From the NCBI RefSeq assembly GCF_000315625.1, contig NW_005434652.1, positions 152,348 through 216,347 of the forward strand: a DNA stretch of 64,000 bases, written 5' to 3'. Position 1 is the first letter of the stretch. The number at the start of each line of letters is the position of its first letter. The notes below the pieces were generated by a model. It was given only the letters and a program-made list of their open reading frames with translations. It ran no database searches and had not been told where the DNA came from. Made by a program: the position numbers and the translations under genes. Shown here piece after piece: positions 1-64,000 of this stretch. Origin of the DNA: Guillardia theta CCMP2712. Its lineage: Eukaryota; Protista; Cryptophyta.

Positions 1-188
1 TATTGCATCGGGTGGAGATTCTTTGACCGAGCAACCTTGCGTTCGCTATCCCGGCAGTGGATTCCTTAACTTCCACTCGAGACACTGTAAACCCAAGGTT
101 CCCCCGCACGCTCCCGTTGACGATGTTGGCGTCGCTGCTCTGAGGATCAGAAGCCCCGACGTCCTCATCAGATGCGATGCCTGCGATC
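1..188 (-). CDS. Probable further 3' exon of the giant surface protein (after intron 189..414), running off the window
   Basis: The ORF stop overlaps a canonical donor AG|GTAAGC at 414. A pyrimidine-rich tract follows, then CAG| at 189. The spliced frame is open to position 1 (RIAGIASDEDVG...). Confidence 0.5.
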
Positions 189-410
189 CTGCGGCAAGAG
201 TCAGAGGAGAAAGAGGAGGGGGAGGAGAAGTTCTAGGGAGGAGGGAGGAAAGAGATGAGCGAAGGGGAGGCAAAGGCAAGGGTTTGAGGAGAGGCAAGAG
301 GGGAGGGAGGAGGGAGGAGGGAGGGGTAGAGTGAAAGGAGGAAGCGAGGGGGCGGAGGGAGAAGAGAGGACAGGACAGGCAGGGAGGAGGAGGAGATAGG
401 AGGGCAAGGC

Positions 411-3400
411 TTACCTCGACTCAATTCTTGACGCGGCGATTCGCTTCTCTTCGAGGCTATAGAAGTAGTCGCATGTCTCCATCGACTCCTGGGCTTGAAG
501 GGTTGCCTCGCTCCTCGCCCCTTCCCCTCCATCCTCCAGTGTCTCTTCCGCTACTTGTAGCCCTTCCACATGCTGAAATGGCTTCTCCTCCTTCTCCTTC
601 TCTTCTGTCTTCCCTCTATCCTCTCTCTTTCCTCTCTTCTCCTCCTCTTTCTCAAGCGGCAAGACTTCGATCTGCTCGCCCTTTCGGGACGTGACCTGCT
701 GCTGAATCTCGTGCATGTCTCGGTCTCGGGCGGTCACGTCAGGCGAGTCACGGGAGGGCAGGCGGGGGATGTCGATGCTGATGCTGTCGCGAGAGTTCGA
801 GGCCTCTCCGCGCACTCCCGAGCTGCTGTCGGTCCCCTCAGCAGGCAACGAGGAGCTGAGCTCAGACCCGTGGAGGTCCGGGCTTGTGATGATCTGCGAG
901 GTAAGGCTGACGACCTGGTCTGGCCCCAACCAGAGGGTGGAGGAATCAGCCTCTGCGTTTCCGTGCAGCACCGGCGGGGGAGGGGCGGGGGGAGGGGGAG
1001 GGCCGGTCAGGCTCGCGTCTACTTTCAGCGACTTGGCCATGCCCTTCCTCCTGCGCAACACGAACGCGAGCCCGACGGAGAGGAGGAAGGCGCCGGAGAT
1101 AGAGGATGCGATGATGATGGTGTTGGACGAAGATGACGATGGTGCAGAGGTCGCCTGCGCGGAAGTTTGCTGTGGGGATGACACTTCCTGGTAGTTTGAG
1201 ATGCCGACGAACCCGTTCTGCTTGATCTTGTCGTTGAGCGATGAGAACGACAACGCAGACGCGAAGTTTGCGATGCTGAAGTCTATCAGGTACGAGTGAC
1301 TCGCCCTCCGTTTCAGCAGCATGATCTTAGACATGATGACGTCATCCGCCTTCACCCCAGCTGTTTCAGCGACTGACTGCCGGAAGGTCAACTGGTCAGA
1401 AACGCTCAAGTAGCTGTTGGTGGTGAGCTGGACCCGGTAGCTGGACACAAACCCCTTCACGCACTGTCCCTGACTCACTCCGTTACACCCGCTCCAGTAG
1501 TATCCGTCTCCGCAGGCTTTGACCGCACAGGCAGAGCAGCTGGCGTCCGCCATCTGCGAGCAAGGAGCGGACTGATACTCCGTCAGAGAGCAGGTGGAGC
1601 AGCTCCTGCACTCTCCTGTCGACCCAGAGCCGCATCCTGTCCTGTACTGCCCCGAGCTGCAGGAGAGCGAGCTGCAGCTCGAGCACTTGGCGTCGCTCTT
1701 CCACGAGCAGTTCTGCAGGGCAAACTCGTCGGCCTTACACCTGCGGCAGGCCCTGCAGTCGCCCTGGTAGGACGGGGAGCAGGCAGACAAGAAGCTCGAG
1801 GCGTTACATCGCTTGCATTGCACGCAGTCGCTCAAGGAGGAGGAGCCTTGCGTGGAGTTGCGATACGCCGGACATTCAAGGCACGTCCCTCTCGCCTGAT
1901 CCTCGTACGTACCAGCAGGGCAGGCCTGACAGCCGTTGCTGGTGCTCTCGACATACCCGGGCATGCAGACGCAGCTCGTGCTGGAGGAGCTTGCTGCCGG
2001 CGACGTCGAGTGAGCGGGGCAGGCACTGCAGGAGCTTGACTCGTAGGAGGAGGAGTAGGTCCCAGCAGCACACGCCAGACACGCCTCGTTCGCCCTCTTG
2101 TAGCCGGGAAGGCACTGACAGGACGTCTGACCCGTCTGAGTGGTCGTAGAGTTTTGCGGGCAGGAGGAGCAGAGGGAGTTTCCTCGTCCTGCCTTGTACT
2201 TGCCTGCGCTACATGCGCTGCACTCAGTGATGGAACTTCGCTCGTAGCCCTCGTTGCAGGTACACTGCGATATCATCAAGCTCTTAGCAGGTGAGGTCGA
2301 GTGAGCTGGGCAGGCAGCACAGCTCGTGCCGGAGGTGTAGGAGCCCGCAAGATACTCGTCGGCAGCGCAGGTCGAGCAGTCCGTCTTCGTCTGATCGCAG
2401 TGACAGTCGTAGCTGCTGACCGAGCCGGGGGCTGAGGTGAAGTTGACAGGGCATACTTCGCAGCTCGTCTGGTTGAGGCGACTGTTGAAGGTGCCGCTGG
2501 GGCAGAGCTGGCAGGTACCGTTGAGGAGGAAGGACCCAGTCATGCACACACAGTCTGCACTAGAGGCGCTTCCCTTCCCTGCCGTCGTCCTTCCGCTCGG
2601 GCATTTCTTACAGCTGACGGCCCCGTCGGCATCCGCGTACTCCCCCACCGGACATTGGCTGCACTCCTTGGCTCCCTTCACGTCAGAGAAGCTCCCGAGG
2701 CCGCACGGGGCGCAGGCGGACTGGCCGAGCGAAGACGCGAAGGTCCCTGACGGGCAGCTCTCGCACGTGCGACCGTTGTCGGAGAAGCTTCCCTGACCGC
2801 AGGGGCTGCAGCCGACGTCAGAGTGCAGTCCGCAGGCTGTGGAGATGAAATGGCCGGCGGAGCAGTTGGAGCAGGCTCTGCAGGAGGCTGTAAGGCTGCC
2901 GCTGCATGCGAAGTAGCTGGAGGAGTTGTAGTAGACCCTGCAGTCCGAGCTCAGGCTTGACGTGATGTTGCACCCGTCGAGGTAGTATCCACTCCGACAG
3001 TCATACCATCGCACGCAGCTCGTCATGCTCTGATCCTGCCCCACGAAGACTCCGATGCTGCTTGAGCTGCTGGCTTGAAGGAGTCTGCGACCGGAGGAAG
3101 ACTTGTTGCACTGGCATATGACGTAACCGTTGTCAAACTCAGAAGCATTCATCTGACAAGCCATCTCTCCACCTGCGACCGTCGCACACAGCAGTTGTGT
3201 CTTCATGAGAGCGCGCTCGTAGTCGTTCTGGGGGAGTGAGATGGGGATGTAGAGGCTGACGGGCGTTGAGAGGGGCATGGCTCCCCACGCGTTGGAGTGG
3301 AGGGACAGCTGGACGAGGTGAGAACGAGACAGCAGGCTCTCGTTCATCTTCGCTCCCTCGAAGTGCATCAGGTTGGTCGAGATGAAGTAGTACGGGCCAG

Positions 3401-6400
3401 CCCCTGCAACCCCTTGAGGGAACTCAACCCGCATGGTGCTCTGCTCCCTTGCGCTCGCCTGGTCTGAAGGTAAGGGGACCGTCATCGCAGACGGAGAGTC
3501 CGACTGGTACGCTCGAATGCCCGACGAGACCAGTCCGGACTGAAAGTTCTTCTGCAGTCCGGGGATCATCGACTTGGCAAAAAGGCCGAGGTTGAGGTTG
3601 AGGTTGGTGCTGATGCTCGCGGCGCGCGCGTGGAGGTCAGCCCCGGTCTCGTTGAGCTCGAAGCTCATGCTCAAGCACGCGCTGGAGATGTCTGTCACAG
3701 ACTGCACTGTGGAGCTCTTCTGAATGCTCCCCTGGTACTGGGCGATGAGGTCGGTGAGGAGAGATGAGATGTTGCCGGGGATGCTGACCCTTGCAGTTGG
3801 GATGATGCTGGAGACGGCGAGGAGGGTGTTCAAGACCTGGGAGTAGTAGCTCTCCGAGGGCAGCAACTTGTCTTTCTCTCCCAGCAGGGTGTCCAGCATA
3901 AAGTTGACGGCAGCGTCGCGGTTGGCTTGCGAAGAAGCTTCAATGGCTGCGGCAGAGATCATCTGATTCGCCCCGAACGAGTTCCCCTTGTCCACAGCGC
4001 TGGAGATCGACGCCTGCACCTGATCCCACACCTCCATGAAGCTCTGACCCAACATGCGGCGGCGCCCCCACCCGACGGAGAGGACGTCGCTCACGTTGTG
4101 CGACTGAGACCCGAGGCTGTCGGTGACGAGCGCCAGGACTCGAATATTGCCTGACGGGAGCTGCATCTCGATAGAGCTGAGAAGAGAGGGAGGGAACCAG
4201 TGGACCTGCCCAGCTGCTGGGTCGAAGAAGCCGAAGGAGTAGCTCAGGGGCACGTTCACGTCAGACCAGCCGCTGCAGGTCATGACGAAGGTGTCGATGA
4301 GAGGCTTACCGGCCTTGAGACATTCGCTGGAGGAGGAGGAGGAGGAGGAGGAGGAGGAGGAGGAGGAGGAGGAGAAAGATGGTTTGAGGCAGACTTGACA
4401 AGTTCCTCCTGAGGGTGGCGAGTTGATCTTTGTGCTCACCATGGCCTGCCCGACATAGGAGTTGAGAATACAGGAGAAGGTGATGTTGTAAGTGATTTCA
4501 GCAGTGAAAGCTGAGCCCTGCGCTATGAAACTGAAGCTCGTCCATCCCAGAGGAAACTCGTTTACGTTGGTGCTATCGGCAGAGAGCCGCGGGCTGATCT
4601 GCCATGAAGGAACGCTGGAGGGGTTGTCGCAGGATCCTTGCAGAGCCAGCTGGTCGGTAGAGCTCATGGTGATGAGGGAGTCTGACTGATCCAGGTTGCC
4701 GAAGGAGGCGATGGAAGCGACGGGCACGTAGGTACTCGAGACATTGACTGTGATGCTGCTGCTGGAAGGGGTCAGCCCGGCCTTGAGGACAGTGAGGGTC
4801 ATGAGGTAGGGGGAGAAGAGCGAGCCTCCTATCAGCGACGTGTTGAGGGAGATGGAGGGCCCCGACGGCATCGCAAACGCGTTTCCACTGTTGTCAGTGC
4901 AAGGGGAGGAGGCGCCGGACACCATGTAGGAGCAGGTCCAGACGTACTGCAGGTTTTGATTGACGTTGGACGGCACGTTGGGATCGCGAGACTGGCTGCC
5001 GTCAAGGGTGAGAGCTGAAGACTGAGGGATGGAGACGTAGGAGCCTCCGCTGATCGAGGCGACGAGGGGGAGAGCGGAGGTGACCACCTGATAGGAGAAG
5101 GAGGTCGAGGACGCCAAGCCCTGCTGGGAGACCGTCAAGGTGAAGGTGTAAGTCTGCGCGGACTGCAGGGCCGACCAAGGGACCCACAAGATGCTGGAGG
5201 CTTGCGTGAGGTACTTGGACTGTATGGCCGGCCCTTGCGCTTGCGACCACAGGAAGGTCATGCTAGTCTGAGCGGTGGAGCACTTGGAGTACTCGGCGCT
5301 GACGGTGACAAGCACGTCTTGATTGGGCTGAAGTTGCATGGGAGACGAGGGAGTCATCTTGATCTGCGGGATGGGACTCTGAACGCGCTCTACGGAGATG
5401 ACTTGCTGGGTGCTGGAGATACCCATGAAGTCCGTGACCACCAGCGCGATCATGTACGTGACGCCTGTCTTGAGGCTCGTCGAGCTCGGGTCAAAGGTGA
5501 CTATACTAGCTGAGGTGGGGAGGAGGGAGAGGGTGGCGTTCAATGAGTTGTCGTTGAGGCAGCTCCACTGGTAGGTCAGGGGCCGGGAGCTCGCACTTGA
5601 CGTCTGGATGACGAGCTGAGAACAAGCATCGATCTTCTGAGGAGCGTAGAGCTCTACCGCTGGTGGGGTGGGAACATTCGGAACGCTGATGACGGCCTGA
5701 GAGTTTGACTTGTGGGAGATGCCGTTGAGGGTTCTGACGTTGACGACTCGTATGGAGTTACCAGGAATGACTGTGGCTCCTTGACCGAGCAGAATCGAAA
5801 CCTGCGAGCTCGAGATCCATGTGCAGCTGGGCGGGCTCGCGGCTCCCAACCCCAGCAGAGACGGCAGGATGGCTGAGCACGAGGAGGAGGTTCCCATCCC
5901 TCCCTGATCGGTCGGCTGGTCAAAGGTCAAACTAATCACGTTGCCGCTCCCTTGAAACCTGGCGCTGGTGACGCTGGGCGGGGACCAGTAGGAGAAGTCG
6001 GTCGAGGTCGAGATGGAGCTGTCTTGCAAGGAGGCAACCACAAGGCTCACCACCGCACTTCCATCTTCAAGGGAGCAGGATGCGCACGTGTAGTCCGGCG
6101 GAACGACCAGCATGTACACCACGTTTGACTGCATGGAGATGAAGGTCACTTGCTTGGCTGGCAGACCTCCGACGGTGACTTGTAGGTCAGACTGGGCAGA
6201 GGCCAAGGACGTGTAGGGCATCCCCTTGGCAGAGACGTTGAGCGCTTGACCGCCGGTCGTTGGAGACATGCAGCCTGTGCCGAGGCATCGGACGTACTTG
6301 GAGTCGTCGACGATGGCGATGGAGAAGCTCAGCTGGTTCTGCCCTACCTGAGGGCTCAAGGTGAGATCTATGCCCCCACCCCAGATGCCCAACAGGTTCC

Positions 6401-9400
6401 TAGGCACGCCTATCTGAAAGCTGACCCGGTTCGCATCCAAGCTCTTGATCTCCGCTACCCCTCCGACAGTTCGCCCTTGAGATCCATCGAAGTTGAAGGT
6501 CGCGAGGGCAGGGCTGACCAGCTGTCCCTGCTCCACCTTCACCCTCTGAATCCACGAGTAGAGGTTGTCTACCACCACCTCCACCACGTTGTCTGAGCTC
6601 TGATCCAACAGGGCAGATGTCGGGACGTAGCCTAGCGGTGGCTTGTCGTCCAAGCAGTGATCCCTCACTATACAGGCCCCTCGCACTCGCGAGCATGATC
6701 GACAGAAGCGAGTTGAAGTCACCGAAGGGTTGGGTTGGTAGTATGCGAGTGTTGTCGAGGCGCTTGCGGAGTAGCTGCCGCACGTGCTGGGGAGCAGGGG
6801 AGAGGAGGAGGAGCTGGTGTATCCTATCGCGACCTTGACTTGTCCGGTGTAGACGCTGCCGAAGAGAGACTTGGAGGGGGGAGTCACCACCTCAACCTGC
6901 GTCCCTGAGGCAGCGCTGCTGACCTTGTGCACGCCACAAGCGATGGGGCATAAAGAAAATACGGTACAGTTGCACAAGTGATTGTTGAAGAGGAGCTTCA
7001 CGCTGCCGACGGAAGTCAGAGGGAAGTGACTGAGGGTGAAGGTCATGCGGTAGGCCGCAGGTCCTCCCTCGGACAAGCTCGTCCTGCCGTCCACAGAGAT
7101 CTGCTTCACGCTCTGCGCCAGCACCAGGGGGGTCCCGAAGACCTCAAGATAGAAGGTCAGAGGCCCGTTGACGCCCACGACGATCCCAGCAGCATCCAAC
7201 GGAGGGACCAGCAGGTTGACCTCGACATAGTTGACCGACGCGGAGGAAGTTCGGCTGACGATGGTGAACTTGTCAGTTGTTTTCGGACCCAAGGTGAAGG
7301 TGGAGCCCTGCAGCTCGCCTGTCTGCGGGTCCAGCAGCCCCCAGGCCTTGATGGTCACGTTCCCTCCTGTGGTGGGGAGACTGCAGGGAGAGACAAGAGA
7401 CAGACGAGGAGTGAAGGTGTAGGTGAAGTTGACCGAGACTCCTCCTGCCTCCGCTGTCACGATGTACTTCTGAGCCGTTGCCTTACACTGAACATCCAAA
7501 GTGAGCTGTAAGTTCGCACCAGCAGCAACAGAGCTGGAGACAGAGTAGGAAAGCCCGTTCATCTTCGGACTGGAGGTGGTTGGGAAGTTTCGAAGAACGA
7601 CAGTGACTTTTTGAGAATCAGCCGATGAGCCGCAGACAAGTTGAGTGTTGGGACTGACGGCCAGGATCTTGGGAGTGTTTGTTGCCAAGAGGTCAATGGG
7701 GAAGGATAACAAGTTGCTTCCTGCCTGTATGCGGCAAGTCACAGACCCGACAAAGTCGTCAGGCCTAGAAATCGCTGAGATCAGACTGTAACTGCGGCAG
7801 CGACCGGCCCCGCTGCAGATTGAGTTGACGGTGCTGATGGAGGCGCTGACGTTGCTGTCTGAGCAGGAGACATTAAAGGAGGAGGACGCGAGTCCACTCG
7901 GCAGGTTCTGGGCGGTAAGGAAGACTTGAAGGCTCAGGTCCGAGCTTGTCATGGGGTACTGCGTCGAGATTGAAGGAGGAGGATCCTTCAAGACTCGGAC
8001 GGGGAACTCAGCAGAGAGCAGTCTTTGGATTTGGTCGTGACAGGGAGATGGGATATCATACCATTGACACATCCACTTCTGAGCTGTGAACCCTATCGTT
8101 ACAGACAAGTTGCCAATGCTCCAGGACCCTGACGGGGGGGAGACGCTGAGCCAAACTTTTGTACTGGCGATGGTGGAGGACTGAATGGTAACGGTCGAGA
8201 AGACGCTCTGAGACCCGTCGGAGACATTAGCTGATGCCGCTGAGGTGAAGTTGGACTTTGGGAATCTGGAGATGTTCTTGACGTCAAGGTGAAGTTTCAA
8301 GGCATCAGACTCGTGGATGTAAGCGGTAGATATGTAGGTGATAGCGATGGGGCCAACAAGCTTCGGCAGGACCTCTAGCGTGAAGTTTGCTGACTGTATC
8401 AGCGCTGTCTGGCTTGCGCCTCCCACATTCATGCTGACGGTTCCTGTGGCTATCCCTGCAAACCCGCTGCCCGACACCGTCAGGTTCAACACGCCGCTCG
8501 AGAGCTGGAGGCTGCTGCCGACAGCCGCAGTGTAAGATGACACTTGCAGCTGGAGCTGAGCTGAGCTGATTGACAACTGAAAGTCTGCTATGGTCAGGGC
8601 TGGAAAGTTTTGAACCCAAAGCTGAATAGTCTTGGCAGCTGCGAGGTTAGTCTGCGAGGGATACACGCTCGTGATCTGAGCGGGGGGGATCTGATAGGCA
8701 GATACACAGAACTTGTCTTGGCAGGAGATCGGAGCTGACTGATTGATCTGCAGGTAGTCCGGGTAGTTGAGCCCGCAAAAGACGTCGAAGTTGCAGGGAG
8801 GCTGCATTTGCAAGCTAGCGTTGAGGATGGACGTGGAGGGATCCTTGTGAGTGAAGATCTTGAGAGTTCGATTTCCATTCACTGTCGTCGGAGGGATCAG
8901 CAACGTGACCTGAGATCGGCTACATCCCGCACCCTGTGAGCAAGTTGTGGTGTCGACAACAGACAAGACCTTGCAAGAGACTTGCTGCCCAAAGTCGATC
9001 TTTGCGCTCACTTGGTCAGGGCTCAGTCCTTTAGGAAAGTTTGTGATCAACAGAGTCACTTGAGTCTGAAGCTGGAGATTTCTTCCTGCCACTGTTGTGG
9101 ATATTGGAGCAGCAGAAGGCTGGATGGAGAAGAGAAGGACCTTGGTGTCCTCGTAGAACTGAAAGTTGAACGACAAGGAATGGTATTGCCCAGAAGCATA
9201 GACATCAACAGTTATCGTGACCCGACCAGCAGATGCTTGTGAGGGGATCGTGTACAAAATCAAAGAAGTTGTTCCTGAGTAGATAGAAACTGAGCTGACC
9301 TGCAATATTGAAGTCTTGCTAGACTGCATGGAGACGTTCAACCAACTGTGATTGGAAGAGTAATATTCCTGCGGGAAATTCTTAATGAACAATGTTGCTT

Positions 9401-12400
9401 GCGTTGCTGACCCGGTGAATGCGCTGGTCTGGGTGGGAGGAATTTCCTTCATCGGGGGAATGTCATGGAGAGTGAAGTCGATAGATTGTGTGTGATAGCA
9501 AGGACTCGAGCAATTAGCTGGCAAAATCAAGATCTTCGCATGTTGTCCTTGCACAGATGGCGTGCAAAGCGAAAGGTATAAGTCCGTCGCTGTTGATATC
9601 GACTGAAGGTTGAACGAGCCATTCACTGACGTGCATCCTCCGTTACTGGAACGAGGCGACAGACTGACAGCGCCGAACTGAACAGCAAGACAAGAAGACT
9701 GGTCGGAGAGACACGTCTGTATCGACAAGGGGACTCGAAAGTACCTCAAGTGTATCATCACCTTCTGAAACCCGGAGTTCAACCCCTGTGTTGGAAGAGC
9801 TGAGACAATCAGGGGCGGGCTATGAACAAAGACAAAATGAAACATGACAAGTTTGCTGATCGTGACGTTCACGAACTTGGTATTTGCTTGTTGCCCTAGG
9901 TTGTAACTTGGAAGTTGAAGGGTTATCAGAGCTGTCTTGGAGCTCTGTTGCTGGCTAACCACCTGAACAGCAATAGCACCAGGAAAGATGGATGCGTTGG
10001 CGTTCAGAGATGGCGGGAAGTTTTGGATTTGCACTTGAATTTGCTCCCCTCCGAAATCAGACCCCTGCGTGGAAGAGAGGTAGGTGACGCGGGGCAGGTT
10101 GTCGTTGTAATACGTCACAGTGAACCACCACTGAGTGCAGGAGAGACAGCAGGTGGAGGGGCACTGCAACTGATCCGCTCCGATCAAGATGGTGCCGCAA
10201 GACAAGGTCTGATTGCTGTCAGTCGAGACATCGATTGAAAGCACGGTCTCATTTGTGCTGCTCATGTACTGGACGGATTTGACGGGCAACAGCTGGCCAT
10301 CAAGACAGACAGACAAAGGACGACGAGAGGAGGTTCGCGAGAGCGTCAAGAAGAGAGTCAGGGATCGCGACAGCGGTAGAGAAATGGCCTGCTGCCCAGC
10401 ACTCGAGGAAGAGACTTGGCCTTGATCAGAAGTGATCTTAGCGATCTTGGGTGCTGACGGGTCCGTGATGATCAACGACTGAAAGCTAGCAACAGGATCA
10501 GTCGCGTTCACATAGTCATACACGATCAGATCCACATGCCCAACCGAAAAGGAGGATGACACGTCCACCTCAACCGTCAGTGTCCCTAGACTGTACATGG
10601 CCACGTCCTTGTGGCATCGCGGCGATCGCACGTTGATTACTCTGTCCCACCACCGGAACTGAACAGTGATAGAGGAGCAGGTGATGGGCTGAATGTCAAC
10701 CGACGGCGAGGACGTCACGAGTCGCATTCCCGGCATGTTGCTGATGTTGAAGCTGATGGTCTCCGAGAACGTGGTGGTCGCTATGCTGGTCGACGGTGAG
10801 ATGGAGGAGGGAGGGATGTATGGCGATCGCGTCGCAAAGTATCGAAACCCGCGATAAGTGCAGTGCACCAGCTGACCGTCGACCTTGCAGGAACTTGACG
10901 GCAGCACCGGCGATGACATGTTAATGAAGACATGCACGTCCACTGTGAACGCCTCTATCACCGCAGGCATACGAAATGAAACTGATACAGCGCTCACGCA
11001 CAAGGAGCAGGGAACGCCGCCAACTATGGCAAGGTGGGACACAAGAGCGTAGCTCAGGTTGCCTCCGTCCTCATCCGTCAATCTGACAGTCACGTCCCCG
11101 GGCAGCAGCGTCGCCGGGGCGTTAGTGAGGGTGATGTTGGCGTCTTGCTGGCAGAGCACGTGGCCCGACGTTGGGCTCATGTCGGTCATGGTCATGGGGA
11201 ACAGCTTGAGGATGTGGATAGGCACTCTCACTTCTCGCTTGCACCCGGTCACGTTATCCCCGCACAGCGACACGACAAGATCGTACGCTCCTCCCGCATC
11301 CATCGGGTAGGCCACGCGAACGAGGATGGTGAGCACGCGACTGATGACGTCCAAGGACCATCCGGGCAGGAGCTTGACACTCAAGGGCGAAGAGGACAAG
11401 ACTGTAGGATCCAGAGGGTCTGTCTGCTCCGTAACAATCGATATCCGGACAACCCCGCTTTGATAGAAGGAGATAAATGAAGTAGCCGTGGCATTGGTCG
11501 ATTCCAGTGAAGGATAGTTGTAGCAAGTTCCTTGTCCTTGGCTTCCACACCCGTGTCGATATTGACCAGGGGCGCACGTCAGCTGCGAGCAATTCATGCA
11601 GACTGTGTCGCTCCTCTCGGTACAGTCTGTCGCTGCATATTGAGAGGCAGAACAGGAGGAGCAGGGCGTACACTCGCCGCCCCGTCCGAAGCCACAATTG
11701 CTGAGGAAGAACCCCGCTGTACAAGTGCGCTCCCAACAGGAAGCACACTCCCAGGCGAGCTGAGAGCTGTTGGTCTTCGTCCAGTATTGATGGGCATCGC
11801 ACTCTGTCTGGTTGCACCTCTCCCCTCCCCATCCGTTGTAGCACTGGCACCTACCGTCTCCCCCGCACGTCCCATGACCATAGCAAGTCACTTCGGCCTG
11901 GCAATACGTCGAACACTGGGTCCGTAGAGAGGCGGCTGACATTGAATGTCGCAGACTTCCCCAGCCCAGCCTTGGAAGCATTTGCAGCTCCCGTCCCCTT
12001 GACAGATCCCGTTCCCGTTACATGTTTCTTTGTTTGAGCAATATCGATCGCAATGCAGCCCATACAGATCTGTCGCACAAGACAAACACGTGGGACCTGC
12101 TGAGTGTGATGTACATTCACAGATTCCCTTCTGTGTGCAAGTAGAGTTAACGCTGATCGCTGCCTGACACTCCGAGTCCGTCGAGCATTCGTGTTGATAC
12201 AAAGTTTTTTCGACATCGCAATTTGTGCCAGCCCAGCCTTGGAAGCATTTGCAGCTCCCGTCCCCTTGACAGATCCCGTTCCCGTTACATGTTGCTTCGT
12301 TTGAGCAATATCGATCGCAATGCAGCCCATACAGATCTGTCGCACAAGACAAACACGTGGGACCTGCTGAGTGTGATGTACATTCACAGATTCCCTTCTG

Positions 12401-12712
12401 TGTGCAAGTAGAGTTAACGCTGATCGCTGCCTGACACTCCGAGTCCGTCGAGCATTCGTGTTGATACAAAGTTTTTTCGACATCGCAATTTGTGCCAGCC
12501 CAGCCTTGGAAGCATTGACAACTGCCATCTCCTTGGCAATATCCGTGTCCGCTACATGTTGCTTCGTTTGAGCAATGTTGGGTGCAATCAGCACCGTAAA
12601 AGTCTAGAGAGCAAGATTTGCCGATCACATCGACTGACATGCAACTACAGGAGCAGAGGAGCAGCAGCAGGGCTGGAAGGAGCATACATCTCTTGATTGT
12701 TAGCTTCTTCCC
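411..12712 (-). CDS. Giant single-pass cell-surface protein: signal peptide, EGF-like and TNFR-like Cys repeats, IPT/TIG-like beta repeats, PKD/REJ-like region, GPS-like Cys motif, GCC2/GCC3 (ephrin-receptor-like) repeats, TM helix, Pro-rich tail
   Basis: ORF 11888..12739 (hydrophobic LLPALLLLLCSCSC, then C..HG.C.GDG.C.C..GW.G EGF repeats) joins ORF 411..11981 across a 1-nt frameshift at ~11918-11920. REJ-like motifs ISGGS...LTLDGSQSRDP and NSPPSGGTC...CSGWSD..PLSYSF; CPSGTF/CPVGEY repeats; TM IIIASSISGAFLLSVGLAFVL followed by RRRK. The start codon position is approximate. Confidence 0.85.
11971..12515 (-). repeat. Near-perfect coding tandem duplication, 267-bp (89-aa) period, EGF-like module
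   Basis: CTTGGAAGCA recurs at 11971, 12238 and 12505; the peptide CFQGWAGTNCDVEKTLYQHEC...CQGDGSCK is repeated. Confidence 0.95.
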
Positions 12713-13680
12713 CATCTCCGAGCCTTCACTTCGCTCCACCCATAGGTTTCAGCAACCTCCTATCCGCATCTAAAAACCATGATTTTACATTTAAAACCTT
12801 ATATAGTCCAGCTCGATTTCACTACAAGAACTTTTATAACTCTACAAGTGAGAGAAAGCTGGTACAATCACCCTAGCACAACTTTATATGCTATTGAATA
12901 ATATACTTTGTACCCGGGGACAGGTACAGTGAGTTCGACAAGGCGTTGCTACCAGCTGATGTTCTAGTTATTAGTTGACCGTGATGGCTTTTCGGATCAA
13001 CCACCCTTACCCCCATTTTACATCTACAAAGGGAGGGTATAATGAAGGAAAAGGTTGATTTTAAAAAGATCTAGTACTGAAGAGAAAGTACCAGCTTGAG
13101 TAGACTGAAATTTTGAGGGTCGTGACGGTACCTCCGACGTTAAAACCTGCGATCTTATCTGTATGCCTTTTCGCCGCGTGCAGTCGCACAGCCTCTACTA
13201 CTGCACTACTACTACATCTTTTACTCAACTAAGAAACCTAAACTTCTGCTATCACCGGGGTTTAGGCGATTGAAGTAATAAATTTAAAAATATCGCGCCC
13301 CCCCCCCCCCCCCGGGGTCCACCCGGCCCTGGGCAAGGGATTTGGGGCAAGGGATTTGGCAACCGTTGAACGGGGGGGGCCGGAATCCCCCCCGTTGCCG
13401 ACTCGGTACTCAGCCCGGCCGCGAGACCTGGGCGCATGACGGTTACTACGGTCCCCCCGGGGCCCCCCGGCCCCCCCGGGGCCCCCCGGCCCACCCCCCG
13501 CCCCCACGGACCAACCATCAACAGCCCGCCCCAGAGCCCGCCCGCTCAGGCCCCAGCGAGAGTCAATTGTCAGAGTAACATATACTTCGGAAAGTGGCAG
13601 CAGCAGATAAAAGTCTGTCAGATGACAACGGTTTCTTGATGTTTTCTCTTCACTTTATGCATGACGGTATAGGTGAGAGG

Positions 13681-16600
13681 TTACATTCTCAGGTACGAGT
13701 TAAGGATCTCAAAGCCGTGCAAAGCTTTCAGCTGCAAGACAGTCAGGGGCAAGTAGACGAGGCAGCAGCTTGCCTGCGACAGGTTTGCTTCAAGTTTCAC
13801 AACCCGAGCTAGTGCAAGAGCAGCGTTCTGAAGAAGCGTCAGGCCTCAAGCTCCTCTACTCTCAGCTCTTGCCTTCTGTGCGGGTCCTCGCTGATAGTGC
13901 ACGACGTCGAGAAGAGCTTTCACACATCCGGCTCTTCCCAGTGCCGCCTACATCCAACGTCAGTCCCTCCCCCTGTACCCCTGCTGGCCCTACAAGATTC
14001 GCCTCCTCGTTGGCCAGCACTTGGATAACAAGCGCAGCATTGCCCACCGCATGCTCGCGGCTGCAAGAGAGGACGGCGAGGAGCGCCTGGAAAGGAGAGT
14101 CATTCTAGCGCGTCTCACAGGGAGGGAGCTCTTGCCTCCAGCACTCCTTCCTCCTGCATCAGCCGCCTCCCCGCGCTCGCTCCCGTCACCTTGAGACATT
14201 GCGCAACTCCCCGCACACAGTGATCGAGGTCGTCAGCAGGAGTCTCCCTGAGCCTCTTAAGCTTCTCTAGGAACATGTCAAACACCCCGACTCGTATGGC
14301 GTCGTCGGCTGCCGCCGCATGCCGAGCGATCCGAGCAGCAGCGGCGAGAGCCCTGGACGTGCATCCCGGGGTAGCGGAGACCGTCAGACTGTCTTTCAGG
14401 AGGCCCATGGCTCCATGCTGCTGCAGCTGCTCGATGAAATGCTCGTCTAGAGTCAGGTTGATCACAACCCCCAGCACGCTCTCCAGCTCAGCCGGCGCGA
14501 TCTGGTCTTTGGCCCTGATGCGTCCAAGGCAGGAGGCGATGCCCTCACTGATCATCTGGCACATCATGTTCTGCTTTCTGATCCAACTTCGAATCCCTGG
14601 GTGTGTTGTTGCGTTTAGGAACAATCTCCACACCTTGAGGTGAGTGCTCGAGTTGGTCTCAGCCAACACACTGCGGATTTTTCTCATCACATCTCCGCCT
14701 TCTCTCTGCGTCAAAGTGAGCAAGACCAAGAGACATCATCCACGTCACCTCAACAAACTCCAGGAAGTTCGTCTTTCCCTTGTCATCAAACAAGATGTTC
14801 GCTAAACACCCCATCCCCGCATGCAGCAGCCGCGAGTTTCTCAGCTCGATCGACCTCATCGCTGCATTCAACATCGAGACCCTGTGCGCTTCCTCTTCTC
14901 CGGGGAGTGTCAAGTTCCATTGCTTCTTGGCCAGGAACGATCGCAAGCTCGCATGCTCCGTTCCGATCTCCAGCAGCTGGAGGCAACGCTCTCCCACCTC
15001 CTCCTCGTACATGACGCCCTGGGCCCAGGAGATGATGTGGACAAGTGTCGTTGCTCTGGCACTTTCCAGCAGCTCCTCAGCTGATTTCTTGTGCTGGATC
15101 ATGTTGGAGAGGACGAGAAGCGTGTGCGCTAGGATGCTCTTGTTCTCCAGGTGAGAATGCTCGTTGATAACCCTGCTCAGAGTTTCTATGCATCCCTGAT
15201 CGCGCAGGAGAGTGCAGACGTCTTCGTCCTGGGTCATCCTGGCGAGGGAGAGGAGCTCGCGCTCTGCCTTCTCCTCGAATTCCTGTGTTTCCTTCCCCTC
15301 CCGCTGCTTCAGCGTCCGCACAAACCCCTTGACGTCCTCCAGCGCCTTCACTGCGACCTTCAGGCGCTCTTGGGGAGACAGCGTCCTCTGCAGGAGAACG
15401 TTACAAGACAAGACATAGAGGCCAAGGAGTGTGATAGAAAGTTGCAAAGAGAAAACAACCAACAGAGAGCCGATGGTTCAGAAATGGACGAGGAATGAAA
15501 CGAAACAGCAGAGTTGTAGGTGATTCAAGGGTAGGTGGAAAATGTTCATCACAAACTCCCTCCTTCACATCTCACCTCCTTCTCTTCCTTCTTCAGAATC
15601 TTCTCGTCCAAAACCTTCTGCAAAGATTCTTCCAGCCCTCTCAACGCCGGATCTTTGTTAACGGCCTCCTCAAACTGTTTGCAAGGCGTCACAGAAAGAT
15701 GTCAAAGTGCTCTGATCTCTCTCTTGCCTTCTTTGGATCTCTATCCGCCATCAGAGACTGCAATTTGTTCCAGGTCTCCTTGTCCTTCAAGACCTTCTCA
15801 AGCGCTGGATCTTTGAGCAGCATGTCCACTTGCTCCTTTTGCAGCCCAAAGTCCTGGCGCTGCTGCTCCATCGTCTGTTGCAGCTTCTGAACGTCTGCTG
15901 TTTTGCTCATCCGCTCCATCATGGAGTAAAGATGTTTCACTTCGTCTGCAGCAGCTCAGTCAGCAACGGAGCACGACAACATGCCTCGCTCACCTCGATC
16001 GCCGTACTTGCTCAGGATCTCTTCGTCTGATAGAACTTTCCCCCCCGACAAGATTTCATCGACGAATGTCTTGAGATTCGGATCTTTCATCAGCTTGAAC
16101 ATGTCTTGTTTGAAATCTTCATCAACGCGATCTGATCCTTGACTTGTCTTTGCACTTGTTTTTGCTGCAGAGTTCGAGTTTTCAAGGACCTTTTTTGAGC
16201 CTGTCAATTTACCGTCCTCGTCCTCGTCCTCGTCCTCATCCTCATCCTCAACAACGACTACTTTCCGCATTGACGTCTTGTCAACAGGCTTCGACTGCTT
16301 GTCAACTACCTTCTCCAATCTTCGGTCCTCATCGACACCTTTTCTGTCTTCTCCTTTCGTCTTTTCATTCGCAGATGCTCCACCTTCATCCTGCCCTTCA
16401 CCGTCGGCACAAATCCTCGCTAATCTTGCAGCAGAGACTCTATCCCGATCGCTCCCATCGTCACAAACGATATCATAACTCCCATCCTCGTTGTCAAAGG
16501 CGATTACTCCTTCCACGGTCTGCGAGGTTTCTGTCTTGAGCACTACCTTCTCCCCCACTACAAACTTGCGGTGTTCGGATCTCTCCTCCATGTTCTCTTC

Positions 16601-16773
16601 AGTTTCTTTTCTCGATTTCACCTCGACCGGTTCTGATCTTGGTTGCACCAGTCCCGGGACTGTCTCCTCTTCCTGAATCTCTCGTATCTTTGGGCAGGAA
16701 TCAATCTGTTGCTTGACTTCGACAGCCTTCGAAACTTCTTGAACTCCCTTTCCACCCGCGATCCCCTCTCGCC

Positions 16774-16824
<51 letters not shown>

Positions 16825-18371
16825 TCTCCTTCTGTTCATCAACATCTTCATTGTTATGCAGACCAGCAGCTTCGCGCATCTCCTTCAGCCTTTCTTTCTC
16901 CTTCATCTCTTCTTGGTACTTCTCCTTGAGGGAAATGAGCTCTTGTTTCTCAGACGTTGACAAGAACTTGATTTCTTCCAGCGCCTTCTCCATGTCTTGA
17001 ATCGCCTCCTGCAGCCTGTTGGTTTTGCAGAAAGCCTCTGCTCTTCGCATGTACGCTTTCATCTGAGATTGTTTGATCCCCGGCCCCTTGTTGTCATGCA
17101 GAAATTCACAGATGTCAAGAACTTTGGTGCAGTCATCGATCGCCTGTCAAGCGTTCACCATCACAAGGAGGCAGTCCAGCATGCATGACCTGCGTGAAGC
17201 TCTCTACTTCGATTTCTTCCCCCAGCTTCTCAATCTTCATCTTCTTGTTGTTCAGTTTCAGGGAGCACAGCGCACGGTTGGTCAGCAGAGCTCTAGAGGA
17301 CTTGTCCTCTTGAATTCCCTTCGTGTACAGCTTGAAGGCCTTTACCAGCTCTCCCTCCTGCATGGCCTCGTTCCCCTTCGACGGCCATGTTAGCACCGAC
17401 TGAGAGCATGCGCTCCGTACCTTCAGCTTCCACGTCTCTCCCTTCCTCTGCCTCTCCCCCTTGGCCTTGGCTCGGTCCTCAATGTCCTTCTCCATCGCGC
17501 GAAACTCCGGAGTGTCGGGAGGAGGAGCAGGAGGAAGATCGTCCTGCAGAAAGAGAGCGGGAGGGGTCAGCCATAGCAAGCGGCCACCCAACAGACCTCC
17601 TCGTCGTCGCTGGGAAGCCATTTGTCCCATCGCTCGTAACATTCCTCCCACTCAACTCCTGCCCTCTTGTACTTCTGCGTGGACTTCCACTTGTTCCATC
17701 GGTCTCGCGCAAGAGCTTTCTTGACCCTCTCCTGCTTCAGCTCCTCCACCTGCATGCTCGCTCAGACATGAGCTGGTGAGGGCAAGTTGAGACAACCTTG
17801 TTCTGCAGCTCGTTCCGCCGCTCCTCGGGAGAGAGCAGCAGCACGGGAGGCTCAACGTCTTTGCATTGCGTTGAGAAGCATGTCGAAGGAACTTCAGCAG
17901 GCCATGCTGACTCATCCGGGCCGTACACGTCTTCTAGTATCTTGTACTCGTCCTTCTTGCATCTAGGACACCACCGCCCGGCAAACCCCCACTTCTTTCG
18001 CTCCTGATTCCTCTCCATTCTCTTTGCAAGCTTGCGTTGCTCTTCTTGCTTCTTCTTCTTCTTCTCTTCAGTTTCTTGCTGCTTTCGCTTGATTTCTTGC
18101 TCTTTCTTATCCATTGAATCAACATCGATCTTGCCATCGAGCAATGCTTTGATGGTTTTCTCTGCGACGAATTCGTCTTAGATAAAAACACGAAACCCGG
18201 ACGGAGTCAAAAGGAGGAGAGAGGAAGGGAGGATAGGTGGTAGAGGATGAAATTTCAAGTGATTCAAAGCAAGGAAGGGAGCAGCAGGGTAAAGGGCGAT
18301 GTGCACAAAAACTTACCAACTTCATCGACACGGTCAACGAAATCTTCAAACTCCTCGTCTTCGACCTTCAT
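13681..18371 (-). CDS. TTC12: Tetratricopeptide repeat protein 12-like (TPR + ARM, axonemal dynein assembly factor), multi-exon
   Basis: N-terminus FEDFVDRVDEV; FRAMEKDIEDRAK...KGNEAM...YTKGI...LLTNRALC TPR; MKAYMRRAEA; ARM-like exons 13860-15400; C-terminus LKALHGFEILNSYLRM*, resembling the TTC12 L..LHG.EILNS ending. Confidence 0.8.
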
Positions 18372-18750
18372 CGTTGAAATACGTTATCTCTTTTCTCTTC
18401 TGCTCTTGCTCTCCTCTTCTCCCTTCTCCTTACTTCTCTTCTCCCTCCTCTTACTTCTCCTCTCGCTCGCGTTCCCCTGAGTGACCTGCCCCGTTCCCGA
18501 AGGTCTTGGTGCGTTGGAAAACTTTGAAACTTTGGATATGGCGTTTTGAAAGTTTGCTCGACAATTTTTTATAAGCAAACTTTCTCCCACATGGGTGGGT
18601 AGAGACGATTTGAGCTTGTACGATGGGGTAGGGGTGGGGTAGGGACATTCCGGTTTGAAATGGCGTGTTCGCGGTTAGCGGTAGCGGTCGACCGGCTCGA
18701 CCATGTCCGGTTCGAGCGAAGACATGGAAGGGAGGCGATGAAGGTTAAGC

Positions 18751-20476
18751 TATGAGCTTGTCTGCTGCCTGCTCTTGTGCATGTTTGTCCTCCTTCTTGA
18801 TGAGACAACACTCCAGGTTCTGCGCATGAACGAAGAGGACGTCTCCCGAGACCTCGCAGTTGCAGAAAGTGCCTTGCAGAAGGACGGGAGTCGATTCAAG
18901 GATATCATACAGAGCCTGAGAAAATTTAGCACGAATAACCAGGTGCTTTCACTACTCTGTCTTCCCAAGACCTTGTTAATTGAAAACCTTACCAAGAAGG
19001 TCGATGCCCTGGAAACTGACCTAGAACAAATGTTTGGAGAAATAGCAGAATTGAGAGCTCAGATCAGAGAGGTGTCTCAAAAATACTCGTATCAATCTTT
19101 TGCCAAGATAATCTGTCTATCACAGGTCGAGAAGGACTCTTTCATCAAGACGAGAGTTGATGAGAATGTGTTCACATACAAAGAAGAAGTCGCCAAGAGC
19201 GAGGACACTTTGAAGGACTTGGTGAATATCACTTTGCACTTTGTTGTTAATGCCTATTACACTTGACGACTTTCTTCTGGTTAGAAACGAAAGCTCGAAG
19301 TGATGAACAGCGAGCACGATCTTCTTCAGGAAGAATTCAACAACAGCAGGTTGATTTCATTCTGGAATTCAACCTGCCATAAGGCTCTTGCTAGGAAAAG
19401 GCAAGCGATGAAACAACAAAGTGCAGAGAACGTCGGAGGAGAAGTCGATGAAGCGTTGAAGTATATCTAAAACAATTACCTTGCGGGGTTCTTGACTGCT
19501 TGCTGTGCAGTTTGAACGCTAGGTTGCGAGCCATAGAAGGGAAGCTTGTAGATTGCCAGGTGAATCAAACGTTTTCCTCCCATCTCCTTGCTATGATTTA
19601 TCTCTCTGCAGCTTCAGGAGGCTGATGTAGAACAGAAGCATGAGCTTGCAAAGAAGCAGCTTCAGATGGTATCTCCTGTCTGAAGTCGCTCCACGTGACC
19701 AGTCTTGAAAGGCACAACACAAGACCGTAGTTGCTGAGGAAGAGCTGGGGAGGATCAGGAACGCGATTGAAGAGAAGCAGAACCAGGAATTCTATTGTTC
19801 CTGTCAACATGATTGAATGACAATCACTGGTGCAGGACAAGATCGCTCTGCAGTCAGACCCCAAGTGCAGGTGAAAAGATTCCAGTGAGTGTAAGTTGTC
19901 AGCTAAACGAATATCCCAGGGAACTTGTCAACGAGATGTCCAAGCTCGAGAAGGATCTCTCAGACTCGAAGCAACGGCTTGAGAAGCATCAGGAGGACGT
20001 GCAGCTTCTTGCCCAAGGCCTTCTCCAGTACTCCCGCATGCTCTTCCTCTTCCCTAACTTCCTCCTTCCACTATGACTCCCGCTCCGTTCCTCCCTCTCT
20101 GCTGTCCTCATGCGCTCTCATTCCTTGACCCCGCCCTCTCTCTACTCTCTCCCAGTCCCCTGACCTGGACGGTTCAGCATATCTGCAGTCATGGCGCGAG
20201 AGGGTCATCCTCAGGCTATCACCCTCGATATGTTGCGAGAAGCTGGCAAGTGTCTTCCCCTCCAGCAGCTCAAGGACTTGGTCTCTGCCAAATTGACTTC
20301 CTCCAACAAACTCAAGGCTTCCGACTCCGTCCATCAGAAGGTTTGACCTGCTTGTCTGCATGCCCGCCTCTGATGAGCCGCTAAAGGTCTTAGAGGCTGT
20401 ATACTCCCTCGTATCCGCCTCGCTCATCAGCATCAATCGCACGTGCCCGCTCCAGAACGTCACCCTCATGATATAG
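18751..20476 (+). CDS. Multi-exon coiled-coil protein with a short C-terminal winged-helix-like segment
   Basis: Heptad-rich exons (KVDALETDLEQMFGEIAELRAQ; MSKLEKDLSDSKQRLEK); final exon VLEAVYSLVSASLISINRT...MI*; GT-AG introns. Confidence 0.5.
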
Positions 20477-20739
20477 GGGAAATCACTGTGATATGATCGT
20501 GAAGACCTTTTCATTGGATAATGACATGATTGACGTAAAAGAGGAAAAAGCAACTGTTATGATGGAAAAAAGAGGAACATTTCTTAAGAATCTCGAGCGT
20601 GTGAAAGATTTGAAGCATCGAGCATCATCTTCTCATACTCTGCGTCGGCATATCGACCGACTGATTCATCTGAAGAATCAAATCGTCATTGACTCCTCTC
20701 TCTCTTGGGTTGCCTTCTCACCTTGGGAGAAACTGGTCC

Positions 20740-23085
20740 TTATGGGACTCTGTCTGGCGAAAGCTGCATCTCTGCAGAGAGTGTGAATGCGAAAAACAAA
20801 GTAAATTTCAAAAACCGATGAATCCATAGAGTCTGAACTTCGTTGCTGTCTTTTGGGAGGACCTCAAACATCATGACGGCATGGCTCTTCTTCGTGTTGA
20901 TGTACTGAACAAGCTCTCTGATCTGCATGGCGTTGGCCTTGGAACCATCGATGCCCACAATGTAGTCGCCCTGACGTAGACCTCCGAGGTCGGAAGCAGA
21001 TCCAGGTATTACCTTGATCATGATCAGGAGGAAGCGAGGCAGGGATGGTGAGATCAATCACCTTGTCGACAACAAACTTGAATCCGCGCATGGGCTGTTC
21101 AGACAGGACGAGGCCGAAGGGAGGAGTCACGCTGGGAACCGGAGTGCTGTCATGAGCTTTCATGCTTCGATCCATCGTGTGAATGCTCTGCTCCAAAGCT
21201 TGCATTGTGTGCGCATGCAGCTCCTCCAGCTTAGTCACTCGATTGATTTGGTTGCTTGTGACTGACTCCATTCTGCCAGTGATTCCCTCCAAAGATCGTA
21301 CTTCCATCTCCTACAATGGATTCAGCTGCTCTCCCCTGTTCGAGGCATCATGACTTGCCTGTCTCTTCACGTCCTCCTGCAGCTGTTGAATTTGATCGAT
21401 CAGGACAAGTTGCTGCTTCGTGCTTTCCTTCTGACTTTCCACCAGTCCGTGCATGGAAAGCACCTAGCGCATTTCGTCACGACAGCTGCTGGGCGGGAGA
21501 GTCTCTTCTCACCAAGAGCTGGACTTGCTCTGTCAGTTTTGTTATGCCTCCACGGCGGAGCTCCTTCTCGAGAGCTTCTTTCTCGTCAAGGATGACTTGC
21601 ACGTCGGACTACAGCATCAATCAGACCGTAACCGGCAGCAATCATCAGCCGTCACCTGAGACCACGTCGGCTCTTTCACTTGCGGCTGTTCCTGCAGATG
21701 ATCGCCGTTCATCTCGACGGGATTCGAGTTGAGAGTTCCATCAGCATTTCGAGCAGGATTGAATTTTGTGCTTCCGAGTTGTTCCTGTGGTGATGTAAGT
21801 GTAAACACTCTCACGCGCAAGCATGTCTGACCAAGAAGTCTTCCTCAGGGGCATCACACAAAGTTCTACAGTCGTTGTAGACAACCTGAACCAGAGCCGG
21901 CTGGTTGAAATCCACCTCATCCTCACCAAAGGGATCTGACATACCATTTGCAACCTGAACAGATGCTGTTAAATAATGCTATAAATGCCTTCCATTCAAG
22001 TACCTCAACCAAGCCCAAGAGCAAGAAAGTCACAAGAGGGAAGGCAAAACAAGACCAGAGACTTCCTTTCCCTCCGTTGATGAACAAGAATGCGTATGCA
22101 AGCAGAACAAGCTCAATTTTCATGCAGAAATTGACAATGTGATAGTATTGGAAGGGCATGGGAAACAGAAGAGAGTTGTCAATCTTTCCGATAGCTGCTC
22201 TCATATCTACAATCTCCTCCTTGATGTTCGTGATCAACGAAGTCTGTTCATACTCAGATATCAACATTGGGTTTCCCTTCTCTCCTTCAGGAACTGGTGT
22301 CTGCATGATTCGCTGTCGAGAAGCGTCAGATGCTGGGCAGATCTCTTTCCATCGGGCTTACCTTCAGCGACACAATGCTCCACGAAAACAGAAGTTTATG
22401 TACATTTCCAGAATACGTTTGAAGGGTCTTGGCTTCTTGACGCAAGAGGAGACCCTTCTTTATCAGCGCCCTTTCGATCAAATCCTCAAAGCTCCCGGGA
22501 TTTGAGCCGACGAATTGAGATTTCTTCCAATCATAGTAGCGCTTTCGTATGGACCAATAAAAAATCTCGTGAGAAGCGAGCAAGTATCTCAAGACGCTCC
22601 CTGGACACGAGAGATGCGTCAGCTCAGAAGCAGCTTCTGTATAAAAGAAACTTACATCTGTGTGTCGGGTATGTATAATAAGTTCGTAAGTACAGAGATA
22701 TATTGTGAAGTTTGCCTTGGATGGCCAGGCACTCGCCATAAATGAGCGAGTATCTTGCAAAGCAATGTCCGGTGTAAAACACCACCAGGAAAGTACAAAG
22801 TGAAGTAATCACGCCGAGATCGTTGATGGAGAGAGGATAGTCTGCAAGCATCTGCTCTAGCCCCCTACACTTCGGGTCTGCAGTCTGATTGCAAGTATCA
22901 TACTTCCTCGCGATGTAAAGCGCCCAATGCGAGATGCACAACAGCCAGAAGCTGGGGGCCTGTGCGACGATGACAACGGCAGTTCCCTGTAGATGAAAGA
23001 GGTTGATAGTTGACTTGACCTCATCGTACTGCTGGGTGATCACAAGGTTTTGCTTGACCCCCTTTGGAAGTTTTAGGAGAGTCAT
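20740..23085 (-). CDS. Bestrophin/UPF0187-like anion channel with C-terminal coiled coil and PDZ domain, multi-exon
   Basis: TFLVVFYTGHCFARY; PMPFQYYHIV; LLGLVEV|ANGMSDPFGEDEVDFN; terminal FGLVL...VIPGSASDLGGLRQGDYIVGIDG PDZ signature. Confidence 0.75.
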
Positions 23086-23616
23086 TTTGCCCAATCACGA
23101 AATGTCTATCAATCCATAGCTGCACAAACTGTCAATGCAACAAAGTGCAAACGAACCAACGGTCTATCAAACATTCAGCCTTGCTCAACTGGTTCTGACA
23201 GGCACAGACCAGATTTTACAGTCAATCCGTCTTACTTTCATGATAAAACTCTAGCCTCTACTTTCAACCCTACATAACTCACTCTTCTCAATTTCATGAT
23301 ACTCCTATCCTTGAAAAATCTTATTTCTTAGTCATCGCATATGCGTCATACTCGACCCCCTCATTTTTGTCTTTAACACCAATCCTATTCTCCTCCTCCT
23401 CCTCCTCCTCCTCCTCCTCCTCCTCCTCTCACCTCTTTCTCTGCTCCTCCCGCCCCCCTTCTCTTCTCAAATCCCGCCCTCCACCTTTTGCTCCTCTCTT
23501 TCTTCTCCATTTGTCTGCTTCTCTCTCCTTCTCCAAGCTACCTCCGCAACCACCATCTCCCAAGCGCCTTTCTCCGATCCCATCGCTGCACCTCTTGCGC
23601 AATTTCGATCTCCCAC

Positions 23617-24150
23617 CCTACCCTTCGTGTCACTGATACCACCCCTACCTCCAGGTGATACTTGCGTAGGTACCCCCACCCTCTAGTTATACAATGATCC
23701 TTCTCGTAAAGTACCCCGTGGTCTATTATTTGTTTCGAATATCTCCTGCCAAGACCCATGTCACTACCACCCTACCAGAGAGCGCAGGAGTTGTACTTGA
23801 CCACCCCCACCCTTCTCATTAATCTCTACCAAACGGAGCCATTTTTTGTACACCCCTACTTCCTCCTACCCCCCTCGTTCCTCCCACCCCCTTTTTAACT
23901 CCTAATCCTATTCCGACCAGTACCCCCTACGACAAACCATACTACCCCACCAGTACTACCCCACCCACATTGGCCCTTCATCACCCCAATGGCTCACAAT
24001 AGTTACCCCCACCCCACCCCATTTTCCTAAAAGATTAGGACTTATTATTTTCCGGCCTAGTAGGGGTCGGAACGCTCAAAGTGGGGTACAATCATGGCTG
24101 AGAGCAGGTCATGGGAGGGGTAGGGGTGTGCGGTACCCCACCCTACCAAC
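23617..24150. promoter_or_regulatory. TACCCC/GGGGTA-rich divergent intergenic island
   Basis: More than 15 variants of (C)TACCCC/ACCCCAC; similar islands at 18592-18645, 45780-46340 and 60995-61255, each 5' of a gene. Confidence 0.45.
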
Positions 24151-24258
24151 ATTCAAGGGGAACGGACGGGTTGTCGGTGGACAAAAGACATCTCCTCAAA
24201 TTTGATAAACTTTCAAAGTTTCAAAGTTCCAAAGTTTCCCATCGCAACCTTTCACAAC

Positions 24259-25448
24259 ATGGCATCGACCGGTGCGAAGCACTACATGTCGATACTTCGG
24301 CATGCCCTAGCTCCCCTTCCCTACCAATCCTCACTTCTTCTCCCCATGTATGTTGGATCGCCATGTTGTCCCCTCTCAGTCAATGCTCTCTGCTTCGCCG
24401 CTGGGATCTCCAATGAGACCCAGCATTTGAATCTTCTCGATCCTTGTGAATCTTCTCGATCCTCGTGAATCTTCTCCCTCCATATATCCTTGCTGTGTCT
24501 TAGTTTCATATCTCTTTTCCTCCTCCTCTCCTTCCTTGTCGTGCCTTCGAACGAGTGATTCTTTTGGGTGTGCAGAAAACCATTTCTTGCAAGAGATGGA
24601 GGAAGAGATAGAAGGAGTCAGAAACAGGTCCCTGACAGATACCCTGCTTGCTGCATCCTGTGACGAGACTGCAGGATATCCTTCTTGTCCCAGCCTCATG
24701 GTTATCAATCCCTCGATGAGGAGGGGAGGAAGTCACGATCGTCAGTGGCCTACCATGAACTGCCGGACACGCCCTTCGACAGCTTGTTCTTAACAGCATA
24801 CTTCCTCCAGATCTACATTGGACAGTTCATCCTCCAGGCAAGCTCTGGCATGCCATTGGATGATGTTATTTCTGAATGTCAAGGCCGCAGGTCATCGTAG
24901 TGATATGGTCATTCACCTTGTAAGGACGTGGCGGGAGGGAGACGCGGTGCTGACGCCATGGCTTCAGGGAAGGCGACATTGAACCTAAAGTCCTCCTTTC
25001 CTTGGATTGTTTCGCTGTTGCCCTGCTGGTACGTCTCTGCCCTCCCGCTCGACCCCCCAGGTGACGCGACGCAGGTTGTGGAGGTAAGCTCGGGGCTGAT
25101 ATCCAAGGGTTGGAGATTCTTCGATGATCTGGGAGGGAAGATTGGTGATAAAACTTCTTATCCTGCACAGATATGTCCTCTTCGTCATCTTCTTCATCCT
25201 CTTCATCCTCTTCATCCTCTTCATCCTCTACTTCTTTCACTTTCTCTTTCTCTCCGACTGTCTCTGCTTTTCCAGTTCCCTTCCTCTTCCTCTCTCGCTA
25301 CCTCGTCCTCGTTCTCTTTGTTGTCTCTGCCTCTCCTTCGCTCCCACATTTGTCCATGCTTGACTATATTGCAGATTTCGCCATCGTCGTGATTTCCCTT
25401 CTAGCAATCGGACTCTACTTTGGCTTCACTGCTGGTGATGCAAATTGA
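24259..25448 (+). CDS. Hypothetical membrane protein, multi-exon
   Basis: ATG at 24259 after a promoter-like tract; hydrophobic exons (SLFLTAYFLQIYIGQFIL; FAIVVISLLAIGLYFGF); repeat-filled introns. Confidence 0.4.
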
Positions 25449-26332
25449 TAGATATGTCGGTGTAATGTGGTTTGCAGACAAAGACCAGGACATGTGGCGG
25501 GTTGACAGTTGTTTGTTTGCGCTGTTAGTTTGATTGATCGATCTGTGCAGAGCGGAAAGCTGGAGGACAGGTCGTCTGAGGTTGGTTTGACGTTTTCTCA
25601 TTCTTTGAAGTTAATCCGGTAAGATGAGTTGGGATGTAATTGTGGTTTTGGAGATGATAGAGTGAAGATGATAGAGTCGATCATGAGGAGTGAGGGGATT
25701 GTGATGGTGATGACGACTATAGAGCTGGAGAAAGTTTTGTTGTTCATGGTGATGAATAATGATGTTGATGACAACGATGGATATGATGTTGTACACTCAC
25801 GGTCTCTAAATGTTGTCACCGCTACAGCGATCTTATTCGATTTATTCGTCTTCCTCTCTTCTTCCGCAATGTGGCGGCGGTCTGGCGTTACCATCAAGGT
25901 TTTCTCCCTCTGCCTCTCCTTTCATCCTGCTCATGTCTTTTCAGCTTTGCAGAGAAGAGAAAAAGAGAGAAATGCAAGATAATGTGGGAGAAGAATTTTT
26001 CATTGTCCTCTTCTTCCTGTTCTGCTGTTAGCTCCTCATCTCTCCCCCTTCCCTTGCTCTAGTTCAAGAAGATCTCTAAGCCATAGGCTATTTCTCTCTC
26101 CATTTGATCTAGGTACTGATCTTTATACGTTTTATTTTCGCTATTTGCTATTCACTGAAAGAAAGAAATATAACAAGTGAAGAAGGAGGATGTGCTAATG
26201 AGAAGAACAGAGAACGGGAGAGAATGAAAATAAAGGGGGAAGGAAGAGGAGGAGGAGAAGTGGGAAAGGAAACTCCTTTCCTCTCTGGTACGAGGAGCAG
26301 AAGAAAGATTGTTCTGCTCATTGTCCCCTGCT

Positions 26333-28153
26333 CTAATCGCACGATGCAACTAGTCGGACTTGAGGGATGTCGACGTCTTTTAGCCCCCATCCCTCGTCGT
26401 TGTATCGGTGCCACTCTACCAGCTTCTCTCACATGCCGCAGACAACAATCTGCTCGCTCACCTAACGCTTCTTCCACGCGCTGATGGCGCTCCTCAAGCA
26501 CAACCTAGCATGCCTTCAATCCCCTCCTTCAGCCCTCTTTCTCCACATTCCTCCCCCCTCCTCCCTTTCCCTCCCATCCCCTCCTCCCCCTACATTCTCA
26601 GGCCTGTGATTGGCCTCCTCCTTTGCGTCCAGCAGTTGCTGTGTAATCCTTTCACGCCAAGCAGAAGCAGCAACAAGAGAGGCAAGAGGGGTCTCTTCGG
26701 GCTGATTGGACAGGCGCACACGTTGAGAGAGAAAGCAGAGAAAGGAAGGAGGAGAGGGGAGAAGGGGCGAAAGAGAAGTAGAAGAGAGAAGGAGAGGGGA
26801 GGGGACGGGAGGGAAGGTGAAGAGAAGGGAGAGGACGAGAAAGAGGAGGAGAACGTGGGCAAGGGGGAAGAAGGAGAGGAGGGGAAAAGGTATGGGCCAG
26901 AGGCATTAGGGTCTAGGAGGACTCGCCTGCGCAAGGCTCTCGTAGGCTTGCAGGCTGATCATACTCCCCTTGGTGTTGTATGAACGAGGATGAGGCTGAT
27001 GGAAGATGACGCAGGGGCCCGAGAAGAGGAGCTGGCAACCAAAAGCTCACTCCTCTTTCTCCTTCTCCTTCTCCCTTATCCTCTCGCTCCTTCTACTCTC
27101 ATGTTCCTTTCACTCCTGCTGCTCCTCTGACTCCTGCTTCTCCTGCTCCTCTTTATCCGATTTTCCTCTTGCCTCTCAGTTTGTCACACCTGCCCGAAGC
27201 CATGAGCCGCGGCTGCATGGATAGCGGTGCCATCGATCATGATGTTGGTCGGGATTTCAGGATATCCTCTAATCTTATGCACCTGCTCTCCATTGTCAGA
27301 AACTTCTCCTCCTCCTCCTCCTCCTCCTTCTCCTCCTCCTCCTTCTCGCTCCTCACTGCTCCCAGCCTTCGCTCAACTATTTTCCCAACTCCATAGTCCT
27401 CGTCCTCTCCTCGTCCTCCCTTCTTCACAGTCTCTTTCGTCGCACCATCGTTCGGGGCATGAGGAGAAAATCTCCTGCCGCAGAGTCGTGGAAGAAGCCG
27501 TAGAGCTCAGACCTCATCGGCTCCTCGTCATTTTCATCCTATTGCGATGTGAGACAGTGATGGTGATGGTGATGGTGATGGTGGTAGGGGTGGTGGTGGT
27601 GATGATGAGGAGGAGGAGGATGGTGATGGTGATGGTGATAGTGATGATAGTTGAGAGGATGGGTGACCGGCAAGCAGGCAGCTTTCCTCCATCTCCCGGC
27701 AACATGAGCGACGCTGAGAGGATGAAACTCGGAAGACTCTGAGTTGGTCTCGACGAATCTTCTCATGGAAGCAGCCGATGCCCGCTCTGATAATCGTCGT
27801 CGTCATCATCCTCATCCTCATCCTCATCCTCATCCTCATCCTCCTCGTTGTCATTGTCATCGTCATCATCCTGACCACCACCGCTGCCGCCGTCGCCACC
27901 GCCATCACCACATCACCATCACCATCACCATCACATCATTTCCATCTTCTTCCTCTTACCATTCACCGGCACATGATGCATAACAAAACCCCTGAATGTT
28001 CCGTAGAAGACATCTTCGCGAAGTTTCTTGTCGAATGCATCAGGAAATGGAAATGAAGGGCAGTGGGAGAAAGGAAATGCAGAAAGTGAGGAGGAGGGAA
28101 GAAGTAGGAGGACGAGAGAAAGATAGAAATGGGGGGGGGGGGGGGGGGGAGAG

Positions 28154-28233
<80 letters not shown>

Positions 28234-29890
28234 AAAGGTAAGAGTAGGGAGCAGGGAGGAAAGCAGGGAGAGGGAGCAGAAGATGGAGATGGAAACTATG
28301 TATTACCTTCCTTGCGATCTGGTTAACAATGGCATGACTCCAGACATCGTCCGGGTTAGCAAACAACAAGAATTTCCCCCTCGCTCGCCTGCAACATGGT
28401 TATTTTTTGCATCATGTCGAAATGTCACCGAGGAGAAAAACACCTTGCAGCTACGTTCTTTCCGATGAACTCCATAAGATCGAAATCATAAGGGTTGTAG
28501 AGGGAATCGTGAACCTGCATTGGAGTACTCATCATGTCAAAACATCTTCAGAATTCTAGCTCAAACCTCCTCAGAAACAAAAAGAATCCTTATGACAAGT
28601 TTTGTCTGTTAACAATTCAGGGGCAACCCAAAACAGTATTCTCTCATCTTAACCTGACGAGCCTCCACAAGGTCTTTCACCATTTCCTCAACACTGAGAT
28701 ATCTGCAGCGAACATGATTAAAAGTGCAACAGAAGATGAAAGATTGCATTTTACCTCTCTCCTCTATCATCACAAGCACCTTCCTCTTTCTTGCTGTTTA
28801 CATAGCAAGGGTTCCACTCAACCAGGATGAGCTGGAATGGTGCACGTAGTCATGGCGGAATACAAGAGGATAGGAGGAGGTAGGAGCTCACTTCGGCATC
28901 GTCATCTAGATTTGTCTCTTTTAGCAAGGACACAAGGACAGAGATAGAAGCTCGAAATCGATCCAGACAAGCATCTTTAGGGACCTGGAAAAGAAGCGAA
29001 AAGACATACGAGAAGTGAAGTGAAAGAAGAAGAATGTGTGAAGAACAGCACAGCAGCGACAATGATAACGTGGGCACCTGACAAAACTGTGTGTTGTCAT
29101 GACGTGTGACCATGATGACGCTGAGATACATGCTTGAGGTGTTGACGATTTTTGAAATCTCGACGTCCTCGATCGACTGTCTTGAAGGGCAGGATTCGTC
29201 AGCTCCAGCTTCGCAGGTCCCGAGTGATCTCCATGTGCAGCTCCTGCGGTCTCGTTCCTGCAAGGCCAAGAGCTCAACCTCTCTGACCCTCGACTGCAGC
29301 TGCGTGACGCCATGCTCGACCACGAGGCCGTAGCGGCTACCAGCAGCCTCAAAATCACCTTCAGCCTCCATCAACCGTGCCAGGTGAAAGTTTGCCGCGT
29401 CATTGTCAGGCCAGAGGGAGAGGAAGTGGAACAGACAGTGTCTCATTTCCTCCCACTTGGAGGATCCGAAGCCTGCACGCGCTTGGAGAGCTTCTGCACG
29501 CTGAATGCCCATGGCTTCACAGGTAATGTTGTTCAACCCGCGATGCTCAACATTGGCGATCATCACGAAGATGCTCTCCTTGTACAGCTGCGTTCCCCTG
29601 CTGTCAAGACCTCTTATCTCGATCTTCACAATACCAGGCGACGAAATCCCTTCAGTCTGCAAGGAGATGGATGCTTCCTCTGTCCTCAGTGCCTCCACCC
29701 CTCCCACGACCACCACCTTAGTCACTCGCTCTGTCTCCCCTTCAGCCATGACGCGCGCATGCAGGGAGATGCCCTCTAATGGCGGCTCCATGAAAGAAGA
29801 TCCGTTCGATGGCGACAAGAACTCGACATGCTGGCAGCCAACAAGAGAAGAGGCGAGGGCGAAGATAAGAAACGCCAACAAGGCTTTCAT
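26333..29890 (-). CDS. Secretory-pathway GT-A-fold glycosyltransferase-like protein (GT2-like) with N-terminal Ig/TPR-like region, multi-exon
   Basis: Signal peptide MKALLAFLIFALASSLVGC. Spliced motifs SVIMVTRHD, VEWNP, MEFIGKNVAARRARGKFLLFANPDDVW, SAAGDFLLM, GYPE, IFHQPH, and C-terminal YNDEGWGL...ASCD*. Confidence 0.7.
28160..28230. repeat. (GA)n microsatellite preceded by a poly-G run (intronic)
   Basis: Direct observation. Confidence 0.95.
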
Positions 29891-30114
29891 GGCGGCCGTC
29901 GTTAACGATGTGTCAAGGATCCTTCCTGATGCGAACAGAGGAGAGATGGAAGAAGCTGCAGCTGCAGCTCGATCACCTGCCTCTTCCACGTTCGTTAGCA
30001 CGACGAAGCTCCTATGTCGGCCAAAAACCCTGCTGCCATTTTTTGCCGCCCCGCCTGCGCAAACTTTTTTTACTCAACAGAACTGTGGGGGGCGAGCTAC
30101 CCGGGGCGACAGCA

Positions 30115-31342
30115 ATGCTGCCGCTGCTGGTTACGCTAATGGCCGCAGAAGGGGCGATGGGAGGAGGAGGAGGGAGAGAACTGAAAGCAGGAGCATGTTT
30201 CTTGTCCTTTCATCCCCTTGCACAGTCACGCCGGTGCTCAGTTTCAAGATGCATAAGGAACCGCCAAGCAGCGGTCTCTATGAAGGAGGACGGTAGCGCG
30301 AGCTCGATTTTCTCTGATCTCCTCTTCTCCATCACTCCTCCCACCATGCTGATGTCTTGCTTTGTCGATGACTTCGTTGCCTCACGCAGACGAGGACTTC
30401 TTCTCTCAGTTCAAAGACTACAAGGTTGCAAAGATACAGTATGGGGTCGAACTGAAAGTTTCTCAGCAGGGGCCAGGAGGCGAAAGCTTCTCCCTAGGGA
30501 GGCCCAAAGGCAGTCCCGCCAACTTCTTCACGTCGTTAGGCCGACCGCAGCCGCCACCTGACTTGGACAAGAGCGAGATGACTGAGGTGATTTGTGCGGG
30601 AACGTCACCAGAGGCACTGAGGAGTTGGGACAGGAACTGAAGCAGAGGGTCCTGCGGGTGATGTATGACGCATTTGACAATTACGCTCCTCAAGAGGTCT
30701 CTGCCTGTTCCTGATCATAGAGAAGCTGCGAGTAGGTGTGATGAGGACGTTCAGGTGGAGAGGTTGTTGGATCTGCTGTGGAAGAACGGGCCGGATTGCG
30801 GGCCTGACGGGAATTCGTTGAGATACTTGGTACGCGAACTGACAACAGTGTGAGGACTGAGCTCGAGCAATCATCAAGTAGATGGAGAGGAGACGTAGAA
30901 GGAACTGGAGCCATCATGGATAGAGAATTGTCAAGATTGGGGAGAGTGCCGAGGGGGCAAAGACAAATGGAATTCATCGATACATTGAGTTTTGCTTGCA
31001 TTGACGTGAGATGACAGGTCGGTCTAACTAGTGAGGTGGAGAATCTAGCTGTGGAATTCCAGTCAAGATCAAGTTGTAACCACCATCACTCTCATTCCTC
31101 CTGGCTCCCACATCTCTCCTTCAAATCCAACCTCGCAATGCTCAGACAATTTTTTCTTGCTTGCAACCTTTCTGACCTTCGTCATCGTCTCCCAGCACGT
31201 TCAAGAGAAGATATGTGGGACTCTCTCAGAGTGGCAAGGTTGTACTCCATGCAGATCATCTTCAGATCTCACAGCTTGCAGGTCACGAGTGCGCATGTAC
31301 GGCAAGGATGCTGAGATGTACGACCCGAACAGGTCATTCTGA
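30115..31342 (+). CDS. Hypothetical, probably plastid-targeted protein, multi-exon
   Basis: N-terminus MLPLLVTLMAAEGA...AGACFLSF followed by an R/S-rich transit-like segment; exons DEDFFSQFKDYK..., DLLWKNGPDCGPDG. Confidence 0.45.
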
Positions 31343-31470
31343 CACTCTTTCAACCCACCTTGCCCACCTCATGGTTGAATTGCAGCTTGATGGGCTTCTT
31401 GAAACAGCTCAACGATGGGATATGACGATATGATAGTCTTTAATCGGCTGGCTAGCTATGAAAGGTGCTC

Positions 31471-32388
31471 TCAAAAAATGTCAAGCATGAAAGGAACTGG
31501 TTTCTTAGTTGGCACCTTCTCCCAAGTCCTGTCGAGATACCGATCGCGTCCACAAAGATAGCGATAGAACTTGTACTTCTTGTCATTCTTCAGATAGTAG
31601 TCCTGATGATAATCCTCTGCCGGCCAAAACTTGTCATATTTCACAGACTCGACCACAATTGGAGCCCCAAACTTGTTTGAAGCCTCCCACTGCTTCTTTG
31701 AAGCTTCGAAAGATTGTTTCTGTTGCTCGTCGTGGTAGAAGACAATGGTTCGATATTGCTTCCCCGAGTCGCAGAACTGACGATCCTTAGTCGTGGGGTC
31801 GATGTTATGCCAGAAAGTGTCCAACAGTCTGTCGTAACTGACTTTCTTGGGATCGTACAAGACTTGCATGCTCTCGGCATGGTGAGTGAGGCCGAGTGAG
31901 ACCTGATTGTAGTTAGGATAAGCCTCATCTCCTCCACAGTATCCCGAGGTTGTAGAGATCACTCCTTCGATGGCGTCGAACGGCGGCTCCATGCACCAGA
32001 AGCAGCCTCCCGAGAACGTAGCCACCTCGAGCCCTGGTGGGATTTGTTTCGAGAGAAAGTCTCGTTGGAACTCATCGTATCCTTCTAACCCTGCCGGGCG
32101 AATGACCTTTGCTTGTGAGGATCTAGGGAGAGTTGAGACAGCAACAGCAGCGGCACCTTGAAGGAAGGATCGAAGAACCTCCCTCCTTCTGTTGCTGCTG
32201 CCACTGTGTTCCTCCCCCTGCATCATGATCCCTCCTCTGCAACTGAGCTGTCTGCGGCATGTCCTGCTGGCAACCATCTCTTGTGATTGATGTAGAGAAG
32301 CTGCATGGTGGAAGCAAACTCCATGCGGTGCCATCATGGCAGTCACTATCGCCACAGACACAACACGCCTCGACCATGTCGCTAGCAT
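31471..32388 (-). CDS. msrA: Peptide methionine sulfoxide reductase A with tripartite targeting presequence, intronless
   Basis: GGCFWCME catalytic motif; SGYCGG...PNY.QV..G.THHAE; FWHNIDPT...QFCD.G.QYR; PAEDYHQDYY. Confidence 0.95.
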   Translation of the reverse strand: MLATWSRRVVSVAIVTAMMAPHGVCFHHAASLHQSQEMVASRTCRRQLSCRGGIMMQGEEHSGSSNRRREVLRSFLQGAAAVAVSTLPRSSQAKVIRPAGLEGYDEFQRDFLSKQIPPGLEVATFSGGCFWCMEPPFDAIEGVISTTSGYCGGDEAYPNYNQVSLGLTHHAESMQVLYDPKKVSYDRLLDTFWHNIDPTTKDRQFCDSGKQYRTIVFYHDEQQKQSFEASKKQWEASNKFGAPIVVESVKYDKFWPAEDYHQDYYLKNDKKYKFYRYLCGRDRYLDRTWEKVPTKKPVPFMLDIF

Positions 32389-32538
32389 AGTCTTTTAAGT
32401 TGAGTAATCATGTTAACTCAACTCTGTCGGTGTTATATGGACCCCCGGGCCGGCCGGGCCAAGTCCCGAGAAAGTGACGTGCCGGCCAAGAACCATTTGT
32501 GCGTGCACAAGGTTACGAGCCCTCCTCGTTTCGGGAGC

Positions 32539-34030
32539 ATGGCGGACGCCGGACCGCCAAGCGGAGACGACGAGGAAGTGAAGGCGAAGACGGTCGAGAG
32601 CGCCAGGACAGAAGAAGAGGTGAAGGAGCAGGACAGCGTCAGCACAAGGGGCGAGGTCAAAGAGCAGGGGTCAGAGAAGAGGCTGCGGAGTGAGGACGAA
32701 GGGGAGGCAAGGCATGAGGAGTGCGGCGAGCGGGTAAGTTTTTCGGTTCTCTTGCGATCCAGCTCACGTTGTAGCAGGCAGCGAAGAAGGCGATGGTACC
32801 ACCCGTGAAGAATCAGTACCTACAAGAGCTTCTTGATGAACAGACCAAGCTTCAGCCCTTTGCGATCTCTCTGCCGCATTGTGCTAGACTCCTGCAGGTG
32901 TAGAACTTGGGTCGAAGGCTGTGTGAGAGGTTCTTACCATTTTTCTTGTGGTTTTCAAGATTGAGATCGACAAGCTGCAAGGCCAGAACTCTTCAGGAAA
33001 GGACACCTCAGCAAGCGAAACTCCCAACTCGTCATCTTACACCAACGGGCTACCCGCCACTCCACATGCAGCCGAGGTCAAGAAAACGTCTTCCCGGCTA
33101 CCTCCTGTTTATGACAACGGGTGTGGAGGAATACTGACAGGAAATATAGTCTCTGAGCAAGAAGTTCCCGGGGGGCTGCTGAAGTCGATCTTGAAAGTTG
33201 TTGTGCCTGTGGAGAAATTTCCTGGTTATAACTTCGTCGGCCGGCTCCTCGGGCCGCGAGGCAACACCTTGAAGGAGCTGCAGAAGGAGAGCGGATGCAA
33301 GCTGCTGATACGAGGGAAGGGATCTGTGAAGTTCAGAGACGGGGAGAGCGAGCATCAAATGCAGGAGATTCATCCTCATTTGCGGGAGCCCCTTCATGTG
33401 CTCATAGACTATGAAGGGTATGCGGTGAAACGGGACCCCACGTTCTACCGAGTGCTAGAGCTGCTCTCTCCACTCCTCACTCCACCGAGATCCGACGCAG
33501 ACGATCTTGTAAGAATCGCTCTCTGCTTGACCTCACTCCCCTTCCCTTGAGCCCCCCACCTCATGACTCCTTGTGCAGATAAAACAGGAGCAGCTCCGTC
33601 AACTGGCGCTGCTGAACGGATCTTACTTCAAGGACCCCTCCCACGAGGATGCGGAGCCTTATCACACGAACCAGGTTCGCAGTCTCTCTCCCTCCTCCTC
33701 GCGCTCTCACGTTGCCGACTTTAGGGACAGTTCCATGGAGGAGGAGGATCCAGCTCTGGCAACTTCAACTTCTCGACAGTGTATCGCTCTCCAGGGCGTT
33801 TTGAAGGATCTTTTTCGAGCGGGAACAATTTTCAAGCGAGGAGCGGCAATTTCTCAGGGGGCTATCAGGGCGACGAAAGGAATGTTTTTCGACAGGGGAG
33901 CGGAGGAAATTTTCAGCAAGGGGGGATTTATCCTCAGCAAAATGTGAACAATTATCAGGCATATCCAAGCTTTCAGACCAGTATGAATCAGCAGGGCTAC
34001 GACAACGTGTACGGAAGATACAACTCGTAG
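32539..34030 (+). CDS. STAR-family (QKI/SF1-like) KH-domain RNA-binding protein, multi-exon
   Basis: QUA1-like YLQELLDEQ...LPHCARLL; KH VPVEKFPGYNFVGRLLGPRGNTLK...IRGKGS; EPLHVLI; QUA2-like IKQEQLRQLALLNG. Confidence 0.9.
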
Positions 34031-34137
34031 ACGATGATTGCTTCTGATCGAAGTTGACAAGTATGGGCACCATACCGCATGAAATACATCTTAACGACTA
34101 ACTCGTTCTCCTCCCTTCTTCGATCATTGGAATCAGG

Positions 34138-34169
<32 letters not shown>

Positions 34170-34410
34170 CCCCTGCCCCCCCCCATTATTATCCTTCCCT
34201 CATTATTCTGGTCAGTGAAATCCGGGGGGTCGCAATGCAATCGGGGAGAAAAATTAATTTGGAGGGGAGGCGAGGGAGAGTAGCAGTGGAGGGCAGCAGG
34301 AGAGGGGGAAGGAGGGAGGGAGGGCAGGAGGATAACTACTCAAGTCAGAGCAGAGAAACGACTTTTCCCGATGCCATTGACACCTGCTCTAGATAGCTGA
34401 TCTGCCGTAA

Positions 34411-35159
34411 AATGCCGCCCTGCAGCGCTTTGCGTCGTACATGGAGGACGAGGAGATAAGGGCAGACTCCTCGGAGCGTCCTCCGTTTCACCTGCGCGTC
34501 TCTGATGGAAAATATTGCGACTCTCTCTTCAGCCTGTGCGACTTGCGGCTGAGGCCGGGGATCGGTCGATCCCGTAGGAACCAGGTTTGCCTGCTAGCAG
34601 ACGACCAGGTTGATCCTCCTCCTCCCCCTCCCCCTCCCTCTCCTCCTCCTCCTCCTCCTCCTCTTCCACTAGCACCTTCAGCAACACCATCAGCACCTCT
34701 CCCTTTCCCTCTCCCTCCCTCTCCCCCCTCCTCTTGATCAACATCAACCTCGCCGCCACCAGAGCTTGTCTTCCTCCTCCTCTCCTTCTGCTGCATTGAA
34801 GCCTTGTGTAGGTGAGCCGCTTCCATGCCTACTTTGAGAGGGACGAGCGCGGGTTCGTCATGCTCAAGGATGGGAGCTTTGAATCTGGTGACGGCTCAGC
34901 TGGCATGCTCGTGAGGTTGACTTGCTTTTCAGGAACCTGTTCGACCAACGGAACGTTTGTCAACAGCAACTGCGTCCGCATAGATCAGAACGGATATCGG
35001 CTGCACTTTGGAGATAGGATTACCATCGGATCTTCAGAGTTGATTGTTGGTAATCAGTGTAATCCTTAGTCTGCATCCCTCCTCACCCGCGCCCTTCCTG
35101 TTCAGAACGCGGAGCTCTGGAAACTTCCGTCAAGACTGAGCCGGAGCCGCAGGTAAGAA

Positions 35160-35232
<73 letters not shown>

Positions 35233-37300
35233 TGGATACAGATACAGATTCAAGGAGCGTGGAATAGAACTGACAATGAAAACCCATGGAAGCGGCGCAT
35301 GGAGCGGGTGAAAAGGAGGCTTCTTTAAAAACATGTTCATGAGTTTCTGTTTTCAATCAGGGGGATTTATCTACATCAAGAAGAAGATTTTTGAATGTGC
35401 AAGAGAAGATAGCATTTCTCATGGGTACACATGCAAGATTGGGAAGCAATTCGTTTGTACAAGTCCTTACTGAGACTGCCATGCTTTCTTTGATCTTAGA
35501 AAAGTGATGATAACTTAGAAACTGCTGTATGCTCACTGTTTTATCCTTCAGTTCCGCTCGGACAATCATAAGACGTCCAGCTCCTCCTTTTCCAACAATC
35601 TCCAGCGAATTTTCTTCCAAGTTGTCGTCGACAGAAACGAATATCGACGTCTCAGCAAGGTGCTTCCCAGGCAAGAGCATAGTCACCGCCTTTCCTTCCC
35701 ACGTGTATTCAAGTCTTTAAGCAGGAGGCAAGACTCTTGAAGAGTTCATGAACGATGGATTGCACTGGGATCTTCCTGGCGTGTACGGCAGCAGAGGGGG
35801 GAAAGTTTGTGTTGGGTTCAAGTGCGTCAATCTCCGTCACTTCTGTTCTTTCATGTTGCTCTAACTCAAGGCGGCAGGGTGAAGCGAATTTCACGCATTT
35901 ACAACAACTCATTGTGGAGGCCGTACCAATGGCGAAAGCAGTGTATATCAGAGTGAGTGTCAGATTGTTCGGAGTACAGAGGTTGATTGTTTCTAAAGAT
36001 TCCTGCCGGACATGCAATCGATGGCTTCATCGGAGTACATCACGAGGATGAACTTTGCCCGTGCGTTATGTCTTATAACCGAGTCTTGCATCAAGTTTGA
36101 ACTTCCTCATCAGAACTCTTGGATCCTTCCTGTAATGAAGTGTACGCGTTTCATGGTCAGGTAGATTCCAGAAGTCTCCTCCCTCTTCTTCTCTTACACT
36201 TCACAGGACCAAGCGAGCATCGAGATGGCGAAAGACGCGGGGCTGAGCCAGGTTTCATTCCTTTCTTGCTCCATTGGGAGGAGTCGGAAACAACTTGTGA
36301 ATTTGAACTCATTTAGAGAACTGATCATTCTCCCTCCTCCCTCCTCCCTCCTCCCTCCTCCCTCCTCCCTAGAATGTTTTGTCGCAATCATTGATGAGGA
36401 ATTGGACAGGAATTGAGATTTTGCCCGAAGCATTTTGGAGGAGGTATTTACCTCTCCCCTTCTGCATTCTGCGCGAACATGGCGATCCCGTAAACTTGCT
36501 GTAAAGTCTGAGATCTCGCTGAGATGATTTCAAGTTGTCCTTCCTGCCACCAAGGGTGCATCGGTCTGGATGTGTGCAGATGCAAGAGTGTGCACGTCGA
36601 CAAAGGCCGATCGGAGGAGCACGTGATGATGCTTGCAAGAGTGGTGATGACAGCGAATCGCATCTCATGCACCTCTCAAGCTTCTTTCTCGCTCTGTCCC
36701 TTCCAGCACGCTTCTGTTAACTTCTAATACTGCGTGTTTGCAAAGGTTCTGGGAGACGCTCATGTTGCAATCAACTATGACGAGGACGAGTATCGAGGCC
36801 TTCACCTGCTTCTCGAACTTGTCGAACCCTGACATATCCTTTCAGGTCCAATCTACAGGCCAAGAAGAAGCCCTCCTTTCAGCCAGCAGGTCTCACTGTC
36901 TTAGTTCAATCATGCTGTTCTCAACTTGCGCTAGACTGGGTTCGCAAGCGATAGCATCATCTCGGAGAGCAGATCCTGCGGAGGAAGGTGACATGGTCAT
37001 ACCTTGAGCATGCAACGGGCTGATATCTTCTCCCCCTGCCCCTGCCCCTCTCCCTGTCCCTGTCTGTCCCTGTCCCATATCATTCATGTCTCGCTCCTGC
37101 TTCCTCTTCTCTTTCCTCTCTTTTGCTCGTTTGTCTGCCTTTTCCTCTTTCCTTTCTTTCTCCCTCCTGCCTCTTCCTCTTCTTCAGTCATTTCCGCTAT
37201 CGTTCCATCGTCGTCTACGACAGATTTCAGTATTCCTGTGTAACAACTCAGGCTCAGTGAGCTGTAACGGTTTGACAACAGGTGTTACCCTGAGTATGCG
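34411..37300 (+). CDS. FHA-domain protein, multi-exon; C-terminal part uncharacterised
   Basis: FHA motifs IGRS, VSRFHA, STNGTFVN, LHFGDRITIG. The 3' extent is approximate. Confidence 0.6.
35161..35232. repeat. (GAT)n microsatellite (intronic)
   Basis: Direct observation, following the donor GTAAGA. Confidence 0.95.
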
Positions 37301-37852
37301 ATCTACTATGAGCGGAGATATGAGGAGAACGAGTATGTTGCTGCGAGAAAGTTTGATCTTTTCTCTTGATGACTTGCGACGTGTAGGCAACAGCACAATC
37401 AGCAGAAGGAGAAGCAGCAAGAGAAGGAGCAGCAGCGACGTACGTCTAGTTCATATCAAGCTTCTTGTCATTATTCTTTGCCATCCTGACCGTAACATCC
37501 AAACAAGTGAATCAACTGTCTTTGAACACATACTGAATACCAGGCACGGTGATGCTATTCAATATGATGTCCGACCCGGCACATGCCATCATGAGTAGCT
37601 GTAGCGGCCCGTGCGGCCCGGCCGGGCCGGGCAATCACTGCCGTTGAAATCACTACTGTCAACGGTTTGACTGCGTACCTGACAAGCCATGACTTGAGAG
37701 GGCGACTCCGAGGAAACTTGAGGAGCTCTTGTCAGCACGTCACGCCAGCCAATCATGACAGTTTCCCTTTTAAATGTTCCTGCACATCACTTGCTCACCC
37801 CTCCAGTCTGCTCCTGTTTCCCCTTGTAGCTCGCGAACCAACCAGCCTCGTG

Positions 37853-38245
37853 ATGGCGAGGACCTTCGCCATCACTATCTCTCATCTCTCCTTCTTCCAT
37901 CCTTCCCCGACACCCAGCAAGATCGTTTACCGCCCCCCCCTCCTCCGGCCTCGCCCTTCCCCTGACCAAACATCGAAGCCCGCCCAACGGTCTTCGCTGC
38001 CTCAAGATGCATGTCTCCGAAGCATCCTCGATGCTCGCCGGCTCGCTTCCAAGCCTCCAGCAATCAACACCAAGACCCTGGTCCGCAGCCACTCCTCCGA
38101 GGACGTCACGCGGGGTGCCATCATGCTCCTGAGCGGCAGCCTGGAGGACTGTACGGGGAGGCACACACACAATGGCGTAGGCGGGCCAGGGAGGAGGCAG
38201 GAGGAGGCAGGGGTATGTCGCGCGAGGTACTCTGACAAGAAGTAG
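37853..38245 (+). CDS. Small hypothetical protein A, copy 1 (DACLRSI..AR / LVRS.S..DVT family)
   Basis: ORF conserved in frame in the duplicate at ~39748, and paralogous to the convergent ORF B. Confidence 0.5.
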   Translation: MARTFAITISHLSFFHPSPTPSKIVYRPPLLRPRPSPDQTSKPAQRSSLPQDACLRSILDARRLASKPPAINTKTLVRSHSSEDVTRGAIMLLSGSLEDCTGRHTHNGVGGPGRRQEEAGVCRARYSDKK

Positions 38246-38535
38246 TAAACCCTCCGTCATTGGACCTTTGCCTCACTCACTCGCCATGTAAGCCTCTGCC
38301 GGCTGCGCTCGCAGCTGCCGAGGCGGATCTCAGCGTTGCCGTCTCCTGGCCCTGGCGAGGAGCTCCCTTGCTCTGCATGAGGAGTCGTGCCGCTGCGAGG
38401 GGTCGCATGGATCAGGTTTACTCAGTCATACCCTAGCTCTCACACCCATATCGCTATCACACTCGCCTCCTCTCTCCTTCCTGTCTGTCTTGCCCGCAGC
38501 CTCCCGTCGCTGTCCTCATGGTCCTGCCGCCTTGA

Positions 38536-38748
38536 TCACGCCTGCTCCTCCAGCAGTACCAGCGCACTGGCAGTCACGTCCGTCATCGACGAGCTCCGCA
38601 CGAGCCCTCTGATCTTTGTCTCCCGCTTGCTTGGACCGATCCCGCTGCCGCGCTCCCTCGCCTCCATGATACTCCGCAAGCAGGCGTCCTCCGCCACGGG
38701 AGAGGAGGGAGGCCGGGGCTCGGAAGAGACTGCGGATTGCTGGGCCAT
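38536..38748 (-). CDS. Small hypothetical protein B (70 aa), paralog of A, convergent
   Basis: MAQQSAV...EDACLRSIMEAR...GLVRSSSMTDVTASALVLL; preceded by the acceptor-like CCCCTGCAG. Confidence 0.5.
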   Translation of the reverse strand: MAQQSAVSSEPRPPSSPVAEDACLRSIMEARERGSGIGPSKRETKIRGLVRSSSMTDVTASALVLLEEQA

Positions 38749-39747
38749 GTAGGCTTGCTGCAGGGGGTTGAGGGGGAAGGCTTTCCGACGGTGCAGGGGC
38801 TGGGGGAGGAGGACAAGAGAGGACGGGGAGGGCATGGAAACAGTGAGGAAGGGAGGCATCGGGGAGAGGCTGAGAAGCTTGGAGGAGAGAGGCAGACGGG
38901 GGGGAGGAGGGGGGGTGGATATGAGGGGAGAATGGATGAAAGCAAGGGAGGGGGAGGGGGGGAGACTACAATGACACGAGCAGGAGGCAAGGTACAAGGC
39001 AGGGAGGGAGGAGATGTGAAGGAGAAGTAGGGGAGGAGTAGGGGGAATGTATCAGGGAAGAAGGCAAAACATTTTGCAGGGGAAAAATCTGGAGAGTTTT
39101 TATTTTAAGACCAATCTCGGGAACGTGTCTGAATCGTTGCTCTTTTTCGACTGTTTGGACCGTGACTGATGACCGACCCACCCCTTAGGACCCATGAAGA
39201 GATTTCTGACTCCCTACAACCTCCTCCGGAGTTCGCTTCCCCTCCCTCTATTGGGGAGTAGGAGGGGGGTGAATGTGAGGGGAGGATGGATGAAGGCAGG
39301 GGAGGGGGTGGGGAGGAGACCAGACTGGCGATCGGACTGGAGGAGGAGCGCGAGTAGGCAACGTATAAGGTAGCGATGCGGGGATATCGGAAGAGGAGAC
39401 GAAAAGATGCTTGTTCTCAGTTTGATGACATCGATGTTTACGAATAGTCGCAAAGAAATCTCTAGACGATATCCCTCCACCTCCTTGTCTCCCCGATCAT
39501 GGTTCTTTACTACTCAGCCGGTGTGGGAAATGTTTTCAGGAAAAGGGCAAAACAGACCGAGGGGAAATCTTGAGATCCAAGAAGTCAATGGGTGGTGGGA
39601 GGGGGCAAAATCCCTCACAAACCCCTTAAGAGAGCAGAGATTTGACTCCCTACAACCCCCTCCGGAGTTCGCCCCTCCCCATCTACTGCCCGCGCCTCCG
39701 CCTTCCCTCCTTCGTCACGAACTTCGGGTCGAAGCGCATCTCTCGTG

Positions 39748-40149
39748 ATGGCGAGGACCTTCGCCATCACTATCTCTCATCTCTCCTTCTTCCATCCTTC
39801 CCCGACACCCAGCAAGATCGTTTACCGCCCCCCCCTCCTCCGGCCTCGCCCTTCCCCTGACCACACATCGAAGCCCGCCCAACGGTCTTCGTTGCCTCAA
39901 GATGCATGTCTCCGAAGCATCCTCGATGCTCGCCGGCTCGCTTCCAAGCCTCCAGCAATCAACACCAAGACCCTGGTCCGCAGCGACTCCTCCGAGGACG
40001 TCACGCGGGGTGCCATCATGCTCCTGAGCGGCAGCCTGGAGGACTGTACGGGGAGGCACACACACAATGGCGTAAGCGGGCCAGGGAGGAGGCAGGAGGA
40101 GGCAGGCCAGGGAGGAGGAGGCAGGGGTATGTCGCGCGAGGTACTCTGA
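39748..40149 (+). CDS. Small hypothetical protein A, copy 2
   Basis: Almost identical to 37853..38245, with small indels near the C-terminus. Confidence 0.5.
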   Translation: MARTFAITISHLSFFHPSPTPSKIVYRPPLLRPRPSPDHTSKPAQRSSLPQDACLRSILDARRLASKPPAINTKTLVRSDSSEDVTRGAIMLLSGSLEDCTGRHTHNGVSGPGRRQEEAGQGGGGRGMSREVL

Positions 40150-40429
40150 CAAGAAGTAGTAAACCCTCCGTCATTGGACCTTTGCCTCACTCACTCGCCA
40201 TGTAAGCCTCTGCCGGCTGCGCTCGCAGCTGCCTAGGCGGATCTCAGCGTTGCCGTCTCCTGGCCCTGGCGAGGAGCTCCCTTGCTCTGCATGAGGAGTG
40301 GTGCCGCTGCGAGGGGTCGCATGGATCAGGTTTACTCAGTCATACCCTAGCTCTCACACCCATATCGCTATCACACTCGCCTCCTCTCTCCTTCCTGTCT
40401 GTCTTGCCCGCAGCCTCCCGTCGCTGTCC

Positions 40430-40605
40430 TCATGGTCCTGCCGCCTGCTCCTCCAGCAGACTCCGCACAAGCCCTCGCCGAGTGCTTGGACCGAGCCTGC
40501 TGCCGCGCTCCCTTGCCTCCATGATACTCCGCAAGCAGGCGTCCTCCGCCACGGGAGAGGAGGGAAGCCGGGGCTCGGAAGAGCCCGCGGAGAACTGGGG
40601 CATGT
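40430..40605 (-). pseudogene. Degenerate copy of ORF B
   Basis: Deletions remove the SSMTDVTASALV segment and the 11 nt containing the stop codon; several small indels. Confidence 0.65.
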
Positions 40606-40798
40606 ACTACCGGCTTGCTGCAGGGGGTTGAGGGGGAAGGCTTTCCGACGGTCACCGCAGGGGCTGCCGGGGCCGTCCGGGGGAGGAGGACAAGAGAGGA
40701 TGGGGAGGGCATGGGAACACTGACAGTGACTCAGTGAGCCTCCGGGAGGGTCGAAGGCATCGGGGATAGGCTGAGGAGCTTGGAGGAGAGAGGCAGAC

Positions 40799-43700
40799 TG
40801 GCTTTTTGAAATGGCGTGTACTGAGGGGAAATGCGCCTACTCGCCACTTTCATTTCGGTGGTGACGGCGAGAGCGAGGGAACCGCGACAAGGGAAGCGTG
40901 AAGATCCGCTCTCACTTCCATCATCACTGTGAGACATCATGGCGCGGCACAAGCGGCCTGCCATCCTCCGTCATCACAGTTCTGTTGTTGATCCTCTACT
41001 GACTGGCACGCCGGGCTCGTCGTCCCACTTTCCTCATACAGGCCTTGTGTCCCAAGAGAGCTCCTCTGACTCTGAGCCCCGCTCACAGCAGGAACCCCTA
41101 CGGACTCCTGACATGCTGGAAGGGCAATCTCGTTCTGCAGCGTCTCCTCCGCAGGATGACTTTGCCTCCTCCGCCGCTGGATCTGGAGGAGGTTCGGGGA
41201 ACCAAAGACCTCGGAAGCAGGCAAGATTTCGCCGATCCATCTCCCAGAGGACACCCACCGATCAGCCTACGGTCAATCCTACACCCCCACCGCCCCCTCC
41301 TCAACCGGCAAATCTTTTCCCAGAAGACCCTGGCACGCAATCTAGCGCAGCGGCTTACTTTCATAATCTGCGTCCGCAAGACATGCCTTGTGGTACGTCG
41401 AATTGGCACAGAGCCCTCCCTCTCTTTGCTCAACAGGGACCACATAAGCTTCCGGCACTCCTGGCTCGTAATCCTTCCATTACAACCATCAAACACCCCA
41501 ATCGCCAGACGATTGATAAATGGAAGAGTGCGCTACAGTTTACGTTAGACCTGCTACAAGGTTACCCTGACTTGCATTGCGAGGAAGCTAAGATTATCCG
41601 GAGCTTGTGGCATTGTCTCCCACTGCTCCTGCTGAGAGTGAATCCAGTTCTTGCAATCTCGCGACAAAACCGAGATGTGAGCTACCGTATCCACCATTTC
41701 CTCCAAGGGCGTTGGGAGACATTGCTGAAACTAGAAGAGGGTGTTTCTTTTGACCAAGACGGCCCAGCGGTTGGCAGCGGTGGAGATCCGCAGGATGTCA
41801 CGCAGCAGCCCACGGCGGGACTAACTGGGTCGGGACGAGGCACGAGACCGCGGGCACCGCAAGGTAGGCGCCAACAACCTAACCGTCAAAATGCAGGTCG
41901 CCCACAAGGACCTGACCGTGCGAGAGCGGGCGTGCAGCAGCCAGTGATGGAGAGCGAGCAGTTGGAGAAAAAGAAAATCCTCTCGGCTGTTGAGCATTAC
42001 CAAAATCGGGATATGAAGAAAGCTCGACAGGCGCTTGTGGGCCATGGCCTCTCCCCAGATCCATTTGAGCAGCTATGGCAGCAAACTCGTGAGAAATTTC
42101 CGACGAGACTGGAACCCATTCCTCCAACGCTCCTAGACGCAGTCGGCTCCTCAAGGCAAATGCTAAGTGCTCAGCTCGACGATGCCATCGCCGATGAACC
42201 GGCCTCATTGCTTGACAAGATTTTAGATCAGCGAGAGGTAGGGAAATTCCTGCGGCGATTCACTGCTTCCTCGGCCCCTGATCAATTTGGTTGGCGACCG
42301 TTCCAGCACCTGCGACACATTCTCAGACTGCATGATGATCACAAACAGCGATACATTAACCTCATATTGAAGCCGATCGCGCTGGGAATCCCTTCGGGCG
42401 CTTTCCTCGAGGAATACACCAGAGGGGGGCGATTCATTCCTGCTGCCAAGTCAGTGGAAAAGAGCGGAATCCGACCTATTGTGATAGGGGACCTGGAGCG
42501 AAGGATTGTGTCTAGCATCTTCTGTCGTTTCTACCGAAAATCTTTGGAGAGCCACTTCACCCTCAGTCACTCTCGGGTCCTGCAATTTTGCGTGGGTCTG
42601 GAGGAAGGTTGTCTCAAATTCTGCAAGACCATCGAATGCCTGTTAGGACCCCATTCTTTTGCCAACCCATTCACAGACCAGGGCGAAGGTGAGTCTGATA
42701 ATTTTGATCCCACGGTAATCATCATGATCGACGCAAGAAATGCCTTCAATGAGATCTCTCGCCAACGGCTATTTGACATCCTCCTTGCTCCCGAGCATCG
42801 TTGTGAGAACTTTTCCCAAGGAGTCCTTCCGTATGTTCATCAATATTATGGCCAGGCAGGTAAGTTATTTCTGAAACATCAGCGAGAGACTCGGGCTTTT
42901 TCGGCCACCACGGGAGTTTCTCAGGGGGACCCCTTGGCGATGGCTCTCTTTGCGCACACCACCTTCCCTTCCCTGGTCAAAGTCGCAGAGACCTTTCCCG
43001 ACTGTGTCTTCCCGGCCTATGCGGATAACATGGCTGTTATTGGAAAGCTCTCAGTTGCCGCACAGGCTACTGCATCGCTGGTTGATACTTTAAAACAAGA
43101 GCTAGGATTGGAGATTCAACCCAGGGATTCGCAGATATTCTCCTCGTCCTGGTGTGAACTTCAATCTAGTCAGCAACAAGCCATCCAAGAGCATATTTGC
43201 AGTAGGTACCCGGGCTTGCAGCAGTTTGCCTTCCGCGGCCAGGGGATCATCCTGGGAGGTATCCCGATAGGATCTCAGTCCTTCCAGCAAGAGTTTATCA
43301 CTGCCAAGGTGAATGCCCTCAATGCTGAATTGACCCAGTTGGAACAATTTCCCATTGCGTTGGGTCTCAAGCAGCTCTTGAAAACGACCCACGTTCCCAC
43401 CCTCCAATATTTCTTGCGTGGAATCTCCCCGGCCTTGACCGCTGCCCAGTGCAAGTGCTTTGACGTCGCGAATCTCCGTCTCCTGGCGAAGGTGTTTCAG
43501 TGGCCACAGAACCAGGCACAGGAGGGTTCATCTGTCCTGCAACCTGCCCCTGGCACCCCTCCATCTGACCTTCAGTTCGCCTACTTCAAACGTCAGTTGC
43601 CTTATAGTGCTGGAGGAGATGGGTTCACCCCGCAGGAGGGCGTGGCCTACACCGCATTCTGGTCGGCGACTGCCAAGTTTCTCAAATGGGCGGGTGAAAT

Positions 43701-45160
43701 TGCCATCTTCCAGCATTGGACTTTCCCTACACCGCCACTCTTCCACCGGATCAATTCTGACACTGAGCTTCGAATCCGCCAACCGCAGCAAGCGGACGCT
43801 GGGGATGTTGTCCCCATGCTTGCTGCCTTCTTGGACACTCACAGGCACTTGATGGAGCAGGGCATCTCGGCGTACACCTCCTTGGCGGAGCTTCCTCAGG
43901 CGTGCGACAATGGCTGGATCCCCTCGCCTGAATTATTTGGGACGTCGGGCAGTGCGCTTTTCATCCCCGCCCAGCGGGAGCTCACGGCTCAGTTCCTCTC
44001 GGAGTTTCCCCGGTTCCGCAGTATTCGGGCTCACCTTTCAGAGCGCCAGAGATCTTTGTTGGCACACCACTCCAGCTTCTCTACTCCCCTTCGAGTACCA
44101 GGCCACCCGGTTGATGAACTTCTGTCTCAGTTTACCCCTCAGCGCACGATTTGGCACTCGACTATGGAAAGTACAAACCTTGGGATCTTTGAGCAGCAGC
44201 CCATCAGCTTGGTGGCTGCCGCTGACAAGTTTCTTCATGGATTGCCGGTTGACCTCCCGCCGCACTGCGATCGATGCCATCATCTTCTTCGTCATCCTGG
44301 GGGGACCACACACATGGCAACCTGCAGGCACCGCAGCCAGTTATGGACTGATGCGCATGAGAAGTGCAATGCCGTCCTCAGTACCCTCATCAAAGATTCC
44401 GGAGTGAGATGCCGCGTCCACGTGCAAGGCGTACCCGGCACCAGGCAGAACGTTTCCCAACATGGCCCTGAAGATCATCATGTAGGGGACTTTGAACTTC
44501 CACAACTGATGGCTACTGGCGGCGGATGGCATGGGTTAATCCTGGACTTCAGCATGTCACATGTTTTTGACAATGATGGAATACCGGACCTCGCTCGGAG
44601 CAAACTGCAAGCGGCAGCACAGCGGAAGATCCGAGGGCATCGTAATGCATATGCTCAGCACGTCCCGCCAAAGGCCTTTCTTCCCATCATCGCCAGCACT
44701 GATGGCCTCTTGCAGGACGATGCGTTGCGCTTTCTGTGGTGGCTGGCGGATCGCTCGGCGAACAAGGAAACGGCAGCGCTGGATGGTCTCTCGGCCTCGC
44801 AAGACGTCTCAGGTGATCCGACTTGCAAACGCATTCGGTCCAGGGTCTTCCGTCAGCTCAAGGCCTCCCTGTCCTACGCTGCCATCATCGCGGGTGCATC
44901 CCGGTATGCGTCTCATTCCTTCGGCGGCGGCCACCGCGACATCGCTGGCATGGCCGCGCGGGGGACTTGTCCTGCGCGCCGTTAAGTGAAGGTATCAGTT
45001 AAGTTTGGGGGACAGCAGTCGGCAGGTTTAGGTTTGGTTCTCGCTGTCTTTTCTCTTCTCGCCGTTTGGCCTGTGCGACAGTGTCAGGGTCAAGCCTCCT
45101 CGACTCTCCTGATTGTCCTCGTACTGATCTTTAACTTAACTTTGAGTAAAAGTTTTTTGT
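40799..45160 (+). mobile_element. CRE-clade non-LTR retrotransposon (RT + restriction-like endonuclease), apparently full length
   Basis: Boundaries are defined by comparison with the empty site in copy 1: AGGCAGAC | element | (C)GGGGGGGG...GGGTGGATATGA. Confidence 0.85.
40939..44985 (+). CDS. Retrotransposon ORF: reverse transcriptase + zinc knuckle + RLE endonuclease (1348 aa)
   Basis: SAPDQFGW; KSGIRPIVIGD..RR; QFCVG..EG; IDARNAFNEISR; GVSQGDPL; YADN; LGGIPIG; CDRC...H...C; GDFEL...LDFSMSH...RKIRGH...FLPIIASTDG. Confidence 0.92.
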   Translation: MARHKRPAILRHHSSVVDPLLTGTPGSSSHFPHTGLVSQESSSDSEPRSQQEPLRTPDMLEGQSRSAASPPQDDFASSAAGSGGGSGNQRPRKQARFRRSISQRTPTDQPTVNPTPPPPPPQPANLFPEDPGTQSSAAAYFHNLRPQDMPCGTSNWHRALPLFAQQGPHKLPALLARNPSITTIKHPNRQTIDKWKSALQFTLDLLQGYPDLHCEEAKIIRSLWHCLPLLLLRVNPVLAISRQNRDVSYRIHHFLQGRWETLLKLEEGVSFDQDGPAVGSGGDPQDVTQQPTAGLTGSGRGTRPRAPQGRRQQPNRQNAGRPQGPDRARAGVQQPVMESEQLEKKKILSAVEHYQNRDMKKARQALVGHGLSPDPFEQLWQQTREKFPTRLEPIPPTLLDAVGSSRQMLSAQLDDAIADEPASLLDKILDQREVGKFLRRFTASSAPDQFGWRPFQHLRHILRLHDDHKQRYINLILKPIALGIPSGAFLEEYTRGGRFIPAAKSVEKSGIRPIVIGDLERRIVSSIFCRFYRKSLESHFTLSHSRVLQFCVGLEEGCLKFCKTIECLLGPHSFANPFTDQGEGESDNFDPTVIIMIDARNAFNEISRQRLFDILLAPEHRCENFSQGVLPYVHQYYGQAGKLFLKHQRETRAFSATTGVSQGDPLAMALFAHTTFPSLVKVAETFPDCVFPAYADNMAVIGKLSVAAQATASLVDTLKQELGLEIQPRDSQIFSSSWCELQSSQQQAIQEHICSRYPGLQQFAFRGQGIILGGIPIGSQSFQQEFITAKVNALNAELTQLEQFPIALGLKQLLKTTHVPTLQYFLRGISPALTAAQCKCFDVANLRLLAKVFQWPQNQAQEGSSVLQPAPGTPPSDLQFAYFKRQLPYSAGGDGFTPQEGVAYTAFWSATAKFLKWAGEIAIFQHWTFPTPPLFHRINSDTELRIRQPQQADAGDVVPMLAAFLDTHRHLMEQGISAYTSLAELPQACDNGWIPSPELFGTSGSALFIPAQRELTAQFLSEFPRFRSIRAHLSERQRSLLAHHSSFSTPLRVPGHPVDELLSQFTPQRTIWHSTMESTNLGIFEQQPISLVAAADKFLHGLPVDLPPHCDRCHHLLRHPGGTTHMATCRHRSQLWTDAHEKCNAVLSTLIKDSGVRCRVHVQGVPGTRQNVSQHGPEDHHVGDFELPQLMATGGGWHGLILDFSMSHVFDNDGIPDLARSKLQAAAQRKIRGHRNAYAQHVPPKAFLPIIASTDGLLQDDALRFLWWLADRSANKETAALDGLSASQDVSGDPTCKRIRSRVFRQLKASLSYAAIIAGASRYASHSFGGGHRDIAGMAARGTCPARR

Positions 45161-45193
45161 CGGGGGGGGTTAGGACTGAGGGGGGTGGATATG

Positions 45194-45780
45194 ACCCGGC
45201 CCGGGACCGTGCCAGACTGAGACTCGCCGTCGGAGGCCGCCGCTGCCGGGCCGGACCGCCCGGCCGGGCGCCGCCCGGCCGCCGCGTGACTGCCAGTTTG
45301 ACTCACTCGGAGGCCTGACTCACTGAGTCACTGGAGTAACTTGAAGGGAGTCGGACCACTGGCCGGGCCGGATTCGCATACGCCGGGCAGTGATAATAGT
45401 CATACTAATCGGACTCAGTCGGATGATTCAATGCCGCGGGCCGAAATTGAATTCGCCGCGCGGCCCCGGCGCCGGCCTGGTGGCGCCGTCACAGTCACCG
45501 GCCCGCGGCCGGCCAGGGCCAGGCGGGCCGCCGCGCCGCCGTCGCCTCATCAGTGTCGCCGTCACGCGGCCCGGCCCGCGGCTCAGAGTCGGGTACGCGG
45601 GCCCGGACTCAGTTCAACGCCCGGCCCCCACGCCGTTCGGGCCGGGCCGGGCCGCGGTACCTCAGTCGCGTACGGTACGGTACTCCCGGAGCCTCGGAGT
45701 CCGGCGGCGCCTCAGTACAGTCCTCAGAGTGTCAGAGCTGCGCCAGGTCCGGCCCAGTCGCCGGAGGATCATCGGATCAT
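45194..45780. other. GC-rich, palindrome-dense low-complexity tract (CCGG/GGCC, TGACTCA, GTAC, GATC words)
   Basis: For example CTGACTCACTGAGTCA, GCCGGGCCGG, GTACGGTACGGTAC, GGATCATCGGATCAT. Confidence 0.7.
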
Positions 45781-46699
45781 GGGGGTGGGGTACCGTCCGA
45801 AACACACTGTTGGGACGGTACCACAAATTTGAATTGCGAGTATCACCGTACTGACGGTAGACAGCCGGGGGTGGGGTATCTGCCGGCCAACTCAGTACTT
45901 TAAGGGGGAGGTGCCATCGTTCTTGATTGAAGTTAGGGGTAGGGTACCTCGGACGTGACCCCGGGGTACCGCAGAGCAGTAAAGTGCTAGGGAAACTGAG
46001 GGGTGGTAATGGCGTTTTCAAGTGTTGTGGACTGGACTCCCTGGCCAAGGTAACCATTGAGAGGGGTAGGGTCCGGGCCGGGGTGGGGTCATTTCCGAGG
46101 CTGGCGACATGTGAAGGTGATAAATTGTAGAAGAAAGTTTCGTTGGTGGTGGGGGGGCGGGGGTGTTGATAGGAGGGGTAGTATTTTGAAAGATAGGGTT
46201 CGGAAAAGGGTAGTCGGTAGCAGGCCAACCGTAGTTTTGTGGGGTACAGTTGACTCGGTAGGGTCCGTCTTGTGTGTGGGGCAAGGGGTAGCTAGTTCAT
46301 ATCGTTGGTATATTTCGGAGGGGTAGGTAGGGTGAGCCAGGAAGGTGCTATCGGCATGGCTTGAACCAGGCCCAGCATTGCGCGATGCAGAGAAGCAAGA
46401 GAGGGTAGAGATGAAGGGACATGTAGCATTGATGAAAGGGACTATGGATGAAGATGTTTATCCAGGTTTTGAATGATAGGCAGGGCGCAGTCGTTGATAT
46501 TTGGGGATGTTGAAATCTGGCGATTGAAAAGGTGCAGCAACCTTTGGCAAAATGTGAAATGAAAAGCTCTGAGAAGAAAGTTTGAAATCTAGATATTAGA
46601 CACTTGCACAATCACTTCGTTTTCCTTACCTTATTCTTGTTTGGCAGTTCCCATTCAAATCGAAACAGCCATGTATCTTCATTCACCTATTAAAAGTTT

Positions 46700-49040
46700 T
46701 GAACGACAATGAAAGCACACTTGGAGAGAGCTCAGAATCAGTCTCACTGTCGGCTGGCATAGGACTTTTTAGCGATTGTATCATGATACCCAGCACTCAA
46801 GGAGCTTCTTCATTCACGAGGTTTCAAGACTCTAGGACCGTCACATCCAGCGAGATGCCCAATTACATGACGTTGCAACGCAGCTCTATGGGGATTAGGA
46901 TCATCCAGGACGGCAATGAGGTTGTAAAAGAGGAATCAGGTTCTTCTTTTTGACGATGCATCTTCACACGTTGAAAGACAACAGCAGGCCTGAAACAAAT
47001 TATGAAAGACATTCGGGAGCAGTTGGAAAAATCAACCCATGTGGTCAATCAGGCCTCCACTAGGGATTCGGATCGAGTGGATTCAGAAACAATGAATTCA
47101 TACCCTGAAGTGAAACCTTACGACATACAGTCGTTGCGATCAAGATTCGTAAGTAATTTGAAATATCTCTGCAAATTTTGACAAGGAGGTGCAGGAAAGG
47201 GAAGTCTCGAGTACTGAGCGCATGTCATGGAAACGAGAGTCTAATCCTGGATTTAGAGATCTTGGAAATGATAGATCATTCAGAGATCTCGGAAATGATA
47301 GGTCATTCAAAAATCTTGGAAATGATAGATCGCCCAGAGAATTTGGGAATGATAGGTCAGTCAGGGATTATGGCAATGATAGGTCAGTCAGGGATTATGG
47401 GAATGATAGGTCATTCGGCGATTATGGGAATGATAGGTCATACTTTGTCCCAGAGGTCTATGTAGAACCAAAGATGAGGTGGCAGATACATGCTCCTGTT
47501 ACTCCTGACAACACGAGCAACTCTGCTCATCGCCGTCCGCCTGTCGAGCTGGCAATGAGGCCGCCCTCTCAACCGGCAACGCAAGTCAGTCAATCAGAGC
47601 CAGCATCAAGTAACAGCTCAGTGACTCGGAAGTCTGCTTTTGAGCTGCAACAACATTCAAATCAAACCTTCTATCCGTTCAACCATGCTTCCGCACAGAG
47701 GAATGTGCATTTACCGCCACCGATCAACTATCAACCAGATTTCCAGACGGGTATGCTGGAAAGGGAAAGATTCCATGAATTTCACCCAGGTTGTTTGTAA
47801 TGTCATTCCTCGACATTCAAGCTGATGATGTGTTGCAGGTCTTCCGCGGGGCTGGGAGATGAAAGTCGACTCGCCTTCAGGGAAGGTTTTCTATGTCAAC
47901 CATTCTTTGCGAGCAATCTCATGGGAAAGACCCAAACTCGAAACGCCTTTGAGCTCAGAGAGAGAGATGAGTCAGTTGCCGCCTCAAAGACCTGTGGAAG
48001 ACAAGCCGACGCCTGTAGTGGAACCCGTGGAAGAGAAGCGAACGCCGCCTCAGAGAATTGTTGAAGAGACACCAGCACCAACTCAGAAGCTTGACAATCC
48101 TTTTGACGGGTCCGAGATTTTGAATAGAATATCCTCCAACGTGCAGAACATCCTCATGAAACTGTCAAATGCTTCGAGCGGCTCAGAAAACGATGCTGCA
48201 AACAATCTTCGTGACGATTCGAACAAGGAGCAGCAAGATTACAACTTGAAATGGCGACTTGAGGAATTCAAGATCAAAACCTCCATCAAGGAGAGAATCA
48301 GCGCTGAGAGCGCGCTGCTTGATGGGAAGATCGACCTCAGGCGATCGTACAACTTCGCGACTTCCAATACGTTTACAAGGTTTGGTGTTCATTAATGACG
48401 AAATTCTCGTGATGATATGTACTGTAGCTTTGAAGATATCGATTTTGCCCCGAAGTCAAGGAAATGGCAAAATGATGGGCATGAGAACGACAATCATGTT
48501 CGAACAAGACCGATAACCAACATGCCAACCACACAGCTGTTGCGGTCTAGTCTGGATTCGTCCAAGTTCGCAGAGTTTCAGGTTTGGAAGTTCTGAAACA
48601 CATCCATGCATTTGAAGGTTTTGCAGGCTAGTTTCATGACACACTCGTCGTCGTCCAACCTTCCTCAGGTGCACAGTCAGGAGAAGAAGAAGGAAAGCCC
48701 ACACATGGACACACTGACGTTACTTCTCGATGCGAGAGAAAAACTTCGTGAACACCACAAGTCGAGCCTGACAGCAGAGCTTTCCGATGAACCCTTGCGG
48801 CCCACGTACACGGGAAGGAGCTTCGAACAGGAGATGGAATACTCGCGGTGGGTGAAGCAAGAATTGTTGGAGATCCCCATCGACGAGGATGAGGTTGGCA
48901 ACGCGACTCGGAGTGACATGGAGACAACATTGGATGCTCACACTGCGACTTCGAAGGACACGACGAAGAAAAATTCGGACATGCCGTCAAGCTCAGAGAC
49001 AAGCAGCAGCACATCCCACATGCTCATGTGGCAAGTGTGA
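46700..49040 (+). CDS. WW-domain protein with 9-aa tandem repeats, multi-exon
   Basis: GWEMKVDSPSGKVFYVNHSLRAISWERP after the acceptor at ~47839. The start is approximate. Confidence 0.65.
47252..47440 (+). repeat. Coding minisatellite, 7 x 27 bp (FRDLGNDRS / VRDYGNDRS)
   Basis: AATGATAG(G/A)TC recurs every 27 bp. Confidence 0.95.
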
Positions 49041-49073
49041 TGTCCTCCTTGTCCTTCAGTGTTTGTTTATAAA

Positions 49074-51850
49074 TCAACCCTTCTTCTTTGACATCAGGCG
49101 AGATCGCCCGGATTCACGAAACTTTCGAATCAGAGGGTTCCCGGAGTCGGGCCAGGCGACGAAGCTCGGAGTAGCAAAGCGATGAGTGAGGGAGGTTGAG
49201 GCATGGGCGATGGGTACCCAGGTCTCCTTCTGTGAGAGCAGCATCATCCACCCGCACGCAACGCTTGCAGTCGTCTCACCGTGCAGGCTGAGTAGGAGGA
49301 GCGACCCCCATGTGCGTAGGTGGGGGCCCAGAGCCCACGGTTGAAGCTCCTTCGCTGCTCTACTTGGACCTTGCCGATTTGATCGGTTCCTTGCGGCCGC
49401 AGCGCTAGAAGGATGTGAGCGAGAAAGAGAGGAGGAGAGAGGAAGGAGGACGGGAGGAGAGGATGGAGACGAGGACAAAGGAAGGACTCAGGGAAGGAGA
49501 GTGGGGGAAGGGCAGGGACACTGACCATCGGGGTTGGTCTTGATGATGTTGTCTGCTAGAGGATGGAAGTCTTGTGGATTCTCTTCTGTCGGCGACATGG
49601 GGTGAATCCTCTGCGGTACCTGGCGGAGGGGATGAGGGGCAGGAGGGCCAGGAGGCTCATAACCTTCTTAGAGTCATAGTTGATGCGTGGCCAGGAGGCG
49701 TTTCTGGTGAGCGGAGAGAAGTTTCAGTGAAGATAGTCGCTGGGCACAAAATGAATGCATGACAGAGATGTGATGGTTGTGGATCAACATGGAATCATGC
49801 ACTGAGAAGAGGCGAGTAGTGCTGATGACAACCTTTCTGCAGTCTTGGAAAAGGGCAGGATGAACTCAAGTTCTCTCGAGTCGTTTCCAGTTCCTTTTGC
49901 CTGTTTGAATGAGTCAGCGGCAGCCAAGGAGGCGAGATCTGGGTCACATTCTTAGGAGCTGTTGAAAAGTTGATCTCGAATGAGTTCTGCGAGATATGAT
50001 CGTTACATAAGATCATGAAGTGAGGCGAGGAAGAGGAAGGGACGAAGGGTGAGAGTAGAAGAGGGGAGGCAGAGGGAGCGGAGGCAAGAAAGAAAGTTGA
50101 GGGAGAGGGGGAAAAATGCAGGAAAATCAAAGCAAAGCGGCAGGAAGAAGAAAGAGATGCTGTGGAAGGGAGGATAGAAAGGAATGGAGGCAGGGGGGAG
50201 AGGGGGGGGATGTTAGAAGGATTCAACGAACTTTTGTCAGGTCCATATTGTACTGCTGGGCTCTCTTGAAAAACGAATCGTCTTCTTCATTTGGCATGTA
50301 CGAGGATCGAAAACTCTCTCGGCTACTGTCTCGGTGAGTTAAACATTTTCTTACGGGCGGTCTGTGTAGTATCTGCAAGATCGTCAGCAAATGAGTGAGA
50401 CGTACATGTGCTATTACTGGATGCCTGACGGCCATGCCATGTCGAATCTCAAGGTTGCCTTTGGAAGATCTCATCGGCGAGATTGCTTCCTCTTCTTCTC
50501 CCTCTCCTGTCAATCATCATCATCATCATCATCATCGCCCTACTGATCAGTTCCTCCTCCCCCTCCCTCTCCTGTAATCCCCTTCCCCTTCTTCCTCCTC
50601 CTCCTCCTCCTCCTCCTTCCTTTTCCTCCTCCATCTCTACATCTGAACAGTGCAAGAGCTGCAATGAGAGTTTTACCTTCATCAAAACTTTTCCGTGGCG
50701 ATTCAAATCTGGACCAAATTCCCTGGAAAGAGTCAGACCTCAAAACTTTCAACACAGAAGAAAAGGGAGAGGAAAAGAAAAAGAGTCGAGATTCACTTGC
50801 ATTCAAACAACAAACACCGACATGAAAGAGCCCAAGGGGCAGGAACAGTGGCAAAAACATGAGGAATGGAATAATGATGATGGAGGAGGAGGAGGAGGAG
50901 GAGATTGAGGTTGTTGTTGCTGTTGTTGTTGAGGAGGAGGAGGAGGAGGAGAAGGATAAGGGTAAGGGTAAGGAGAAGGAGAAGGAGAAGGAGAAGGAGA
51001 AGGAGAAGATGATAAGGCGGAAGGGGAGATGAGGAGCAGGAAGAAGGAAGAAGGAAGAGGAAGGAAGAGGAAGAGGAGCTGTACCGAGGGATTCGGTCGG
51101 TAATAATTCTCTCTGTAAGTTGCGGGACGAGATTCTGTTTGAAGAAAAATGTCAAAAAGGAGGATACTAGAATGAACAATTCGTAGGAAGAGAAGCGGAG
51201 GGGAGGAGAAGGGAAACGGAGGTTGTGGCAAGGACAAGACAGGATGAGGAAAAGAGAAGCGAAGGAGCGGGAGGGGCAGGGGAGAGTATCCAAATGAGAA
51301 TGCTAAGTACAGCAGAGCACCTTGAGACATGTTCCAGGCAACATCGTCCATGACATTCTGCATCCTTTTCAGTCACAGCCTTTCATCATGCAGGGAAACA
51401 AGAATGCATGCACACAGAGGTGAATACAAGAACAGGACACAACAATAAAAAGCACACAGTGAAACAAACATCTTCAATCACATTACATATCGATCAGACA
51501 GTTGACCTGCATTGGCTTCCAAGGCAGACCCGGAACCTTTTTCTTCTCATCCAAGTTGTACGTCTTAGTCTGGATCGACCCCTTGTACCAGTAGGTGGAA
51601 GAATCTACAACAAAACAATAACGAAGATATCAAAATCGATGATGGCGTCTCTTGCCAGAAGTCTTCTTTGACATTTCTACTTCTTCACTGCTCTGGCACG
51701 TCTGGAATGAAAATCAACGCCATGTCATTTGTGTGAATATCTTTCTGACCTCTTTGCTCTTATCGCTCTTGCTGCTCTCATATCTTCGAAGTTTTCTACC
51801 GTCATCATCAGTCATCTTAATCGCCATCGCCATCGTCATCGTCATCATCA

Positions 51851-51891
<41 letters not shown>

Positions 51892-53405
51892 ATCGTCGTC
51901 ATCATCTAATTGCATCTCATATTTTTGTCACATTTCTTCCGATCTCCATCCAGGTCTCCATCCTGCAGGTAACCAAGGTCACATCAAATCACATGTTCAG
52001 AAACTGTCAACCATTGCTTGTAATGCGAAAGACGCTTGTCGGACTTGCGGCCTCTGATGGAGATTGCTGTGAATACAGATCAGATTGCCATGGCTACGTT
52101 TCTCAAACTGCAACCTCGTCTTCTAAATTCACATCAGGAGAAATGATTTCTTCTGTTTCCACTGCATTCTTCGCTCGCGGAGATCGTCTGGAGGATGAGA
52201 AATAATGGAGAGGGGAGGAGGAGCGAGGCGAGGCGAGGCGAAGGGAAGTAAAGAGAGGAGAGGAAAAGGAACCCAGTCAAACACGATGTCAGCAAAGAAA
52301 AAGAGATATCTCGCTGCAATCATAACGGACCACCTGACTTCATCCTTTGTGGCCTTTGACTCACTGCTCGTTGTTCGTTAGCTACATGCAAGCAAAGGCC
52401 ATCAAACGTTTCCTCACATTGCAAGGAGCTTCTGCAGTTGTGACGTCTCCAACCCGACATTCTGCAGCATCGAGATCAAATAGGGAAGTCGCCTGAGCAA
52501 TTTCACCTGCGCAAACAGCACTCTGGAAAACGTCTCAAAGCTGACCATCCCTTGTTTCTTGTCATCCAACTTCTCCTTCCAATCAATCTCTTCCATTACA
52601 CGTAGGAGGTTTTCCTCACCTTTCTCCACACCAGATCCACCACCTTCTCACCAACATCGGAGAAGCTCTTGAGAGACTCGCTATTTGGTTCTGTCGACAT
52701 TTTCGGTCTACATGAAGAATGTCATAACTCTTGTTTTCTTTCCGTGTTCTTCACCCAATGGACTTCTTCAGTGCTACTCCGTTTACAGTTCGCGCTGGCA
52801 TGCCGCAAGCGATCGATGTGGTTCTGATCACTCCCAATTTGAGCAAAAGATTCTCTGCAAGCATGTAAGCCGGGAGGAACAGGAGGAGGAGGAGGAGGAA
52901 GAGGCAGAAGGGATTTTGGGGGAGCGATGGAGGAGGAGGAGGAGGAGGAGGAGGAGGAGGAGGAGGAGGAGGAGGAGGAGAAATCCTACTGAAATCCCTT
53001 CTTGTCATGTATCCATTGCCTTGTTGAGCTCCCATCAAGAACCTACACATTTCCATAACCAGGAACATTCACCAGACACTCTTTTCTTTACGCTTTCTTC
53101 GCATTGATGGCCTTCCGCAGAAGCCCCATCATCACCAGAGAAAGAGCTGCATCCTCCCCCACCTCATGCTCTCCCTCCTCCTCTTCCTTAGCCGCAGTCT
53201 CTCCCTCTCCTTCGATCAACTGCTGCGAGACCTGTCGAGGAGAGCACGTGGCCGAGACCGTCCTCGCCGTTCTGACTGCCATGGGGAAGTCGAAGCTCAT
53301 CATGACGCCTTGTGACATAGTCTGCGACTGTCTCACTGTGCTACTCATCAGCTCGTTCACCACGTCGCTCCCGACGACATGGCGCAGCGCAAATTTTCCT
53401 GCCAT
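49074..53405 (-). CDS. Hypothetical multi-exon protein(s) with degenerate EF-hand-like segments
   Basis: Starts MAGKFALRH; exons GNGYMTRRDF and DDKKQGMVSFETFSRVL, separated by microsatellite introns. This may be more than one gene. Confidence 0.35.
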
Positions 53406-53699
53406 GGGAAGGCGTCGGCCAACTGCCGGAAGAAAGTGATGTTGAGTAAAGATTAAGTGACCTTTATGTTAATTTAACTAGAAGATCAGTTAATTTAGAT
53501 AGAATCTAGCTAAATCTATCTGCTGGTTATCCGACCGTTACAACAATGAACTCTATTACCGTTGCATTACCGTTTCACTGTAGTAAGGTCAGGTTGGCCC
53601 AGGCCCGGGCCGGGCCGGCGGTGACTGAAGGTGAAGAGACTGAAGGACTCAACTTACGTTGGGGCCAGCAATAATGGCGAGAAGGGCCGGCGACACGGA

Positions 53700-56600
53700 G
53701 AGAGGGACTGAGAGGACATGCAGGAAACTTAGACGGCAGTGGGGCCTGACGGCACTCTTGTGCCTCCCAGATGAGCATCATCGGATGTGCTATCGTTGTT
53801 GGGAGTCAAGAAGATTCTGATGTAGATCAACGAGGACCTTGTGACCTGATGTCTGACAACCAAGTTGACGTAATTGGCGGCTCATCGAGTTTCATCGCAA
53901 CGACACGAAGTTTCGCTACCTGCCATGGCGCAGCCAGACATACAAGTGAAGAGAAATGAGCTCAAGATCGAATGTGCTTCAACACATCCCATCCATCCAC
54001 GGAGACGGTCGACCGACACACCGGCAAGGTCGCAAGTCAACCTCAGAGCAGCTCGACGCCTTCTTCTCAGAGGTCGAGAAACAGTCCAGCCTCTTGCCCC
54101 CCATCTCATCCTCGTCGTGTCAGCCGCTCGCTCACACCAACGACGTGGGCAGGTCGATGATGACAGTTTAGACTTGCATGGTGTAACTGGTCTCACAGAA
54201 GTTTGCAAGAGCATCGTCATAAGGTTGGTTCTTCAAGACATGTACAACCTACTGCGCTCAAGCATTCTGACTGGCTGCACGTAGGGAAGTCCAAAACTGA
54301 ATGCCAATAGAGCTGTATGCAATGGTAGTCTTAGACGCATCCAATATGTCTTGGCACTGACTGTTGGCAGAGTCCTGCTACTGGTGCCGTCGACAGAACA
54401 GTTGGTGCGGGTGGTGCAGGGTGAGTCCGAACAGATCAGAGGTAGTGGATCATGTCAGGTAAGAGTTGAGATGTTCAGTCTTGGTTGAGTGCAAGAAGTT
54501 TGACTCGATCAAAGATCGCGGAGCTCACTGCAAAGAAGTTCGTCTGAGAAGCAGAAGATCAAACGTTCTGCCTCGCAACTCAGTCAGGTGTCCAAGAGAT
54601 TGTTCGCCATAAAGTCTGGGTCAACACTGGCAGCATCTGCAGTTGGCAATGGCGCGGATCCGAAAGATGCTGTTGAACTGAGTTATGATCATTCACGAAT
54701 GACTGAGATCGACAAGCTCCTTGAGCTAGCAACGTTTGCGCTCTCAGCCATCTTGAGCAAGGAGCAGCTGAAGGCTCTGACCAGCAGGGTACACGGTTGC
54801 CTTCCAACCAGTGCGAACTGACTCGTGCCCGTCAGGTGCAGCTCAGAAGTTTTGGGGAGAATGAGATTGTGTTCAGAAGCGGCGAGGTGTGTTCTCCTCA
54901 AGTCTACACGGTCAGGGTTGAAGATGGTTTGCCCAAGTTGGCGATGCGACCAAGTTTTTACATCGTTCACTCGGGAGAGTTTCATGCCTACAACAGACGA
55001 GACCCGACAAGATTGAAGCCGTTTGAGTGCCTGCGAAGAGGATCGGTCTTCGGCGAGCTGTCTTTCTTCTTGCAAGACCAACGCCATTGCACTGTCGTGG
55101 CGGGTTGTGAGAGTGTCGCGATTGAGGTTCTTCTCTCCGAAATGCTGCAGATCCTCGTGCCGGAGGAGAAGCTGGCGGATGCGAGAGAGTCGGAGGTGAA
55201 GGAGGAAGAAAGCTCCGCTAGTCATCAGGACAGATACCTCGCTCTGCTCAAGGGAAACAGATCAAAGAAGGTGAGGCTGCCAGTTGTTCGTAACCTTGTG
55301 AGGAGTGATGATGTGATCGTAGGATAAGATGTACCATTTCTACCGGAGAAAGGCTGAGATTGAGGTGTTTGGCCTCCCGCTCAACGAGGACTCGAGGAAG
55401 AGAGAATGGAGGACGGGAGCCTACGCGCGGAAACTCAAGAGAATCCTCAACTTCGAGCTCACCATCTACTACGTGGTGAAAATTCAGTTTCTCGTCCGTC
55501 GGTTCCTGCGCAGGTTGAGGCTGAAGGCGCAGAAGGCGAGGGAGAGGGAGCGGGAGAAAGCTGCTCTCTTCCTCCAGCGCATTGCTCGAGGCTTCCTGGC
55601 GCGGATCTTCTGCAACAAGATGAGGATGACCAACGGGCTGCAGCCCTTGAACTTCCAGGAGCTCTTCGAGAGGAGGAGGCGAGAGAAGGCTCAGATGCAG
55701 ATAACGGCGCATGTCAAGCAAGAGTCAGCTAGGCTCTGGAACCTGTTCAACTTCGCCAACGACAAGATTTTGAGCGTCTATCGACAAGACTTCCGCAAAC
55801 AACATCTGGAGCAGCTGAAAATCCTCATGACAGCCATTGAGGACGGAAAGATCGGCAAGTTTGCCTTCTATGATGTCGCTAAGGACGCGAAGATCCCCGG
55901 GAAAGCGCTGAAGAGATGGATCAACGATGAGAACATCGTCAAGAAGCGCAGGGACGAGGAGACCAACCAAGATTTCGAGTTGCGGAATCAACGGACCAAG
56001 GAGCTGCTGGAGGAGCAGTTGCTGGTGTGGGCAGGCAGGAACGAGTCAGTGCGGGAGGCCATCGGGTTGTGGAAGGTAGAGGTGTTGAGCTACAAGGAAG
56101 CGGCTCCCGAGGTCACCAAGAAGCCTCATCCCCTGTGCAGCATCATCCCTGACTACTACGACATGAAGTCTCTCAGAGAGATCCTGTCGCAGTCAGAGAG
56201 CTGGCTGGGACTGAACCCTCCTTCAGCCCGCTCCGAGGCCTCGCTCGCTGAAGGAGGTTGGATGCTCGACAGCCTGCTCAACCATGTCAGTGAGCAAGAA
56301 AACTACGAGCTCCAGCACCAGGAGCAGCTTGCTCGGGCCCTGGTGGAGACGCATGCTACAGCTGAGAGACCGAGCAGCAAGGTCGAGCTCGAGGAGCCAG
56401 CAGGCTTCGGATCGGCATCGTCCTCTGCTGAAGTCTTGGAAGGTGCAGACGTCAGGCTAGGAGCTCCTGAGCATGAAGCTGCGATCAGGCCGGATGTGGA
56501 GATGTTCATTGCGAGGATAAAGGCAGCGCTGTACCATAGCAAGGTTGACATCAGGAAGATGTTTCTTGCACTCGACAAAGACAAGGATGGCTACCTGTCA

Positions 56601-57317
56601 CTGCATGAGTTTGACAACGCCATGAGGATTCTCAACGTTCGGATCAACTCACGAGATCTGTATGACATCTCAAAGACGTTTGTTGATGATCGCATGCCGA
56701 CTCAATTGTGCTTGCGAATGTTCCTCTCGTGCTTCACATCCGATCTGATCTGCTCGGAGTCCATCACAGACAAAGTCTCTCTCTTCTCCTCCACAGTGAT
56801 GGCCGACTTCGAGGCGTTTGCTCAGAGCAAGGAGAAGCTGGAGCAGGAGCTGATCTCCAAGGGGAGCCACCTCTTGGATCAGTTCTATGACTTACTCTTC
56901 AGCAACCAGTGGAAGAGGAGGGAGGACAAGGTAGAGCTCTTGTCCTTCTGTGCCCTCAAGAGCGTCATCAGCCTCTTCGAGCTCGACTGGCACGACCGAG
57001 ACACGCTGGTCAGATTTGTCAGAGTTCTCTTGTACATTCACGAGCAACTTTGGAGTCAGCTGTTGTTGGAGTTGTGCACTTGGTACATGCCGATCGAGTC
57101 AGAAGCGCATCTTAGGAAGCAGCTGATAGCGATGAAGACAAAGGATGAGCGGACGAGTTTTCATGCGCTCTCACGCAGAATGTCTTGCTTCATGCCGCAG
57201 CAGGTGGGGAAGTTGGAGGATGTGAAGTTTGTGATAGGCTGCAGGAATTGCTCGCGCATCAGTTCTCTGAGTTTGCAAGGGAGAATACCGACACCACATG
57301 TGAAGAGGGGAAACTGA
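53700..57317 (+). CDS. Cyclic-nucleotide-binding domain + IQ motifs + EF-hand protein, multi-exon
   Basis: FGENEIVFRSGE...FYIVHSGE...GSVFGELSFF...RHCTVVA; KIQFLVRRFLRR; LQRIARGFLAR; DKDKDGYLSLHEF. The 5' end is uncertain. Confidence 0.75.
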
Positions 57318-57871
57318 TGGGTGAGGATGGTTTGTTTCTAGTTTTTGTTTGACCTTGTTGTAGAAGTGAATATGGATCAGATCAAGCTCAGAAGCTTCAG
57401 ACTTTGGAGTAAATTGAAGACAGGTTGGTGTGCTGTTTCACCTTTGCTTCTTTGCGCCACGTCGTGTGCGTTTGCTGACGCTTTCTTGGCGGAGCAGAGA
57501 AGGGAAATGTTGTCTTGGAGATGTTCATAGATGTTTGTAATCAGCTCACAAATCTTTGTCACATAGAAAGAGAAGTTGACGAGCTCTTCCGATAACTTGC
57601 ATATTTTTCATGCTAACTTGTAATGTCTGTGCTTTGTTGTAGATATGTGTCTGTGTGTTGTAACTTTCAAGCGTCTTTGTACATAACACTCGTTTTCAAA
57701 GAGGCTATTAAAGTCATCTTGAAGTTTACAAACGAAAAACAAGAAGACTAAATGATCTTTGCACAAATCAAGTTCACAGACGTAACAGAACAACTTGCTT
57801 TGTCTACCTTGAATATGACAAAACTCCAGCCTGTTCCCCTTCCTGCCTCTCCTCCTATTCACATTCCTCCT

Positions 57872-60480
57872 CTAATCAAGAGTTCGGATACGTCGACCAT
57901 CAGCTCCACTGCGAATCTGCAAGAGAGATTGAGCATGAGCAGATTGAGCATGAGCAGATTGAGCACGAGCAGATTGAGCATGAGCAGATTGAGCACGAGC
58001 AGATTGAGCACGAGCAGATTGAGCACGAGCAGATTGAGCACGAGCAGATTGAGCACGAGCAGATTGAGCACGAGCAGATTGAGCACGAGCAGATTGAGCA
58101 CGAGCAGATCAAGGAGGGATGAGACGAGAAGAAAGGCAAAAAAGACAGGCCAGATGGTGAGAAGAGCAGAAGATGGAGATGGGCATTAGATGAGGAGCAA
58201 CAGGTTTTGAAAAAGTAGGGAGGACAGAGGTGGTTGGCGGAGCGCGACGGGAGGGAATGATGAGTAGGAACAGGAGGACGGAAGAGGAGGGAGGAGAACG
58301 GGACAGGTTGAAGAGAAAAGAGCAGGGAAGTGGGAGAGGAAGAGGATTCTGAGCTGTAATCGGATGTACCACAGCGCTGTCGAGGAGTTGAGGGATATCC
58401 TTCGTTAGCATCCTTTCAATGTCATACACCTGAGATATTGACATCAGCATCCTCCCCTTCTCCTTCTCCCTCTTCCTCTCTCCTCCTCTCTCTTCCTCCC
58501 TCCTCCTCGCTCTAACCCCCCCTGGCTCTTGCCCCTGCCCCTGCCCCTGCCCCTGCCCCTGCCCCTGCCCCTGCTCCCACCCCCCCATCTACTGTCTTGC
58601 TTCTTCCCTACATCCTGTTGTTCTGATATATCAATTTCAATCTCACGTACCAGATTCTTGTTCAGTCGAGGGATCTCGCGAAGGTCCTGAAACCAGATAA
58701 GCGGACAGAAAACCTTCAACCCCCTCATTCCTCCTGCTCCTCCACAGCATGTTCTCCCTCTTTCCCTGTACCTCTTCTCTTCTCTCTCATTGTCTTGACT
58801 TACCTTGATTTCCCTCAGTTTTGTCTTCATCCTCTCACAATTGGGAAAGTCACCTAGTGGAAGGTTGTACCTGTACGCCATTTACGACTCAGCATTCAGA
58901 CACATTCCTCCTGCTCCTGCTTCAGCCACCCCCCCCCCCCTTTCCTCCTCCTCCTCCACCTCCTCCTCATCATCATCATCATCTCTTGTTCCCATTACTC
59001 TTGAGTCAGCAGAGCTTCTCACTCTTTCCCATCTCACTTCCCTTCCTCCTCCTCCTCCTCCTCCTCCTCCTCCTCCGTCCCTCCGTCCCTCCCCTCCTCC
59101 CCCTCCCTCCAACCTCTGAGCAGCAAGCACGAAGTTGCGATCCAGCGCGTCTATCAAGTCCTTCTGCTTCTCCGCCTTGTTCCACACCGTCACCGTCGCC
59201 CACCCAGCGATCTGCTTCCTCAGGTAGTGCACGATGAACGCGTGCACCTTCACCGACCGAGCTCGCCGCACCAGCGAGCTCACCCGACGGAGGATCGTGT
59301 TCTGCGGCAGAGCCACCAGCTCCTGTACCAAGTCTGCCTTCTCCCGCTGCAGCAGCAGCGCATGCGCGTTGCTGTTGACCCACTCGGCTGTTGCGGTGCT
59401 CTCCTCCTCGTCCCAGAACGAGCCCATGAACACTCGTGGCACCTCCGGCGTTCTCAGCACCTCCCCGAGCGACCACATGAGAGCTCCGTAGACGCGGAGA
59501 AGCTGCTGGGTGTCAATCTGCTGGACTTTGTTGAGCAGGATGCGGATCTTGTCTTGGTGGCCCCGCAGCTTGTCGAGGATGGACTGAAGCTCGTCGGAGA
59601 TGTCGAGCTTGTGAGCATCGAACATGACGATGATCAGGTCTGCTCGAGAAGCAAACCATTCGATGATGGAGGAAAACTCGTACTCCCTCCCCTCCCTGTG
59701 CTTCTTGTTCGACAGCACACCCGGCGTGTCGATCAGCGTGATGTTGCGCAGCAGCGGCGCAGTGCTCGTCGCCCCGCAGAAGCGGGAGAGGAAGGCGTTG
59801 CCAAACTCAGCGAGGCCATGGAAGGGAGAGTCCTTCTGCATCGACAGCGCATGTCCAGGGATGACCCGCTCGTCGTTGCCCGCCATGACGGCAACAAACT
59901 GATCTGTCGTCGGCTCCGGCCCGATGCGCATTCCAGGGAAGTCCTTTCCAAGGAGCGCACGGATGAAAGAGGTCTTGCCGACCGAGTACTGGCCGAGAAG
60001 GAGGACGATGGGTTTAGCATCAAAGTCTGAAGCCTCCAGCGTCGATCCCTTGGAGAAGAACGAGTACCACGACGCTTCCTCCAACGGTTTGACCCTCTTG
60101 ATGTACAGGTTCCTCAACCCCTCGAACACCTTGTCCTTGTCCAGTGACGTCTGCGTCTTGTTCACGAGCTGCAGAACGTTCTCACTCTGCGGATCCCCGC
60201 TAGACGCTCCCAGTCCCATCCCCTGCCCTCTCATCTGCCCCCCATATCCTCCTGCTCCACCCTCCCTCATGCTCTGCATGTTGGGGGCGTCAGGCCTGCG
60301 AGCGAACATGGCCTCGTCCTCGTCAGAGTCGGAGTAATCCTGCCCCCCCCACAACTTCAGCAGGCGAGCAGAAGGCCTGAAGGCATCGCAACGAGACAGG
60401 CTGAGAGACGGAGGAGAAAGGGCCTCCGATGCCGCAGGCATGCAGGAGCTAAGGAGGACCAGACATGCGATCGGAGCCAT
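57872..60480 (-). CDS. EHD/RME-1-family dynamin-like ATPase with N-terminal signal peptide and no visible EH domain
   Basis: GQYSVGKT; IGPEPTTD; FGNAFL; DTPGVL; FDAHKLDISDE; LLRVYGALMWSLG; YNLPLGDFP; DIPQLL. The last exon is uncertain. Confidence 0.85.
57926..58105. repeat. Minisatellite, 12 x 15 bp AGATTGAGCA(C/T)GAGC (intronic)
   Basis: Direct observation; no spacers. Confidence 0.95.
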
Positions 60481-61264
60481 AGAGCTATGGACGGCGCTCT
60501 TCATGCTTCTACGGCTCTTGTACGGTTGCAATTTGCACCTGACTGGACAACAGGATTTCTGGGAGGGGAAGAAGGAGCCTCCAGCTTCAATCTAGAAAAG
60601 ATTGCAAGGTTTGAACTTTCTTTGCAACTCCTGGATGACAAACGAGTGCTTGCTCCCTTTGCCCTAGTGATAAGCTCTCCTCCTCTCGGGGTCTTCTGTA
60701 GTTCGAGTTTCTCTGGTTTGCATGAAGATCTCGAAGCCACTCCCTCCTTCCAGATTCGCGTGACGTCAGTCCTTGCTTTCGCCCACCCTCCGTCCTCTCC
60801 TTCAGATGGACGTCCCTTCCCTTGTTGTCTCTACTGACCTCTCTCCTCCCTTCCTCTGCTTGTTCCCCTCTCCTCTCCTCTCCTCTCCTCTCCTCTCCTC
60901 TCCTCTCCTCTCCTCTCCTCTCCTCTCCTCTCCTCTCCCCTCCTCTTCACTACTTCGCACTTCGGCCTCCTCGGGCCATGCTTGACCTCCTTATCACCCA
61001 CCCTACTTTAGGTAGGGCTACTACCTACTCATAGTAATTTCTACCCCCATAACGATTCTAATTGAACCCGGTACTTGTCCTTTATACGGACCCCCACCCT
61101 GGGAACAGACCTAACACCACCCACGTCTTCATCATAGGGCATACTACCCCTTTCGATCTAGGGTCTACCCCACCAAAATTAAGTACCCGGTTCTTCAACT
61201 GTGAATTGTTCTTGAATCATAAGGTGGGTACTTTTGGAATTGGACCTCATCCCCTACTGACCAC

Positions 61265-61276
61265 TTTGGCGGGAAA
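61265..61276 (+). promoter_or_regulatory. E2F-type site TTTGGCGGGAAA immediately upstream of the POLD2 ATG
   Basis: Matches the E2F consensus on both strands (TTTGGCGG / TTTCCCGC) and lies in front of a DNA replication gene. Confidence 0.65.
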
Positions 61277-61287
61277 GAAGCCCTTCC

Positions 61288-64000
61288 ATGGCGGCGCTTC
61301 CGGACACCATGAAGGACGACGACGACAAGATGCAGGTGAGGAGGAGGAGGAGGAGGAGGAGGAGACGAGCAGAAAAGGTCAACCGGGCAAGGATAGGGAG
61401 GAAGGAGAAGGGAGGAGCGAAGCAGAGCAGAAGCATAGTAGGATAAGTAGAGCAAAGGGATGGTAAATGGAAAGAGGACAGATGTAGAAAGACCAATGGT
61501 GATGTGGTGTAATGTAATGTGATCTGATGTGAGGAGAGGAGAGATAATCTCAGAATGAAAGAGGGCTGCGAATGAAGAGTTTTATGGATGATGAAAAGCT
61601 ACTGTACAACGAATGTGACATCATCTTTCAGCTTGATAGGACGGACATTGATTGCGACTTTTCCACCAAGTTCGTTACCCAGCAAAAATCTCTTGCAGCA
61701 CAATACGCAGACGTCTACTACCTCCGTCTAATGACCTTGAAGCATGGTTTACTGGACGAGGCACGATCAAAGTGCAAGGTGTACAAACCCGCAAACAGGA
61801 TCCTCGACTTGGAAGTTGGGCAGAAGAGTATGATCGTGGGAACATTGTTGAAAGTGATGAAGTTCAGACCAAACATTCTTGACGAGTTCAACAAGGACGT
61901 TGAGAATATCTCGAACGAGTCCTTCAAGAGGAACCACTACTCCAGCGACGATGACTATGTGATCATGGAGGACGAAAGCGGTCGAGTCAACCTGAGGTTT
62001 CCCGAAGACAACAATATGGTGACGAGGAGGTGTGGTGGTGGACACAGAAGTTCTGAAGACATACCAGGCGAGGATGCTAGTCACGGGAGTGATTCTTGCT
62101 GCGTACGGTCAGTTGGGCGAGGATGGAACCTTTCAGGTGGACGAGCTCCAGAATCCTGGCCTTCCTCCTCAGATTCCGACAGGTGAAGAGGCATTTTGTT
62201 GATTGTGCAAAGAGAAGAAGGAGGAGAAGGTCGTGAATGTGGAGGAAGAGAAGGGGTACGAATGAACTTGATGGAGGGCAGATAGTAAGAAGGGCAGCAG
62301 AGCGATTTGAGTTCCAATGGTGATGACGTCAAGCAGGAAAGATGGAGGGAGAGCCAAAAATCATACTAGTGTCTGGGTTAGAGCTCGGGAATCCTGATTC
62401 AGATCCGCTGGCAGTAGACATGCTGGTCGATTATGTAAGTGTTGGAAGATTTTGACATGCTGGTGTTGACCAGCTGGGCAGATTACTGGCAACCTTGGAG
62501 GGGTGGAGACATTTGTGATATATTCTTTGTGTTCTTGTTCCACTTGTTGACATGCTGCAAACAGCAAGAAAGTGCGAAAGTTGCAAAAGTCATCATCGCA
62601 GGGTCTTCTTGCTTCTTTTCCAGCGAAAACCGTTCCAGCGCCCTATACCGCAAGGCTGATCCGAGTCAGACCAGAGCAAATCAGAAAGAAACAGCCAACC
62701 CTGTATTCTCATCTCTCCTGTTCTGTTCTCTATTCCTCCTCACTTGCAATTCCTTTTTTCCCTTCCCTATTCTCCTTCCCCCACTCTAAGTATACTTTTT
62801 GTCTCTGTCTCTGTCTCTGTCTCTGTCTCTGTCTCTGTCTCCTCTCCCTGTTCTATCCTCCTTCTCTCGTTGTCATCATCCTTTCCTAATGGTGTCTACA
62901 TCAGGTCAGAGAGCTTGACCTTCTCTTAACGAGGTTGAGCTCCTCCGTCGCTGTGGACATTCTGCCAGGAGCAGGCGACCCATCCAACGTCTTCATGCCT
63001 CAGCAGGTGCTACTGTTTCTCCTTCTACACCTCTCGTTCTTGTACTTTTCCTTCTCCTCGTGTACCATGTTGCCCTTCTACCTCTCTCCTCTTGCCCATC
63101 CTCTCTCTTCCCTTTCCATCTACATACTCCTTCCTATCTTCTCCCCGTTTCCTGCTTCTCGGATCCTCCTGCTCCCTTACGTTGCTGCTCAGCCTTTTCA
63201 CAATTGTCTTCTACCAAGTGCCAATACATACTCCTCCTTCCGACCGACAACGAATCCGTGCGTCTCTTATCACCTCCTCCTCTACGTCTGAAATCACCCT
63301 GGCAGGTATGAGAGCAGAATCTTCGAAGACCCGGAGGCGAAGGAGGAAGGAGTGATCATCATCGGAACCTCAGGGCAGAATGTCGAGGACATTCAAAGAT
63401 GTAGCGAAGTCGAAGATCCGCTCGATGTTATGCAGAATCTGCTGCAGGTGAGTAACAATTGTAGAGGAAAACGTGCATATGTTGGTCAATGTGTTGATAT
63501 CTCACATACGCATACTTGTCATTGCCAATTTTCTTTCTTCCTTGAACTTCTTTTCTTCTCTTGTGTCCACCATGTATTGGTGTTGTGTTGATGTGTTTCT
63601 TTATCTTTGTATGCTTCACACTGGGGTTGTCACCCTCAATTTACGGCTGACTTGTCAATCTCGCAGTGGAGGCATCTTGCTCCAACTGCCCCCGACACCC
63701 TGCCTTGCTTTCCGGTGAAGGACGAGGTTCGACTGAAACTGTTTGAGTCTCCACCTTCCCCACCCCGCCCCCTCCCCCTCGCTGTCTTTTTCTTTTCTCC
63801 TCCCTCCCTCCTTCGCTTCCTTCTCGCTCCTCCCTCAATGCGTTTTTCCTTCCCCCCTCCCCTCCGCATCCCTTCTTTCTTTTCGTAGAATCCTTTTCCT
63901 CCTTCCTCCATCCATCTGTTTGTCTCTCTTCGACTTGTGCAAGGCTGATGATTCATTCAGGACCCCTTCATCCTCCCCCACTGCCCTCACATTTTCTTCG
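61288..64000 (+). CDS. POLD2: DNA polymerase delta small subunit (p50), multi-exon, truncated by the window end
   Basis: QYADVYYLRL; IVGTL; MEDESGRV; LVTGV; LVSGL; VIIAG; VDILPGAGDPSN..PQQP.H; TNP; GTSGQNV; WRHLAPTAPDTL..FP; DPFIL..CPHIFF. Confidence 0.93.

What the first reader, a model, noticed from the sequence alone, without database searches (positions are those of the whole stretch)
40799..45161. CRE-type retrotransposon with both filled and empty target sites in view: no poly(A) tail, no clear TSD
Seen: cassette copy 1 reads GAGAGAGGCAGAC-GGGGGGG-AGGAGG-GGGGGTGGATATGA (38885-38924). Copy 2 reads GAGAGAGGCAGAC (to 40798), then 4.36 kb of element, then C-GGGGGGGG-TTAGGACTGA-GGGGGGTGGATATGA (45161-45194). 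This fixes the ends as TGGCTTTTTGAAA... and ...GAGTAAAAGTTTTTTGT, with at most a 1-bp duplication and no A-tail or 3' tandem repeat. Established: many CRE/RLE elements are site-specific and typically show poly(A) or simple-repeat tails with TSDs. Inference: this family may integrate bluntly next to G-runs and have an atypical 3' end. The single ORF is uninterrupted, which suggests recent insertion.
Basis: partly seen in the sequence, partly recalled or inferred. Interest (0 to 1): 0.8.

Follow-up and report, generated by a model that had tools for sequence, protein, structure and literature searches.

The report
Dispersed tail-less LINE of Guillardia theta
The stretch is an intact, recently inserted copy of a jumping gene (an R2-like LINE retrotransposon) of the alga Guillardia theta. 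Its family has no poly(A) tail, lands almost anywhere, and usually copies only its last 20-70 bases. Its copying enzyme has an unusual active-site motif (YADN instead of YADD).

Summary
Window 40799-45160 is a 4.36-kb element with one open 1348-codon ORF. It sits in the second copy of a local two-copy duplication, and the first copy (38897/38898) is the empty site. Independent DNA contigs bridge both junctions.

It is a restriction-like-endonuclease (RLE) LINE: RT, then a CCHC knuckle, then a PD-(D/E)xK nuclease. The nearest solved relatives by sequence and by fold are R2 proteins. Assignment to the CRE clade could not be tested, and CRE's defining traits are absent.

The family is dispersed, not site-specific:
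- About 1,890 copies of its 3' end against about 15 copies of its 5' end.
- Median insert about 38 bp.
- Every copy ends at ...AACTTTGAGTAAA, followed by 0-16 variable bases and never poly(A).
- Target-site duplications (TSDs) are real but variable, 0-12 bp. TSDs of 7 bp or more occur in 17 of 87 copies, against 1.9 expected.

New points:
- RT motif C reads YADN. The xxDN state defines a well-supported clade of unnamed protist and metagenome relatives.
- The ORF is under purifying selection (pN/pS 0.2-0.3).
- Antisense transcripts of related copies are spliced.

Other first-stage notes on this genome had already flagged ultra-short cDNA patches without poly(A) on other DNA.

The parts
37847..38924 (+). 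Copy 1 of the local duplicated segment; the empty target site lies between 38897 and 38898
   Evidence: Direct repeats D2-D9; alignment with copy 2 after removing the element; only two copies in the genome
39742..40798 (+). Copy 2 of the duplicated segment, part upstream of the insertion
40799..45160 (+). Full-length RLE-type LINE copy (4362 bp)
   Evidence: both junctions bridged by DNA contigs
40799..40938 (+). 5' UTR. The terminus (T)GGCTTTTTGAAATGGCG is shared by other full-length copies.
   Evidence: no Rfam ribozyme; fold z-score -0.8
40939..44985 (+). Single ORF, 1348 aa: N-terminal region without a recognisable domain, RT, linker, CCHC, RLE
42712..43143 (+). Core of the reverse transcriptase domain (Pfam RVT_1, aa 592-735). 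Motif A is at 42727-42750 and motif B at 42913-42933.
43018..43029 (+). RT motif C reads YADN. The Asn lies where R2 and other RTs have the second Asp of YxDD.
44266..44325 (+). CCHC zinc knuckle (C-x2-C-x12-H-x3-C) preceding the nuclease
44482..44640 (+). PD-(D/E)xK restriction-like endonuclease core (GD, LILD and QRK motifs)
   Evidence: Profile alignment to the R2 RLE; AlphaFold model with pLDDT 84.5 whose six best PDB matches are all R2 proteins
44986..45150 (+). 3' UTR up to the family-wide conserved end ...TTTAACTTAACTTTGAGTAAA
   Evidence: 30 contigs diverge just after 45150
45151..45160 (+). Junction bases AGTTTTTTGT. AGTTTT(TT) is templated in the young subfamily (5 copies); the last 2-3 bases have unknown origin.
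45161..45194 (+). Rest of copy 2 of the duplicated segment downstream of the insertion; homology to copy 1 ends at 45194

Best explanation
Window 40799-45160 is an intact, very young copy of a dispersed, non-site-specific LINE of the cryptophyte Guillardia theta. It belongs to the restriction-like-endonuclease (R2-like) branch of non-LTR retrotransposons. Its single 1348-aa protein carries RT, a CCHC knuckle and a PD-(D/E)xK nuclease.

Inferred mechanism, by analogy with R2 target-primed reverse transcription:
- The nuclease nicks one DNA strand at loosely defined sites, with a weak T|GA preference.
- The RT, bound to the element's own 3' UTR, starts cDNA synthesis at or a few bases beyond ...GAGUAAA, without a poly(A) tract. 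This gives a fixed end plus 0-16 ragged bases.
- Synthesis usually aborts after 20-70 nt, which gives about 1,900 tail stubs against about 15 full 5' ends.
- Second-strand cleavage is imprecise, so TSDs range from none to 12 bp.

The window copy landed in the second copy of a local duplication with a TSD of at most 1 bp.

Shown: anatomy, domains, copy structure, ends, TSD statistics, junction support by reads, and purifying selection. Inferred: the order of biochemical steps, and any link between the YADN active site and low processivity.
For: - Organism and genome: (100% match to GUITHDRAFT_110080).
- Domains: Pfam RVT_1. A family profile hits R2 proteins best (E 1.8e-16) and LINE-1 ORF2p less well (3.8e-11), with CCHC and RLE motifs aligned. 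The C-terminal model has pLDDT 84.5, and its top six PDB folds are all R2.
- Copy numbers: the 3' 21-mer occurs 1,890 times, the reversed control 0 times. The 5' 162 bp occurs at 15 places. DNA depth rises about 200-fold from body to tail.
- Insert lengths: 21-232 bp, median about 38 bp, in 87 sampled copies.
- Flanks after GAGTAAA are unrelated and there is no poly(A).
- TSDs of 7 bp or more occur in 17/87 copies against 1.9 expected; 8 bp or more in 14 against 0.8.
- Weak T|G(A) preference at the nick site: T at -1 in 13/22, G at +1 in 12/22.
- Youth: 3 and 5 coding differences from L002 and L005.
- Selection: pN/pS 0.20-0.31 against older subfamilies.
- The ORF is intact in the window copy and in L003.
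Against: - No biochemical data; every mechanistic step is by analogy with R2.
- About two thirds of the sampled stubs show no TSD of 5 bp or more. Part of them could arise without the element's own nuclease, or the TSDs could be too short or too decayed to see.
- The nick-site preference rests on 22 sites.
- The origin of the 0-16 junction bases is not settled. They could be templated read-through, microhomology priming or untemplated addition.
- Sense-strand transcripts of the element were not shown; the spliced RNA contigs seen are antisense.
Confidence: 0.85

Rival explanations
1. One reading: a CRE-type, site-directed element that integrates bluntly next to G-runs and has an atypical 3' end as a family property.
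For: The window copy lies right before a G8 run and has a TSD of at most 1 bp. There is no A-tail.
Against: More than 100 other copies have unrelated flanks without G-runs. TSDs of 6-12 bp occur significantly more often than expected. There are no spliced-leader or other RNA-gene targets. No N-terminal zinc finger was found.
Confidence: 0.04
2. The tail stubs are mostly not endonuclease-driven insertions. They would be patches of element cDNA or RNA captured during repair of random double-strand breaks, so the full-length copy and the stubs have different origins.
For: 25 of 87 stubs show no match of 4 bp or more, and 54 of 87 none above 4 bp. Junctions often carry filler bases. Tail-to-tail and inverted tail arrangements exist.
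Against: A clear excess of 7-12 bp TSDs (17 against 1.9 expected) and a T|G bias at their left edge point to staggered enzymatic cleavage. All stubs are 3'-coterminal at the same base, as expected for target-primed synthesis.
Confidence: 0.15
3. The about 1,900 short copies are a separate non-autonomous (SINE-like) family that merely shares the LINE's 3' tail.
For: The ratio of tails to bodies is very high. There is a peak at 33 bp (10/87 copies start at CTCGTACTG).
Against: Lengths form a continuum from 21 to more than 4,000 bp, all collinear with the LINE 3' UTR and ORF. No shared non-LINE 5' head was seen.
Confidence: 0.04
4. The lack of an A-tail and of a TSD is erosion of this one copy, or an assembly artefact.
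Against: The same end occurs in 1,890 places. Contigs from independent runs bridge both junctions without differences. The copy differs from L002 by 3 coding bases.
Confidence: 0.01

Closest known systems
R2 elements (R2Bm, R2Tg, R2Pm; solved structures 8gh6, 9dou, 9nl3, 9nl2)
   Same: Single ORF with RT, then CCHC, then a PD-(D/E)xK nuclease. Best sequence and fold matches. A defined 3' UTR end that does not depend on poly(A), variable target duplications or deletions, and 5'-truncated copies (the R2 properties are from my own knowledge).
   Different: Not in 28S rDNA and not site-specific. No N-terminal zinc finger or Myb domain detected. Motif C is YADN, not FADD. Truncation is far more extreme.
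CRE clade (CRE1, CRE2, SLACS, CZAR of trypanosomatids)
   Same: RLE-type LINE of a protist with a single large ORF.
   Different: CRE elements insert at one position of spliced-leader genes, carry poly(A) tails and have long fixed TSDs (my own knowledge; PMC4640811 states that CRE is mostly target-specific). None of this is seen here. Phylogenetic placement is untested.
HERO clade
   Same: PMC4640811 describes it as the RLE clade containing many non-specific retrotransposons, so it behaves like this family.
   Different: Known from animals (my own knowledge). No reference sequence was available, so relatedness is untested.
NeSL / Utopia-like elements
   Same: RLE LINEs. Some relatives of the window ORF carry an N-terminal cysteine protease (Peptidase_C48 in P0188, UCH in P0035), as NeSL-type elements do (my own knowledge).
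   Different: The window ORF has no protease domain, and the family has no RNA-gene target.
Second RLE-LINE family of G. theta (GUITHDRAFT_103214, P0156), probably the self-nesting family of earlier scan notes
   Same: 34% identical ORF, same architecture, YADN motif, and a non-poly(A) end that also contains AGTAAA (...CTGCCAGTAAATCC).
   Different: Its copies cluster in nests on scaffolds, whereas the window family's tails are spread at about one per 46 kb.

Membership tests
RLE-type non-LTR retrotransposons (R2 supergroup) | Reverse transcriptase domain with motifs A, B and C | tested here: met
   Pfam RVT_1 at E 6e-8. The profile aligns to the R2 RT at E 1.8e-16. Motif C is YADN rather than YxDD.
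RLE-type non-LTR retrotransposons (R2 supergroup) | CCHC knuckle plus PD-(D/E)xK nuclease C-terminal to the RT, and no N-terminal APE domain | tested here: met
   Motifs align to the R2 RLE. Model pLDDT is 84.5 and the six best PDB folds are all R2. No APE or other Pfam hit in the N-terminal 439 aa.
RLE-type non-LTR retrotransposons (R2 supergroup) | Footprints of target-primed reverse transcription: 3'-coterminal, 5'-truncated copies | tested here: met
CRE clade | Site-specific insertion into spliced-leader (mini-exon) genes | tested here: not met
   Flanks of more than 100 copies are unrelated. No RNA family was found in the window.
CRE clade | Poly(A) tail and a fixed, long TSD | tested here: not met
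   No A-tract at any 3' junction. TSDs range from 0 to 12 bp.
CRE clade | N-terminal C2H2 zinc finger(s) | tested here: not met
   No zinc-finger hit at E<=10 in aa 1-439.
CRE clade | RT groups with CRE1, CRE2, SLACS and CZAR in a phylogeny | not testable with these tools
   No named reference sequences could be fetched. All relatives found are unnamed.
R2 clade proper | 28S rDNA target; N-terminal zinc finger and Myb DNA-binding domains | tested here: not met
HERO clade | RLE LINE without target specificity | tested here: met
   (behaviour only)
HERO clade | RT groups with HERO references | not testable with these tools
   No reference sequences available.
NeSL clade | Accessory cysteine protease; target in SL or other small-RNA genes | tested here: not met
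   No protease in the window ORF. The protease is present only in distant relatives.

The most novel reading that the evidence does not exclude
The window element may represent an undescribed, ancient clade of protist RLE LINEs. In this clade the second catalytic aspartate of RT motif C is an asparagine (YADN, FADN, WADN or FSDN). The enzyme is nevertheless active and under purifying selection. Its altered active site could be the cause of the family's extreme habit of making 20-70-nt cDNA stubs with ragged, tail-less 3' ends.
Probability: 0.3. Interest if true: 0.7.

Novelty: new variant of a known kind. Interest (0 to 1): 0.55.

Why it matters
- It gives a clean, well-bounded reference copy, with an empty site, of a LINE family that has written about 1,900 small patches into the Guillardia theta genome, roughly one per 46 kb. 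Such patches matter for annotation and for reading intergenic sequence in cryptophytes.
- It adds a non-site-specific, poly(A)-independent RLE LINE from a lineage where none is described in the literature I could search.
- The conserved YADN motif, in an element that is evidently mobile, is a natural experiment on the RT catalytic triad. D-to-N at this position is normally used to kill RTs. By analogy, the GDN motif of mononegavirus polymerases shows such a change can be tolerated (my own knowledge).
- If the substitution lowers processivity, it would link one residue to the genome-wide pattern of truncation.

Tried and rejected
- 5' ribozyme: no Rfam hit at the gathering threshold (whole window) or at E<=10 (40600-45400); the only two weak hits are unrelated families. 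MFE z-scores are -0.8 for the 5' UTR and -1.4 for the 3' UTR, which is not significant.
- Naming the clade: one word search with the ORF and one with a profile, one exhaustive HMMER search, two cluster look-ups and one Atlas search returned only unnamed metagenome ORFs or G. theta hypothetical proteins. An RT tree with CRE, R2, NeSL, R4 and HERO references could therefore not be built.
- Literature: no paper in the held library links Guillardia with RLE LINEs, and none mentions YADN or FADN in an RT.
- Antisense gene hypothesis: after removing the observed minus-strand introns, the longest antisense ORF is 126 aa, so there is no antisense protein.
- Strand of the raw RNA reads (X24) could not be calibrated.
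- The look-up of encoding contigs found no record for P0004.
- My first attempt to orient the second family's loci failed and was redone with tblastn.
Full report
**1. Observation.**
- A roughly 1.08-kb segment is present twice: 37847-38924, and 39742-40798 plus 45161-45194. It occurs nowhere else in the 87-Mb genome.
- Copy 2 is interrupted after ...GGCAGAC (40798) by 4,362 bp. This insert starts TGGCTTTTTGAAA and ends ...GAGTAAAAGTTTTTTGT (45160).
- With the insert removed, the copies align across the junction. The 39 bases upstream are almost identical. Downstream come a G-run and an exact 14-mer (GGGGGTGGATATGA), after which homology ends.
- At most one base (C) is duplicated.
- Contigs of two public DNA runs bridge the 5' junction, and one bridges the 3' junction, without differences.
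- The ORF 40939-44985 is open for 1348 codons.

**2. Organism.**
The genome is 87.1 Mb in 669 contigs. A 100% protein match to GUITHDRAFT_110080 identifies it as the nuclear genome of Guillardia theta CCMP2712.

**3. What the protein is.**
- Pfam finds RVT_1 at aa 592-735.
- A profile of the ORF and 11 relatives hits R2 proteins best in the PDB (9nl3 at 1.8e-16; 9dou). LINE-1 ORF2p scores less well (3.8e-11).
- The same alignment lays the C-terminal C-x2-C...H-x3-C, GD, (L)D and K motifs on the R2 CCHC and RLE motifs (KPDLIF, VVDVTV, EKVRKYK).
- An AlphaFold model of aa 1090-1348 has pLDDT 84.5 and pTM 0.81. Its six best Foldseek matches are all R2 proteins (E 7e-5 to 7.5e-3). Next come PD-(D/E)xK cap-snatching nucleases and the Prp8 nuclease-like domain.
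- The N-terminal 439 aa have no zinc finger, Myb, APE or protease hit.

The element is therefore an RLE-type (R2-supergroup) LINE.

**4. The family.**
- A whole-element search finds at least 73 pieces, nearly all 5'-truncated and 3'-coterminal. Alignments stop at window 45150.
- The terminal 21-mer TTTAACTTAACTTTGAGTAAA (up to 2 mismatches) occurs 1,890 times against 0 for the reversed control. The first 162 bp occur at only 15 places.
- DNA depth in two runs rises about 200-fold from body to tail. Thirty contigs diverge immediately after 45150.
- In 87 sampled tail copies the insert length is 21-232 bp, with a median of about 38 bp and a peak at 33 bp.
- The listed places are spread over all large contigs, and flanks are unrelated. 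The family is not site-specific.

**5. The ends.**
- The 5' end: (T)GGCTTTTT(T)GAAATGGCG is shared by the window copy, L002/L112, L116 and, with small changes, L003/L113. Each has different upstream DNA.
- The 3' end: no copy has poly(A) or a simple repeat.
- After GAGTAAA the bases decay to background within about 6 positions (n=108):

| Bases after GAGTAAA | Share of copies |
|---|---|
| G | 60% |
| GA | 31% |
| GAA | 16% |
| GAAG | 10% |
| GAAGTC | 5% |

- A minor variant, GAGTAAAAGTTTT, occurs in 5 copies with different flanks, including the window copy and its 99.5%-identical relative L002. In this variant AACTTT/AAAGTT can pair as a 6-bp hairpin followed by a T-run.

**6. TSDs.**
I allowed the 5' copy to end within 4 nt of the 5' junction and the 3' copy to start 0-20 nt after GAGTAAA.

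| Exact repeat length | Observed (of 87) | Expected from shuffled pairing |
|---|---|---|
| 7 bp or more | 17 | 1.9 |
| 8 bp or more | 14 | 0.8 |

(Counts.)
- Examples are 10 bp (L047), 12 bp (L056) and 8 bp (L049, L060).
- Between GAGTAAA and the 3' TSD copy lie 0-12 filler bases in the sampled stubs and up to 16 in L002.
- Many stubs show no TSD.
- Longer copies behave alike. L002 has GCCAG(TG) after a filler of T-then-A runs, L006 has GTTCG and L028 has a 9-mer.
- At the left edge of 22 TSDs of 6 bp or more, T precedes in 13 and G starts the TSD in 12. This suggests a weak T|G(A) nick preference, and it may partly explain the G/GA enrichment after GAGTAAA.
- The window copy, with a TSD of at most 1 bp, lies at one end of a broad distribution. 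It is not typical of a blunt mechanism.

**7. Activity and selection.**
- The window ORF differs from L002 by 3 coding bases and from L005 by 5.
- Against older subfamilies pN/pS is 0.20-0.31.
- The ORF is intact in the window copy and in L003, and broken in L002, L004 and L006.

**8. The YADN motif.**
- Motif C reads FPAYADNMAVIG in all six copies checked. It aligns to AFADDLVL of R2.
- Among 144 relatives covering the motif, 57 have xxDN and 85 have xxDD.
- I built a maximum-likelihood tree of 112 RT domains without the motif columns. The DN sequences form one clade (SH-aLRT 99) of 37 rows: 36 DN plus one DD, P0035, which carries a UCH domain.
- Apart from G. theta, the members are unnamed metagenome or Logan ORFs.
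- I found no paper mentioning such a motif in an RT.
- Whether a named clade (CRE, R4, HERO, NeSL) already has it could not be checked.
- A link to the very short cDNAs is my inference only.

**9. Relatives.**
- G. theta has a second family (P0156, 34% identity) with the same architecture and YADN. It has at least 162 nuclease-region matches, often clustered on a scaffold. Its end is non-poly(A)...CTGCCAGTAAATCC. This is probably the self-nesting family of earlier scan notes.
- A relative from a Logan assembly (P0003, L126) ends in a (TG)n tract.

**10. Expression.**
- Contigs of a run guessed to be RNA (X8) cover the body but not the flanks.
- They carry at least 9 short skips (43-63 nt) whose ends are CT..AC on the + strand. 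That corresponds to GT..AG introns on the minus strand, with G|GT donors and (C/G)AG acceptors.
- These contigs differ from the window copy at many sites, so they come from related copies.
- After splicing there is no long antisense ORF.
- No sense transcript was demonstrated.

**11. Verdict.**
- It is partly wrong or untested: the CRE clade was not shown, there is no G-run targeting, TSDs exist in the family, and there is no ribozyme evidence.
- Earlier first-stage notes on other pieces of this genome (s1-443998, s1-444072) had already flagged ultra-short cDNA patches and fixed non-poly(A) ends. My counts support those notes independently.

Noticed in passing
window 41483-44590 (minus strand): RNA contigs of run X8 show at least 9 short introns (43-63 nt) with GT..AG ends on the strand antisense to the ORF, including alternative acceptors. 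They derive from diverged related copies. No antisense ORF longer than 126 aa results. Antisense LINE RNA appears to be transcribed and spliced.
   Followed up: partly
window 40640-40798 and 45161-45260 versus 38780-38990: Copy 2 of the duplicated segment differs from copy 1 mainly by many small GC-rich insertions, e.g. GGT to GGTCACC and GTGA to GTGACTCAGTGAG. This fits the rule 'target + C + reverse complement' described in earlier scan note s1-436962. The density rises right beside and downstream of the element.
   Followed up: partly
L127-L134 (G000 C53, C8, C331, C423, C72, C75, C76): A second, more body-rich RLE-LINE family of G. theta (P0156-like, YADN) ends at ...CACTTTTTACCTTCTGCCAGTAAATCC without poly(A). 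Its copies cluster several per scaffold region.
   Followed up: partly
L126:4900-4961: The closest non-Guillardia relative (P0003, Logan contig) ends in a (TG)n tract. This is either a simple-repeat tail or a microsatellite target.
   Followed up: no
L083, L091, L076, L066 (G000 C5, C4): New copies inserted into older tails at ...GTCCTCG(T)|ACTGA. Also seen are tail-to-tail tandems and a 9-nt micro-insertion (TGAGTAAA) flanked by an 8-bp duplication. Ten of 87 stubs start at the same base, 33 nt from the end.
   Followed up: partly
P0035, P0188 (metagenome relatives): Related RT-RLE ORFs carry an N-terminal ubiquitin C-terminal hydrolase (UCH, E 4e-29) or a Peptidase_C48 domain. P0035 is the only xxDD member inside the DN clade.
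   Followed up: no
window 45135-45160: In the young subfamily the 3' end can form a 6-bp hairpin (AACTTT/AAAGTT, loop GAGTA) followed by a run of 6-7 T. This resembles a terminator-like signal.
   Followed up: no
window 47228-47470: Seven to nine tandem 27-bp units (AGAGATCTTGGAAATGATAGRTCATTC-like) lie 2 kb downstream of the element.
   Followed up: no
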